A stretch of DNA of 64,000 nt from an uncultured Chloroflexia bacterium. GTDB lineage: Bacteria; Chloroflexota; Limnocylindria; Limnocylindrales; CSP1-4. Below the pieces are notes generated by a model that saw only the letters and a list, made by a program, of their open reading frames with translations, was not told the DNA's origin and searched no databases. Positions 1-64,000 of this stretch are shown here, piece after piece; the first letter of the stretch is position 1; each line of letters opens with the position of its first letter. The translations under genes and the position numbers were made by a program. The stretch lies in contig CAWFBS010000008.1 in NCBI GenBank assembly GCA_963814115.1, positions 520,160-584,159 on the forward strand. Reading direction: 5' to 3'.

Positions 1-2
1 AG

Positions 3-2246
3 GTGGGCCTGACGCCGCGGGCCAAGCGGGTCATCGAGCTTGCGATCGATGAGGCGCGGCGGCTCGGTCACAACTACATCGGCACCGAGCATCTCCTGCT
101 CGGCCTCGTCCGGGAGGGCGAGGGGATCGCTGCCGGCGTCCTTGAGTCGCTCGGCGTGAACCTGGACAAGGTCCGTCACGAGGTGATCCGCGTCCTGTCC
201 CAGAGCTCGGCGGCGACTCCTGCCCAGGAGACGAAGCGTGCGAGCAAGACGCCGACCGTCGACCAGCTGGGTATCAACCTGACCGAGGCTGCGCGGTCGG
301 GAAAGCTCGACCCTGTCATCGGCCGCGAGAAGGAGATCGAGCGGGTCATCCAGATTCTCTCGCGCCGCACGAAGAACAATCCCGCCCTGATCGGCGAGCC
401 GGGGGTCGGGAAGACCGCGATCGCCGAAGGGCTCGCCCACCGGATCGTCAACGGCGACGTGCCCGAAACCCTGCTCAACAAGCGGGTCCTGACGCTGGAC
501 ATCGGGTCCCTCGTGGCGGGGACCAAGTACCGCGGCGAGTTCGAGGAGCGGCTCAAGAAGATCATCGAGGAGCTTCGCAACACGAACGACGCGATCCTCT
601 TCATCGATGAGCTCCATACCCTGGTCGGGGCGGGAGCGGCCGAAGGCGCGATCGACGCGGCGAACATCCTGAAGCCGCCGCTGTCACGGGGCGAGCTCCA
701 GTGCATCGGCGCGACGACGCTCGACGAGTACCGCAAGTACATCGAGCGGGACGCCGCCCTGGAGCGCCGCTTCCAGCCCGTCATGGTCGAGGAGCCGACG
801 CTCGAGCAGACCATCGAGATCCTCAAGGGCATCCGGGAGCGGTACGAGCAGCACCATAAGGTCACGATCACGGACGATGCACTTCGGGCCGCCGCGGACC
901 TCTCCATCCGCTATATCGCGGACCGGCACCTCCCGGACAAGGCGATCGATCTCATCGACGAGGCTGCCAGCCGCGTGCGACTGCGCTACGCGTCGGCGCC
1001 CCCGGATCTCCGTGAGGCTCAGAAGGAGTTGGAGCGGGCAACCCGCGACAAGGACTCCGCGACGAGCACACAGGAGTACGAGGAGGCCTCCCGCCTGCGC
1101 GACGCCGAGACCTCCGCCCGCGAGCGCGTAGAGACGCTCCGTGGCGTCTGGCAGGCGCAGGTGGCAGACGCCCAGCCGACCGTCGACGAGGAGGAGATCG
1201 CCCACGTCGTCTCGATGTGGACCGGGATACCGGTGACGCGGATCGCACAGGAGGAGTCCGAGCGCCTGCTCCACATGGAGGATCATCTCCACAAGCGCGT
1301 GATCGGCCAGCAAGAGGCGATCGAGACGATCTCGCGCGCCGTGCGGCGCGCGCGCGCGGGCCTCAAGGACCCGAAGCGGCCCATCGGTTCGTTCATCTTC
1401 CTGGGCCCCACCGGGGTCGGGAAGACAGAGCTGGCGAAAGCCGTCGCCGAGTTCATGTTCGGCTCCGAGGACGCGCTCATTAAGGTCGACATGAGCGAGT
1501 TCATGGAACGCCACAACGTGAGCCGGCTGGTGGGTGCTCCTCCAGGCTACGTGGGGTTCGACGAAGGGGGCCAGCTCACCGAGGCCGTCCGCCGCAAGAG
1601 CTACGCGGTGATCCTGCTGGACGAGATCGAGAAGGCTCACTCGGAGGTCTTCAACATCCTTCTGCAGATCCTGGAGGACGGCCAGCTCACCGACGCGAAG
1701 GGTCGCCGGGTCGACTTCCGGAACACGATCATCATCATGACCTCGAACCTCGGGGCCCGGCAGCTCCAGACGAACTCGTCGCTCGGCTTCCGGACCTTCG
1801 GCGAGACCGAAGCTGCCCGCGCCGAGGCGTCCTACGAGAACATGCGGGACAAGGTCCAGGCGGAGCTCAAGACGTCGTTCCGCCCCGAGTTCCTCAACCG
1901 GATCGACGCGATGATCGTCTTCCGCTCGCTCACCCAGGACGAGATCCGGATCATCGTGGATCTGATGCTCGCGCGCGTCCGCGACCAGCTTCGGAGCCAG
2001 CAGATGTCCCTCGAGGTCACGCAGGAGGCCAAGGACCACATCATCAAGATCGGCTACGACGTGGCGTACGGAGCTCGCCCGCTCCGGCGCGTCATCCAGA
2101 ACATGGTCGAGGACGTCCTGGCCGAGCAGTTGCTCCTGAGCCGATACAAGCCCGGGACGACGATCGTGGTCGACAAGGGCGAGGAGGCCGGGCTCTCCAT
2201 CCACGAGGCTGACGAGAAGACGCCCGCCGCCGTCGAAGCCGGCTAG
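3..2246 (+). CDS. clpC: ATP-dependent Clp protease ATP-binding subunit ClpC (5'-truncated by window edge)
   Basis: Clp N-repeat ([19 protein letters not shown]), two Walker A motifs ([16 protein letters not shown]), middle coiled coil, LGF ClpP-docking loop, YGARPLRR. Confidence 0.95.
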
Positions 2247-2263
2247 CGCCGGGCGATCCGCCC

Positions 2264-3649
2264 GTGACGCGCACCCAGAGTCGCTACGTCTGCCAGGCCT
2301 GCGGCAATTCCTTCCTCCGCTGGGAAGGGCAATGTCGCTCGTGCGGCGCCTGGAACACGCTCGTGGAGACGCTTGTCCACGAGGACTCGCCCGCCTCGCA
2401 CCGACGCGCCGCACCGGCCGCCGCCAACGCTCCCGTTTCGCTCGCCGAGCTCGGCGAGACCGACGTGGCCCGCATCCCGGTCGGCATCGGCGAGCTCGAC
2501 CGGGTGCTGGGCGGCGGGCTCGTGCCGGGGTCGCTCGTCCTGGTCGGGGGCGAGCCGGGGATCGGCAAGTCGACGCTTCTCCTGCAGGCTGCGGCCGGCC
2601 TCTCCGCGGCCGGCCGGGTCCTGTATGCAACCGGGGAGGAGTCGAGTGCCCAGGTCCGCCTGCGGGCCGCGCGCCTTGGTCTGCTCGGGGGCGCAGCCGC
2701 AACGTCGGTGACGGTCTACGCGGAGAGCTCCGTGGCCCGGATCCTCGAGACGGCGCGCGCCGCGAAACCGATCGCGCTCATCGTCGACTCGATCCAGACC
2801 GCGACGGTGGATGAGCTGGACGGGCCGGCCGGCAGCGTCGGCCAGGTGCGCGAGTCGGCGCTGCGATACATGGAGCTCGCGAAGGGGGACGGGATCGCGG
2901 TGCTGCTGGTCGGTCACGTGACCAAGGAGGGCAGCCTGGCCGGGCCCAAGACGCTCGAGCACCTGGTCGACGCCGTCCTCAGCGTCGAGGGCGACCGGTC
3001 TGGTGCCCTGCGCCTGGTGCGGGCCACGAAGAACCGCTTCGGGTCGACAGAAGAGGTCGGCGTGCTCGAGATGGCCGAGGCAGGGCTTCGCGAAGTCCCG
3101 GACCCGGCCCGGGCCTTCCTGGTCGAGCACGATGACGCCGCTCCGGGGAGTGTCGTGGGCGCCACGCTCGAGGGTTCGCGCGCGCTGCTGGTCGAGGTCC
3201 AGGCGCTCGTGGCCTCGTCCACGTTCGGGACGCCGCGCCGGACCGCGATCGGGCTCGACCCGGGGCGCCTGGCGCTCCTCGTTGCCGTCCTCGGACGACG
3301 TGCCGGGATCGGGCTCGGGAGCCACGACGTGTATGCCAGCCTGGCCGGTGGGCTGGCAGCCGACGATCCGGGCCTGGACCTGGCGGTCGCGATCGCGCTG
3401 GCCTCGACGCTCCGGGACCTCCCCGTTGCGGCGCGCACGGTCGCGATCGGGGAGATCGGCCTGCTCGGCGAGCTGCGGGCCGTGAACGGGATCGAGCGCC
3501 GGCTCCGGGAAGCGGCCCGGCTGGGGTTCACCCGCGCCCTCGTCCCCCCCGGCCGGCACGCCCAGGCGCCGATCCCGGGGATCGCGATCGTCACCGTGCG
3601 CACGATCCGGGACGCGCTCGGCGTCGCGCTGGGTCCGGCGGGTGGCTGA
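2264..3649 (+). CDS. radA: DNA repair protein RadA/Sms
   Basis: N-terminal C4 zinc finger (CQACG...CRSCGAWN), GEPGIGKS, KNRFG motif, Lon-like C-terminus; follows clpC. Confidence 0.97.
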   Translation: MTRTQSRYVCQACGNSFLRWEGQCRSCGAWNTLVETLVHEDSPASHRRAAPAAANAPVSLAELGETDVARIPVGIGELDRVLGGGLVPGSLVLVGGEPGIGKSTLLLQAAAGLSAAGRVLYATGEESSAQVRLRAARLGLLGGAAATSVTVYAESSVARILETARAAKPIALIVDSIQTATVDELDGPAGSVGQVRESALRYMELAKGDGIAVLLVGHVTKEGSLAGPKTLEHLVDAVLSVEGDRSGALRLVRATKNRFGSTEEVGVLEMAEAGLREVPDPARAFLVEHDDAAPGSVVGATLEGSRALLVEVQALVASSTFGTPRRTAIGLDPGRLALLVAVLGRRAGIGLGSHDVYASLAGGLAADDPGLDLAVAIALASTLRDLPVAARTVAIGEIGLLGELRAVNGIERRLREAARLGFTRALVPPGRHAQAPIPGIAIVTVRTIRDALGVALGPAGG

Positions 3650-3666
3650 CGCGGACGGGGAGGCGG

Positions 3667-3675
3667 TGCTAGGCT
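3667..3675 (+). promoter_or_regulatory. Extended -10 (TG-c-TAGGCT) 8 nt upstream of GTG 3684; probable leaderless or near-leaderless promoter
   Basis: TAnnnT hexamer with TGn extension; no Shine-Dalgarno before the start. Confidence 0.55.
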
Positions 3676-3683
3676 CACGGCCC

Positions 3684-4739
3684 GTGATCCGCATCATTCG
3701 GCTCCTCGGCGCAGCGATCGGGCTCCTGGTCGGCATCTCCTTCGTGGCCGGCAATGGGGGGCCGTTCGCCGAGTCGAGCTACGCCGGTGCCCTCATCGCC
3801 GCCTGGCTCGTGGCATGGCTGGTCGTCGGCTTTGCGCTGCTGCCCTACCTGACCGTCGTCCCCGCGGGCTGGCTGATCAGCCGCGTGCAGGAGCTCTCGA
3901 CCGCCGAGTTCGTCACCGCGGTGGTCGGCCTGCTGCTTGGTCTCGTGATGGGGCTGCTGCTCGGGCTCCCGCTCGCGGCGGTGCCCGCGCCGCTCGGGAC
4001 CTGGCTGCCGCTCGGCGTGTCCATCTTCCTGGGGCTCGGGATGGCCGGCCTGACCGTTGCGAAGCGCAACGACCTCATCCTGGCGGCCGAGGCGATCGGC
4101 ATCGTCCGGCGCCCGGCGGCCGAGACCGCGTCGCACGCGGGCGAGCCGTACGTGGTGGTCGATACGAGCGCCATCATCGACGGCAGGATCGCCGACATCG
4201 TCGAGGCGGGGTTCCTCCAGGGAACGCTGGTGGTCTCGCGCGTCGTGCTCGACGAGTTGCAGCGGATCGCCGACAACGCGGACACACTGCGGCGCAACCG
4301 GGGACGGCGCGGGCTCGAGATCCTGAGCAGACTCCAGAAGGACCTGACCGTGCCCGTCGAGATCGTGGACGACGGCTTTCCGGAGATCGGCGAGGTCGAT
4401 GCGAAGCTCGTCGCCCTGGCCCGCTCGCGCAGCGGCACCATCCTCACCAACGACTTCAACCTGAACCGCGTGGCCGAGATCCAGGGCGTGCGGGTGATGA
4501 ACGTGAACTCCCTCGCCAACGCGCTGAAGCCGGCCGTCCTCCCCGGTGAGGATCTCCGGGTCCGCGTGATCCAGGAGGGGAAGGAGCTCGGGCAGGGGGT
4601 CGGTTTCCTCGACGACGGCACGATGATCGTGGTGGAGGGCGGAGCCCGGTACCTGGACCGCGAGATCGATGTCGGGGTCACGCGCGTGCTGCAGACGGTG
4701 GCGGGACGCATGATCTTCGCCCAGCCGAAGCCCGAGTGA
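3684..4739 (+). CDS. Membrane PIN/TRAM domain protein (YacL family)
   Basis: N-terminal TM helices, PIN motifs VVDTSAIIDGRI and ILTNDFNLNRVA, C-terminal TRAM (GQGVGFLDDGTMIVVE); start moved to GTG 3684. Confidence 0.92.
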   Translation: MIRIIRLLGAAIGLLVGISFVAGNGGPFAESSYAGALIAAWLVAWLVVGFALLPYLTVVPAGWLISRVQELSTAEFVTAVVGLLLGLVMGLLLGLPLAAVPAPLGTWLPLGVSIFLGLGMAGLTVAKRNDLILAAEAIGIVRRPAAETASHAGEPYVVVDTSAIIDGRIADIVEAGFLQGTLVVSRVVLDELQRIADNADTLRRNRGRRGLEILSRLQKDLTVPVEIVDDGFPEIGEVDAKLVALARSRSGTILTNDFNLNRVAEIQGVRVMNVNSLANALKPAVLPGEDLRVRVIQEGKELGQGVGFLDDGTMIVVEGGARYLDREIDVGVTRVLQTVAGRMIFAQPKPE

Positions 4740-5962
4740 CCGGCCGGGACGACCTGCCGCGTCCGGTGCCGCCGGCCGACGCGATCGTGGTGGCGGCGGG
4801 GTCCAGCACCCGGATGGGCGGTCAAGACAAGCTCGGCGCGGTGGTCGGCGGCCGCCCGCTGCTCGCCTGGACACTGGAGGCCGTGGCGCGCGCATCCAGC
4901 GTGGCGCACATCGTGGTGGTCACGGCCGGCTCGAAGGTCGCTGAGATCGCCGCGGCGGCGTGGCTGCCGGACGCCGTCTCGGCCGTCGTGGCCGGGGGCG
5001 CGCGCCGCCAGGATTCCGTCGCCGCGGGCGTCGCGGCCCTGCCCGAGGGTCCGGCGGACTCCGTCATCCTCGTCCACGATGGCGCGCGCCCGATGGTCTC
5101 GCCCGACCTTGTCGACGCGGTCGCGCGCGCCGCCAGCATCCATGGAGCCGCGATCCCGGTCCTCCCGGTGGTCGACACGCTCAAGCGGGTGGGCGACGGG
5201 CGTATCACCGGGACCGTCGAGCGCTCCGGCTTGGTCGCGGCGCAGACGCCCCAGGGCGTGCGGCGCGAGGTGCTGGCCGACGCCTACACGGCGTTTCCGC
5301 CCGACGGTCCGAGCACGTGGACCGACGAGGCTTCCCTCTTGGAGGCCTGTAGAATCGCAGTTTATGCCATCCCCGGCGACGCAGCCAATCTCAAGGTGAC
5401 CCTGCCCGACGATCTCGCGCGGGTGGCAGCGGCTCTGGTGCGGGCGGGACGAATGGAAGGTTCGGCAGCCGTCGGGCCGGCGGTCCGGGTCGGGATCGGC
5501 GACGACGAGCATTCGTTCGGCCCGGGCTCTCCGCTTGCCCTCGGGGGCATCACGATCGCCGCGGCCCCGCGGCTGCACGGCCACTCGGACGGCGACGTGG
5601 CACTCCACGCGGTCTGCGATGCGCTGCTTGGCGCCGCGGCGCTCGGCGACCTCGGGCGGATCTTCCCCCCGGGTCCTGCCACGCCGACCGGGATCGCCAG
5701 TGCCGAGCTTGTCGCCGAGTGCCTTCAGCGTGTCAGGACCGCCGGGTATGCGCCGCTCTCCGTCGACGTGACGATCATCGGGGCGCGACCCCGTCTTGCC
5801 TCCAGGCTGCCCGAGATGCGGGATGCGATCGCGGGCCTCCTGTCGCTGCCGGTGGAACGCGTGAACGTCAAGGCGTCGACGGGGAACCTGGCCGGCGAGG
5901 AGGGGGCCGGCCGCGGCATCTCTGCCCGCGCGGTGGCCGTGGTCGGGGCGGCGGGCCAATGA
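4736..5962 (+). CDS. ispDF: Bifunctional IspD/IspF (MEP cytidylyltransferase / MEcPP synthase)
   Basis: AAGSSTRMGG.DK, LVHDGARP, AQTPQ; C-terminal GIGDDEH, HSDGDVALHAVCDALLGA, NVKAST. Confidence 0.95.
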   Translation: MTGRDDLPRPVPPADAIVVAAGSSTRMGGQDKLGAVVGGRPLLAWTLEAVARASSVAHIVVVTAGSKVAEIAAAAWLPDAVSAVVAGGARRQDSVAAGVAALPEGPADSVILVHDGARPMVSPDLVDAVARAASIHGAAIPVLPVVDTLKRVGDGRITGTVERSGLVAAQTPQGVRREVLADAYTAFPPDGPSTWTDEASLLEACRIAVYAIPGDAANLKVTLPDDLARVAAALVRAGRMEGSAAVGPAVRVGIGDDEHSFGPGSPLALGGITIAAAPRLHGHSDGDVALHAVCDALLGAAALGDLGRIFPPGPATPTGIASAELVAECLQRVRTAGYAPLSVDVTIIGARPRLASRLPEMRDAIAGLLSLPVERVNVKASTGNLAGEEGAGRGISARAVAVVGAAGQ

Positions 5963-7374
5963 GCGTCCGGCTGCACGACACGCTGACGGGGGCACAGCAG
6001 CCCCTCGAGCCGCTCGAGCCCGACCACGTCCGGATCTACTCGTGCGGACCGACGGTCTATGGACCCGCCCACGTGGGCAACTTCCGATCGTTCCTGTTCG
6101 CCGACGTGCTCGTGCGCTACCTCCGCTGGCGCGGCCTGCGGGTCACCTGGGTGATGAACCTGACGGACGTGGACGACAAGATCATCCGCGGCGCGGCGGC
6201 CGAGTCGATCGGGATCGACGTCCTCGCGGCGCGTCATATCGAGGGGTTCCTGGCTGACGCCGCGAAGCTCCGGATGACGATGCCGGACGTCCTTCCCCGG
6301 GCGACCGCCCACATCCCCCAGATGGTCGCGCTCGTGGAGGCGCTTCTGGAACGGGGTCACGCCTACCGGACGGACGACGGCTCGATCTTCTTCCGGATCG
6401 CGTCCTGGCCCACCTACGGGCGCCTGGCCCGCCTGGATCCCGACGCGATGCGGGTGGGGGAGCGGGTTGCGGCCGACGAGTACTCAAAGGACGACGCCAG
6501 AGACTTCGTCCTCTGGAAGGCCGCCAAGCCCGGTGAGCCCAGCTGGGAGTCCGCGATCGGATCCGGACGGCCCGGCTGGCACCTGGAGTGCTCGGCAATG
6601 AGCATGGCCTACCTGGGCGAGTCGTTCGACATCCACACCGGCGGCGTTGACCTCATATTTCCTCACCACGAGGATGAGATCGCGCAGTCGGAGGCGGCCA
6701 CCGGAGCGCCGTTCGTGCGGACCTGGCTCCACTGCGCCCACCTGCAGATGGGCGGCCGGAAGATGGCCAAGTCGGAAGGCAACATCGCGGGCGTGTCGGA
6801 GCTCCTGGCCACCGGGCTGGCGCCCCGTGCGCTCCGGTACGCGCTGATCGCCGCGCACTACCGGACCGGCCTCAGCTTCAGCGACGAGTCGGTGAGCGCG
6901 GCCGCGGCGGCGGTCGCGCGGCTCGATGCGCTCGTGGCCGCGCTCCTCGGCTATCACGGCGAGGGCCCTGACGACCCCGAGCTCCCGCCGGCGATCGCCG
7001 CGGCCCGGGCGGCGTTCCGCGCGGCGATGGATGACGATCTGGGGATCTCGGCGGCCCTCGCGTCGGTGTTCGAGCTCGTCCGCGACGTGAACCGCAGGCT
7101 GGCCGCGCGCTCGTTGTCCGGTGCGGACGCCGCCCGCGCGCTCGACGCGCTGCGCGACCTCGACCGCGTGCTCGGGCTCTTGCCCGATGCGGTGGAGCCG
7201 GCCCTCGAAGCCGAACTCCAGCGACTCCTCGACGAGCGTGCCGCGGCGCGCGGGGCGCGGGATTGGGCCGCGTCCGATCGTCTGCGCGACGCCCTGGCTT
7301 CCCGCGGGATCGTCGTCGAGGATTCGCGAGACGGGCAGCGCTGGCGTCGTGCCGGCACGACGCCAGATGCCTGA
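5959..7374 (+). CDS. cysS: Cysteine--tRNA ligase
   Basis: YSCGPTVY, HVGN (HIGH), GRPGWHLECSAM, DIHTGGVDLIFPHHE, KMAKS; start ATG 5959 overlapping ispDF stop. Confidence 0.97.
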   Translation: MSVRLHDTLTGAQQPLEPLEPDHVRIYSCGPTVYGPAHVGNFRSFLFADVLVRYLRWRGLRVTWVMNLTDVDDKIIRGAAAESIGIDVLAARHIEGFLADAAKLRMTMPDVLPRATAHIPQMVALVEALLERGHAYRTDDGSIFFRIASWPTYGRLARLDPDAMRVGERVAADEYSKDDARDFVLWKAAKPGEPSWESAIGSGRPGWHLECSAMSMAYLGESFDIHTGGVDLIFPHHEDEIAQSEAATGAPFVRTWLHCAHLQMGGRKMAKSEGNIAGVSELLATGLAPRALRYALIAAHYRTGLSFSDESVSAAAAAVARLDALVAALLGYHGEGPDDPELPPAIAAARAAFRAAMDDDLGISAALASVFELVRDVNRRLAARSLSGADAARALDALRDLDRVLGLLPDAVEPALEAELQRLLDERAAARGARDWAASDRLRDALASRGIVVEDSRDGQRWRRAGTTPDA

Positions 7375-8674
7375 GCCGCCGAAATCGCGCCGGCCCAGGC
7401 GCGACAACGAGCCTGGCGAGCCTGGCCACGAGCCCCGCTGGCCTCGGCAGGGTGCATCCCCGGGCCCGGCCCGGGCCCGGCCCGGGCGTCCAGGTTCGGC
7501 GGGCGGGCGCGCACCGTTCACGGTTGAGCGCGAAGACCAGGGCCCAGCCCCGGCGGATCGCTCCGCGGCGTCCGGGGGCGGACCCGGGGGACCCCCGTTC
7601 CGTCCGGTGACCCCCTTCCCGGATCGCCCGGGTCGCCCCGGCCCGCGTGGGCCGAGTGCCCCGGGACCATTCGCCCCCGGATCATTCGGCCACGGGCCCC
7701 ATCGGCCCGGGCCGCCGGGCCGATCACCGCGGCCCGATGGACGCCTCGGCGCGTATCCGCCCGCCCGGGCGACCGGGCGGTCCTCGGGCGCAGCCGTCGT
7801 GATGGCGGACGACGAGGAGCTCGTCGCGGGCCGCCATCCGGTGGAGGAGGCGTTCGTCGCCGGTCGTCGCGCGCGTCGTCTCCTCGTCACACCGCAGCGC
7901 CGCCATACACTGGAGCGCCTGGTCTTGCACGCGACCGCCCTGCGGATCCCCGTCGTGGAGGTCGAGGGCGGAACGCTGACCGCGACCGCCGGGTTCGACG
8001 GTCACCAGGGCGTCGCGCTGGTGGTGGAGGCCCGTCGATTTGCCGCCCCGGACGAGATCCTGGCCCGGGCGATCAGCCGCGGCGAGCCGCCGTTCGTGCT
8101 GGCCCTCGATTCCCTGGAGGACCCCCAGAACCTTGGCTCGCTCCTTCGGAGTGCCGAGGCCGCCGGTGTCGACGGCGTCCTGTTCCCGACGCGCCGACAG
8201 GCTCCGCTCAGTCCGGCGGCGGTCAAGGCATCCGCCGGGGCCAGCGAGCACCTGCTCCTCGCGCCCGTCGACGATCTTCCGGGCGCGCTGGCCAGCCTCC
8301 ACCTCCGCGGGCTGCGGATCGTGGGAGCCGACGCGGACGCCGCGCTGACGTACCGCGAGGCGGACCTGCGCGGGCCGCTGGTTCTCGTCGTGGGAAGCGA
8401 GGGGCGCGGCCTGGCGCCGCCGATTCGCCGACGCTGTGACGTTTTGATCAGGATCCCGATGCGGGGCCGGATCGCCTCGCTCAACGCCGCCGTGGCGGGC
8501 TCGATCCTGGCCTTCGAGGCCGCTATGCAGCGCGCGAAGCCCGAGGCCGGGTCGCCCGCGGGCTCGCCGGCGGCGGCCGCGACTGATTCCGGCGACGGAC
8601 CGACGGAGCAGGCAGCAGAGTCTCCCGGCAGCGACGCGGGGACATCCGGTACGACACCGCCGGGCCGCGCTTGA
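7367..8674 (+). CDS. rlmB: 23S rRNA (G2251-2'-O)-methyltransferase RlmB with long Pro/Gly/Arg-rich N-terminal extension
   Basis: GRHPVEE, HQGV, LDSLEDPQNLGS, GSEGRG, IPMRGRIASLNAAVA (SPOUT); start uncertain (7367 vs about 7802). Confidence 0.9.
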   Translation: MPEPPKSRRPRRDNEPGEPGHEPRWPRQGASPGPARARPGRPGSAGGRAPFTVEREDQGPAPADRSAASGGGPGGPPFRPVTPFPDRPGRPGPRGPSAPGPFAPGSFGHGPHRPGPPGRSPRPDGRLGAYPPARATGRSSGAAVVMADDEELVAGRHPVEEAFVAGRRARRLLVTPQRRHTLERLVLHATALRIPVVEVEGGTLTATAGFDGHQGVALVVEARRFAAPDEILARAISRGEPPFVLALDSLEDPQNLGSLLRSAEAAGVDGVLFPTRRQAPLSPAAVKASAGASEHLLLAPVDDLPGALASLHLRGLRIVGADADAALTYREADLRGPLVLVVGSEGRGLAPPIRRRCDVLIRIPMRGRIASLNAAVAGSILAFEAAMQRAKPEAGSPAGSPAAAATDSGDGPTEQAAESPGSDAGTSGTTPPGRA

Positions 8675-8700
8675 CCGCGATCGCGGCCGCCCCCTATGAT
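8671..8700 (+). promoter_or_regulatory. Sigma70-type promoter for tRNA-tuf operon
   Basis: TTGACC-N18-TATGAT overlapping the rlmB stop. Confidence 0.8.
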
Positions 8701-8744
8701 GGCCGCCGCGCCTCGGAGACGACTGCGGTATTCTCCCGCGCCTT

Positions 8745-8820
8745 GCCGACGTAGCTCAATTGGTAGAGCAGCGGTTTTGTAAACCGCCGGTTCCGGGTTC
8801 GAGTCCCGTCGTCGGCTCCA
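8745..8820 (+). tRNA. tRNA-Thr(TGT)
   Basis: Acceptor GCCGACG/CGTCGGC, anticodon arm GCGGT-ttTGTaa-ACCGC, GTTCGAG T-loop, encoded CCA. Confidence 0.97.
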
Positions 8821-8886
8821 ATTGAAGACGTCGTCGGCCTGGCGCACCACGGAGCCGCAGCTCCCGTCCGACCGCGCGGTTCCGGT

Positions 8887-8971
8887 GGGTAGGTTGAGCA
8901 GGTGGTGAGCTCAGCTGACTGTAAATCAGCCGTCTTCGACTGTAGAGGTTCGATTCCTCTCCTGCCCACCA
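8887..8971 (+). tRNA. tRNA-Tyr(GTA)
   Basis: Acceptor GGGTAGG/CCTGCCC, anticodon arm GCTGA-ctGTAaa-TCAGC, long variable arm, encoded CCA. Confidence 0.95.
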
Positions 8972-8995
8972 TCAGAAACCGTGCAACCGGTCGGG

Positions 8996-9071
<76 letters not shown>

Positions 9072-9115
9072 GTAATCTCGTCAGCCCCATCCAGAGGTAG
9101 CAGGTAGACGCGCAC

Positions 9116-10312
9116 GTGGCGAAGAAGAAGTTCGAGCGGACGAAGCCGCACGTCAACATCGGCACGATCGGCCATATCGATCACGGCAAGACGACGCTGA
9201 CCGCAGCGATCACGAAGTACCTCGCCCTCAAGGGTGGGGCGGTGTATCGCGCGTTCGACTCGATCGACAACGCCCCCGAGGAGCGCGAACGCGGCATCAC
9301 GATCGCGATCGCCCACGTCGAGTACGAGACCGACGCCCGCCATTACGCCCACGTCGACTGCCCCGGGCACGCCGACTACATCAAGAACATGATCACCGGC
9401 GCCGCGCAGATGGACGGCGCGGTCCTCGTCGTGGCCGCGACCGACGGCCCGATGCCCCAGACCCGGGAGCACATCCTCCTCGCCCGCCAGGTCGAGGTCC
9501 CCTACATGGTCGTCTTCCTCAACAAGTGCGATGCGGTCGACGATCCCGAGCTGCTCGACCTCGTCGAGCTCGAGGTCCGCGAGCTCCTGACCAAGAACCA
9601 CTTCCCGGGCGACGACATCCCCGTCATCCGCGGCTCCGCGCTCAAGGCCCTCGAGGCCACCGGCGGCGTCGACGACCCGGCCTACGCCTGCATCCAGGAG
9701 CTGATGGATGCGGTCGACTCCTACATCCCGACCCCCGAGCGCCCCGTTGACAAGCCGTTCCTCATGCCGGTCGAGGACGTCTTCGGGATCAAGGGCCGCG
9801 GCACCGTGGCGACCGGGCGCATCGAGCGCGGCGTCGTCAAGGTCGGCGACGAGGTCGAGATCGTCGGCATCCGGCCCACCCGCAAGGTCGTCGTCACCGG
9901 CGTCGAGATGTTCAAGAAGCTGCTCGACCAGGGCCAGGCCGGGGACAACGTGGGCTGCCTCCTGCGCGGCATCGAGCGCGAGGACATCGAGCGCGGCCAG
10001 GTGCTCGCCAAGGCGGGCTCCGTCAAGCCGCACACGAAGTTCACCGCCCAGGTCTACGTCCTGACCAAGGAGGAGGGCGGCCGGCACACCCCGTTCTACA
10101 ACGGCTACCGGCCCCAGTTCTACCTCCGCACCACCGACGTGACCGGCGCGATCGGCCTCCCCGAGGGAGCCGAGATGATCATGCCCGGCGACAACGTCGA
10201 GATGAAGGTCGAGCTCATCACCCCGATCGCGATCGAGATCGGGCAGCGCTTCGCGATCCGCGAGGGTGGCCGAACCGTCGGCGCCGGCGCGATCGTGAGC
10301 ATCGTCGAGTAG
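9116..10312 (+). CDS. tuf: Elongation factor Tu (copy in tRNA operon, GTG start)
   Basis: [26 protein letters not shown]; 398 aa. Confidence 0.99.
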
Positions 10313-10319
10313 CCCGATG
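9117..10319 (+). repeat. Direct repeat copy 1 (tuf plus CCCGATG)
   Basis: Identical by eye to 25605-26807; overlapping alternative-frame and antisense ORF translations in the track also match between the copies. Confidence 0.9.
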
Positions 10320-10484
10320 GCAAAAGCAGCCGAGAACCGTCCGATTGTTCAGCTCGCCTGCACCGAGTGCAAGGAGCGGACGTACACCACGCGCAAGAAC
10401 AAGAGGAACGATCCCAACCGGATCGAGCTTCGGAAGTACTGCCCGAGGGAGCGCCGCCACACCTTGCACCGCGAGGCGAAATAG
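10317..10484 (+). CDS. rpmG: 50S ribosomal protein L33 (55 aa; absent from ORF track)
   Basis: Hand translation [55 protein letters not shown]. Confidence 0.95.
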
Positions 10485-10497
10485 AAGAGGGATCCAC

Positions 10498-10573
10498 AGG
10501 GGCGTAGCTCAATTGGCAGAGCACCGGTCTCCAAAACCGGTGGTTGTAGGTTCGAGTCCTATCGCCCCTGCCA
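10498..10573 (+). tRNA. tRNA-Trp(CCA)
   Basis: Acceptor AGGGGCG/CGCCCCT, anticodon arm CCGGT-ctCCAaa-ACCGG; usual position before secE. Confidence 0.97.
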
Positions 10574-10614
10574 GCAATTCGACCCCGTCTACCAGGGAAG
10601 TGCAGTAGCCCATC

Positions 10615-10803
10615 GTGCGACGCATCCGTCGGTTCTTCGATGAATCGTGGTCGGAACTCAAGAAGGTCTCCTGGCCAACGCGCGACCAGGTCCGCAACCT
10701 CACCGTGCTCGTCTTCGCCGTGAGCGCGGCGGTCGGGCTGTTCATCGCGGCCTGGGACTTCGTCTTCACCGAGGCAGTCCGCCTCATCACGCCGGCGGCG
10801 TAG
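10615..10803 (+). CDS. secE: Preprotein translocase subunit SecE
   Basis: ELKKVSWPT motif plus a single TM helix; between trnW and nusG. Confidence 0.95.
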
Positions 10804-10814
10804 GGGGACTCGTG

Positions 10815-11378
10815 ATGACGGAGATGGTCCGCGCGCCCGAGAAGCGCTGGTTCGTGATCCACACCTACTCGGGCTACGAGAACAAGGTCAAGGCGAACCT
10901 CGAGCATCGCATCGAGTCGATGGGCATGGAGGACAAGATCTTCCAGGTGCTCGTCCCGATGGAGGACGAGATCGAGATCAAGCAGGGTCAGCGGCACACC
11001 GTCCAGAAGAAGGTGTTCCCCGGCTACGTCCTCGTCGAGATGATCTACGACCCCGAGTCGTGGTATGTCGTGCGGAACACGCCGGGCGTCACGAGCTTCG
11101 TCGGCACGGGCAACATCCCGGGCAGCCGGAGCGAGCCGATCCCGCTCGAGGAGCACGAGGTCAAGCAGATCCTCCGCCAGATGGGCGTGGAGACGCCGAA
11201 GTACCGCGTCGCGTTCACGAAGGGCCAGAGCGTCCGGGTGACCGACGGGCCGTTTGCCGAGTTCGTCGGGACGGTCGATGAAGTGGACCCGGAGCGGAAC
11301 AAGGTCAAGGTCCTCGTCAGCATCTTTGGCCGTGAGACCCCCGTCGAGCTCGACCTGCTCCAGGTCGAGAAGCTCTGA
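10815..11378 (+). CDS. nusG: Transcription termination/antitermination factor NusG
   Basis: [27 protein letters not shown] domain, FGRETPVEL; start at ATG 10815 after GGGGA. Confidence 0.97.
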
Positions 11379-11399
11379 TCGAAAGGAAAACCGGCCACC

Positions 11400-11825
11400 G
11401 TGGCGAAGAAGATACGAATCGTTCTCACCCTCCAGCTTCCGGCAGGCAAGGCCACCCCGGCGCCCCCCGTCGGGACCGCGCTCGGCCCTCACGGCATCAA
11501 CATCGTCGAGTTCACCAAGAGCTACAACGAGAAGACGGCCGATAAGGCGGGCCAGATCATCCCCGCCCAGATCACCGTCTTCGAGGACCGCTCGTTCACC
11601 TTCATCCTGAAGACGCCGCCCGCCGCGGACCTGCTGCGCAAGGCAGCCGGGATCGACAAGGGGGCCGCCACCGCCAGCCGCGAGACGGCCGGGCGGGTGA
11701 CGCGCGACCAGGTCCGCGAGATCGCCTCGCAGAAGCTGGCCGACCTGAACGCGAACGACATCGAAGCCGCAATGCGGCAGGTCGAGGGAACCGCCCGCAG
11801 CATGGGCATCGAGGTCGTCGGCTAG
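11400..11825 (+). CDS. rplK: 50S ribosomal protein L11
   Basis: [21 protein letters not shown]. Confidence 0.98.
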
Positions 11826-11878
11826 GCCGACGGCGACGCGTTCCGGTCGCGCTCGAACCGGACGACGACCCCGCGTCA

Positions 11879-11910
11879 CGGGGGAGGCCGGAACGCCGGC
11901 CGCCAGCACG
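11879..11910 (+). promoter_or_regulatory. Possible L1 autoregulatory mRNA site
   Basis: GGGGAG-GCCGG(aacg)CCGGC-CGCCAGCAC just upstream of the rplA SD resembles known L1-binding mimics; lower helix pairs imperfectly. Confidence 0.4.
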
Positions 11911-11921
11911 AGGAGCCAGGC

Positions 11922-12632
11922 ATGGCCCAGCACGGCAAGAAGTACCGCGAAGCGCTCAAGCTGGTCGACCGCACCCGGGCGTACGCCCCGGCCGACGCGG
12001 TCGACCTCGTCAAGCAGACCTCCATCGTCAACTTCGATCCCTCGATCGAGGCGCACCTGCGCCTGGGCGTCGATCCGCGCCACGCTGATCAGATGGTTCG
12101 CGGCACGGTGGTCCTGCCCCACGGCACCGGCAAGGTCGTCCGAGTCGCGGTCTTTGCCCAGGGCGAGAAGGCCCAGGAGGCCCTCCGCGCCGGGGCCGAC
12201 GAGGTGGGCGGTGAGGACCTCGTCAAGAAGATCGAGGGCGGCTGGCTCGAGTTCGATGTCGCGGTCGCGACGCCGGACATGATGGGGATGGTCGGCAAGC
12301 TGGGTCGCATCCTGGGTCGGCGCGGTCTGATGCCGAACCCGAAGGCGGGGACGGTCACCTTCGATCTCGAGCGCGCCATCGGCGAGGTGAAGGCCGGGCG
12401 GGTCGAGTTCAAGGTCGACAAGTCGGGGATCATCCACGTTCCCGTCGGCAAGGCAAGCTTCGACGCGGCTGCGCTCGTCGCCAACCTCGCCGTCCTGCTG
12501 GACGCGATCAACCGGGCCAAGCCCGCCGGTGCCAAGGGCACGTACCTCAAGGGCCTCACGATCGCGAGCACCATGAGCCCGGGAGTCCGCGTGGACGTCC
12601 CCGGCCTGCTCGCGGTCGCCAACGCGGCCTGA
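11922..12632 (+). CDS. rplA: 50S ribosomal protein L1
   Basis: [26 protein letters not shown]. Confidence 0.98.
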
Positions 12633-12669
12633 GCCAGCCAGCCTTTCGGCGCTACGCGGCGGAAGGCTG

Positions 12670-12675
12670 TACCAT
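12670..12675 (+). promoter_or_regulatory. -10 element (TACCAT) of probable rplJL promoter
   Basis: TAnnnT hexamer in the GC-rich spacer, upstream of the L10 leader; no clear -35. Confidence 0.5.
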
Positions 12676-12725
12676 CACTCGCCGCGACGGCCGAGAGGCG
12701 CGTCGCAGAACACGAAGACGGACCG

Positions 12726-12854
12726 CCGCAGACAGCCTGCGCCCGCGGACCGTCGCCCACCTTCGGGCGGGCGGACGGTCGGGGCTTGATCCGTCGGACC
12801 GGATCGGGTACCGGGCACACCGGGACCCGGGGACGCCGACGAGCACGCCGAGGC
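12726..12854 (+). ncRNA. L10 leader (ribosomal protein leader), with inserted hairpins
   Basis: CCGCAGACAGCCTGC ... GCTTGAT ... GCACGCCGAGGC follows the AGAC/UUAA/GAG layout of L10 leaders, upstream of rplJ. Confidence 0.7.
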
Positions 12855-12993
12855 AGGACGCCGGCCGCGAGCCCTCCCACCGGAGAAGCCCGCTGCGGAC
12901 CCTGCAGGACGCGAGGACGCACCGTCTGGCAGGGGATCCCGCCGGGAGGATCCACCGGGCGCGCCGGACGCGCGCAGCGCAGCAGAGGGCCGT

Positions 12994-13521
12994 ATGCCGA
13001 CCGACGCGAAGCGCGCCACCGTGGCCGAGCTTCGGGGCGACCTGTCCCGCAGCACCACGCTCGTCACCACCGAGTACCGCGGTCTGACCGTCAAGGAGAT
13101 CGCCGAGATCCGGCGCGCGCTTCGAAAGCAGAACATCACCTACCGGGTCGTGAAGAACCGCCTGATGCGGATCGCCGCCGAGCAGGAGGGGAACCCGGGC
13201 GTCGCCCCGCTCCTCCGTGGCCCATCGGCGATCGCTTTCGGGACCGGGGACGAAGCACTCGTCGCCAGGACGGTCCTGGAGGCCGTCCGACCCTACAAGC
13301 TCGTGAAGGTCACGGGCGGCGTCGTGGGCGGCGCGTCTCTTGATGCCGCGGGCGTCACCCACCTGGCCACCCTCCCATCCCGCGACGTCCTCCTCGCCCA
13401 GCTCGGCGGAGCGCTCGCCGCGCCCGCCACGCAGGTCGTCGGGCTGCTGTCCGCGAACCTGCGCAACCTGGCGTATGCGCTCACCCAGCTGCAGGAGCAG
13501 AAGGCGCACGCCGCGGCCTGA
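12994..13521 (+). CDS. rplJ: 50S ribosomal protein L10
   Basis: [29 protein letters not shown]. Confidence 0.97.
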
Positions 13522-13589
13522 GGGCCCCAAACCCGTTCGCAAACCCGCCCGCCTGCCGCGGGCAACCATCGCAAGGAGTCACGAACCCC

Positions 13590-13976
13590 ATGGCCACCCT
13601 TACCCAGGACGAGCTGCTCGACCAGATCGGCGCCATGACGCTCGTCGAGGTTGCCGACTTCATCAAGAAGTTCGAGGCGAAGTTCGGCGTCACCGCCGCC
13701 GCCCCGGTTGCCACCGCGGCGGCGCCAACTGCTGCTGCCGCCGCCGTCGAGGTCGCCGAGGAGCAGACGGAGTTCACGGCCGTTCTCGCCGAGATTGGTC
13801 CGAACAAGATCCCTGTGATCAAGGTCGTGCGCGAGCTGACTGGCCTCGGCCTCAAGGAGGCCAAGGACCTGGTCGACGCATCCCCCAAGCCTGTCAAGGA
13901 GGGCGTCACGCGCGAGGAGGCCGAGAAGATCAAGGCCGCCCTCGAGGCCCAGGGCGCGAAGGTCGAGATCAAATAG
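13590..13976 (+). CDS. rplL: 50S ribosomal protein L7/L12
   Basis: [27 protein letters not shown]. Confidence 0.98.
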
Positions 13977-14075
13977 CGGCCGCCACGTCAGGAACGCCGG
14001 CCGGCCTCGCGGGCCCGGCCGGCCAGCGGCCGCCACGCCGGGACGGTGCCACGGACCGTCCCGGCGTCCGCGTGC

Positions 14076-14103
14076 TTGACAGAATCCGCAGGAGCGATAC
14101 AAT
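14076..14103 (+). promoter_or_regulatory. Sigma70-type promoter for rpoBC
   Basis: TTGACA-N16-TACAAT. Confidence 0.85.
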
Positions 14104-14162
14104 TTCCAATTCCGTGAGCGCGGCCCTCTATTCTCTCTCCCTCCTCGGTCAAGGAGCGGTTC

Positions 14163-17100
14163 ATGCTGCCTGTCGCTGATTCCTCGTCCCTCGCGCCATC
14201 CGGCCGGATCTCGTACGCCCGGATCTCCGAAAAGCGCGAGATCCCCAACCTGATCGAGCTCCAGGTCCGATCGTTCGCCTGGTTCATCGAACGGGGCCTG
14301 CGGGAGCTGTTCGATGAGATCAGCCCGATCAAGGACTTCACCGGCAAGGTCATGGAGCTCCAGTTCCTGGATTATGAGTTCGGCGAGCCCAAGTACTCCG
14401 AGCTCGAGTGCCGGACCCGCGACCAGACCTTCAGCAAGCCCCTGTACGTCAACGTGGAGCTCCTGATCAAGGAGACGGGCGAGATCCAGCGCCAGCGCGT
14501 CTACATGGGCGACTACCCCTGGATGACCGAGCTGGGCACGTTCATCATCAACGGCGCCGAGCGCGTCGTGGTAAGCCAGCTGGTCCGCTCGCCTGGGGTC
14601 TACTACGGCAAGGTCGAGGACCCCAGCTCCGGACGCGACCTCTACACGGCCAAGGTCATCCCCAACCGCGGCGCCTGGCTCGAGTTCGAGACCTCCAACC
14701 GCGACCTGCTCTCAGTCAAGGTTGACCGCAAGCGCAAGATCGCTGCAACCACGTTCCTGCGCGCGGTGGGCTATGAGCGCGACGAGGAGATCGCCGGCGT
14801 GTTCGCCGGCCTCGACGACAACCCCGAGCACCCATACATCGCGGCGACGCTGGACAAGGACCCGACGAATACGCAGGCCGAGGCGCTCATCGAGGTCTAC
14901 AAGAAGCTCCGCCCGGGCGATCCGCCCACCGGCGACAACGCGCGGCAGCTCGTGGAGAGCCTCTTCTTCAACTTCCGCCGCTACGACCTCGGGCGCGTCG
15001 GGCGCTACAAGTTCAACAAGAAGCTTGGCGCGATCGCGGCCCGGATGGGTTTCGAGCTTCCCCGGGAGGACCAGTCCGACCCGCATCTCGGCCGGACCAT
15101 CACCCGCGAGGACATCGCCGCGATCGTCGGGCAGCTGATCATCCTCAACAACGGCGGCGGCCAGCCGGACGACATCGACCACCTGGGGAACCGGCGCATC
15201 CGCGCCAACGGCGAGTTGATCCAGAACGCGTTCCGGATCGGGCTGCTCCGGATGGAGCGCGTGGTCCGCGAGCGGATGACGATTCAGGAGATCGACAAGG
15301 CGACCCCCAACGCCCTGATCAACATCCGGCCGGTGTCGGCGGCCATGAAGGAGTTCTTCGGCGGCAGCCAGCTCTCCCAGTTCATGGACCAGACCAATCC
15401 GCTGGCGGAGCTGACCAGCAAGCGGCGCCTCTCCGCGCTCGGCCCCGGTGGCCTGTCGCGCGAGCGCGCCGGGTTTGACGTACGCGACGTCCATCACAGC
15501 CATTACGGGCGCATCTGCCCGATCGAGACCCCGGAGGGGCCGAACATCGGCCTGATCGGCTCGCTTGCGACGTTCGGCCGGATCAACGACTACGGCTTCA
15601 TCGAGACGCCGTATCGCAAGGTGCGCCGAAGCGTCGCCTGGGACGATCCGGACGTCGCCGACTACGAAGCCGGCGCCGACCTCGTCGGCAAGGGCGGCGA
15701 GGTCCTGGTCCGGAAGGGCGAGCCGCTGGTCGGCCCCGCGGTCGCCGAGCTGAAGCGCCAGAAGGCGCGGGCATTCCCGATCCGTCCAGTCGTCACCGAC
15801 GAGATCGTCTATCTCGCCGCGGACGAAGAGGAGGAGCACCACGTCGCGCAGGCCAACGCGGCACTCGACGAGACCGGGCACTTCGTGACCGACCGCGTTC
15901 CGTGCCGGTTCCGGGACCTCTTCCCGGAGGTGGCACCGGACCGGATCGAGTACATGGACGTGAGCCCGAAGCAGGTGGTCTCGGTCGCCACGGCCCTGAT
16001 CCCGTTCCTCGAGCACGACGATGCGAACCGCGCCCTGATGGGTTCGAACATGCAGCGCCAGGCGGTCCCGCTCCTGGAGCCCGAGGCGCCCATCGTGGGT
16101 ACCGGCATGGAGCGCCGGGCGGCCCAGGATTCCGGCCAGGTGGTGCTGGCGCGAGGAGCCGGCGTCGTGACGTCGGTGACCGCCGACCGGATCCTCGTCG
16201 ACGAGGACGCCGGAGAGCTGCGGACCTACCCGCTCCAGAAGTTCGTCCGTTCCAACCAGGGAACCTGCATCAACCAGCGGCCCATCGTGGACGTCGGTCA
16301 CCGGGTCGGCGTCGGGGATCCAATCGCCGACTCCTCGTCGACGGACGGCGGCGAGCTTGCCCTCGGCCGCAACATCCTGGTCGCCTTCATGAGCTGGGAG
16401 GGCGGCAACTACGAGGACGCCATCGTCATCAGCGACCGGCTTGTCCGCGAGGACCTCTTCACCAGCATCCACATCGAGAAGCACGAGATCGAGTCGCGCG
16501 ACACGAAGCTCGGCCCCGAGGAGATCACCCGCGACATCCCGAACGTCGGAGAGGAATCGCTCAAGGACCTCGACGAGGAGGGGATCGTCTACATCGGCGC
16601 CGAGGTCCGGCCCGGCGACATCCTGGTCGGCAAGATCACCCCGAAGGGCGAGACGGAGCTGACCGCCGAGGAGCGCCTGCTGCGCGCCATCTTCGGCGAG
16701 AAGGCCCGCGAGGTGAAGGATTCCTCCCTCCGCCTTCCCCATGGCGAGCGCGGCAAGGTCGTCGACGTCAAGGTCTTCACGCGCGAGGACTCCGAGCTGA
16801 TGCCCGGCGTCAACAAGCTCGTGCGCGTGTCGGTGGCCCAGAAGCGCAAGGTCAGCGTCGGCGACAAGATGGCGGGCCGCCACGGCAACAAGGGCGTCAT
16901 CGCCAAGATCCTTCCCCAGGAGGACATGCCGTTCCTCCCGGATGGCTCACCGGTCGACATCATCCTCAACCCGCTCGGCGTGCCGAGTCGAATGAACATT
17001 GGCCAGATCCTGGAGACCCACCTTGGCTGGGCGCTCGCCACGCTCGGCTACAAGGCCGCGACGCCCGTCTTCGACGGCGCGACCGAGACCCAGATTCGCG

Positions 17101-17627
17101 ACGCCCTCCTCGAGGCTGGCCTGCCGGGCAACGGCAAGATCGACCTGCGGGACGGGCGCACCGGGGAGGGCTTCGCCCGGGACATCACCGTCGGCCAGAT
17201 CTACATGCTGAAGCTTCACCACCTGGTGGAGGACAAGATCCACGCCCGGTCCACGGGCCCCTACAGCCTGATCACCCAGCAGCCGCTCGGCGGCAAGGCC
17301 CAGTTCGGCGGCCAGCGCTTCGGTGAGATGGAGGTCTGGGCGCTCGAGGCCTACGGCGCGGCGAACATCCTGCAGGAGCTCCTCACCGTGAAGTCGGACG
17401 ACGTCATGGGCCGCGTCCAGACGTACGAAGCGATTGTCAAGGGCGAGGAGATCCAGCCGCCGGGTGTCCCCGAATCATTCAAGGTCCTGATCAAGGAACT
17501 CCAGAGCCTTGGCCTCAGCGTCGAGATCCTCAACGAGAACGACGAGGAGATCCGGTTCGTGGAGGACGTCTCCGCGTACCCGCTGCCGGACCTCGGCGGC
17601 ATCAACCTCGCCGGGTTCGAGGACTAG
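14163..17627 (+). CDS. rpoB: RNA polymerase beta subunit
   Basis: [55 protein letters not shown]. Confidence 0.99.
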
Positions 17628-17730
17628 CCCCGCCACCATCTCGCGGGGTTCGGTGCTCGGCCGGCCCGGCCCCGCTCGCACCCGATCCGTATCGCGCCGC
17701 TGAAGAGCCGCGGTGGCGCGGAGGAGAACC

Positions 17731-22302
<4,572 letters not shown>

Positions 22303-22306
22303 CCCA

Positions 22307-22331
22307 GGCCGGCGGGACCTTCCTGCCGGCC
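22307..22331 (+). terminator. GC-rich hairpin after rpoC (no U-tract; possible terminator or pause)
   Basis: GGCCGGCGGGA-cct-TCCTGCCGGCC, 11-bp stem 4 nt after the stop. Confidence 0.4.
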
Positions 22332-22351
22332 ATCTCCCGCGGCGGCGGCCT

Positions 22352-22381
22352 TTGACACGTCCGCAGCCCCACTGCTAAACT
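22352..22381 (+). promoter_or_regulatory. Sigma70-type promoter for str operon
   Basis: TTGACA-N18-TAAACT with TGn extension. Confidence 0.85.
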
Positions 22382-22531
22382 CCGCCTTCGCGGCCGCGAC
22401 CGGTCGGTCGTTGCCGTGTGCTCCGCCCCGCGCCACCGCGCTTGGCGGCGAGCGGCCCGAATCGATGCCCGGAACCCCCGGGGTGGCAGGGCCGCCGGAC
22501 CAGCAGATCACGAGAAAGGAACAGCGTCTTC

Positions 22532-22966
22532 GTGCCGACGATCAGCCAGCTCGTGCGCCACGGCCGCAAGCCGAAGATCTCCAAGGTCAAGGCTCCGGCA
22601 ATGCGCAAGATCTGGAACAGCCTTGACCAGCGCCAGATGCCGATCCCGGGTGCGCCCCAGAAGCGCGGTGTCTGCCTGCAGGTCCGCACGATGACGCCGA
22701 AGAAGCCGAACTCGGCCCTCCGCAAGATCGCCCGCGTCCGGCTCACCAACCAGATGGAGGTCACGGCCTACATCCCGGGGATCGGGCACAACCTCCAGGA
22801 GCACTCGGTGGTGCTCGTGCGGGGTGGCCGGGTGAAGGACCTCCCGTCCGTCAAGTACCACATCATCCGCGGCGCGCTCGACACCGCCGGCGTCCGCGAC
22901 CGCAAGCAGGGCCGCTCGAAGTACGGCGCGAAGGCGACCGCGAGCCTGCCCGGCCAGAAGAAGTAG
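22532..22966 (+). CDS. rpsL: 30S ribosomal protein S12
   Basis: GTG start MPTISQLVR; [19 protein letters not shown]. Confidence 0.98.
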
Positions 22967-22971
22967 GGACC

Positions 22972-23439
22972 ATGCCGCGTCGCGCCAGCATTCCCCGCAA
23001 GTCGAAGTACGAGACGATCCCGGCGAACCGGACTACCGCCCGCATCTCCGCGAAGCTGATGATGGACGGCAAGAAGATCCTCTCGAACCGCATCCTTCGC
23101 CAGGCGCTCGCGCGCGCCGAGGCCCAGGCGAAGCGGCCCGGCCTCGAGGTGCTCGAGACGGCCCTGCGCAACGCGACCCCCATCATCGAGGTCAAGCCGC
23201 GGCGCGTCGGCGGCGCCACCTACCAGGTGCCGGTCGAGATCCGTGGCGACCGCCGTCTCTCGCTCGGGGTTCGCTGGCTGGTGCAGGCCGCCCGCAAGCG
23301 GAACGGCAAGAGCATGAGCGAGAAGCTCGCCTCGGAGTTCGTGGACGCGTCCAACGGGCTCGGCGCGGCGGTCAAGCGGCGCGAGGACACCCACAAGATG
23401 GCCGAGGCCAACAAGGCCTTCAGCCACTTCAAGTGGTAG
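22972..23439 (+). CDS. rpsG: 30S ribosomal protein S7
   Basis: [26 protein letters not shown]. Confidence 0.97.
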
Positions 23440-23455
23440 ACCGGGAGCCCTGACC

Positions 23456-25531
23456 GTGGCCCGTCTCTACCCGCTCGACCGCACCCGGAACATCGGGATC
23501 ATCGCGCATATCGACGCGGGCAAGACCACGGTCACCGAGCGGATCCTTTTCTACACCAAGAAGATCTACAAGCTCGGCGAGGTCCACGAAGGCGCGGCGA
23601 CGATGGACTGGATGCCCCAGGAGCAGGAGCGGGGGATCACCATCACCGCCGCCGCGACAACCTGCTTCTGGAACGAGCATCGCATCAACATCATCGATAC
23701 GCCCGGGCACGTGGACTTCACGATGGAAGTCGAGCGCTCGCTCCGGGTCCTCGACGGGGCGGTCGTCGTCTTCGATGGCGTGGCCGGCGTGGAGCCGCAG
23801 TCCGAGACGGTCTGGCGCCAGGCCGATCGCTACCGGGTGCCGCGCATCTGCTTCATCAACAAGCTGGATCGGACCGGCGCCGACTTCTGGCGCTGCGTGG
23901 GGATGATCGAGGACCGCCTCGGGGCGAACGCGGTTCCGATCCAGCTCCCGATTGGCAGCGAGGACAAGTTCGCCGGCGTGATCGACCTCATCCGGATGGA
24001 GGCCATCCTCTTTCGCGACGACCTGGGCGCCGAGATCGAGGTGACGGACATCCCGGCAGCCTATCTCGACGACGCCCGGAAGCACCGCGAGCGCCTCGTC
24101 GAAGCCGTCGCCGAGATGGACGACGAGTTGATGCACAAGTACCTGGAGGGCACGGAGCTCACCCAGGAGGAGCTGGTGCGCGGCCTCCGGCTGGGAACGC
24201 TCCAGTACCGGATCGTGCCCGTCCTGACCGGGTCGGCCCTCAAGAACAAGGGCATCCAGCCCATGCTCGACGCGGTGGTCGCCTACCTCCCATCGCCGCT
24301 GGACGTCCCGCCGGTGATCGGCGAGCAGCCGCTGACCCACGCCGAGGTCCTTCGAACCGTCGACGACGGGCAGCCCTTCAGCGCGCTGGCCTTCAAGATC
24401 GCGGCCGACCCGTTCGTGGGCAAGCTGGCCTTCTTCCGGGTCTACTCGGGAACGCTGAAGGCCGGCTCGTACGTGCTCAACTCGTCCAAGGGCAAGAAGG
24501 AGCGGATCGGTCGCATCCTCCAGATGCACGCCAATCACCGCGAGGAGATCGAGGAGGTCTACGCGGGGGACATCGCCGCCGCGGTCGGCCTCAAGGAGAC
24601 CTTCACCGGCGACACCCTGGCTGACCCCGACCACCCGGTGGTCCTCGAGTCGATGACCTTCCCGGAGCCGGTCATCGAGGTCAAGATCGAGCCCAAGACG
24701 AAGATGGACCAGGACAAGATGGGCCTGGCCCTCCAGCGCCTCGCGGAGGAGGACCCGACCTTCCGCGTCAAGACGGACCCGGAGAGCGGCGAGACCCTCA
24801 TCGCAGGAATGGGCGAGCTGCACCTCGACGTCCTCGTGGACCGGATGGTCCGCGAGTTCAAGGTGGCCGCCAACATCGGCAAGCCGCAGGTCTCCTATCG
24901 CGAGACCGTCAGGCGCGCGGCCGAGGGGAACGGCCGCTTCGTCCGCCAGACCGGCGGCAAGGGGCAGTACGGCCACGTGGTGTTGAGGCTCGAGCCGGCC
25001 GAGAAGGGCTCGGGCTACGAGTTCGTCGATAAGGTCATCGGAGGGACGATCCCGCGCGAGTACATGCGCGCGATCGACCACGGCATCCACGAGGCCCTCG
25101 ACACGGGCATCTATGCCGGCTATCCGATGGTCGACGTCAAGGTCACCGTCTTCGACGGGTCGTACCACGAGGTGGACTCGAGCGAGATGGCGTTCAAGAT
25201 CGCGGCCTCGATGGCGGTCAAGCTGGCCGTCGAGAAGGCCGACCCGGTGATCCTCGAGCCGCTCATGCGGGTCGAGGTGACGATGCCGGAGCAGTTCATG
25301 GGCGACGTGATCGGCGACCTCAACAGCCGCCGCGGCCAGATCGAGGGAATGGACTCCCGTGGGACGACCCAGGTCGTCCAGGCGTTCGTCCCGCTCGCGG
25401 AGATGTTCGGGTATGCGACCGACCTGCGATCCGAAACGCAGGGCCGGGCGAGCTACTCGATGGAGCTGTCTCACTACGCCGAGGTCCCCGGCAGCATCGC
25501 CGCGGAGCTCGTCCAGAAGTCAAGGGTCTAG
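23456..25531 (+). CDS. fusA: Elongation factor G
   Basis: [30 protein letters not shown]. Confidence 0.99.
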
Positions 25532-25603
25532 CACAGGCGGAGGTCCGAGGCGGGTCCAGGCGGGCCCGGCGCGGCGACGTGGAGCCAGGGAGCGCGAACA
25601 GCG

Positions 25604-26800
25604 ATGGCGAAGAAGAAGTTCGAGCGGACGAAGCCGCACGTCAACATCGGCACGATCGGCCATATCGATCACGGCAAGACGACGCTGACCGCAGCGATCA
25701 CGAAGTACCTCGCCCTCAAGGGTGGGGCGGTGTATCGCGCGTTCGACTCGATCGACAACGCCCCCGAGGAGCGCGAACGCGGCATCACGATCGCGATCGC
25801 CCACGTCGAGTACGAGACCGACGCCCGCCATTACGCCCACGTCGACTGCCCCGGGCACGCCGACTACATCAAGAACATGATCACCGGCGCCGCGCAGATG
25901 GACGGCGCGGTCCTCGTCGTGGCCGCGACCGACGGCCCGATGCCCCAGACCCGGGAGCACATCCTCCTCGCCCGCCAGGTCGAGGTCCCCTACATGGTCG
26001 TCTTCCTCAACAAGTGCGATGCGGTCGACGATCCCGAGCTGCTCGACCTCGTCGAGCTCGAGGTCCGCGAGCTCCTGACCAAGAACCACTTCCCGGGCGA
26101 CGACATCCCCGTCATCCGCGGCTCCGCGCTCAAGGCCCTCGAGGCCACCGGCGGCGTCGACGACCCGGCCTACGCCTGCATCCAGGAGCTGATGGATGCG
26201 GTCGACTCCTACATCCCGACCCCCGAGCGCCCCGTTGACAAGCCGTTCCTCATGCCGGTCGAGGACGTCTTCGGGATCAAGGGCCGCGGCACCGTGGCGA
26301 CCGGGCGCATCGAGCGCGGCGTCGTCAAGGTCGGCGACGAGGTCGAGATCGTCGGCATCCGGCCCACCCGCAAGGTCGTCGTCACCGGCGTCGAGATGTT
26401 CAAGAAGCTGCTCGACCAGGGCCAGGCCGGGGACAACGTGGGCTGCCTCCTGCGCGGCATCGAGCGCGAGGACATCGAGCGCGGCCAGGTGCTCGCCAAG
26501 GCGGGCTCCGTCAAGCCGCACACGAAGTTCACCGCCCAGGTCTACGTCCTGACCAAGGAGGAGGGCGGCCGGCACACCCCGTTCTACAACGGCTACCGGC
26601 CCCAGTTCTACCTCCGCACCACCGACGTGACCGGCGCGATCGGCCTCCCCGAGGGAGCCGAGATGATCATGCCCGGCGACAACGTCGAGATGAAGGTCGA
26701 GCTCATCACCCCGATCGCGATCGAGATCGGGCAGCGCTTCGCGATCCGCGAGGGTGGCCGAACCGTCGGCGCCGGCGCGATCGTGAGCATCGTCGAGTAG
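25604..26800 (+). CDS. tuf: Elongation factor Tu (copy in str operon, ATG start)
   Basis: Same 398-aa protein as 9116-10312. Confidence 0.99.
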
Positions 26801-26804
26801 CCCG

Positions 26805-26807
<3 letters not shown>
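25605..26807 (+). repeat. Direct repeat copy 2 (tuf plus CCCGATG)
   Basis: Identical by eye to 9117-10319. Confidence 0.9.
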
Positions 26808-27113
<306 letters not shown>

Positions 27114-27120
27114 CGCCCGA

Positions 27121-27729
27121 ATGAGCATTGGATTGATCGGCCGCAAGGTCGGCATGACCCAGGTCTTCCAGGCCGACGGCACCATGATCCCGGTGAGCGT
27201 CGTGGCCGTGGGGCCGAACACCGTGACGCGTCTCCGGACGCCGGAACGGGACGGCTACACCGCCGTGCAGCTCGGGATCGAGCCGTCGAAGAAGCTGACC
27301 AAGCCCGAGGCGGGCCAGCTCAAGGAGCTCCCGAAGGTCGCGGTGATCCGCGAGTTTCGGCTCGAGGACGTCTCGGCGTTCGCCGTCGGGCAGACGCTCG
27401 ACGTGAACCTTTTCGCGGCCGGCGACCTCATCCACGTGACGGGGACGTCCAAGGGCAAGGGGTTCGCGGGCAACATCAAGCGGAACAACTTCCACCGCGG
27501 CCCCAAGACGCACGGTTCCGATCACCATCGTGCGCCGGGCTCCATCGGCCCGGGCACCACGCCCGGCCGGGTGTACCGGGGCATGCGCATGGCGGGCCAC
27601 ATGGGTGACGACCGCGTCACCGTCAAGAAGCTCCAAGTCGTGCGCGTGGACTCCGACCGGAACCTCCTTCTCGTGAAGGGGTCCGTGCCCGGCGCGCCGA
27701 ACGCGCTCGTCCTCGTGAAGAAGGCCTGA
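27121..27729 (+). CDS. rplC: 50S ribosomal protein L3
   Basis: [22 protein letters not shown]. Confidence 0.98.
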
Positions 27730-27731
27730 TC

Positions 27732-28355
27732 ATGCCGCAGACGACGCTCTATGCCCGGACGGGTGAGGCGATCGGGACGGTGGAGCTCTCGGACGAGCTC
27801 TTTGCCGCGCCGGTCAACGCGGCCGTCCTCCACCAGGTCGTGACCGCCCAGCTTGCCGGTCGTCGGCTGGGCACCAGCGACACGAAGACGCGCGGCGAGG
27901 TCGCCGGCGGAGGCAAGAAGCCGTACCGTCAGAAGGGTACCGGTCGGGCCCGCCAGGGCTCGCGCCGCGCGCCGCACTTCACCGGCGGCGGGGTGGTCTT
28001 CGGTCCTCATCCGCGCTCATACGCCCAGCGCCTGCCCCGCAAGATGAAGCGCCTCGCGCTGCGCGGCGCGCTGACCGCCAAGCTCGGCGGCGACGCGATC
28101 CGGGTCCTCGACGCCTTCGGGCTGGACGCGATCCGGACGAAGGATCTCCTGGGCGTCCTGGACAACCTCAAGGTTGCCGGCCGGGTCCTGATCGTCTCGC
28201 CGGCCCGCGACGAACGCCTCGACCTCTCGGCCCGGAACCTCGCCCGCGTGGAGGTCCTGCTGGCCGATTCGCTGAACGTCGTGGACCTCCTCAACGCGGA
28301 CACGATCGTGATCGAGCAGCCCGCACTCGCCCGTCTCGAGGAGGTGTACGCATGA
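27732..28355 (+). CDS. rplD: 50S ribosomal protein L4
   Basis: [15 protein letters not shown]. Confidence 0.98.
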
Positions 28356-28654
28356 CGCTCACCGCCCACGAGGTGATCGTCCGTCCGATCATCAGCGAGA
28401 AGTCGATGGACGAGTCCGGCCGCGGCAAGTACACCTTCGAGGTTCACGGCGACGCGTCCAAGATCCAGGTCAAGGCGGCCGTCGAGGAGCTCTTCAAGGT
28501 CCAGGTCACGGCCGTCAACGTCCTCACCACGAAGGCCAAGGAGAAGCGCCGCGGCACCAAGCGCGGCCGGATCACGGGCTGGACCACGCCCTGGCGCAAG
28601 GCGATCGTGACGCTCGCCGCGGGCCAGAAGATCGAATTCTTCGAGGGGGTCTAG
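28352..28654 (+). CDS. rplW: 50S ribosomal protein L23
   Basis: [16 protein letters not shown]; operon position. Confidence 0.97.
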
Positions 28655-28656
28655 CC

Positions 28657-29487
28657 ATGCCGCTCCGAAGCTACAAGCCCACCTCTGCCGGCCGGCGGTT
28701 CATGACCCGCTCGACGTTCGAGGAGATCACCACCAAGGAGCCCTACAAGCCGCTCCTGGAGCCGAAGAAGCGCGGCTCGGGCCGGAACAACCAGGGTCGA
28801 ATGACCGTTCGCCACCGCGGTGGGGGCGAGAAGCAGCACTACCGCATCATCGACTTCCGGCGCGACAAGCTCGGCGTGCCGGCCAAGGTCGCGACCGTCG
28901 AGTACGACCCGAACCGCTCGGCCCGGATCGGCCTCCTTCACTACCGTGACGGCGAGAAGCGCTACATGCTGCTTCCCCACGGCCTGAAGGTGGGCGATGT
29001 CGTAGTGGCCGGTCCCGACGCCGAGGCCCGCGTCGGGAACGCCCTGCCGCTGTCGAGCATCCCGCTGGGCACCACGATCCACAACATCGAGCTGATCCCG
29101 GGCAAGGGCGGCCAGATCGTCCGGTCCGCGGGCGGCGCGGCGCAGCTCCTCGCCAAGGAAGGCGACTACGCCACCGTGCGGCTGCCGTCCGGCGAGATGC
29201 GTCGCGTGCCGCTGCGCTGCGTGGCGACGATCGGGCAGGTTTCGAACCTGGACCACGAGAACCAGAGCCTCGGGAAGGCCGGTCGGGCCCGCCACATGGG
29301 CCTTCGACCGGAGACCCGGGGCGTCGCGATGACCCCACGTGACCATCCGCACGGCGGCGGCGAGGGCAAGTCCCCGACGGGCATGCCCCCCAAGACGCCG
29401 TGGGGGAAGCCGGCGATGGGGTACCGGACGCGGCGCGGGACGAAGGCGGATCGCCTGATCGTCCGGTCGCGGCACCGCAAGTCGTAG
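28657..29487 (+). CDS. rplB: 50S ribosomal protein L2
   Basis: [19 protein letters not shown]. Confidence 0.98.
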
Positions 29488-29500
29488 GAGGAGACGAAGC

Positions 29501-29785
29501 ATGTCGCGTTCGGTCAAGAAAGGACCGTTCGTCGAGGCGCGGCTCCTCGGCCGCGTCCAGGAGATGAACAAGAAGAACGAGCGGAAGATCGTGCGCACGT
29601 GGTCGCGTGCCTCGGTCGTCTTCCCGGATTTCATCGGGCACACGATCGCGGTCTACAACGGCCGCAAGCACGTGCCCGTCTATGTCACCGAGAACATGGT
29701 CGGTCACCGGCTGGGCGAGTTCGCCCCGACCCGCACGTTCCGCGGGCACGACAAGAAGACCGACCGTTCCACGGCCGTGCGGTAG
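29501..29785 (+). CDS. rpsS: 30S ribosomal protein S19
   Basis: [20 protein letters not shown]. Confidence 0.98.
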
Positions 29786-29796
29786 GGGACCAGATC

Positions 29797-30135
29797 GTGC
29801 GCGTTTCTGCCACCGCCAAGTACCTCCGCGGGTCCACCCGCAAGGCGAATCTCGTCACGTCGGCCATCCGCGGTCGCCGAGTCGAGGACGCGAGCGCGAT
29901 CCTGCGCTTCATGCCGCAGGGAGCCGCTCGCGATGTCGCGCGCGTCCTCGCGAGCGCGACCGCGAACGCCGAGAACAACCACAACCTCGCGGCCGAGGAC
30001 CTCGTGATCGTCGAGGCTCACGCGAATGAGGGCCCCACCCTCAAGCGCTGGAGGCCGCGTGCCCAGGGTCGCGCGTTTGCCATCCACAAGCCGATGACCC
30101 ACATCACCATCGTCCTCGAAGAGCGGGAGGCCTGA
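29797..30135 (+). CDS. rplV: 50S ribosomal protein L22
   Basis: GTG 29797; [24 protein letters not shown]. Confidence 0.97.
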
Positions 30136-30136
30136 C

Positions 30137-30826
30137 ATGGGACACAAGGTCCACCCGTACGGCTTCCGCCTGGGGGTCAGCCGCACCTGGTCGGCAAAGT
30201 GGTACGCCGACAAGGAGTACGCCACCCTGCTCCAGGAAGACCTGGCGATGCGCACGCTCATCGAGCGGCGGCTGGCGAACGCAAGCGTCGGCGGCGTCGA
30301 GATCGAGCGCGGGATCAACTACGTGACGGTCACGATCCACACGGCGAAGCCGGGCATCGTCATCGGCAAGGGCGGCGCGAACGTCGAGATCCTGCGCAAG
30401 CAGATCGGCGACCTCACCAAGCCCCGCAAGGTGAAGCTGGAGATCAAGGAGATCCGCCAGCCGGAGCTCGACGCGTATCTGGTCGCGGCCAACGTCGCCC
30501 AGCAGCTGAGCCGCCGGATCGCCTTCCGGAAGGCGATGAAGCAGGCCATCCAGCGCACCATGAAGGCGGGCGCCAAGGGCGTCAAGATCGCCGTCGCCGG
30601 CCGCCTGGGCGGCTCGGAGATGGCGCGCCGTGAGTGGGACCGCGAAGGCCGGATCCCCCTCGGGACGCTCCGCGCGGACATCAGCTACGGCTACGTGCTG
30701 TCGCGCACGACCTACGGCACGATCGGTGTCAAGGTCTGGATCTACCGGGGCGACGTTCCGGACCAGCGGGTCACGCGGCCGGTGGCCGCCCAGGTTGCCG
30801 CGCCCGCCGCGGTCCAGGGGGCGTGA
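30137..30826 (+). CDS. rpsC: 30S ribosomal protein S3
   Basis: [24 protein letters not shown]. Confidence 0.98.
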
Positions 30827-30830
30827 CGCC

Positions 30831-31250
30831 ATGCTGATGCCCCGTCGCGTCAAGCATCGCAAGGTCATGCGCGGCCGGATGGCCGGCATGTCCAAGGGCG
30901 GTACCGTGGTCTCGTTCGGCGAGTTCGGCCTTATCACCCTGGAGCCCGCCTGGATCACCAGTCGCCAGATCGAGGCTGCCCGGCGTGCGATGACCCGCTC
31001 GGTCAAGCGCGGCGGCAAGATCTGGATCCGGATCTTCCCGGACAAGCCGGCCACGAAGAAGCCTGCCGAGACCCGCATGGGCTCCGGCAAGGGTGCCCCC
31101 GACCACTGGGTTGCCGTGGTGCGGCCCGGCCGGATCCTCTTCGAGATGGCCGGAGTCGATCGCGAGCAGGCCGTCGAGGCGATGCGCCTTGCGAGCCACA
31201 AGCTCCCGGTCGCCACGCGCTTCATCGTGAAAGAGGAGGAGAGCGCGTGA
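30831..31250 (+). CDS. rplP: 50S ribosomal protein L16
   Basis: ATG 30831 [11 protein letters not shown]; RMGSGKG. Confidence 0.98.
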
Positions 31251-31453
31251 TCGACATCGACAAGTTGCGCGCCCTGACGGACGCGGAGCTCGACCAGGCG
31301 CTCAAGGACGCCAAGCGCGACCTGTGGCAGGCCCGTTTCGAGCTCGCCACGCGCCAGCTGAAGGATTACACCGCGATCTCCGGCACCCGCCGGACCATCG
31401 CCCGGATCCTCACCGTCCTCCACGAGCGCGAGCTCGCGGACAAGAGCGCGTAG
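31247..31453 (+). CDS. rpmC: 50S ribosomal protein L29
   Basis: [18 protein letters not shown]; operon position. Confidence 0.95.
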
Positions 31454-31463
31454 GGGGTCCGGC

Positions 31464-31844
31464 ATGGCAGGAGCAACACACGTGCAGGGCAATCGAAAGA
31501 CGAAGGTCGGGCGCGTCGTCAGCGACAAGATGGACAAGACGATCGTCGTCTCCGTCGAGCGCCTGACGCGCCATCCGCTGTACAAGCGGGTGATCCGGGC
31601 CTCCAGCAAGTTCGCGGCGCACGACGAGCTCAATGCGGCGCGCGTCGGTGACACCGTCCGCATCGAGGAGTCACGGCCGCTGTCGCGCACCAAGCGCTGG
31701 CAGCTGGTCGAGGTCCTCTCCCGCGCGGGCGAGGACCAGCCGTCCGAGCTCCTGGTCGAGGAATCGGCCACGACCGAGGCGATCCACGCTGCGGCGCATC
31801 CGGGCAAGGCGCACGCCGAGACCGGGGAGGGAGCCGAGGCGTGA
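31464..31844 (+). CDS. rpsQ: 30S ribosomal protein S17 with C-terminal extension
   Basis: [20 protein letters not shown]. Confidence 0.97.
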
Positions 31845-32209
31845 TCCAGCAGCAGACCCGGCTCCGCGTGGCGGACAACACGGGGGCGCGCGTGATCCAG
31901 TGCATCCGGATCATGGGCCGCTCGCGCGCGACCACCGCGGAGGTCGGCGACGTCATCGTCGCCAGCGTCAAGCAGGCGATCCCGAATGCCGCCGTGAAGA
32001 AGGGCGACGTCGTGCGTGCCGTCGTGGTCCGGACGGCGAAGGAATACGGCCGACCGGATGGCAGCTACATCCGGTTCGACGAGAACGCCGCCGTCCTCAT
32101 CAACAACCAGGGCAACCCGCGCGGGACACGGATCTTCGGACCCGTTGCGCGCGAGCTGCGCGATCGGAACTACATGAAGATCGTCTCCCTCGCCCCGGAG
32201 GTGCTCTGA
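31841..32209 (+). CDS. rplN: 50S ribosomal protein L14
   Basis: [19 protein letters not shown]. Confidence 0.98.
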
Positions 32210-32210
32210 G

Positions 32211-32612
32211 GTGGCCCACGCCGTCACACCCCGGGTGACCAAGGTCCCGGAGATCCGCAAGGGTGACACGATCCTCCTGCTCGGCGGCAAGGACGCCGGG
32301 AAGCGGGGGACCGTGGAGCGCGTGGACCGACCGCTCACGCCCGGCACGCCATATCGCGTGGTCGTGCAGGGACTCAACATCGCGAAGCGGCACACGAAGC
32401 CGCGCCCGCGCATGAACCAGAACGATCGCACGCCCCAGATGCAGCAGGGTGGCATCGTCGAGAAGCCCCTCCCGATCGCCGTCGGGAAGGTCATGTTGGT
32501 GTGTCCCCGCTGCGACCAGCCGACGCGGATCCGGCACCTCCTCCTGGAGAGCGGCGTCAGCGTCCGCGCCTGCGGTCGCTGTGGCCAGCCGGTGGAGGTG
32601 AAGGGCGCGTGA
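32211..32612 (+). CDS. rplX: 50S ribosomal protein L24
   Basis: KGDT...GKDAGKRG (KOW), QQGGIVEK. Confidence 0.96.
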
Positions 32613-33151
32613 GCAACAACCTCAAGGGGCGCTACGCGACCGAGGTCGTCCCGGCGCTGACCAAGCAGTTCGCCTACCGCAACCCGATGCAGGTGCCCCG
32701 AGTCGACAAGATCGTGGTGAACATCGGGCTCGGCGAGGCGCTCACGAACGCCAAGGCCGTCGACGCCGCGGTCGGTGACCTGGCCCTCATCACGGGCCAG
32801 AAGCCGATCGTCACGAAGGCCAAGCGCTCCATTGCCCAGTTCCGTCTCCGGACGGGTAACACGATCGGCGCCAAGGTGACCCTCCGCGGCGAGCGGATGT
32901 GGGACTTTCTGGAGCGACTGAGCGTCCTGGCGCTCCCGCGCATCCGCGACTTCCGGGGCATCCCGGCCAAGTCGTTCGACGGGCGCGGCAACTACAGCCT
33001 CGGGATGCGCGAGCAGCTCGCGTTCCCCGAGATCGATTACGACAAGGTCGACCGTCTCCGCGGGCTGGAGATCAGCATCGTGACGACGGCGAAGACCGAC
33101 GAGGAGTCCCGGAAACTTCTGGAGCTCCTCGGCATGCCCTTCGCCGGCTAG
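32609..33151 (+). CDS. rplE: 50S ribosomal protein L5
   Basis: GTG 32609; [16 protein letters not shown]. Confidence 0.98.
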
Positions 33152-33167
33152 CGCGGGGAGGAGGACC

Positions 33168-33353
33168 ATGGCCAAGAAATCGCTGATTGCAAAGGCGAAG
33201 CGAACGCCCAGGCACAAGGTGCAGGCATACCACCGGTGCACGCTGTGTGGCCGGCCCCGCGCCTATATGCGTCGGTTTGCGCTCTGCCGAATCTGCTTCC
33301 GGGAGCGCGCCCTCGCGGGCGAGATCCCGGGCGTGACGAAGTCGAGCTGGTGA
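33168..33353 (+). CDS. rpsN: 30S ribosomal protein S14 (Zn-binding type Z)
   Basis: CTLCGRP...LCRICFRE. Confidence 0.97.
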
Positions 33354-33360
33354 GCCGACC

Positions 33361-33759
33361 ATGAACGTCTCCGATCCCATCGCGGACATGCTCACGCGCA
33401 TCCGCAACGCGTCGCGAGCGCACCACCTCGAGGTGGTCGTCCCGGCATCCCGCGTGAAGCGCGAGATCGCGCGCATCCTCGTTGACGAGGGCTTCATCGC
33501 CTCCTTCAGCGAGGGGCGCGACGGGGTGCATCCCGTCATCACGCTCCACCTCAAGTACGTCGATGGCAAGGCCTCGGTTGTTTCCGGGCTCAAGCGCATC
33601 AGCAAGCCCGGCCTCCGGGTCTACGCGCGCAAGACCGATATCCCCCGGGTCCTGGGTGGCCTGGGCATCGTCATCGTCAGCACCAGCCAGGGCATCATGA
33701 CCGGCGCGCAGGCTCACAAGGCCCAGCTCGGCGGCGAAGTCCTCGCGTACGTCTGGTAG
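33361..33759 (+). CDS. rpsH: 30S ribosomal protein S8
   Basis: [20 protein letters not shown]. Confidence 0.98.
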
Positions 33760-33770
33760 GGGGGACGGCG

Positions 33771-34322
33771 ATGTCACGTATCGGCCGTCAGCCGATCCTG
33801 GTGCCCGCGGGAGTCGAGGTCCATCTCGATGGCCCGGTGATCACGGTCAAGGGCCCCAGGGGGACCCTGACCCGCTCCCTCCCGGCCGCGATGACCGTGG
33901 AGACCAGCGAGGGAAGCCTCCTGGTGACCCGCCCATCTGACCTCAAGCAGCACAAACAGCTCCACGGGCTGACCCGCACGCTCGTCGCCAACATGGTGGA
34001 GGGCGTGACGAACGGCTACCGGAAAGGTCTCGAGATCACGGGCGTCGGCTACCGTGCCCAGAAGATCGGGGACAAGCTGCAGCTCAACCTCGGGTACAGC
34101 CATCCCGTCGAGATCGTGCCCCCGGAAGGCATCAGCTTCGAGGTGGAGACCCCGCTCAAGCTGGCCGTCCTCGGGATCGACAAGGAGCTCGTCGGCCAGG
34201 TTGCCGCCCGCGTCCGGGCAACCCGGAAGCCCGAGCCATACAAGGGCAAGGGCGTCCGCTACGCCGGCGAGGTGATCCGTCGAAAGGCCGGCAAGGCCGG
34301 CAAGATCGGCGGAAAGAAGTAA
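33771..34322 (+). CDS. rplF: 50S ribosomal protein L6
   Basis: [18 protein letters not shown]. Confidence 0.98.
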
Positions 34323-34338
34323 CGGAAGGACGACCACG

Positions 34339-34701
34339 ATGACGAAGGCCGCCACGCGCGGCGCCGCCCGGCAGAAACGGCACGAGCGGATTCGCCTCCG
34401 GTTGGAGGGGACGTCCGCGCGGCCGCGCCTTGCGGTCTACCGCAGCCTCAACCACATCTACGCACAGGTGATCGACGACAGCGCCGGTCGCACCCTCGCC
34501 GCCGCGTCCTCTCTCGAGCCGGAGCTCAAGGGCGGGAAGCAGACGAAGGTCGACGAAGCGAAAGTGGTCGGACGCCTGGTCGCCGAGCGGGCCCGCACCG
34601 CCGGAGTTGCGCAAGTCGTCTTCGACCGGGCCGGGTATCGCTACCACGGCCGGGTCAAGACGCTCGCCGACGCCGCGCGGGAAGCCGGTCTCGACTTCTA
34701 G
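34339..34701 (+). CDS. rplR: 50S ribosomal protein L18
   Basis: [21 protein letters not shown]. Confidence 0.98.
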
Positions 34702-34717
34702 GAGGAGAAGACCGCCA

Positions 34718-35251
34718 GTGGCCAGGATCGACCCAGCCAAGCTCACGCTCGAGGAGCGTGTCGTTCAGATCAACCGTGTCGCCAAGGTCGTCAAGGGCGG
34801 GCGGCGCTTCAGCTTCTCGGCCGTCGTCATCGTCGGAGACGGCCAGGGCCACGTGGGTGCCGGGCTCGGCAAAGCCGGCGAGGTGCCCGAGGCGATCCGC
34901 AAGGGCGTCGAGGACGCGAAGAAGAACCTCATCAAGATCCCGACCGTGGGAACCACGATCCCGCACGAAGTGCGCGCCGAGTACGCGGCGGCCAAGGTCC
35001 TGCTCAAGCCTGCCTCGCAGGGGACCGGGGTCATCGCCGGCGGCTCCGTTCGCTCCGTGGTGGAGGCGGCCGGCATCCGGGACATTCTCTCGAAGGTCCA
35101 CGGTTCCACCAACCCGGTCAACGTCGTGCGCGCCACGATCGAGGCGCTTCGCGACCTTTCGTCGGCGGAGGAGATCTCCGCGCGCCGCGGCGTGCCGGTT
35201 CGCCTGTTCGTCGCCGGTCAGCCAACCACGGAGGCCGCAGATGGCCGCTAG
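34718..35251 (+). CDS. rpsE: 30S ribosomal protein S5
   Basis: GTG 34718; [20 protein letters not shown]. Confidence 0.98.
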
Positions 35252-35450
35252 GCTCAAGGTGACCCAGGTCAGGAGCACGATCAGCCATATCGCCCGCAAT
35301 CGCGGGACGATCAAGGCCCTCGGGCTTCACCGGATTGGCGACACGGTCGTGGTGCCGGACAACGAGGCGACGCGCGGGATGGTCCGCGCGGTCCGCTTCC
35401 TGGTCGAGGTGGAGGAGCTCCCCGAGATCGCGGTGGAGGAATCCCGATGA
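35241..35450 (+). CDS. rpmD: 50S ribosomal protein L30
   Basis: ATG 35241 [14 protein letters not shown]...LGLHRIG. Confidence 0.95.
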
Positions 35451-36004
35451 AGCTGCACGATCTGCGGCCGGCCGAAGGCGCGCACACGGCGAAGACCCGC
35501 GTGGGGCGGGGCATCGCCGCCGGCAAGGGCAAGACCGCCGGCCGGGGAACCAAGGGGCAGAAGTCGCGGGCCGGCAGCTCCATCCCGGCCTGGTTCGAGG
35601 GCGGCCAGACGCCGATCCACATCCGGATCCCGAAGCTCCACGGCTTCCGCAATTTCAACAGGATCGAGTACGAGGTCGTCAACGTGGGCGCCATCAGCGC
35701 CGCGATCGACATCGGGCGCCTGCCCGAGGGGGACATGCCCGGCGAGCCGAAGCGGACCGCGCCTGCCCCGGTCACCGTGAACCAGGAGCTCCTGCGCATG
35801 GCCGGACTGGTCCGGACTCTCGACAAGCCGCTCAAGATCCTGGGTGGGGGTGACGTGAGCCGCCCGATGTTCGTGGTCGCCGACGCCTTCACCAAGAGCG
35901 CCCGCGAGAAGATCGAGGCCGCCGGCGGCACGGTCCAGGTGATCGAGATCCCGACCTCCCTGCTCGCTGCCATCGGCGTCGAGCCCGCGGCCGGCGCGGA
36001 CTGA
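35447..36004 (+). CDS. rplO: 50S ribosomal protein L15
   Basis: [24 protein letters not shown]. Confidence 0.97.
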
Positions 36005-36016
36005 CGCGGCCCAGCC

Positions 36017-37300
36017 GTGTTCGACTCCATCCTCAACGCCTTCCGTGCGCCGGACATCCGGCGGCGCATCCTGTTCGTTCTCGGCACCCTCATCGTGTTC
36101 CGGGCGCTGGCCCACGTCCCCGTTCCCGGCGCGGACCCGACGAAGCTGGCGGCGTTCTTCAACAACAACGCGCTCTTCGGCCTGCTGGACCTGTTCTCCG
36201 GCGGTGGCCTGTCGCGGTTCTCCGTGGTGGGCCTGGGCGTGAACCCGTACATCAACGCGTCGATCATCATGCAGCTGATGACGGGCGTCGTACCCGCTCT
36301 CACGGCGCTCCAGCGCGAGGGTGAGTACGGGCGCAACAAGATCAACCAGTACACCCGCTACCTCACCGTGCCCCTGGCGGTCCTCCAGAGCTACGGCTTC
36401 CTGGCGGTCCTCAACCAGGCGGGCGTGCTCAACACGACCTTTGACCTCGCCTCGTTCGGGACGCTGACCCAGATCATCAGCCTCACCGCCGGCTCGATCC
36501 TCCTGATGTGGATCGGCGAGCTGATCACGGAGAAGGGGATCGGCAACGGCATCAGCTTCATCATCTTCGCCGGCATCGTGGGCCGGGTGCCGCAGGCGCT
36601 CGGGACGTTCCTCGATTCGCCCAACATCGCCGCCCTCGCCGTCTTCGGCGTCTTCGCGGTGTTCGCGGTTGGCGCGATCGTGTTCATCACCGAGGGCCAG
36701 CGACGCATCCCCGTCCAGTACGCGAGTCGTGTCCGCGGGCGGCGGATGTACCAGGGCGGCACCACGTTCCTGCCGCTGCGGGTCAACCAGGCGGGCGTCA
36801 TCCCGATCATCTTCGCGGTGAGCATCCTGCTCTTCCCCAGCCAGATCGCGGGCTACTTCGCCCAGAGCCAGGTGACGGCCGTGGCGGATGTCGCGACGTT
36901 CTTCGTGAACACGTTCGGCCCGTCCAACCTGCTCGTGTACGGGTCGCTCTACTTCCTGCTGACCGTCGGCTTCACCTACTTCTATACGGCCTTCACGTTC
37001 AAGCCGGACGAGACGGCCGAGCAGCTCCGCAAGAACGGCGGCTTCATCCCGGGCATCCGTCCGGGACGGCCGACCCAGGACTATCTCGCCCGCGTGGTCA
37101 ACCGGATCACAGTCGCCGGGGCGCTGTTCCTGGGCATCGTGGCGGTCGCACCGTTCGTATTCCAGGCGTTCATCCCGAGCCTTTCCGGCCTCTCGCTGGG
37201 AGGCACCAGCATCCTGATCGTCGTGTCGGTCGTGGTCGAGACGATGAAGCAGCTGGAAGCCCAGCTCATGATGCGCAACTACGAGGGGTTCATCCGGTGA
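36017..37300 (+). CDS. secY: Preprotein translocase subunit SecY
   Basis: LGVNPYINASII, GIGNGIS, GGFIPGIRPG. Confidence 0.98.
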   Translation: MFDSILNAFRAPDIRRRILFVLGTLIVFRALAHVPVPGADPTKLAAFFNNNALFGLLDLFSGGGLSRFSVVGLGVNPYINASIIMQLMTGVVPALTALQREGEYGRNKINQYTRYLTVPLAVLQSYGFLAVLNQAGVLNTTFDLASFGTLTQIISLTAGSILLMWIGELITEKGIGNGISFIIFAGIVGRVPQALGTFLDSPNIAALAVFGVFAVFAVGAIVFITEGQRRIPVQYASRVRGRRMYQGGTTFLPLRVNQAGVIPIIFAVSILLFPSQIAGYFAQSQVTAVADVATFFVNTFGPSNLLVYGSLYFLLTVGFTYFYTAFTFKPDETAEQLRKNGGFIPGIRPGRPTQDYLARVVNRITVAGALFLGIVAVAPFVFQAFIPSLSGLSLGGTSILIVVSVVVETMKQLEAQLMMRNYEGFIR

Positions 37301-37331
37301 CGATGCGAGCCCCGTGGGCCCGGGAGCCGCG

Positions 37332-38003
37332 GTGAGGATTCTCGTCCTGCTTGGCGCCCCCGGCGCCGGGAAGGGGACCCAGGCCAATGTCCTCGCCCGC
37401 CACCTCGGGCTGCCGAGGATCGCCACGGGCGACCTGTTCCGGGCGGCAGCGCGGGATGGCACGCCGCTCGGGCTCGCCGCCCAGGCGTACATGGAGCGCG
37501 GCGAGCTCGTCCCGGACGAGATCACCATCGGGATGCTGCTCGAGCGGCTGGGGGCGCCGGACGCCGAACGGGGAGTGATCCTCGACGGGTTCCCTCGCAA
37601 TCGCTCCCAGGCGGACGCCCTGGACAAGGCACTCGCGGACCGCGGCGCCGCCGTCGAAGCCGCACTTCTCGTTGACGTCCCGGTCGACGAGCTGCTGCGG
37701 CGCCTGACCGGGCGCTGGCTGTGCAGCGCGGCCGGTCACACCTACCACGAGACGGCGTACCCGCCCCGCGTCCCGGGCGTCTGCGACATCGACGGATCGG
37801 CCCTGATCCAGCGCGACGACGACCGCCCGGAGATCGTGCAGGCGCGCCTGGACAAGCAGCTTGGCGCACTCGCGGACGTGGTTGAGCACTACCGCTCGGC
37901 GGGCGTCCTCCGGACCGTTGACGGGCGCCGCCCGATCGCCGCCGTCACCAACGACCTCCTCGACGCGATCGAGCCGATCCCATACTGGCGGACGCGCCCG
38001 TGA
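37332..38003 (+). CDS. adk: Adenylate kinase
   Basis: GAPGAGKGTQA, LDGFPR, long LID domain; start chosen at GTG 37332. Confidence 0.96.
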   Translation: MRILVLLGAPGAGKGTQANVLARHLGLPRIATGDLFRAAARDGTPLGLAAQAYMERGELVPDEITIGMLLERLGAPDAERGVILDGFPRNRSQADALDKALADRGAAVEAALLVDVPVDELLRRLTGRWLCSAAGHTYHETAYPPRVPGVCDIDGSALIQRDDDRPEIVQARLDKQLGALADVVEHYRSAGVLRTVDGRRPIAAVTNDLLDAIEPIPYWRTRP

Positions 38004-38746
38004 TCACCCGCCGGTCGACCACGGAGATCGCCGTCATGCGCCGGGCAGGACGCCTCGTGGCCGAGGTGCTCGGCCTGGTCGAGCAATCGATTCGCCCCGG
38101 CGTGTCGACCGCCTACCTTGACGAGATCGCCGAGGAGCACATCCGGAGGGCCGGGGGGACTCCGTCGTTCAAGGGCTATTTCGGCTACCCATCCTCGATC
38201 TGCATCTCGATCGACCGGGAGGTCGTCCACGGGATCCCCGGTCACCGCACGATCGCCGATGGGCAGGTCGTCTCGATCGACGCTGGCGCCATCGTGGAGG
38301 GCTACCACGGCGACGCGGCGCGGACCTTCATCGTGGGCGACGTCCCGCAGGCGGTCCGCGATCTCGTCGAGACCACGCGGCTCGGCCTCGAGGCCGGGAT
38401 CGCCGCGGCGGTCCCCGGCAACCGGATCTGGGACATCTCCGCGGCCGTGGAGGACGTCGCCCTCCCGCGCGGCTACGGCGTGGTCCGACCCTACGTGGGC
38501 CACGGGATCGGCACCGAGATGCACGAGGACCCGCAGGTCCCGAACTACCGCACCAAGACGAAGGGGATCGAGCTGGCGCCGGGAATCTGCCTGGCGATCG
38601 AGCCGATGTTCACGCTCGGGAGTGCCGACGTCGAGACGCTTACCGACGGCTGGACGGTCGTCACCCGCGACGGTTCCGTCGCGGCCCATTTCGAGGACTC
38701 GATCGCCGTCACCGCAGACGGTCCGGAGATCCTCACCAGGCTATAG
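38000..38746 (+). CDS. map: Methionine aminopeptidase type I
   Basis: [35 protein letters not shown]. Confidence 0.97.
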
Positions 38747-38762
38747 CCGGCCGGGCCGGCGC

Positions 38763-38791
38763 TTGCCGGAACCGGCCGAACTTGATACGCT
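38763..38791 (+). promoter_or_regulatory. Internal promoter upstream of infA
   Basis: TTGCCG-N17-TACGCT with TGn extension. Confidence 0.7.
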
Positions 38792-38852
38792 ACGCGTTCG
38801 TGTGTCGGCTCGGGTCGGTGCGCGACCGCGAGCAGGAGCACCAGGGAGCACG

Positions 38853-39071
38853 TTGGGCAAGAAGGACGCAATCGAAGTCGAGGGAACCGTCCTCGAGCCG
38901 CTGCCGAACACGATGTTCGCCGTTGAGCTGGAGAATGGCCACCGCGTCCTTGCCCATATCAGCGGGAAGCTCCGGATGAACTTCATCCGGATCCTGCCGG
39001 GCGACCGGGTACGCGTCGAATTGTCCCCGTACGACCTCACTCGGGGTCGGATCACGTACCGGCTGAAGTAG
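38853..39071 (+). CDS. infA: Translation initiation factor IF-1
   Basis: TTG start after GGAG; [26 protein letters not shown]. Confidence 0.97.
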
Positions 39072-39097
39072 CCGGCACCAAGCGCGAAGGAAGACCG

Positions 39098-39211
39098 TTG
39101 AAAGTCCGAGCCTCGGTCAAGGCCCGCTGCGACAACTGCAAGGTGATCCGCCGCCACGGGACCGTGATGGTCATCTGCGCCAACCCCAAGCACAAGCAAC
39201 GGCAGGGCTGA
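39098..39211 (+). CDS. rpmJ: 50S ribosomal protein L36 (absent from ORF track)
   Basis: TTG start; [37 protein letters not shown]. Confidence 0.97.
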
Positions 39212-39215
39212 TCGA

Positions 39216-39587
39216 ATGGCACGGATCTCTGGCGTCGACATCCCGCGCGAGAAGCGCGTGGAGGTCGCCCTGACCTACATCTACGGGATCGGGCTGCCAA
39301 CCAGCCAGAAGATCCTCCAGCAGACGAACGTGAACCCCGACACCCGGGTCCGGGACCTCACCGAGGACCAGGTCACCCGGTTGCGCGAGCTGATCGATCG
39401 ACGGTTCAAGGTCGAGGGCGACCTCCGCCGCGAGGTGGCGCTGAACATCAAGCGCCTCATCGAGATCGGCTCGTATCGCGGCCTCCGTCACCGGCGCAAC
39501 CTGCCGGTTCGGGGCCAGCGCACCAAGACCAACGCTCGCCAGCGTCGCGGACCGAAGAAGACGGTCGGCGCGCGGCGCAAGAAGTAA
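39216..39587 (+). CDS. rpsM: 30S ribosomal protein S13
   Basis: [19 protein letters not shown]. Confidence 0.98.
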
Positions 39588-39605
39588 GAGGGACGAGCCG
39601 GACGT

Positions 39606-40001
39606 ATGGCCGATCGGAAGCGCGCACCCAAGCAGCGCCGGCGGGAGCGCAAGAACGTGCCCGTCGGGCACGTGCACATCCAGGCGACCTTCAACAACAC
39701 GATCGTCACGATCACGGACCTCGGCGGTGCGGTGGTCAGCTGGGGATCGGCCGGGGTCGTCGGGTTCAAGGGCTCCCGGAAGAGCACGCCGTACGCCGCC
39801 GCGCTGTCCGCCGAGTCCGCCGCCAAGAAGGCGATGGAGCACGGGATGCGCCAGGTCGAGGTCTACGTGAAGGGCCCCGGCGCGGGTCGTGAGCAGGCGA
39901 TCCGCTCGCTCCAGACCGCCGGCCTCGAGGTGACCGCGATCACCGACGTGACGCCCATCCCGCACAACGGCTGCCGTCCGCCCAAGCGGCGCCGCGTGTA
40001 G
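39606..40001 (+). CDS. rpsK: 30S ribosomal protein S11
   Basis: [22 protein letters not shown]. Confidence 0.98.
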
Positions 40002-40015
40002 CCGGGAGAAGCATC

Positions 40016-40642
40016 ATGGCTCGATACACCGGTCCGGTCTGCCGGCTCTGCCGCCGCGAAGGCGCCAAGCTCTTTCTCAAGGGTTCGCGCTGCTACACGA
40101 AGAAGTGCTCGTTCGAGCGGCGCCCCTCGCCTCCCGGCCAGCACGGCGTACGCCGCCGCAAGGTTGGCGACTACGGCCTCCAGCTGCGCGAGAAGCAGAA
40201 GGTTCGCCGCATCTACCGCGTCCTGGAGCGCCAGTTTCACAACTACTTCGAGGATGCCGAGTCCCGCCCCGGCGTGACCGGCGAGAACCTGCTCCGCATC
40301 CTCGAGCTCCGGCTCGACAACGTCGTGTTCCGGCTCGGAATCGCGGCGTCCCGCGACCACGCGCGCCAGCTCGTGGCCCACGGCCACTTCGCGGTCAACG
40401 GCCGCCCCACGAACGTCCCCTCCTTCCACTGCAAGCCGGGCGACCGGGTCGAGGTGCGTCCTTCGCGTCGCGAGCGCGAGCCGTTCAAGGCGGTCAGCGA
40501 GGCGCTCCGTTCGGGGCAGGTCCCCGAGTGGCTGTCCCTGGACCCGGCCACCTTCACGGGCACGATCGTGAGTGCCCCGCGCCGCGACCAGATGCCGCTC
40601 GAGCTCAACGAGCAGCTCGTGGTCGAGTATTACTCGAGGTAG
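40016..40642 (+). CDS. rpsD: 30S ribosomal protein S4
   Basis: CRLCRREG...C, LELRLDN, VEYYSR. Confidence 0.98.
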   Translation: MARYTGPVCRLCRREGAKLFLKGSRCYTKKCSFERRPSPPGQHGVRRRKVGDYGLQLREKQKVRRIYRVLERQFHNYFEDAESRPGVTGENLLRILELRLDNVVFRLGIAASRDHARQLVAHGHFAVNGRPTNVPSFHCKPGDRVEVRPSRREREPFKAVSEALRSGQVPEWLSLDPATFTGTIVSAPRRDQMPLELNEQLVVEYYSR

Positions 40643-40652
40643 CCCCGCCCCT

Positions 40653-41654
40653 ATGATCGAACTCGACGCCACGACACAGATCGAACCTGTCGCCGAACAG
40701 GGCTCGTACGCGAAGTACGAGGCCAGCCCGCTGCCTGCCGGCTACGGGGTGACCCTCGGGAATGCGCTGCGCCGCGTTCTTCTCTCCTCCCTCGAAGGCG
40801 CCGCCGTCACCTCCATCCAGATCCGGGACGTCTTCCATGAGTTCACGACGATCCCCGGGGTCAAGGAGGACGTGACCCAGATCGTCCTCAACGTGAAGAA
40901 GCTGCGCCTTCGCAGCTTCGCGGCCCACCCGGTCCAGCTCAAGCTGGTCAAGTCGGGAGCGGGCCGGGTCACCGCGGCGGACATCGTCGAGTCGGCCGAT
41001 GTCGAGGTCATCAACCCCGAGCTCGTGCTCATGACGCTCGACAGCGACGACGTGACGATCGAGCTCGACCTCACCGTCGAGCGGGGCGTCGGCTACCTGG
41101 CCGCCGAACGCCCCGAAGGCCTGCCGATCGGCGTCATCCCCGTCGATGCGATCTTCACGCCGGTGCGGAAGGTCAACTACACGGTCGAGAACACCCGCGT
41201 GGGCCAGATGACCAACTACGACAAGCTGACCCTCGAGATCGAGACGGACGGGACCATCAGCCCGGAGGATGCGCTCGCCAAGTCCGCCGAGATTCTCGTC
41301 CACCAGTTCTCGCTGTTTGCCAATGTCGGCACCGCGGCGATCGCGGCCAGCCCAGCGAGCGGGGTCCCCCAGATCCCGGCGAACATGCTCGAGATGCCGA
41401 TCGAGGAGCTCGACCTCCCGATGCGGGCCTACAACTCGCTCAAGCGCAACAACATCGTGAAGGTGGGGCAGCTGCTTCAGCTCACCGACGACGACCTGCT
41501 CCGCATGCGCAACTTCGGCAAGAAATCGCTCGACGAGATGAAGGAGCGGCTCCGAATGCGGGGCTTCCTCGTCCCGGAGACGGACTCGTCGGAGCTCGGC
41601 GAGGTCGAGGACGACGGCGACGAGCCGTTCACCGACGAGTCGGAGGAGGTCTGA
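40653..41654 (+). CDS. rpoA: RNA polymerase alpha subunit
   Basis: ATG 40653; GYGVTLGNALRRVLLSS, NFGKKSLDE. Confidence 0.98.
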   Translation: MIELDATTQIEPVAEQGSYAKYEASPLPAGYGVTLGNALRRVLLSSLEGAAVTSIQIRDVFHEFTTIPGVKEDVTQIVLNVKKLRLRSFAAHPVQLKLVKSGAGRVTAADIVESADVEVINPELVLMTLDSDDVTIELDLTVERGVGYLAAERPEGLPIGVIPVDAIFTPVRKVNYTVENTRVGQMTNYDKLTLEIETDGTISPEDALAKSAEILVHQFSLFANVGTAAIAASPASGVPQIPANMLEMPIEELDLPMRAYNSLKRNNIVKVGQLLQLTDDDLLRMRNFGKKSLDEMKERLRMRGFLVPETDSSELGEVEDDGDEPFTDESEEV

Positions 41655-41657
41655 GCC

Positions 41658-42011
41658 ATGCGCCACCAGATCGGCGGCCGGAAGCTCGGCCGCATGCAGG
41701 GGCCGAGGCTCGCGCTCTACCGGAACCTGATCGTGTCGGTCTTCCGCTACGAGAAGGTTATGACGACCGAGGCGAAAGCCAAGGAGATCCGACCCCAGGT
41801 GGAGCGGATGATCACGCTTGCCAAGCGGGGCGACCTTGCCGCGCGGCGAACCGTCGTCGCCGAGCTCCCCGACGAGCCCCTTGTCATCAAGAAGCTGTTC
41901 GATGAGATCGCCCCGAAGTACACCGAGCGGACGTCCGGGTACACCCGGATCACCCATCTCGGTAACCGGAACGGGGACAGAGCCCCGATCGTCCAGATCG
42001 AGCTCCTCTGA
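41658..42011 (+). CDS. rplQ: 50S ribosomal protein L17
   Basis: MRH...RKLGR, TTEAKAKE, GYTRI. Confidence 0.98.
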   Translation: MRHQIGGRKLGRMQGPRLALYRNLIVSVFRYEKVMTTEAKAKEIRPQVERMITLAKRGDLAARRTVVAELPDEPLVIKKLFDEIAPKYTERTSGYTRITHLGNRNGDRAPIVQIELL

Positions 42012-42016
42012 TCGGA

Positions 42017-42145
42017 GACAATCAAGTGTCGCCGCTCCGCCGGATGCAGCGCAAGGCGGCGCGGAGCACGTGAGCGAGCGCACTCAAGGTGCGTGAGCGA
42101 GCGGACGGACGTGCCAACGCAGCAAGGCGTCGGCGCAGTGGCGAC
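42017..42145. repeat. Structured intergenic element with nested inverted repeats and internal direct repeats (REP/MITE-like?)
   Basis: CGTGAGCGAGCG at 42069 and 42092; GCTCCGC/GCGGAGC, GCACGT/ACGTGC and GTCGCC/GGCGAC stems; two TCAAG-loop hairpins. Confidence 0.5.
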
Positions 42146-42178
42146 GAGCAAGGAGCCCGAGAGGGCGCCCTCGTGCGG

Positions 42179-42928
42179 ATGCGCGCACGGGTCGAATATG
42201 ACGGCACGGACTTCGCCGGATTCCAGCTCCAGCTGCGAGCCCGGACAGTCCAGGGAGAACTCGAAGCCGCGCTCGGCACCCTCTCCGGCGGTCGCCGGGT
42301 CCGGGTCGACGCGGCGGGACGCACCGACGCCGGGGTGCACGCGACGGGCCAGGTGATCGCATTCAGCTGGCCCGGGCGGCTCTCGGTGAAGGAGCTCGGC
42401 AGGGCGCTCGACGCGCTGCTGCCGGCGGATGTCGCAGTTCGCGGCCTGCGCCGGGCCCCGCTCGGGTTTCGTCCTCGCTACGCGGCGCGGTACAGGGAAT
42501 ACCGCTACACCGTCTGGAACGGGCCGCGAAGCCCGCTCCGCGAGCGGTTCGCGCTCGGGGTGCGGGACCCGCTCGACACCGCCGCGATGACGCGGGCCGG
42601 GTCGGTCCTCGTGGGCCGGCACGACTTCTCGGCATTCGGGGCGGCGGACCGCCAGCCGGTCCGGACCCTTCACGGGGTCTGGGTGCGGCGGGAGGGCAGG
42701 CTCGTGACGGTGGACGTTCGCGGGGACGCCTTCCTGCGGCAGATGGTGCGGCGGATCGTCGCGGCCCTCCTGCTGGTGGGCCGCGCAGAGGTCGAGGTAT
42801 CGACGGTGGCCGTGGCGCTCGCGTCGCGGCAGCCGGCCTTCAACGGGGCAGCTGCCCCGGCGAAGGGGCTGTGCCTGCGGCGGGTCGTAATGGGACGGGT
42901 CGCCAGGGAGATGAACGGAGACACATGA
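42179..42928 (+). CDS. truA: tRNA pseudouridine(38-40) synthase TruA
   Basis: YDGTDFAGFQ, AGRTDAGVHA, HDFSAF, AFLRQMVR; start 42173 or 42179. Confidence 0.96.
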   Translation: MRARVEYDGTDFAGFQLQLRARTVQGELEAALGTLSGGRRVRVDAAGRTDAGVHATGQVIAFSWPGRLSVKELGRALDALLPADVAVRGLRRAPLGFRPRYAARYREYRYTVWNGPRSPLRERFALGVRDPLDTAAMTRAGSVLVGRHDFSAFGAADRQPVRTLHGVWVRREGRLVTVDVRGDAFLRQMVRRIVAALLLVGRAEVEVSTVAVALASRQPAFNGAAAPAKGLCLRRVVMGRVAREMNGDT

Positions 42929-43356
42929 CCGCGAAGACGTACACGCTCCGGGAGGCGGAGATCGAGCGACGCTGGTACGTCGTCGACGCGACGGACGAGA
43001 CGCTCGGCCGGCTCGCGTCGCGGATCGCCCGCGTCCTCGTGGGCAAGCACAAGCCGACCTACACGCCCAACCTGGACGGCGGCGATCACGTGATCGTGCT
43101 CAACGCCGGCAAGGTCGCCGTCAGCCGCGACAAGCTGGATGCCAAGATCTACGCCCGCCACAGCGGCTACCCCCAGGGATACAAGGAGGAGACGCTTGGG
43201 CACCTGCTCGGGCGTCGCCCCGAGGAGGCCGTGCGTCGGGCCGTGAAGGGGATGGTTCCCCACACCCGGCTCGGCGCCCAGCAACTCCGCAAGCTCAAGA
43301 TCTACGCCGGCCCGGATCACCCGCACCAGGCGCAGCGGCCGGAACCGCTGGGCTGA
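42925..43356 (+). CDS. rplM: 50S ribosomal protein L13
   Basis: [22 protein letters not shown]; ATGA overlap with truA. Confidence 0.97.
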
Positions 43357-43369
43357 CGAGGAGCACCCC

Positions 43370-43768
43370 ATGACCACCCCGTCCTTCTTCCACGGGACCG
43401 GCCGACGCAAGACTGCCATCGCCCGTGTTCGCCTCATCCCCGGCGAGGGCGAGATCGTCGTGAACGGCCGGTCGCTCGACCAGCATTTCGGCAACGCGAT
43501 CCCGGAGGGCGACCTGCGCATGCCGTTCCGCGTGACCGGCACCGAGGGCCGGTTCAATGCCCTGATCAAGGTCGAGGGCGGCGGCGTGACGGGCCAGGCG
43601 GGCGCGATCCGCCACGGGATTGCGCGGGCCCTCCTGATGGTGGACCCGGAAAGCAACCGCGTCCCACTTCGCCAGGCGGGTTTCCTCACCCGCGATCCGC
43701 GCATGAAGGAGCGCAAGAAGTACGGCCTGAAGCGAGCCCGCAAGGCGCCGCAGTACACGAAGCGCTGA
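43370..43768 (+). CDS. rpsI: 30S ribosomal protein S9
   Basis: [31 protein letters not shown]. Confidence 0.98.
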
Positions 43769-43823
43769 AGCCGGTGGCGCCCCACCGGGCGCCAGGCTTG
43801 CCTCGAGGAGTTCGCCGCGAGCG

Positions 43824-44801
43824 ATGAGCGACTCCCTCTTCGATCGCTACCGGGAGGTCTTGCGGGCCGGGCACGTGGCCGTCCTGCGTGGCAGGCTGGA
43901 GGACGCAGCAGCGGCGTACCGCGAGGCGGCGACGCTCGCCGGCGATCGGGCCGTGCCTCGCGCGGCCCTGGGCTCCGTCCAGCTCCGGCTGGGCCAGCCC
44001 GAGCAGGCGCTTGCCGCGTTTGACGAGGCACTGGGACTCGCCCCCACCGACGATGCCGCGCTGCTGGGCCGCGCCCAGGCGTTGGTCGTGCTGGAGCGGC
44101 CTCACGATGCCGCGGCGACCTTCGATGCCTTGGCCGAGGCGCGCTGGGCGGCCGGCAAGCACGCCGATGCGGGTGACGCGCTTCGGCGTGCCTTGGAGAT
44201 CCAGCCGACGGCGGCGCGCCGCCAGCGCTACCAGGAGCTTGCCGACGAGCTCCGCCAGGCGGTCGGTGCGGCGGAGGCGGAACGAGCCCTGGCCCGGGCG
44301 CGGCGCTACTTGGAGACGGAGGCCGCCCCGACCGAGCCGCCGCCAGGGGAAACGGATCCTTCCGCGGAGCCGGCCGGGACCGAGCCGGCCGGGACCGAGC
44401 CGGCCGGGACCGAGCCGGCCGAGCCTCCGGCGGCGCTGCCGGACCCCGCCGAACACGGCGAGGCGCTCCTGCTGGCCTCCGAGGAGGCTGCCACCCGCGG
44501 TGATGCCCCCGGTGCCGTCGCGGCAGCGATCTCCGCCGCGCACGCCTTCCGGGAGGCGAACCATTCGATTGCGGCGCTGGACGCGTGTACGCGCGGCCTG
44601 TCTTCGGGTCCCGACGACGTCGGCCTTCACCTGCTCATCGCCGAGCTGGCGTTGGAGCGCGGCGCAATCGGACCAGCCGGGGACACCTACCGCGACCTTC
44701 TCCGGCTCGTCGAGATCGATGGCGACCCGGCGGCCCGCGAGCGCGTCGTCGTCGCTGCGAGGGCGGCGTTCCCGGACGATCCCCGGTTCGCGGCAGGCTG
44801 A
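43824..44801 (+). CDS. Tetratricopeptide-repeat (TPR-like) helical protein of unknown function
   Basis: Repeated A-x-x-x-Y/F-x-x-A-L-x-x-x-P helical pattern; SD GAGGAG upstream; low-complexity linker. Confidence 0.75.
   Translation: MSDSLFDRYREVLRAGHVAVLRGRLEDAAAAYREAATLAGDRAVPRAALGSVQLRLGQPEQALAAFDEALGLAPTDDAALLGRAQALVVLERPHDAAATFDALAEARWAAGKHADAGDALRRALEIQPTAARRQRYQELADELRQAVGAAEAERALARARRYLETEAAPTEPPPGETDPSAEPAGTEPAGTEPAGTEPAEPPAALPDPAEHGEALLLASEEAATRGDAPGAVAAAISAAHAFREANHSIAALDACTRGLSSGPDDVGLHLLIAELALERGAIGPAGDTYRDLLRLVEIDGDPAARERVVVAARAAFPDDPRFAAG
44367..44420 (+). repeat. In-frame 15-bp tandem repeat (GAGCCGGCCGGGACC x3.6; EPAGT)
   Basis: Three exact units plus a 9-bp partial unit. 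Confidence 0.95.
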
Positions 44802-44924
44802 GGTCGCCGCACAGCTCGCCGGTCTGACCGCCGCGGGCACCGTTGACGGCACCCGGCTCTGCCCGGCGGCACTGGAGCGCGGTTCCCGAGGGGGAGCCTG
44901 ATCAGTGGAGGGCGCCGGGCCCGG

Positions 44925-44933
44925 TGCTACACT
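44925..44933 (+). promoter_or_regulatory. Extended -10 (TG-c-TACACT) 9 nt upstream of cdaA start
   Basis: TAnnnT with TGn; too close to the start to leave room for an SD in the transcript. Confidence 0.55.
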
Positions 44934-44942
44934 CACGGGACG

Positions 44943-45917
44943 ATGTCGCAGCTCCTCGAGTCGCTGCTCGGACAGGTCCGACCGATCACGCTCGCGGACA
45001 TCGGGATCACCGCGCTCGTGATCTACTGGCTGTTCAGCCTGATCCGGGGCACGAGCGCGGTCCGTCTCGTGGTCGGCGTGAGCGTCATCCTGGCGATCTA
45101 TGCGGCGGCGCAGGCCGTCGGCCTGCGCCTGTTCACGCAGCTTCTCCAGGCCGGTGCCGTGGTTGGCGCCTTCGCGCTCGTGGTCGTCTTTCAGCCTGAG
45201 CTGCGGCGAGGGCTCGATCGGATCGGGCGGGTCGGCTCGTTCACCTGGCTCACGTCGCCCGCCGAGCAGCGAGCCGCCGACCAGGTGGCCGTGGCCGTGG
45301 CGGGTGCGGCGACCCACCTGGCCGGCTCTGGGTTCGGCGCGCTTATCGTCATCGAGCGGGAGACCGGCCTGGAAGAGATCGCCGAGACCGGCGTGATGGT
45401 CCACGGCGACGTCTCGGCCGACCTCCTGGAGGCGATCTTCACGCCACGCGGGGCGCTCCACGACGGCGCCGTGATCATTCGGGGCGCGTCCGTCCTCGCC
45501 GCGGGCGCGGTGCTCCCGCTCTCCGAGACCACGCTCGGCGCGGAGCGCTTCGGGACGCGGCACCGGGCGGCCCTCGGGATCACCGAGCAGACGGACGCCC
45601 TGGTCATCGTCGTCTCGGAGGAGACCGGCCAGGCAAGCATCGTGGAGCGAGCGCGGATCCGCCGCAACCTCGACGAGCCTGAGCTGGTGCGCGCGATTGT
45701 CGCGGCCATGGTCCCAGAGCGCGCCGCGGGCTCGGCCATCCTTGGGCTCATCCCGTCGCGCCCCGGCGGCGGATCGATCACGCTCGGTTCCGGGCCCCTG
45801 CGCCGGGCTGCGCTGGGTGATCGCAGCCGCGCGGTGCGCCCGGGGAGCGTGCCCCCACCCGTCGTCGCTGAGCCGCGCGAGGACACCGACCAGGCGCCCG
45901 CGGGGGCGGGCCGCTGA
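44943..45917 (+). CDS. cdaA: Diadenylate cyclase CdaA/DacA
   Basis: Three N-terminal TM helices, VVFQPELRRGL, LHDGAVII, GTRHRAALG (DGA and RHR intact). Confidence 0.95.
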   Translation: MSQLLESLLGQVRPITLADIGITALVIYWLFSLIRGTSAVRLVVGVSVILAIYAAAQAVGLRLFTQLLQAGAVVGAFALVVVFQPELRRGLDRIGRVGSFTWLTSPAEQRAADQVAVAVAGAATHLAGSGFGALIVIERETGLEEIAETGVMVHGDVSADLLEAIFTPRGALHDGAVIIRGASVLAAGAVLPLSETTLGAERFGTRHRAALGITEQTDALVIVVSEETGQASIVERARIRRNLDEPELVRAIVAAMVPERAAGSAILGLIPSRPGGGSITLGSGPLRRAALGDRSRAVRPGSVPPPVVAEPREDTDQAPAGAGR

Positions 45918-45922
45918 GCGCC

Positions 45923-47182
45923 GTGCGTCGCGCCGTCGGGTTCGTCTTCCGCAACTGGCCGCTCAAGCTCGCGGCGATCCTTCTCGCCACACTCCTCTAC
46001 GCGGGTCTGATCGTCTCGGCCAGCTCCGAGACGTTCTCCGGCGTGGTTCCCGTCCAGGTGCTGAACCAGCCCAGCAACGCCTTCATCATCGGCAACCTCG
46101 ACGACGTCACCTCGATCCGGTACCTCGCCATCGGGACGAACCGACCGGCCGTCACGACCGCCAGCTTCAGCGCGACGATCGACCTTGCCGGGGTGGTTCC
46201 GACCGCCGGATCGCCACCCGTGAGCGTGCCCGTCACCGTCCGGGCGACAGATCCCAGCAACATCCAGGTCATCGACTTCAGCCCATCGCGGATCCAGGTC
46301 CGGCTCGATCCCCTCGTCAGCAAGACCGTTCCCGTGCAGGTCGACCACGGGACCGTTCCAGCCGGACTGGACGTGCGTGAGCCGGTCGTGTCCCAGGATT
46401 CGGTCACGGTGACCGGTCCCGAATCTTCGGTCGTGCTCGTTGCCTCGGCCCAGGCCCGCGTCCAGATCCAGCCATCCGGGATCGACATCAACCAGGCCGT
46501 GGACCTGATCGCGGTGGATGCGCGCGGCGACGTGGTCCCGACGGTCGAGCTGAAGCCGAGCTCCGTCCGGGTCACGATCCAGATCGGGAGCCAGCTGTCC
46601 ACGCGCGCACTGCCGGTCAACCCGGTGGTGACCGGCAGGGCGGATCCCTCGGCGGTCGTCACCGGCGTCGAGGCCGCGCCGCTGCTCGTGACGGTTGAGG
46701 GCGGGTCGGCGTTGCTTGCACCACTCGTGAACATCGACACGAAACCGGTCTCGATCGCCGGCGCGACCGCCGATGTCGTCGCCGACGTCGGGCTCGACCT
46801 CCCTCCCGGTGTCTCGGCTCTGGGGGTCACCACGGTGCGGGTGACCGTCTCGATCCGCCCGCAGCTCGGCACGCGGTCATTCCAGGTGGGCATCGCGCTG
46901 GTCAACGCCGACCCGGCGACCCGCTACGATCTTGGCAGCGGGCAGATCATCGTCACGTTGGGCGGCCCGCTCGCCGCGCTCAACGTCCTGGATGGGTCCA
47001 CGCTCCTTGCCAACGTGGACGTCGCCGGTCTCCTCGCGGGCACGCACGTGGTCTTCCCGGAGGTCACGCCTCCCGCGGGATTGACGGTGGAGGGGCTGTC
47101 ACCCCCGGAGATCACCCTCACCGTGACCCCGTCCGGTTCAGAAGCCTCGCCCCCGGTGACGGCTCCACCCGCGGTGCCCTGA
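45923..47182 (+). CDS. cdaR: CdaR/YbbR-like regulator
   Basis: N-terminal anchor NWPLKLAAILLA followed by beta-rich YbbR-like repeats; lies between cdaA and glmM. Confidence 0.88.
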   Translation: MRRAVGFVFRNWPLKLAAILLATLLYAGLIVSASSETFSGVVPVQVLNQPSNAFIIGNLDDVTSIRYLAIGTNRPAVTTASFSATIDLAGVVPTAGSPPVSVPVTVRATDPSNIQVIDFSPSRIQVRLDPLVSKTVPVQVDHGTVPAGLDVREPVVSQDSVTVTGPESSVVLVASAQARVQIQPSGIDINQAVDLIAVDARGDVVPTVELKPSSVRVTIQIGSQLSTRALPVNPVVTGRADPSAVVTGVEAAPLLVTVEGGSALLAPLVNIDTKPVSIAGATADVVADVGLDLPPGVSALGVTTVRVTVSIRPQLGTRSFQVGIALVNADPATRYDLGSGQIIVTLGGPLAALNVLDGSTLLANVDVAGLLAGTHVVFPEVTPPAGLTVEGLSPPEITLTVTPSGSEASPPVTAPPAVP

Positions 47183-47184
47183 CG

Positions 47185-48516
47185 ATGGGCCGGCTCTTCG
47201 GGACGGACGGGATTCGCGGCGTCGCCAACGTGGACCTGCGACCCACGGTCGCCTACGCGCTGGGGAGGGCGGCCGCCCATGAGCTCGTCAGCCCCGGGGG
47301 AAGCCTGGTCGTGGGCCGGGACACCCGCCGCTCGGGCCAGATGTTCGCGGCGGCCATCGCGGCGGGCGCGGCCAGCCTGGGAGCGGACGTGCACGACGCG
47401 GGCGTTCTCCCCACGCCGGCGCTCGCCTACCTGGCCGGGACGGAGTCGTTCTCGGCCGGGATCATGGTGTCCGCCTCCCATAACCCGGCGGACGACAACG
47501 GACTCAAGGTGCTCGACGGCCGCGGCCTCAAGCTCGACGATGCCGAGGAGGACCGGCTGGAGCAGCTCATCTGGCGGACCGAGGAGCTGGGCGGCCCGCG
47601 GAATGGTGGCATCGGACGGCTGGTCCAGGCGTCCGACCTCGTCGACCGCTACCGGGCTGACCGCCTCCGCCTCGCCACCGCGACCCCCTGCCGCCTGCAT
47701 CTGGTGCTCGACTGCGCCAATGGCTCGGGCGGTGTCACTGCCCCGGAGATCCTCGCCGCGACAGGTGCCCGGGTCGACGTGATCCACAACCAGCCGGACG
47801 GGGAGAACATCAATGTCGCCTGCGGCGCCACTTCGCCCGCTGACCTGGCCAGGGAGGTCATCGCCAGGGGAGCCGATCTCGGGTTCGCGCTCGACGGCGA
47901 CGCGGATCGGCTCGTGGCGGTCGATCGCCAAGGCCGGGTCGTCGACGGCGACCAGCTGCTCGGGTTGTGCGCCCTGGATCGACTGGCCCGTGGGGCGCTC
48001 AACGGTGGCATCCTGGTCGTCACGGTGCTATCGAACGGAGGCCTGGAGGCCGCGCTCGGTGCGGTCGGCGGGCAGGTTGTCCGCACCCCTGTCGGCGACA
48101 AGTACATCCTCGACGGCATGCAGGTGACCGGCGCGAACCTCGGCGGTGAGAAGAGCGGCCACGTCATCATCCTGGACCATGCGACGTCGGGCGACGGCCT
48201 GGTCACCGCCCTGGAGGTTCTCGGCATCGTCGGCCGCATCGGTCGGCCGATCGACGAGCTGGCCGCCCGGATCCCGCTCTTTCCGCAGGAGCAGCGCGCG
48301 ATCCACGTGCGCCACAAGGAACAGTGGGAGGCGGACCCGGAGCTCCGGCGGGCAATCGCCGCCGCAGAGGCCCGATTCCCGATCGGCGGGCGCATCCTCG
48401 TTCGCCCGTCCGGCACGGAGCCGGTCCTGCGTGTCATGGTGGAGGGCCCGGACCCGGAGCTGGTGGCGACGCTCGCCGACGAACTCGCGGCCCTCGCACG
48501 AGACCGCCTAAACTAG
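47185..48516 (+). CDS. glmM: Phosphoglucosamine mutase
   Basis: LFGTDGIRG, SASHNP, DGDADR, GGEKSGH, RPSGTEP. Confidence 0.97.
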   Translation: MGRLFGTDGIRGVANVDLRPTVAYALGRAAAHELVSPGGSLVVGRDTRRSGQMFAAAIAAGAASLGADVHDAGVLPTPALAYLAGTESFSAGIMVSASHNPADDNGLKVLDGRGLKLDDAEEDRLEQLIWRTEELGGPRNGGIGRLVQASDLVDRYRADRLRLATATPCRLHLVLDCANGSGGVTAPEILAATGARVDVIHNQPDGENINVACGATSPADLAREVIARGADLGFALDGDADRLVAVDRQGRVVDGDQLLGLCALDRLARGALNGGILVVTVLSNGGLEAALGAVGGQVVRTPVGDKYILDGMQVTGANLGGEKSGHVIILDHATSGDGLVTALEVLGIVGRIGRPIDELAARIPLFPQEQRAIHVRHKEQWEADPELRRAIAAAEARFPIGGRILVRPSGTEPVLRVMVEGPDPELVATLADELAALARDRLN

Positions 48517-48564
48517 TCCCGCGGCCATCGAGGTCCGGTTGGCGCGACGGAGGCTCTCGACGGC

Positions 48565-50394
<1,830 letters not shown>

Positions 50395-50397
50395 GGG

Positions 50398-50946
50398 ATG
50401 ACCGAGCCGGACGCGCGAGTCCCCGAGGGGACCGCCGAGCTCGGGCTGGACATCATCCGCGTGGAGCGCATCCGCGTGGCCCTGGCGCGCTTCGGCGATC
50501 GCTTCGTCCGGCGCGTGCTCACCACGCGGGAGGCTGCCTACGTGCGCGGGCGACCCGAGACGCTCGCCGGCCGGTGGGCAGCGAAGGAGGCGGTGAGCAA
50601 GGTGCTCGGCCTCGGCGTGCGCGGGATCGGCTGGCTGGACATCGAGATCGAGCGCTTGCCCACCGGTCAGCCGGCGGTCGTCCTCCACGGGCGGGCGGCC
50701 GCCCGGGCCGACCAGCTGGGGCTGGCGCGGATCGCCGTCAGCATCACGCATGAACGCGAGTACGCGCTCGCCATCGCCTTTGGTGTCCGGACCGCCGGTG
50801 GCCGCTACATCTTCCCGGCCGACATCGAGGAGCGGTTGGGGGAGCGCGAGGCGGCCCTGGTCCGCCGGATCGAGCGCATCCGCGGGCTGGGCCGGGAGGC
50901 TGCGTCGCTCGCCGCGACCGTGCGGGAGCCAGATCCCGATGCCTGA
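50398..50946 (+). CDS. acpS: Holo-ACP synthase with about 50-aa C-terminal extension
   Basis: GLDII, AGRWAAKEAVSKVLG, VSITHE. Confidence 0.92.
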   Translation: MTEPDARVPEGTAELGLDIIRVERIRVALARFGDRFVRRVLTTREAAYVRGRPETLAGRWAAKEAVSKVLGLGVRGIGWLDIEIERLPTGQPAVVLHGRAAARADQLGLARIAVSITHEREYALAIAFGVRTAGGRYIFPADIEERLGEREAALVRRIERIRGLGREAASLAATVREPDPDA

Positions 50947-51943
50947 CGCGCCGATCCTCCCCGAGCCCGGTGATCCGGTCGCGACCCGCCTGGACGAGCA
51001 GAGCGCCGGCCTCCTGCTGCCGGCGCGGCCGGGTCGCGGTCATAAGGGCACCTTCGGCAAGCTCCTCGTCGTGGCCGGATCGCTCGACTACGCGGGAGCG
51101 GCCCTCCTGGTGTGCCAGGCGGCCGGGCGCGCGGGGACGGGACTGGTCACGCTCGCGGTGCCCGAGTCCCTGCAGCCGCTCTTCGCGGCCAAGGTGGTCG
51201 AGGCAACCACGCTGGCACTCACCGAAGACGACGTCGAGGAAGTTGACCCGGCGCCCGCCCTGGCCCGGATCCTCGATCACGAGCACGATGCCCTCGTCGT
51301 CGGTCCGGGGCTGCGGCCGTCGCTCGCCTCCGCCGCCCTGATCCGGGGCATCCTCGCCGCGAGGGCAGAGGACGACGCCGCGCCCGCCGTCGTCGACGCG
51401 GAGGCGCTCCGCTCGCTCGCCGCCGAGGATGGCTGGTGGGAGGGCGTGATGCGGCCGTGCGTGCTCACGCCGCACGTGGGGGAATTCGGCCGGCTTCGAG
51501 CGGCCGGGGGGGTTGCCACCGGGGCCGACGGCGACCTCGCCGGTGATGATCCCGCCCGGCTCGAGGCCGCCCGCCACGCGGCGCGGGCCTGGGGCCAGGT
51601 CGTGGTCCTCAAGGGTGCGCACACGGTCATCGCGGCCCCGGACGGTGCCGCGGCGGTGGCGACGTTCGAGAACCCGGCACTCGCCACCGGCGGGACCGGC
51701 GACGTCCTGGCCGGGACGATCGGCGGCCTGCTGGCCCAGGGTCTCGACCCGTACCCGGCGGCGTGCCTTGGTGTCCAGCTCCACGGCATGGCGGGCGACG
51801 CCGTGCGACATCGGGTCGGGGACGCGGGGCTCCTCGCTGGTGATCTTCCCTTCGAGATCGCCCGTGCGCGTCACCGCCTGGCGGTCGATGCTGCTCGCCG
51901 GGCCGGCGCGAAACGGCTCGGGTTCGGGCGCCCAGCCGAATGA
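50939..51943 (+). CDS. nnrD: ADP-dependent NAD(P)H-hydrate dehydratase (stand-alone YjeF C-terminal domain)
   Basis: HKGTFG, GSLDYAGAALL, LTPHVGEF, LKGAHT, GGTGDVLAG; start ATG 50939. Confidence 0.93.
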   Translation: MPDAPILPEPGDPVATRLDEQSAGLLLPARPGRGHKGTFGKLLVVAGSLDYAGAALLVCQAAGRAGTGLVTLAVPESLQPLFAAKVVEATTLALTEDDVEEVDPAPALARILDHEHDALVVGPGLRPSLASAALIRGILAARAEDDAAPAVVDAEALRSLAAEDGWWEGVMRPCVLTPHVGEFGRLRAAGGVATGADGDLAGDDPARLEAARHAARAWGQVVVLKGAHTVIAAPDGAAAVATFENPALATGGTGDVLAGTIGGLLAQGLDPYPAACLGVQLHGMAGDAVRHRVGDAGLLAGDLPFEIARARHRLAVDAARRAGAKRLGFGRPAE

Positions 51944-53274
51944 CCGACCCCGCGGCGCCGATCGAGGAGCGCCTGCGGGCTGCCCGGCTCCCGCCGCTGC
52001 CGCGTACGGCCTGGCTTCAGGTCGACCTTGGACGGCTGGCCGGGAACGTGCGGGCGATGCGGGCGGCGCTGCCGGCAGACACCCTGTTCGAGGCCGTCGT
52101 GAAGGCCAATGGCTACGGCCACGGGGCCGTGCCGGTCGCGCACGCCGCGCTGGCTGCCGGCGCTCACGGGCTCTGTGTCGCAACGCTGGACGAGGGGCTC
52201 GAGCTCCGCGCGGCCGGCCTGCGTGCGCCGATTCTCGTGCTCTTTCCCATCCCGCCGGACGGTTTCGGAGAGGCTGCCCGGGCCGGGATCGCGGTGGCGG
52301 CCGGGGACGACCTCCTTTGGACCCGCGGCCTGGCCGCCTATGCGCGCAGCCGACGGCGCTCCCGGGGCCAGGTGGGCGAGCTGGTCGTTCACGTCGGCCT
52401 CGAAACCGGGCTGGGCCGGGATGGTCTCCGGCCCGAACAGGCGCTCGCAGCCGTGCGCGCCATGGCCGACGTGGCCGGTGCCCGTTTCGAGGGTGTCTGG
52501 TCGCATCTTCAGGCGCCCGAGGACCCGGCCCGGACCACCCACCAGGTCGAGCGGTTCGTGGCCGCGGTGCGGGCCCTGGTCGCGGCCGGGCTGCCGGTGC
52601 CGCATCGCCACCTCCTGGCCTCGGGTGGCCTGCTGGCGGTGGAGCGGTACGCAGGCGGCACGGCGCCCGTCTTCGACGGCGTCCGGGTGGGCCTCTCCCT
52701 CTACGGGATCGAACCACCCGGGCTCCGGATCGGGCCGGCCGCGAGCGTGATCAGCGCTTCGCTGCAGCCGGTCCTCTCGCTGCACGCCCGACCGGTCCGC
52801 GTGGCCGACCTGCCCACAGGCGAGGGCGTGGGGTACGGGCCCAGCTTCGTGACGGCGCGCCCCAGCCGGATCGCGACGCTGCCGGTCGGCTACGCGGACG
52901 GCTGGGTCCGCGCGCTGGGGAATCGCGCGACGGCGCTTGTCCGAGGCTCCCGGGTCCCCCTGGTCGGGACGGTCGCGATGGACGCCGTGATGGCCGACGT
53001 CACGGACGCACCCGGACCGCCCGTCACGCCCGATGACGAGTTCGTCCTCCTGGGCGAACAGGGTGCCGAACGGATCACCGCCGACGAGCTGGCGCGAGAG
53101 CGCACCACGATCAGCTGGGAGGTGCTTGCCACGATGGCTGGCCGCCTACCCCGGGTGTACACTTCGCCGGCCGACGCGGTCGGTATTCGCACGCTCACGC
53201 AGGACCGGGGGCCATGGCAGACATCGCGCTCTGGAACGGCGACATCTGCGACCTCGAGGTGGACGCGATCGTGA
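51940..53274 (+). CDS. alr: Alanine racemase
   Basis: AVVKANGYGHG (PLP Lys), GVWSH, GVGYG, GYADG, VAMD, ISWEVL. Confidence 0.93.
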   Translation: MTDPAAPIEERLRAARLPPLPRTAWLQVDLGRLAGNVRAMRAALPADTLFEAVVKANGYGHGAVPVAHAALAAGAHGLCVATLDEGLELRAAGLRAPILVLFPIPPDGFGEAARAGIAVAAGDDLLWTRGLAAYARSRRRSRGQVGELVVHVGLETGLGRDGLRPEQALAAVRAMADVAGARFEGVWSHLQAPEDPARTTHQVERFVAAVRALVAAGLPVPHRHLLASGGLLAVERYAGGTAPVFDGVRVGLSLYGIEPPGLRIGPAASVISASLQPVLSLHARPVRVADLPTGEGVGYGPSFVTARPSRIATLPVGYADGWVRALGNRATALVRGSRVPLVGTVAMDAVMADVTDAPGPPVTPDDEFVLLGEQGAERITADELARERTTISWEVLATMAGRLPRVYTSPADAVGIRTLTQDRGPWQTSRSGTATSATSRWTRS

Positions 53275-53744
53275 GCCCGGCCAGCCCGAACTTCTGGATG
53301 GCGACGGGCGTCGCGGGCGCGATCAAGCGCCGGGGTGGCGATGCGATCGAGTTCGCCGCAGTCCGACAGGGGCCCGCCGACGTGGGCGACGCGATCGTGA
53401 CCAGTGCAGGCTCGCTGGCGGCGCGCTGGGTCATCCACGCCGTCTCGCTGGACGCGACCCGCCGCACGGACTCCCGCACGATCGATCGCGCTGTCCGGAG
53501 TGCGTTCGCGCGTGCCCGGGATCTCGGCGTGGAGACGCTCGCGATCCCGGCACTCGGCACCGGCGTGGGCGGCTACCCGATCGCGGAGGCAGCCCGGGTG
53601 ACGATCGCCGCGGCTCGCGCCGAGCTGGTCCGCTCGCCGCGGATCACCCGCCTGACCCTCGCCCTCCGCGGCGCGGCCGCGTACGAGGCATTTCGCGTCG
53701 CGCTGGCGGCCGCGAAGGCAGCCCCCGTCGAGATTTCGGCGTGA
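53214..53744 (+). CDS. Macro domain protein (divergent catalytic loop)
   Basis: GDIC..VDAIV, GVAGAI, WVIHAV, AIPALGTGVGG. Confidence 0.9.
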   Translation: MADIALWNGDICDLEVDAIVSPASPNFWMATGVAGAIKRRGGDAIEFAAVRQGPADVGDAIVTSAGSLAARWVIHAVSLDATRRTDSRTIDRAVRSAFARARDLGVETLAIPALGTGVGGYPIAEAARVTIAAARAELVRSPRITRLTLALRGAAAYEAFRVALAAAKAAPVEISA

Positions 53745-54031
53745 CATTCTCCGTCCTCCCGGGCGATGAGCAGCGGGCCGCCCTGGTCGAGGAGGTGGCC
53801 CGCGAGATCCAGCTTTGTGGCATGACCGGGCCGGCGGTGCTGTTCCTCCATGCGAGCATGCCGGACGGTGGACTCGTGGGGAGCGCGATGACGTTCTTCG
53901 ACCCGGTCCTGCGCCAGCTCTTCGGAGGTGGAAGCGCACCCGCGAGCGCCCTGCTGGCGGACGAGGCCGGCATCGAGCAGCTGCTCGACCGGCTCGAGGA
54001 GCTCGACGAGGAGTCGGTCTGGGACGCGTGA
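53741..54031 (+). CDS. 96-aa hypothetical protein (not a separate ORF in the track)
   Basis: GTG overlaps the macro stop (GTGA) and its TGA overlaps the next GTG; it is the C-terminal part of track ORF 53033-54031. Confidence 0.75.
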   Translation: MTFSVLPGDEQRAALVEEVAREIQLCGMTGPAVLFLHASMPDGGLVGSAMTFFDPVLRQLFGGGSAPASALLADEAGIEQLLDRLEELDEESVWDA

Positions 54032-55749
54032 GCCGCGCCGAGGCCGAACCTGCCGTCCCCCTCGTCGATCGCGGGCCCGAGCTGCCCGGGGCCGCTCCGC
54101 TGCCTTCCCCGGCCATGGTTCCGGCGGACGTCGGCGACCCGTACGGCGCGTTCGTGACCCTCGACCTTGGCACCGCGACGTCCGCCGCAGCGATCGTCGG
54201 TCGCGTCGACGGACGCTGGCGCCTGCTGGCGGCCACGGCCCTCCCGGCCGGCGCCGACCGGGACGCGCTCGTCGGGCTGCTCGTGGAGCGCCTCCGAGCC
54301 GCGGACCCTGATCTCGCCGAGGTGACCGTGAACCGGCCGGCGGAAGGGCCCCAGCCACTTGACTGGCCCCGGCTCGTTGCGCAGAGCGTGCCAGCCGCGA
54401 CGCTCGCCGTCATCGCGGCCACCGAGCGCACCCGTGCCCGGCTGGAAGAGGCCGCCACAGGAGCCGGCTGGAATGTGGTCGCGGGCAGCGCCGAGCGGAC
54501 GGACCCGCTCGAGCTCACCCGGATGGCAACGCGCCCCGGCGTGGCGGCCCTCCTGGTCGGCGTGGCGGACCCACCCGATTCGGACGAGCGCGACCTGGCC
54601 GCCGAGCTGGCGGTCGCGGCAGCCGGGATCGCGGCGCGGCGCCCCGGCCTGCGCATCTTCCTGGCTGGATCCATCCCGGAGGCCCCCCTGCGTGAAATCC
54701 TGCGCGACCCGGCTTTGGTGCGGCTCGCGGCACCGGCCCGTGGCGCCGGGGAGCCGGCCGCCTCGAGCCTGCGGACGGCGCTGGCGGACGCGCGCCGCGG
54801 CCCGACGGACAGCCGCCGTGCCCTCGCTGCGGCCGCTGGGTCGCTTGCCCGCGTCCTGGGGCTGCGAGCGGAGATCCTCGAGATCGGCGTCACGGGAGCG
54901 GCGCGCATCCTGGCCGCCCCGACACCGGACCGCGACGGCGCCGGCGGGGTGAGCGTGGAGGTCGTGGAAGCGCCCGACGCAGCCCTGTTCCGGGTGAATG
55001 GCCCCGGGGCGATCGACCGGGTCGATCACTGGTTCACCCACGGCCTGGACCGGGCCCGCCTCCGCGACCGGCTGGCGGAGCTGGCGATCGCCCCCTGGAG
55101 CGATCTCGAGGGGGACGGCGCACTTCTCCGGGGAGCCGCCCTCCGCGCGGCACTGGAGCGCCTTCTTGAGGCGACCGTGCCCGTGCTCGGGGATGGTGGT
55201 GTGGATCTCGTGATCGGTGCGGGCGGGGCGTGGTCCGCGGTTCCCGGCCCCGCGGCGGCCCACATCATCGCCGACGTGGTCCGCCGGCCAGGGGCGATGC
55301 AGGTCGCGATCGACCACGCTCGAATCCTCGGCCCGATCGGGACGATCGAGGACGACTCGGAACGCGACGCGCTCGTCGCCGACCTTGCCGAGGACCTGCT
55401 CCTGCGGCTCGGGACGGTGGTCACACCGCGCGGCCTGCGACCGAACCGGCCGGCCGGGCACCTCGCGCTCACGACGAGCGGCGGGAGCTCCGAGGTCGAC
55501 CTGGTGGCCGGCGGGCTGACGCTCGTCGATCTGCCGCCCGGAGCGAGCGGCATGGCCGATCTCTCGTTCCGCGGAGCCCCTGAGCTTGGGACGCGCGGTC
55601 GGCGCTTCCAGATCCCGGTCACCGGCGGTCTCGCCGGCCTGCTGCTCGACCTGCGAGACATCCCACTCCGGCTGCCGGAGCGGCCCGACCGCCGGCGCGA
55701 GCTGCTCGGGACCTGGGAGGCGGCCCTGTGGCCGGAGCGCGACGCATGA
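54028..55749 (+). CDS. GlmL/MutL (glutamate mutase L)-like ASKHA-fold protein
   Basis: DLGTATS...RVDGRWRLL (phosphate-1), LEIGVTGA (phosphate-2-like), LVIGAGG (adenosine), C-terminal GGLAGLLLDLRDIPLRLP...W; start GTG 54028. Confidence 0.65.
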   Translation: MSRAEAEPAVPLVDRGPELPGAAPLPSPAMVPADVGDPYGAFVTLDLGTATSAAAIVGRVDGRWRLLAATALPAGADRDALVGLLVERLRAADPDLAEVTVNRPAEGPQPLDWPRLVAQSVPAATLAVIAATERTRARLEEAATGAGWNVVAGSAERTDPLELTRMATRPGVAALLVGVADPPDSDERDLAAELAVAAAGIAARRPGLRIFLAGSIPEAPLREILRDPALVRLAAPARGAGEPAASSLRTALADARRGPTDSRRALAAAAGSLARVLGLRAEILEIGVTGAARILAAPTPDRDGAGGVSVEVVEAPDAALFRVNGPGAIDRVDHWFTHGLDRARLRDRLAELAIAPWSDLEGDGALLRGAALRAALERLLEATVPVLGDGGVDLVIGAGGAWSAVPGPAAAHIIADVVRRPGAMQVAIDHARILGPIGTIEDDSERDALVADLAEDLLLRLGTVVTPRGLRPNRPAGHLALTTSGGSSEVDLVAGGLTLVDLPPGASGMADLSFRGAPELGTRGRRFQIPVTGGLAGLLLDLRDIPLRLPERPDRRRELLGTWEAALWPERDA

Positions 55750-56762
55750 CGGGCAGGCTGGACCTGGTCCCGCCCCGCGCCCTCCTCGTTGCGCGCCCGC
55801 GCGTCCGGCTGGAGCTGCAGCCGGGCGATCGGGTGATCGCCGAGATCGGCGAGGTCGTTCATGCGGGCGATGTGCTGGCGGAACGCGTCCGCGACGCCCG
55901 GCTCGTCGAGATGGTGCTGCCGCGGCACGGGGCAGACCAGGGGATCCCGCTGCCTGGCACCTGGCTGCCCGGCGAGCACGCCCGACCCGGCCGTCGCGCC
56001 GGCACGCCGGCCGGCGAGCTGCTCTTCGAGCACGCCGGCCGTCGCCGCCTGGCGGTCGGTCCGCACCCGGACCATCTCAACGCTCCGGCCGACGGCCGTC
56101 TCGTCGAGGTGCACCAGGGGGTCGCGCTCGTGCTCGAGATCGAGGGGCCGGGCCTGGTCGCCACCGAGCTGCTCGGGGAACCCTTCTCGGGCCGCCTGGT
56201 CCTGCTGCCGGAGGAGTCCGATCCACGTCTCGCGCTCGACGTCGCCCTTGCCGGGGCGGTGGTGGTCGTGCCGGGCCGGGTGGATGCGGAGGCGCTCACC
56301 CGGGCACGGGCGATGGGTATCCACGGTGCAGTGGTCGGATCGCTCGCCGAGCGCGATCGGCGTGACCTCGCGGCGTCGGCGGCCCGCCAGCAGGCCGGCC
56401 CCCACCACCTGGCGCCCTTCGGCGTGCTTGTGCTCGGCGGGTACCTTCGACGTGCCTTCCCGTCGGCAGTCCGGGCCGTCCTGGAGACGGTCGCTGGTGC
56501 GCTGGTCGGATCGGTCGGCGATCCTCCGTTGCTGCTGCTGCCGGCGGAGCGCCTGCTGCCGTCGCCGGAACCCGACCGCGTCATCGTCCGGGGTGGCCAG
56601 GAGGCGGGCAGCGAGGGCCGGTGGCTGGGACCCGGCGGACCTCGCCGCCTGCGTGGAGGCGTTGTGGTCGAGACCGGGCTCATTGTCCTCGACGACGGCC
56701 GGGCGCTAGCGGTCGCGATCGGGGACCTGGAGCGGTTCGCCGCTGACGTCGCCAACCAGTAG
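55746..56762 (+). CDS. Hypothetical protein with barrel-sandwich-hybrid-like segments and KOW/SH3-like C-terminus
   Basis: GEVVHAGDVLA and APADGRLVEV hybrid-motif-like segments; C-terminal RVIVRGGQEAGSEG; ATGA-coupled to the upstream gene. Confidence 0.6.
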   Translation: MTGRLDLVPPRALLVARPRVRLELQPGDRVIAEIGEVVHAGDVLAERVRDARLVEMVLPRHGADQGIPLPGTWLPGEHARPGRRAGTPAGELLFEHAGRRRLAVGPHPDHLNAPADGRLVEVHQGVALVLEIEGPGLVATELLGEPFSGRLVLLPEESDPRLALDVALAGAVVVVPGRVDAEALTRARAMGIHGAVVGSLAERDRRDLAASAARQQAGPHHLAPFGVLVLGGYLRRAFPSAVRAVLETVAGALVGSVGDPPLLLLPAERLLPSPEPDRVIVRGGQEAGSEGRWLGPGGPRRLRGGVVVETGLIVLDDGRALAVAIGDLERFAADVANQ

Positions 56763-56765
56763 GCT
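56760..56765 (+). promoter_or_regulatory. -10 element TAGGCT 6 nt upstream of tsaE ATG (leaderless geometry)
   Basis: TAnnnT overlapping the preceding TAG stop; no SD. Confidence 0.5.
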
Positions 56766-56771
56766 CTGCGA

Positions 56772-57242
56772 ATGACCGCCGCCCTGTCGGAGCTTCGGCT
56801 CCTCGCGCCCGATCCGGCCGCGACGCGGGCGCTCGGCGAGCGCCTCGGACGTGCGGCGGCCGCCGGGGATGTCATCGCCCTCACGGGTCCGCTCGGCGCC
56901 GGCAAGACCGAGCTCGCCCGCGGCATCGCGCGCGGGCTCGGCGTGGTCGGCCCGGTCACCTCGCCCACGTTCGTCCTCGCCTCCGAGCACGAAGGGCGCC
57001 TCCCCTTGTTCCACCTCGACTGCTATCGCCTGGCCGGCCCGGAAGAGGCGCTCGCCGCGGGGCTTCTCGACGAGCGGGGTGCCGATGGCGTCACGGTGGT
57101 CGAGTGGGCCGAGCGCCTGGGACCGGCGCTTCCGACCGGGCGGCTGGAGATCCGGCTCGACGGGTCGGGTGACGACCCGCGCACGCTCGCCTGCCACGCC
57201 ACCGACCCGCGCCACCGAAGCCTCCTGGAGGCGCTGGCATGA
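56772..57242 (+). CDS. tsaE: t6A biosynthesis ATPase TsaE
   Basis: GPLGAGKT, SPTFVL, HLDCYRL, VEWAE. Confidence 0.97.
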   Translation: MTAALSELRLLAPDPAATRALGERLGRAAAAGDVIALTGPLGAGKTELARGIARGLGVVGPVTSPTFVLASEHEGRLPLFHLDCYRLAGPEEALAAGLLDERGADGVTVVEWAERLGPALPTGRLEIRLDGSGDDPRTLACHATDPRHRSLLEALA

Positions 57243-57958
57243 CGGCGGGCGGCGCGGGCGGGATGCTGCTGGCGCTCGACACCGCGACATCCCGGGCCGT
57301 CCTTGCGCTCGGGGCGGCCGACGGGACGCTGCTCGCCGCCGACACCTGGCCGGCCGGGCATCGCCACGTGGAAGAGCTCCTGCCGCGCCTGGAGGCGCTC
57401 CTCGCCGGGCATGGCTGGGATCGGGGCGCGCTTGCCGACCTGGCTGGGATCGTCGTGGGGACGGGGCCGGGGGCCTTCACCGGTCTCCGGGTCGGGCTGG
57501 CCACCGCCAAGGCCCTTGCGGTGGCCTTTCGCAAGCCGCTGGTCGCCGTCGGGAGCGGGGTCGCGCTGCTCGCCGCGGCGGAGGCGGCGGAGGCGGACCC
57601 AGCGACCGACGGCCGGCGCCTGGCGCTGCTCCTGCCCGCGGGCCCGTCCGGCCGCTACCTTGTGACGCGGGCCGGAACGCAGCTCGTGGTCGGCTCGGAT
57701 CATCCCGACCTCCCGGCCGATGCGCTGCTCGTCGCCGTGGATCTCGCCGGGCGCGCCCCGGCTGCGGCACGTGCACGCGGCGAGGCCGCCACGGACCGCC
57801 TTCCCGGGGTCCTGCTCCGCCTGGGTGCCGCACGTCTCGCGGCGGGAGACTCCGACGACCCCGCGCGGGTGGTCCCCGAGTACGTGACGCTCCCGCGCGG
57901 GTCGCGGGCGACGCCGGGCGCCGAGGAAGGAATGACGTGGTCGCCCGTCCGCCGGTGA
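57239..57958 (+). CDS. tsaB: t6A biosynthesis protein TsaB
   Basis: LALDTAT, HVEELLP, GPGAFTGLRVG. Confidence 0.93.
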   Translation: MTAGGAGGMLLALDTATSRAVLALGAADGTLLAADTWPAGHRHVEELLPRLEALLAGHGWDRGALADLAGIVVGTGPGAFTGLRVGLATAKALAVAFRKPLVAVGSGVALLAAAEAAEADPATDGRRLALLLPAGPSGRYLVTRAGTQLVVGSDHPDLPADALLVAVDLAGRAPAAARARGEAATDRLPGVLLRLGAARLAAGDSDDPARVVPEYVTLPRGSRATPGAEEGMTWSPVRR

Positions 57959-58503
57959 AGCTCTCGATCGAGCCGATGACGTTCGACGACCTGCCGGCGG
58001 TGCAGGCGATCGAGCGGGCCAGCTTCACGACACCCTGGCCGACCCACGCCTACCAAGCGGAGCTCGAGACGAACAAGCTCGCGCGCTACCTCGTGGTCCG
58101 AGCGGGCCGTGAGGTCATTGCCTACGCCGGAATCTGGCTGATGGTCGACGAGGCGCACGTCACGACGTTCGCGGTCGCGCCCGCTTGGCGCCGCCGGAGG
58201 ATCGGGGAGCGCCTCCTCGTGGCAGCCCTGGATCTGTCGATGGCGCGTGGGGCACGCGAGGCGACCCTGGAGGTGCGCCTCTCGAACGTCCCAGCGCGTC
58301 GTCTCTACGAGAAGTACGGCTTCCGGCCGGTCGGGATCCGGCCGCGCTACTACAGTGACGACCACGAGGACGCATTGATCATGACAACCGAGCCGCTCCA
58401 GTCGCCGGGCATGCGAGCTCGCCTCGCAGCGCTCACCGCGGAGCTGGCGGGGCTGCCCGACCCGGACCCTCCGGACACCGACCTGCCCGGTGGTTCCGGA
58501 TGA
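57937..58503 (+). CDS. rimI: Ribosomal protein S18 N-acetyltransferase RimI
   Basis: GTG 57937 after GAGGAAGG; EAHVTTFAV, LEVRLSN..ARRLYEKYGF, RPRYYSD..EDA. Confidence 0.95.
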   Translation: MVARPPVKLSIEPMTFDDLPAVQAIERASFTTPWPTHAYQAELETNKLARYLVVRAGREVIAYAGIWLMVDEAHVTTFAVAPAWRRRRIGERLLVAALDLSMARGAREATLEVRLSNVPARRLYEKYGFRPVGIRPRYYSDDHEDALIMTTEPLQSPGMRARLAALTAELAGLPDPDPPDTDLPGGSG

Positions 58504-59702
58504 GCGGACGGGCCTCCCTCGTGCTCGCGATCGAGTCGTCCTGCGACGAGACCGGGGTCGCGCTCGTCGCAGGCGGGCGCCGGATCCTGGCCCAGGCGGT
58601 CGCGAGCCAGATCGCCCTGCACGCACCGGCCGGCGGGATCGTGCCCGAGCTCGCGGCCCGGGCACACCTACGCTGGATCGTGCCCGCGCTGGAGGACGTG
58701 CTGGCGACGACGAGCGTCACGATGACCGAGGTCGATGCGATCGCGGTGACGGCCGGCCCGGGTCTGGCCGGATCGCTCCTGGTGGGCATTGCCTTCGCCA
58801 AGACCCTGGCCTGGGCGTACCGGCGCCCACTCGTCGGGGTCAACCACCTCGAGGGCCACCTGTACGCGGCATGGCTGCTTGATCCCGGCGAACCAGAGCG
58901 TCCGGAGCCGCCGTTCCCGCTCGTAGCGCTTGTCGTGTCCGGCGGGCACACGTTCCTCGTCGAGATGCGGGATCACATCACCTACCGGCTCCTCGGGGAG
59001 ACCGTCGACGATGCCGCCGGCGAGGCGTTCGACAAGGTCGGTCGGCTCCTCGGCCTGGGGTACCCGGGTGGACCCGCGATCGCCGCCGCGGCAGCCCGCT
59101 CGCAAGTCCACGACGCGGCCTTCCCGCGGGCGTGGCTGGGGAGGTCGTACGACTTCAGCTTCTCCGGCCTCAAGACGGCACTGCGGCGCCAGGTCGAGAT
59201 GGAGCTGGCGGCAGCGGGCCGGCCGGCAACAGAGGCGGGTGGACGGCTCGACCCGGCCCGCGTCACGGAGCTGGCCTGGGGCTTTCAGGAGGCAGTGGTC
59301 GACGTGCTGGCCGTCAAGACCCTCCGCGCCGCCGACGAGACGGCTGCCCGGGCCATCGTCATGGGTGGTGGCGTCGCCTCGAACGTCGCGCTCCGCGAGC
59401 GCATCTCGGCCGGCGCCGCGACTCGTGGCCTGCCCCTCTTCGTCCCGCGCCCCGGCCTATGCACGGACAACGGCGCGATGATCGGGGCCGCGGGGTGGCG
59501 AAGGTTCCTCGCCGGCGAGCGCGCCGGCGAGGACCTCGGGGCGAGACCGGCCTGGCCCCTCGTTCGTCCCGGCGGGGCGCCGGACACCCGCCGGCCTCCC
59601 CGAAGGGGGGCCGCCGCGAGGGCCTACGAGGTCGCCCTGGCCGCCGAGCGCGACGGCGCCGGCGGCGCGCCGGTCCCGGCCGAGCGCGGGCAGACGCTGT
59701 GA
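58500..59702 (+). CDS. tsaD: t6A threonylcarbamoyltransferase TsaD
   Basis: LAIESSCDET, NHLEGH, SGGHT, GEAFDK, FSFSGLKT, TDNGAMI. Confidence 0.97.
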   Translation: MSGRASLVLAIESSCDETGVALVAGGRRILAQAVASQIALHAPAGGIVPELAARAHLRWIVPALEDVLATTSVTMTEVDAIAVTAGPGLAGSLLVGIAFAKTLAWAYRRPLVGVNHLEGHLYAAWLLDPGEPERPEPPFPLVALVVSGGHTFLVEMRDHITYRLLGETVDDAAGEAFDKVGRLLGLGYPGGPAIAAAAARSQVHDAAFPRAWLGRSYDFSFSGLKTALRRQVEMELAAAGRPATEAGGRLDPARVTELAWGFQEAVVDVLAVKTLRAADETAARAIVMGGGVASNVALRERISAGAATRGLPLFVPRPGLCTDNGAMIGAAGWRRFLAGERAGEDLGARPAWPLVRPGGAPDTRRPPRRGAAARAYEVALAAERDGAGGAPVPAERGQTL

Positions 59703-60640
59703 GCGCGGTTCGCCTGGACCCCGGAGCGGTTCGGCGGACGCTGCGCGCCGCCGGCCTGCGCCCCCAGCGACGCTTCAGCCAGAACTTCCTCGTGGACATC
59801 GACGTGCTCGAGGCGATCCTCGCGGCGGCAGGCGCGTCGGCCGGGCGCACGGTGCTCGAGATCGGGCCCGGGCTCGGCATCCTGACCGGCGGCTTGCTGG
59901 AAGCGGGCGCCGCGGTGACAGCGGTTGAGCTGGACCGCGGGATGGTCGATCACCTCGCCACCGCCTTCGAGCCAGCCCTGGCGGCCGCCGCCGAGGGACC
60001 CCGCCCACCGGCGCCGAACCCGTCCGGGACATTGCGACTGGTGGCGGCGGACATCCTCGATGTCGACCTCACCGAGCTGCTCGTCGCGCCGTTCGACGTC
60101 GTCGCGAACCTCCCCTACCACGTCACGAGCCCGGTCCTGCACCGCCTCCTGGGCACGGAGCCGCGCCCCGAGCGCTGCATCCTGATGCTCCAGCGAGAGG
60201 TGGCCGAGCGCGTGACGGCGCGGCCCGGCGCCATGAGCTACCTCTCCGTCTTCGTCCAGTACCATGTCGCCGCGTCGCTGGTACGGCTCGTCCCACGGTC
60301 CGCGTTCGAGCCCGCTCCGGAGGTCGACTCGGCGATCATCGCGCTGGACCTCCGTGCCCCCGGCGGGGCGGGACGCCTCCCGCAGGAGATGGAGGACGAG
60401 CTGTGGCGGCTCGTGCAGGCAGGCTTCCGCGAGCGCCGGAAGATGCTCCGGAACGTCCTCGGACGGCAGCTGCCGGTGGGCCAGGAGCGCGTGGACGCGG
60501 CGCTCGCAGAGGCCGGGATCGCCGGCGATCGACGACCGCAGACGCTCTCGGTGACCGACTGGATCGGCCTGCTTGGCGCGATCGGGCCGCTCCCACCGGA
60601 CGAGCGAGGCCACCGTCGATCCCACCCGCACCCAGCCTGA
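59699..60640 (+). CDS. rsmA: 16S rRNA (A1518/A1519) dimethyltransferase RsmA/KsgA
   Basis: SQNFL, LEIGPGLG, VANLPY, PAPEVDS, FRERRKML; GTG 59699. Confidence 0.96.
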   Translation: MSAVRLDPGAVRRTLRAAGLRPQRRFSQNFLVDIDVLEAILAAAGASAGRTVLEIGPGLGILTGGLLEAGAAVTAVELDRGMVDHLATAFEPALAAAAEGPRPPAPNPSGTLRLVAADILDVDLTELLVAPFDVVANLPYHVTSPVLHRLLGTEPRPERCILMLQREVAERVTARPGAMSYLSVFVQYHVAASLVRLVPRSAFEPAPEVDSAIIALDLRAPGGAGRLPQEMEDELWRLVQAGFRERRKMLRNVLGRQLPVGQERVDAALAEAGIAGDRRPQTLSVTDWIGLLGAIGPLPPDERGHRRSHPHPA

Positions 60641-60647
60641 TCCGCCC

Positions 60648-61697
60648 GTGATGAACGAGGCGTCACGTCGTGTCACGCCGGTCGTCCGGCTCGCGCCGGC
60701 CAAGCTCAACCTGACGCTCGCGGTCACCGGGCGGCGCGAGGACGGCTTCCATGCGCTGCACTCGGTGATGGTCAGGCTCGACCTGGCCGACCGCCTGGCC
60801 CTCACGCCCGCGTTCGCGTCCGGGGACAGGTTGCGCGCCACCGGCCCGGGAATGCCGGACGTCGGCCCGTCCGAGCGCAATCTCGTCATGCGGGCGATCG
60901 GCGTGACGCGGGCAGCCTGCCGCGCGCGTGGCGTCGACCGGCCGCTGCCCGCCCTGGCGGCCCTGCTCGACAAGCGGATCCCGGTCGCGGCGGGACTCGG
61001 CGGCGGGAGCAGCGATGCCGCGGCGGCGATCGACGGGGCACTCGAAGCCTGGGGGGTGGGGGACGACCTGCCATCGTCGGTTCGAGCGACGATCGCGGCG
61101 GGCCTGGGCTCGGACGTGCCGTTCTTCCTGGCGGGGGACTGGGCGCTCGTGGAAGGGCGTGGCGAAAGCGTCGCGTCCCTCCCGCCGCCCCGCGGTCCGG
61201 CCCCGGCCGTCCTGCTCGTCACGCCCGGCGTCGTCGTGTCGACGGCCGCCGTCTATGCAGCCTACGCGGGTGGCATCCGGGCTGGCTCGGGGGCCACCCT
61301 GGCCTCATCGCGCCACCTCGCCGGCGAGCTTGCGGGCGGGATGACGGTCGCGACCTTCGCAGAACGAGCCGGGATCATGGCAGTCGCAAACGACCTGGCG
61401 GCCGCGACGGCCGCGGTGGTGCCGGGGCTGGTGCCGTTCCGCCGCGCGCTCGCGAGGCTGGTGGGACGTCCGCTCGGGCAGTCCGGCTCCGGCCCGACCC
61501 TCTGGGTCCTCTATCCTTCTATCGAAGCCGCGGAGACAGCCGCCGAGCTCGTCCGGGAAGCGCTCACCGCGGGCGCGCTCACACCGCCCGGCGACCGGCC
61601 CGCCTTCGTGGCCGCGACGTCGATCAGGGTCGGCGTCCCGTCCGTCGCCGCCGAGCCCGCTCGTCCAGCGGAGAACACCAACCAGGGAGGTTCCTGA
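60648..61697 (+). CDS. ispE: 4-diphosphocytidyl-2-C-methyl-D-erythritol kinase
   Basis: APAKLNLTL, KRIPVAAGLGGGSSDAAA, GSDVPFF, SGSGPT; start 60648 or 60651. Confidence 0.95.
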   Translation: MMNEASRRVTPVVRLAPAKLNLTLAVTGRREDGFHALHSVMVRLDLADRLALTPAFASGDRLRATGPGMPDVGPSERNLVMRAIGVTRAACRARGVDRPLPALAALLDKRIPVAAGLGGGSSDAAAAIDGALEAWGVGDDLPSSVRATIAAGLGSDVPFFLAGDWALVEGRGESVASLPPPRGPAPAVLLVTPGVVVSTAAVYAAYAGGIRAGSGATLASSRHLAGELAGGMTVATFAERAGIMAVANDLAAATAAVVPGLVPFRRALARLVGRPLGQSGSGPTLWVLYPSIEAAETAAELVREALTAGALTPPGDRPAFVAATSIRVGVPSVAAEPARPAENTNQGGS

Positions 61698-62083
61698 TGC
61701 CGCGCACCGCCATCTCGACCGCGCATGCTCCCGCCGCCATCGGGCCGTACAGCCAGGCAATTCGTGCCGACGGCTACCTGTTCTGCTCCGGCCAGCTCGG
61801 CCTGGATCCCGCGACCGGTGAATTCGTCGCCGGGGACGTCGCCGCCCAGGCCGAGCAGTCGCTGCGGAACCTGGGCGCGGTGCTCGAGGCGGCCGGCCTG
61901 ACGTTCGGCGACGTCGTCAAGACCACGATCTTCCTGGCCGACATCGCCGACTTCGCGATCGTCAACGGCGTCTACGGGCGCTTCATGACTGACCCACCGC
62001 CGGCGCGCTCCACGGTCGCGGTCGGGGCCCTGCCGAAAGGCGGTCGCGTGGAGATCGAGGCGATTGCGCGGTTGGGCGCCTGA
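61697..62083 (+). CDS. ridA: RidA family enamine/imine deaminase
   Basis: PAAIGPYSQA, SGQLG, VVKTTIFL, PARSTV, LPKGGRVEIE. Confidence 0.93.
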   Translation: MPRTAISTAHAPAAIGPYSQAIRADGYLFCSGQLGLDPATGEFVAGDVAAQAEQSLRNLGAVLEAAGLTFGDVVKTTIFLADIADFAIVNGVYGRFMTDPPPARSTVAVGALPKGGRVEIEAIARLGA

Positions 62084-62124
62084 TGGGTCCCGGCCGGGGC
62101 CCTTGGGTCCAGGGGCTGGCACGT

Positions 62125-62154
62125 TTGACACGGCCGCCGGACCGAACCTACGCT
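62125..62154 (+). promoter_or_regulatory. Sigma70-type promoter for glmU
   Basis: TTGACA-N18-TACGCT. Confidence 0.75.
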
Positions 62155-62259
62155 TCCCGGACACCAGATGCCCACTGACCAACCCACGCCGGACGGCAGA
62201 CGCGGCGACTCGCCGCGCCTCATCCCGCCCGGGTTGCCACAGCCGGGTGAGTCGGTCCG

Positions 62260-63819
62260 ATGACCCCTCGCCGCAGCGTTCCAGGCACCGCCGCGGTCGT
62301 CGACGCCCTCGACGGCCGCGGGGCGGTCGCCGTCGTGATGGCCGGCGGGTTGGGAACCCGCATGCGGTCGTCGGTCCCGAAGCTGCTGCACCCGCTGTGC
62401 GGCCGGCCGATGCTGTCCTACGTCGTGGATGCCGCCCGCGCGGCGACCGGACGGGACCCGATCGTGGTGACCTCGCCCGCGACCGCCGCTGTCCGCGACT
62501 CGTTCCCATCGGGCGTGGTGTTCGCGCTCCAGGAGCGCCCCGACGGGTCGGGCGACGCGGTCCGGGCCGCCCTTCCAGCCGTGCCCGCCGACGCGGCCGA
62601 GGTCGTGGTCCTTAACGGCGACATCCCCTTGGTCGAAGCGGGTCTCATCACGGGCGTGCTGGAACGCCGCCGCACGGCGGGCGCCGCGGTCGCCCTCGTG
62701 TCGTTCGACGCCTGGGAGCCGGGAGCGCTGGGGCGCGTGATCCTGGCGCCTGAGGGCGACCGGGTCGCCCGGCTCGTTGAGGCGCGAGACGCCACGCCCG
62801 GCGAGCTTGCCGTCAGCGAGGTGAACGCCGGGCTGTACGCGTTCGAGGCCGCGTGGCTGCGCCTGGCGGTCGAGCGCCTCACGCCATCCCCGGCGACCGG
62901 TGAGTACTACATCACGCAGCTCGTCGATCTCGCGGCGTCGGACGGGCTCGTGGTGGTGACCCACGAGGTGTCCGACGACGGCGCGCTGGACGGGATCAAC
63001 GACCGCGCCCAGCTGGCCGAGGCGACCGCGATGCTGCGCGAGCGCATCAACCTTGCCTGGCTCCGGGCCGGCGTCACGATGCACGATCCCGCGACGGCGT
63101 ACATCGACGCCGACGTGGACCTGGCGCCCGACGTGACCCTCGAGCCGAACGTGATCCTGCGCGGCAGGACCCGCGTGGAGGAGGGGAGTGTGATCGGCGC
63201 CGGGAGCCAGCTCGTCGACAGCCTGGTGGGCCCCCGGTGCCGGGTCTGGGCCAGCGTCCTCGAGCAGGCCAGCGTGGAGGAAGGGACCACCATCGGGCCG
63301 TTCAGCCACCTGCGGCCGGGCAGCTCCATCGGGCCGGACGTGCAGCTCGGCAACTTCGCGGAGGTGAAGAGCAGCCGGCTCGAGCGGGGGGTGAAGCAGC
63401 ACCACATGAGCTACCTTGGGGACGCCCACGTGGGTGCCGGCACGAACGTCGGTGCGGGCACGATCACCGCCAACTACGACGGCGTCCGCAAGCACCACAC
63501 GGAGATCGGTGAGCGCGTCTTCCTCGGGGTCGACACGATGCTGCGGGCCCCCGTCACGATCGGTGACGGGGCCAAGACCGGCGCTGGCGCGGTCGTCACG
63601 CGCGACGTCCCGGCGGGCATGCTCGCGGTCGGCGTGCCGGCCCGGATTCGCGAGCTGCGCCCTCCGGCCACCGGTCCGGTGGCGTCCGGCGCCGCGGAAG
63701 CGGCTGCGGGGTCGGAGGCGGCCAGCGCGGCCGAAGCGGCCGGGGACGCGCAAGCCGGGGCCAGGGACGGCCCGGGAGCGGCCACCGCCGCCCCGCGGCG
63801 GTCGGTCGCGGATTGCTGA
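62260..63819 (+). CDS. glmU: Bifunctional UDP-GlcNAc pyrophosphorylase / GlcN-1-P acetyltransferase
   Basis: AGGLGTRMRS..PKLLH, NGDIP, GEYYIT, hexapeptide repeats, HMSYLGDA, NVGAGTITANYDG. Confidence 0.96.
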   Translation: MTPRRSVPGTAAVVDALDGRGAVAVVMAGGLGTRMRSSVPKLLHPLCGRPMLSYVVDAARAATGRDPIVVTSPATAAVRDSFPSGVVFALQERPDGSGDAVRAALPAVPADAAEVVVLNGDIPLVEAGLITGVLERRRTAGAAVALVSFDAWEPGALGRVILAPEGDRVARLVEARDATPGELAVSEVNAGLYAFEAAWLRLAVERLTPSPATGEYYITQLVDLAASDGLVVVTHEVSDDGALDGINDRAQLAEATAMLRERINLAWLRAGVTMHDPATAYIDADVDLAPDVTLEPNVILRGRTRVEEGSVIGAGSQLVDSLVGPRCRVWASVLEQASVEEGTTIGPFSHLRPGSSIGPDVQLGNFAEVKSSRLERGVKQHHMSYLGDAHVGAGTNVGAGTITANYDGVRKHHTEIGERVFLGVDTMLRAPVTIGDGAKTGAGAVVTRDVPAGMLAVGVPARIRELRPPATGPVASGAAEAAAGSEAASAAEAAGDAQAGARDGPGAATAAPRRSVADC

Positions 63820-64000
63820 TGGATCTCCTGGTCCAGCTCGTCGTCATCGTCGTCCTGACCCTGCTCGAAGGGTTCTTCGTCGCGAGCGAGATCGCGCTCG
63901 TCTCGATCCGCCGGAGCCGGGTCGACCAGCTCGTCGACGAGGGGAGCAGCGCAGCCCGGCGGGTCCGGGGCCTGCTTGACGACCCCGGCCGCTTCCTGGC
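63819..64000 (+). CDS. Hemolysin-family / CNNM (DUF21) membrane protein, 3'-truncated (absent from ORF track)
   Basis: Hand translation MDLLVQLVVIVVLTLLEGFFVASEIALVSIRRSRVDQL...PGRFL; GFFVASEIAL is the DUF21 N-terminal signature. Confidence 0.85.
   Translation, partial: MDLLVQLVVIVVLTLLEGFFVASEIALVSIRRSRVDQLVDEGSSAARRVRGLLDDPGRFL

Follow-up and report, generated by a model that had tools for sequence, protein, structure and literature searches.

The question raised by this locus is whether a GlmL-like protein with unusual nucleotide-site motifs is still a working member of its family. The window, the whole stretch of 64,000 nucleotides that was analysed, contains the gene of this protein (P0001) within a run of overlapping reading frames. 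The original prediction described a possible pseudo-ATPase with degenerate motifs. The genes of the run are as follows:

53214..53744, forward strand: macro-domain gene, 176 amino acid residues, the first of the coupled run; the domain is suggested by the reading frame and its translation
53741..54031, forward strand: small protein of 96 residues (cluster c4/c42), conserved first gene of the GlmL-like operon
54028..55749, forward strand: P0001, a GlmL/MutL-like ASKHA protein of 573 residues
55746..56762, forward strand: partner protein c1, 338 residues, three domains

The reading frame 54028-55749 is a real gene, because 112 homologues are found at E<=1e-91 and the gene is present in 17 of the 17 genomes of its taxonomic family, which comprise 8 genera. 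The stop of the macro-domain gene overlaps the start of the small gene (GTGA), and the stop of the latter overlaps in the same way the GTG start of P0001 at 54028 (GTGA). In close homologues, P0002 and P0004 among them, the residue aligned with this start is a Met encoded by ATG. The ATG of partner c1 in turn overlaps the stop of P0001 (ATGA). P0001 is translationally coupled to both the 96-residue protein upstream and the 338-residue partner downstream. The small protein is matched at 3.4e-16 by an HMM made from the copies of other genomes only, and its identity in locus L014 is 61%; for partner c1 an HMM built from other genomes gives a match at 1.5e-29.

The AlphaFold model of P0001 (pLDDT 85, pTM 0.86) presents an ASKHA fold (that of acetate and sugar kinases, Hsp70 and actin) with a flavodoxin-like insert, and the two RNase-H-like β3-α-β2-α domains with a cleft between them are found in the predicted structure. 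A Foldseek search with this model gave 389 PDB matches at E<=1e-3, and the top ones among the matches listed are ASKHA proteins; a probability of 1.0 is reached by hydantoinase-type carboxylases, Hsp70, PilM, glycerol kinase and BcrAD-type activators. The VIA alignments with FtsA, HgdC-type activators, EutJ and glycerol kinase have Z-values of 9.6-11.6 over residues 38-448, those with FtsA and the HgdC-type activators being at Z 10-11.6 over residues 39-445. The predicted fold is thus ASKHA, as anticipated, with FtsA and PilM among the fold matches.

At the level of sequence the relationship is very distant. Scans of P0001 against Pfam and NCBIfam gave no match, with none to PF13941 even at E<=10, and a genome-wide search for the PF13941 family in its genome was empty. 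The 32 aligned relatives of P0001 gave nothing significant in Pfam or NCBIfam, one of them reaching PF13941 at E 0.25. Comparison of profiles by hhalign (A1 against A2, the latter made from eight PF13941-positive homologues of the same phylum that match the family at 1e-29 to 1e-64) gave a probability of 99.66% and E 3.4e-25 over 523 columns, and a syntenic orthologue of the same class, L018, matches PF13941 at 1.8e-20. On evidence drawn from remote methods throughout, P0001 belongs to the GlmL/MutL branch of the actin/Hsp70-fold ATPases, as a member that has diverged very far, and to this extent the name GlmL-like given in the original prediction is justified. The sequence profile of P0001 found only chance matches among PDB chains (E about 1), and the canonical GlmL profile and E. 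coli GlmL found none. Because no family member matched any PDB sequence, a solved structure of the GlmL family appears to be absent from the PDB.

Outside the ASKHA core, the following parts of P0001 can be distinguished:

54028..54141, forward strand: disordered Pro/Ala-rich N-terminal extension, residues 1-38 (pLDDT about 31-48)
54388..54810, forward strand: flavodoxin-like domain in ASKHA domain I, residues 121-261 (VIA-align)
54568..54591, forward strand: DPPDSDER loop replacing the GG-T/V-DGG loop of the family, residues 181-188 (alignment)
55399..55746, forward strand: C-terminal β-domain and helix, residues 458-573 (model and column entropy)

The Pro-rich N-terminal extension of about 40 residues was correctly described from the start. 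Pro accounts for nine of the first 40 residues, and pLDDT stays below 50 over residues 1-36. Homologues either vary in this segment or are without it; no other region reaches its column entropy (2.27), and it is missing in deeper members, for example, P0096-P0113. The insert dominates the whole-model VIA search. It is aligned by VIA with flavodiiron flavodoxin domains, CheY receivers and B12-binding domains at Z 10-12, with an rmsd of about 3 Å over 110-130 residues. The DPPDSDER loop within it was placed by alignment with E. coli GlmL and canonical homologues, and is itself well conserved among the family members of P0001 (P182 in 103 of 107, E187 in 107 and R188 in 106). The C-terminal domain consists of seven strands and a helix, with pLDDT of about 88-94 up to residue 540 and 61-81 over the terminal helix. 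Its column entropy is the lowest of any region, 1.06, which makes it the best conserved part of P0001, and distant homologues in the phylum match mainly through profile positions 350-550. This domain is specific to the operon-type clade, while E. coli GlmL ends near residue 455.

The nucleotide-site motifs were compared by counting residues in 107 family members of P0001, which share 42-88% identity. The signature of GlmL was derived from E. coli GlmL (O157:H7 Sakai ECs_0763, L028:36327-37715, reverse strand) and eight canonical homologues. The three stretches named in the original prediction, including D46, E285 and G397, are all present in the 573-residue translation:

54163..54183, forward strand: phosphate-1 motif DLGTATS, residues 46-52 (residue counts)
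54877..54900, forward strand: phosphate-2 motif LEIGVTGA, residues 284-291 (residue counts)
55213..55227, forward strand: adenosine motif IGAGG, residues 396-400 (residue counts)

All three are placed as the ASKHA fold requires, in blocks of the model with pLDDT of about 92-94: D46 comes after strand 41-47, E285 ends strand 281-286, and G399-G400 follow strand 394-398. In phosphate-1, position 46 is Asp in 104 members and Glu in 3, G48 is found in all 107, and position 51 is Thr in 103 and Ser in 4, so that the D-x-G-[ST]-x-x-[ST] pattern of the superfamily after strand 1 is present. Hsp70 and MreB have similar phosphate-1 loops. The adenosine motif retains G399 (103/107), G400 (107/107) and, six residues downstream, P406 (101/107); the G-G-x-x-x-x-P/G pattern of ASKHA proteins is found here as G399-G400 ... 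P406-G407, in the form GG-x5-PG, and the aligned residues of E. coli GlmL are GSGG. Phosphate-1 and the adenosine motif are ordinary by the standards of the superfamily. Phosphate-2 is judged to be atypical, with Glu in place of Asp and no Gly-Gly-Thr. The ASKHA pattern, which follows the first strand of domain II, is D-x-G-[GA]-G-T-x-[DE] and that of the canonical relatives D-x-G-G/A-x-T-T, while P0001 reads E-I-G-V-T-G-A and keeps the carboxylate, G287 and G290. Position 285 is Glu in 89 members and Asp in 18, G287 is found in 107 of 107, G290 in 104, and R293 in 107.

P0001 also departs from the GlmL signature (D-x-G-S-x-x-T-K/R, G-G-T/V-D-G-G, Y-A-G-N and D-x-G-G/A-x-T-T). In P0001 the T-K/R is replaced by x-A, GGxDGG by G-x-x-D-P-P, AGN by LAG-x and TT by G-A, and the PNxRP loop of the GlmL-family insert is also lost. 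Position 53 is never Lys or Arg in the 107 members, while E. coli GlmL and the canonical homologues carry T-K/R there. Alignment of the catalytic residues gives a divided answer, in which the core residues are kept in the 107 relatives and T-K/R, TT and the insert loops are gone. The word degenerate suits phosphate-2 and the lost GlmL-specific residues, but not phosphate-1 or the adenosine motif. Since the remaining residues are near-invariant in the 107 relatives and position 285 always has a carboxylate, the sequences point to a site that is still under selection, not dead. That Asp and Glu alternate at position 285 suggests that a carboxylate able to bind metal has been selected for.

In most of the phylum a gene of this type belongs to a seven-gene operon, which was reconstructed from loci L015-L027 by a gene-cluster map and by Pfam and TM content. 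It codes for the small protein, a DUF6754 protein (2 TM), a 6-TM protein, a zinc-ribbon bitopic protein, a 6-7-TM protein, the GlmL-like ASKHA protein and the three-domain partner. The ASKHA protein of this Chloroflexota operon is orthologous to P0001 and has the same C-terminal domain with the motif GG-x-x-G-x-x-x-D-x-R-x-P-L-x-L-P ... W; in P0001 the GG..G...D.R..PL.LP motif is found together with the adjacent three-domain partner gene, and the small first gene is kept as well. However, the DUF6754, 6-TM, zinc-ribbon and 6-7-TM genes are absent from the locus of P0001, P0001 is undetected by PF13941, and the insert loops are replaced by DPPxxDER. HMMs for the four membrane genes find none in the 96%-complete draft genome, and those for the three retained genes, run alongside, give matches at 1e-68, 1e-29 and 3e-16. 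When draft genomes were searched in this way for DUF6754, none of the 17 from the P0001 family gave a match, against 18 of 20 from the sister family. The lineage of P0001 carries a reduced version of a widespread GlmL-like system, since it is without the four membrane-protein genes that normally accompany a gene of this type. An unrelated genus, g57, has only the ASKHA-partner pair, with motifs eroded further and with DUF6754 missing in three of three genomes. A literature search on DUF6754 returned no paper and nothing on a GlmL-like operon.

Partner c1 adjoins the GlmL-like gene in all 14 loci with available flank. Its model (pLDDT 83.6) has a barrel-sandwich-hybrid domain, a swivelling β/β/α domain and a KOW-like domain, and the fold matches are RraA (Z 9.7), the phospho-His domain of Enzyme I (Z 9.2) and NqrA/RnfC/BCCP (Z about 8). 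The swivelling domain resembles the phospho-His domains of PEP-utilising enzymes; a phospho-relay was rejected because the family consensus is without a conserved His at the equivalent place.

The obligate adjacent partner and the ancestral operon of membrane proteins point to P0001 as a subunit of a complex instead of a polymer. A cytomotive or scaffolding filament comparable to FtsA, MreB or ParM, as contemplated in the original prediction's scaffold or polymer role, might be considered in view of FtsA and PilM among the fold matches and of a phosphate-1 loop of the Hsp70/MreB type. But the alignments with FtsA have an rmsd of 9-10 Å and scores no better than those of non-polymerising ASKHA enzymes, the sequence relatives belong to the GlmL/hydantoinase branch and not to the actin branch, the core is decorated by a 140-residue flavodoxin-like insert and a 115-residue C-terminal domain, and filament-associated partners are absent. 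Nothing found supports polymerisation, and we consider a filament highly improbable.

The rates of change of P0001 and its partner are near-equal and raised, with dN of 0.63 and 0.61 against 0.25-0.42 for neighbouring genes. Only dN is compared, because dS is saturated at about 1 and the omega values of 0.4-0.6 for P0001 and 0.24-0.34 for the neighbours have only relative meaning. A dN about twice that of the neighbours could be expected of a true pseudo-ATPase, an ASKHA fold that may hold nucleotide without hydrolysing it and whose only task would be to give the partner and the small protein a structural scaffold; this is the idea of the original prediction without its polymer part. The loss of the phosphate-1 T-K/R, phosphate-2 T-T, GGxDGG, AGN and PNxRP is in accord with this, as are the failure of Pfam and NCBIfam to recognise P0001 and the coincidence, in two separate lineages, of the motif change with the loss of membrane partners that presumably consume energy. 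Against it, D46, G48, T51, the carboxylate at 285, G287, G290 and G399-G400 stay near-invariant at 42-88% identity, and the Asp/Glu alternation argues for a selected metal ligand. This reading is a real possibility, though not one that we would expect to prevail.

Fast evolution could also be that of a decaying remnant, a gene heading for loss after its operon partners vanished; in the same class it is indeed lost in two sister families, f52, where it is found in 1 of 19 genomes, as a fragment, and f2, where it is found in 0 of 3. The frame of P0001 is nevertheless intact, with no stops in the translation of 54028-55749, the gene is kept by every genome of the family, 60 columns are invariant in the alignment of 32 relatives, and the 4-nt coupled junctions are preserved. 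Decay is disfavoured and would be very surprising.

GlmL/MutL (Pfam PF13941) is an accessory protein of the coenzyme-B12-dependent glutamate (methylaspartate) mutase. P0001 shares with it the ASKHA core and the flavodoxin-like insert and can be aligned from phosphate-1 to about residue 455; D46, G48, G214, the carboxylate and Gly of phosphate-2 and the GG of the adenosine motif are common to P0001 and E. coli GlmL. However, P0001 is without the phosphate-1 T-K, phosphate-2 TT, GGTDGG and AGN of the latter, has no direct match to PF13941 and carries an extra 115-residue C-terminal domain. It is also not located beside glmS/glmE (glutamate mutase S/E), as GlmL is in Clostridium and E. coli O157:H7. 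MutL/GlmL is mentioned in passing as a reactivating chaperone (PMC4682846), and beyond this mention nothing was found in the literature on GlmL or PF13941.

P0001 could be a genuine chaperone or reactivase of the GlmL type, serving a coenzyme-B12 enzyme whose gene lies elsewhere in the genome. Its remote membership of the GlmL/MutL family by hhalign, the fold of the insert, which is like that of flavodoxin and B12-binding domains, and the presence in the genome of two genes of the methylmalonyl-CoA-mutase type and five B12-binding domains would agree with such a function. A search of this genome gave, however, no glutamate mutase E subunit (GlmE, PF06368), and B12 enzymes are missing from the surroundings of P0001 and from 14 related loci. 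The ancestral partners, moreover, are membrane proteins, the clade has a C-terminal domain that bona fide GlmL is without, and the GGxDGG loop of E. coli GlmL is lost. Such a role is therefore very unlikely.

DdrA/DdrB and EutA combine an ASKHA ATPase with a flavodoxin-like module and a swivelling domain, a likeness of concept to P0001 and its partner. The absence of B12 enzymes around P0001 also separates it from the diol dehydratase reactivase; none of these proteins is among the Foldseek or VIA matches listed, which is uninformative as to kinship. The ASKHA subunits of the hydantoinase A and acetone/acetophenone carboxylase type (PDB codes 5l9w, 5m45 and 9h03) are the top Foldseek matches (E 7.5e-8, probability 1.0), and 315 residues are aligned with acetone carboxylase by VIA at Z 9.9. 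However, the identity with these subunits is about 10-13% and TM is about 0.25 over the whole chain, and P0001 has neither a hydantoinase B partner nor a Pfam match. The Pfam description links MutL to the hydantoinase branch.

It is somewhat probable, in our opinion, that P0001 is the ASKHA subunit of a reduced, membrane-free system of the GlmL family and acts together with its partner as a nucleotide switch or weak ATPase. What the comparisons show is the homology, the fold, the motif pattern and the reduction of the operon, from which the four membrane genes have gone in the family of P0001, leaving the coupled small protein, ASKHA protein and partner. Beyond this, the nucleotide pocket would be functional, since the Mg-ligand carboxylates of phosphate-1 and phosphate-2, the glycine loops and the GG of the adenosine motif are kept, the roles of these residues being borrowed from the ASKHA superfamily. 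The handling of phosphate and the ligand site of the flavodoxin-like insert may have been remodelled. A working pocket and these remodelled sites, taken together, would most likely give P0001, when bound to the partner, the role of a switch that depends on nucleotide or of a weak ATPase, and not that of a reactivase of a B12 mutase or of a filament. P0001 can be read as a predicted nucleotide-binding, fast-evolving subunit of a reduced soluble module. Against this, phosphate-2 is without the Gly-Gly-Thr through which most active ASKHA ATPases contact phosphates, the Thr-Lys/Arg of phosphate-1 is gone and hydrolysis could be abolished, and the conserved residues could serve structure rather than catalysis; the absence of the membrane genes comes from HMM searches of draft genomes.

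A further suggestion, which we offer tentatively, is that the ASKHA protein, together with the partner and the small protein, makes up a soluble nucleotide-switch module that is autonomous and is the functional core of the widespread seven-gene system. Two independent lineages, the family of P0001 and genus g57, would have shed the membrane half and remodelled the residues that handle phosphate. If so, it would be a natural dissection, showing that the turnover of ATP belongs with the membrane complex and that the pair has a separate job, independent of the membrane. No function is described for the GlmL-like operon of Chloroflexota. The reduced lineage provides a minimal soluble set of ATPase-fold protein, partner and small protein, which lends itself to expression, assay and crystallisation far more readily than the membrane complex. 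The residues altered upon loss of the membrane genes mark the likeliest positions at which that complex is coupled to the turnover of nucleotide. In annotation by Pfam and NCBIfam, an entire clade of PF13941 relatives, of the rank of a family, is missed.

The neighbourhood of P0001 comprises alr, the macro-domain gene, the small protein, the partner and tsaE. A functional tie to alr or tsaEBD was set aside because the synteny holds only within the class of this genome. The macro-domain and small-protein genes also adjoin in loci L015 and L016 and in the distant L027.

The 573-residue protein encoded at positions 54028-55749 represents a new and reduced form of a GlmL-family system, itself uncharacterised. 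It had been described as a GlmL-like protein with degenerate motifs and a possible pseudo-ATPase; the observation is confirmed, but the interpretation is supported only in part. The GC content of the window is high (66-76%), and the gene lies in the following neighbourhood.

Genes around the GlmL-like gene
47185-48516, +, glmM
48565-50394, +, glmS
50750-51943, +, NAD(P)H-hydrate dehydratase
51940-53274, +, alr
53214-53744, +, macro-domain gene
53741-54031, +, 96-residue small protein
54028-55749, +, GlmL-like ASKHA gene
55746-56762, +, 338-residue partner
56772-57242, +, tsaE
57239-57958, +, tsaB
58500-59702, +, tsaD

The three junctions from the macro-domain gene to the partner gene are all 4-nt overlaps (GTGA, GTGA and ATGA), each with a GGAG-like stretch on its 5' side. 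Such an overlap with an upstream GGAG-like stretch is typical of translationally coupled genes. The GTG start proposed for the 573-residue gene is right, as Met begins close homologues at the equivalent position. The last 61 nt of alr (53214-53274) also lie within the macro-domain ORF. Since the Pfam alanine-racemase C-terminal domain of alr stops at residue 407 of 444, the boundary set for either the 37-residue alr tail or the start of the macro ORF may be wrong. In another family of the phylum (L027:1111-2130, genome G044) a macro-domain gene also lies directly ahead of the small gene that opens the operon, and the macro domain may be part of the system in some lineages.

The AlphaFold model of the protein, built from 32 homologues, is confident (pLDDT 85.2, pTM 0.86), and its domains are listed below.

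Domain layout of the 573-residue protein
1-38, predicted disordered tail (AlphaFold model)
from 39, ASKHA domain I (AlphaFold model)
121-261, flavodoxin-like domain inserted in ASKHA domain I (AlphaFold model and VIA)
up to about 457, ASKHA domain II (AlphaFold model)
458-573, seven-stranded beta domain and terminal helix (AlphaFold model)

The Pro-rich N-terminal extension originally noted is present: residues 1-38 are Pro/Ala-rich with pLDDT below 50. This segment varies in length among homologues and is missing in deeper relatives, and in the model we read it as a lineage-specific disordered tail. Foldseek matched the model at probability 1.0 to hydantoinase-type carboxylase subunits, Hsp70s, PilM, glycerol and xylulose kinases and BcrAD/HgdC-type activators. 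Over residues 38-448, VIA-align gave Z 9.6-11.6 to FtsA, HgdC-type activators, EutJ and acetone carboxylase; the predicted structure is thus of ASKHA type. For the insert, flavodiiron flavodoxin domains, CheY receivers and B12-binding domains tie (VIA, Z 10-12, rmsd about 3 Å). A bona fide GlmL, that of E. coli O157:H7 from the glmS-glmL-glmE cluster, can be aligned through the insert but stops near residue 455. The C-terminal domain, which is the best conserved region of the protein, is, on this comparison, specific to the clade of the target.

The protein has no match in Pfam and NCBIfam scans even at E<=10, and a genome-wide search with the GlmL/MutL family PF13941 also gave none. With the target-family profile, homologues turned up in 60 of the 201 phylum genomes sampled. 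Ten were translated and scanned against Pfam: seven, from distant families, match PF13941 at 2.1e-64 to 3.7e-29 and a same-class orthologue (L018) at 1.8e-20, and there is no significant match for those from an unrelated genus, g57 (L023), and from the target's own family (L014). Comparison of the target-family profile with a profile of eight PF13941-positive homologues of the phylum gave 99.66% probability (E 3.4e-25, 523 columns). Same-class homologues are syntenic, with alr/macro on one side and the partner gene then tsaE on the other. The fold matches, phylum homologues, profile comparison and synteny bear out the GlmL-like assignment: the protein is related to PF13941 but has diverged too far for the family HMM to detect it. 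Against 1.84 billion sequences, the family profile found 985 representative proteins at E<=1e-3, and 158 when the threshold was tightened to E<=1e-30.

The strings DLGTATS (46-52), LEIGVTGA (284-291) and IGAGG (396-400) are present as originally described. The motifs were compared in an alignment of E. coli GlmL, nine phylum homologues, four same-class orthologues and thirteen target-family members.

Motifs conserved across the canonical set, and their state in the target family
Phosphate-1: D-x-G-S-x-x-T-K/R; D-x-G-T-A-T-x-A
Phosphate-2: D-x-G-G/A-x-T-T; E/D-I/V-G-x-S/T-G-A
Insert loop: G-G-T/V-D-G-G; G-x-x-D-P-P-x-x-D-E-R
Insert loop: Y-A-G-N; L-A-G-x
Insert loop: P-N-x-R-P; Asn lost
Adenosine: G-S-G-G; G-A-G-G, kept

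The description of the motifs as degenerate holds in part. The alignment shows that GlmL-family-specific residues are really lost; by the standards of the superfamily, however, only phosphate-2 is unusual, and nothing is out of the ordinary in phosphate-1 or the adenosine motif. It is the conserved loops within the flavodoxin-like insert that have eroded most, a feature not mentioned in the original prediction. Among 107 full-length relatives, G48, G287, R293 and G400 occur in 107/107, G290 in 104 and G399 in 103; D46 is Asp in 104 and Glu in 3, T51 is Thr in 103 and Ser in 4, and position 53 is Lys or Arg in 0/107. Position 285 carries a carboxylate in all 107 (89 Glu, 18 Asp). With the remaining residues strongly constrained and the carboxylate invariant, the pattern is easier to square with a nucleotide site that has been remodelled and is still used than with a dead site.

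Syntenic orthologues in the sister family (L015-L018) still have the membrane genes, and their phosphate-1 motif retains its T-K, but they have G-S-G-R, not G-x-G-G, as adenosine motif, so motif drift is not limited to reduced lineages. In four genomes of genus g4, of the target's family, the match to the GlmL-like gene is divided into two pieces, at profile positions of about 13-220 and about 195-551 (G151:C2:120963-122834, G169:C6:27797-29791, G210:C21:12916-14883 and G214:C110:17768-19669). The N-terminal piece has one internal TAG in G151, G169 and G210 and none in G214; possible explanations are a split gene, an insertion into the flavodoxin-like domain and read-through.

A role as B12 reactivase is unlikely, since the glutamate mutase E subunit was not found in the target genome and no B12 enzyme occurs at the 14 related loci. 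The genome does hold two methylmalonyl-CoA-mutase-type genes and five B12-binding domains, all away from the GlmL-like locus.

Clustering of ORFs from these 14 loci and the window, with identities backed by Pfam and hydropathy, gave a seven-gene operon: small protein (gene 1), DUF6754 protein with 2 TM segments (gene 2), 6-TM protein (gene 3), zinc-ribbon bitopic protein (gene 4), 6-7-TM protein (gene 5), GlmL-like protein (gene 6) and partner (gene 7). In a distant relative (L024:2232-4931) the zinc ribbon of the zinc-ribbon protein is separated from the transmembrane segment by an acidic tandem repeat, which is long and has units containing DDTPDWLKSMQ. Wherever sequence is available, the GlmL-like gene adjoins the partner. 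Neither the window nor the corresponding locus of a further genus of the family (L014) has any of the four membrane genes, and HMMs from other genomes find none of them across the 95.9%-complete target genome; the same run recovered the three retained genes at 1e-68, 1e-29 and 3e-16.

Occurrence of DUF6754 and of the GlmL-like gene by family
f1, family of the target: 0/17; 17/17
f3, sister family: 18/20; 19/20
f52, same class: 0/19; 1/19, a fragment
f2, same class: 0/3; 0/3

This loss of the membrane half across a whole family, together with the residue-by-residue account of the ASKHA protein, is what is new from the window. In the unrelated genus g57, only the ASKHA gene and partner are found (L023:5746-8605, genome G161), and DUF6754 occurs in 0/3 genomes. 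Its ASKHA protein has no Pfam match and more eroded motifs, with T-G-D at the adenosine motif; the phosphate-2 Gly is probably lost, the alignment being uncertain in that region.

The partner has 425 homologues, and its model (pLDDT 83.6) has three domains: a barrel-sandwich hybrid (NqrA, RnfC and BCCP at Z about 8), a swivelling beta/beta/alpha domain (RraA, Z 9.7; Enzyme I phospho-His domain, Z 9.2) and a KOW-like domain. The partner family has no conserved His at the phospho-His position. Between the target genome and L014, dN is raised to nearly equal values in the partner (0.61) and the ASKHA protein (0.63), compared with 0.25-0.42 for glmS, tsaD, tsaE, tsaB and the small protein, which is consistent with the two proteins evolving together.
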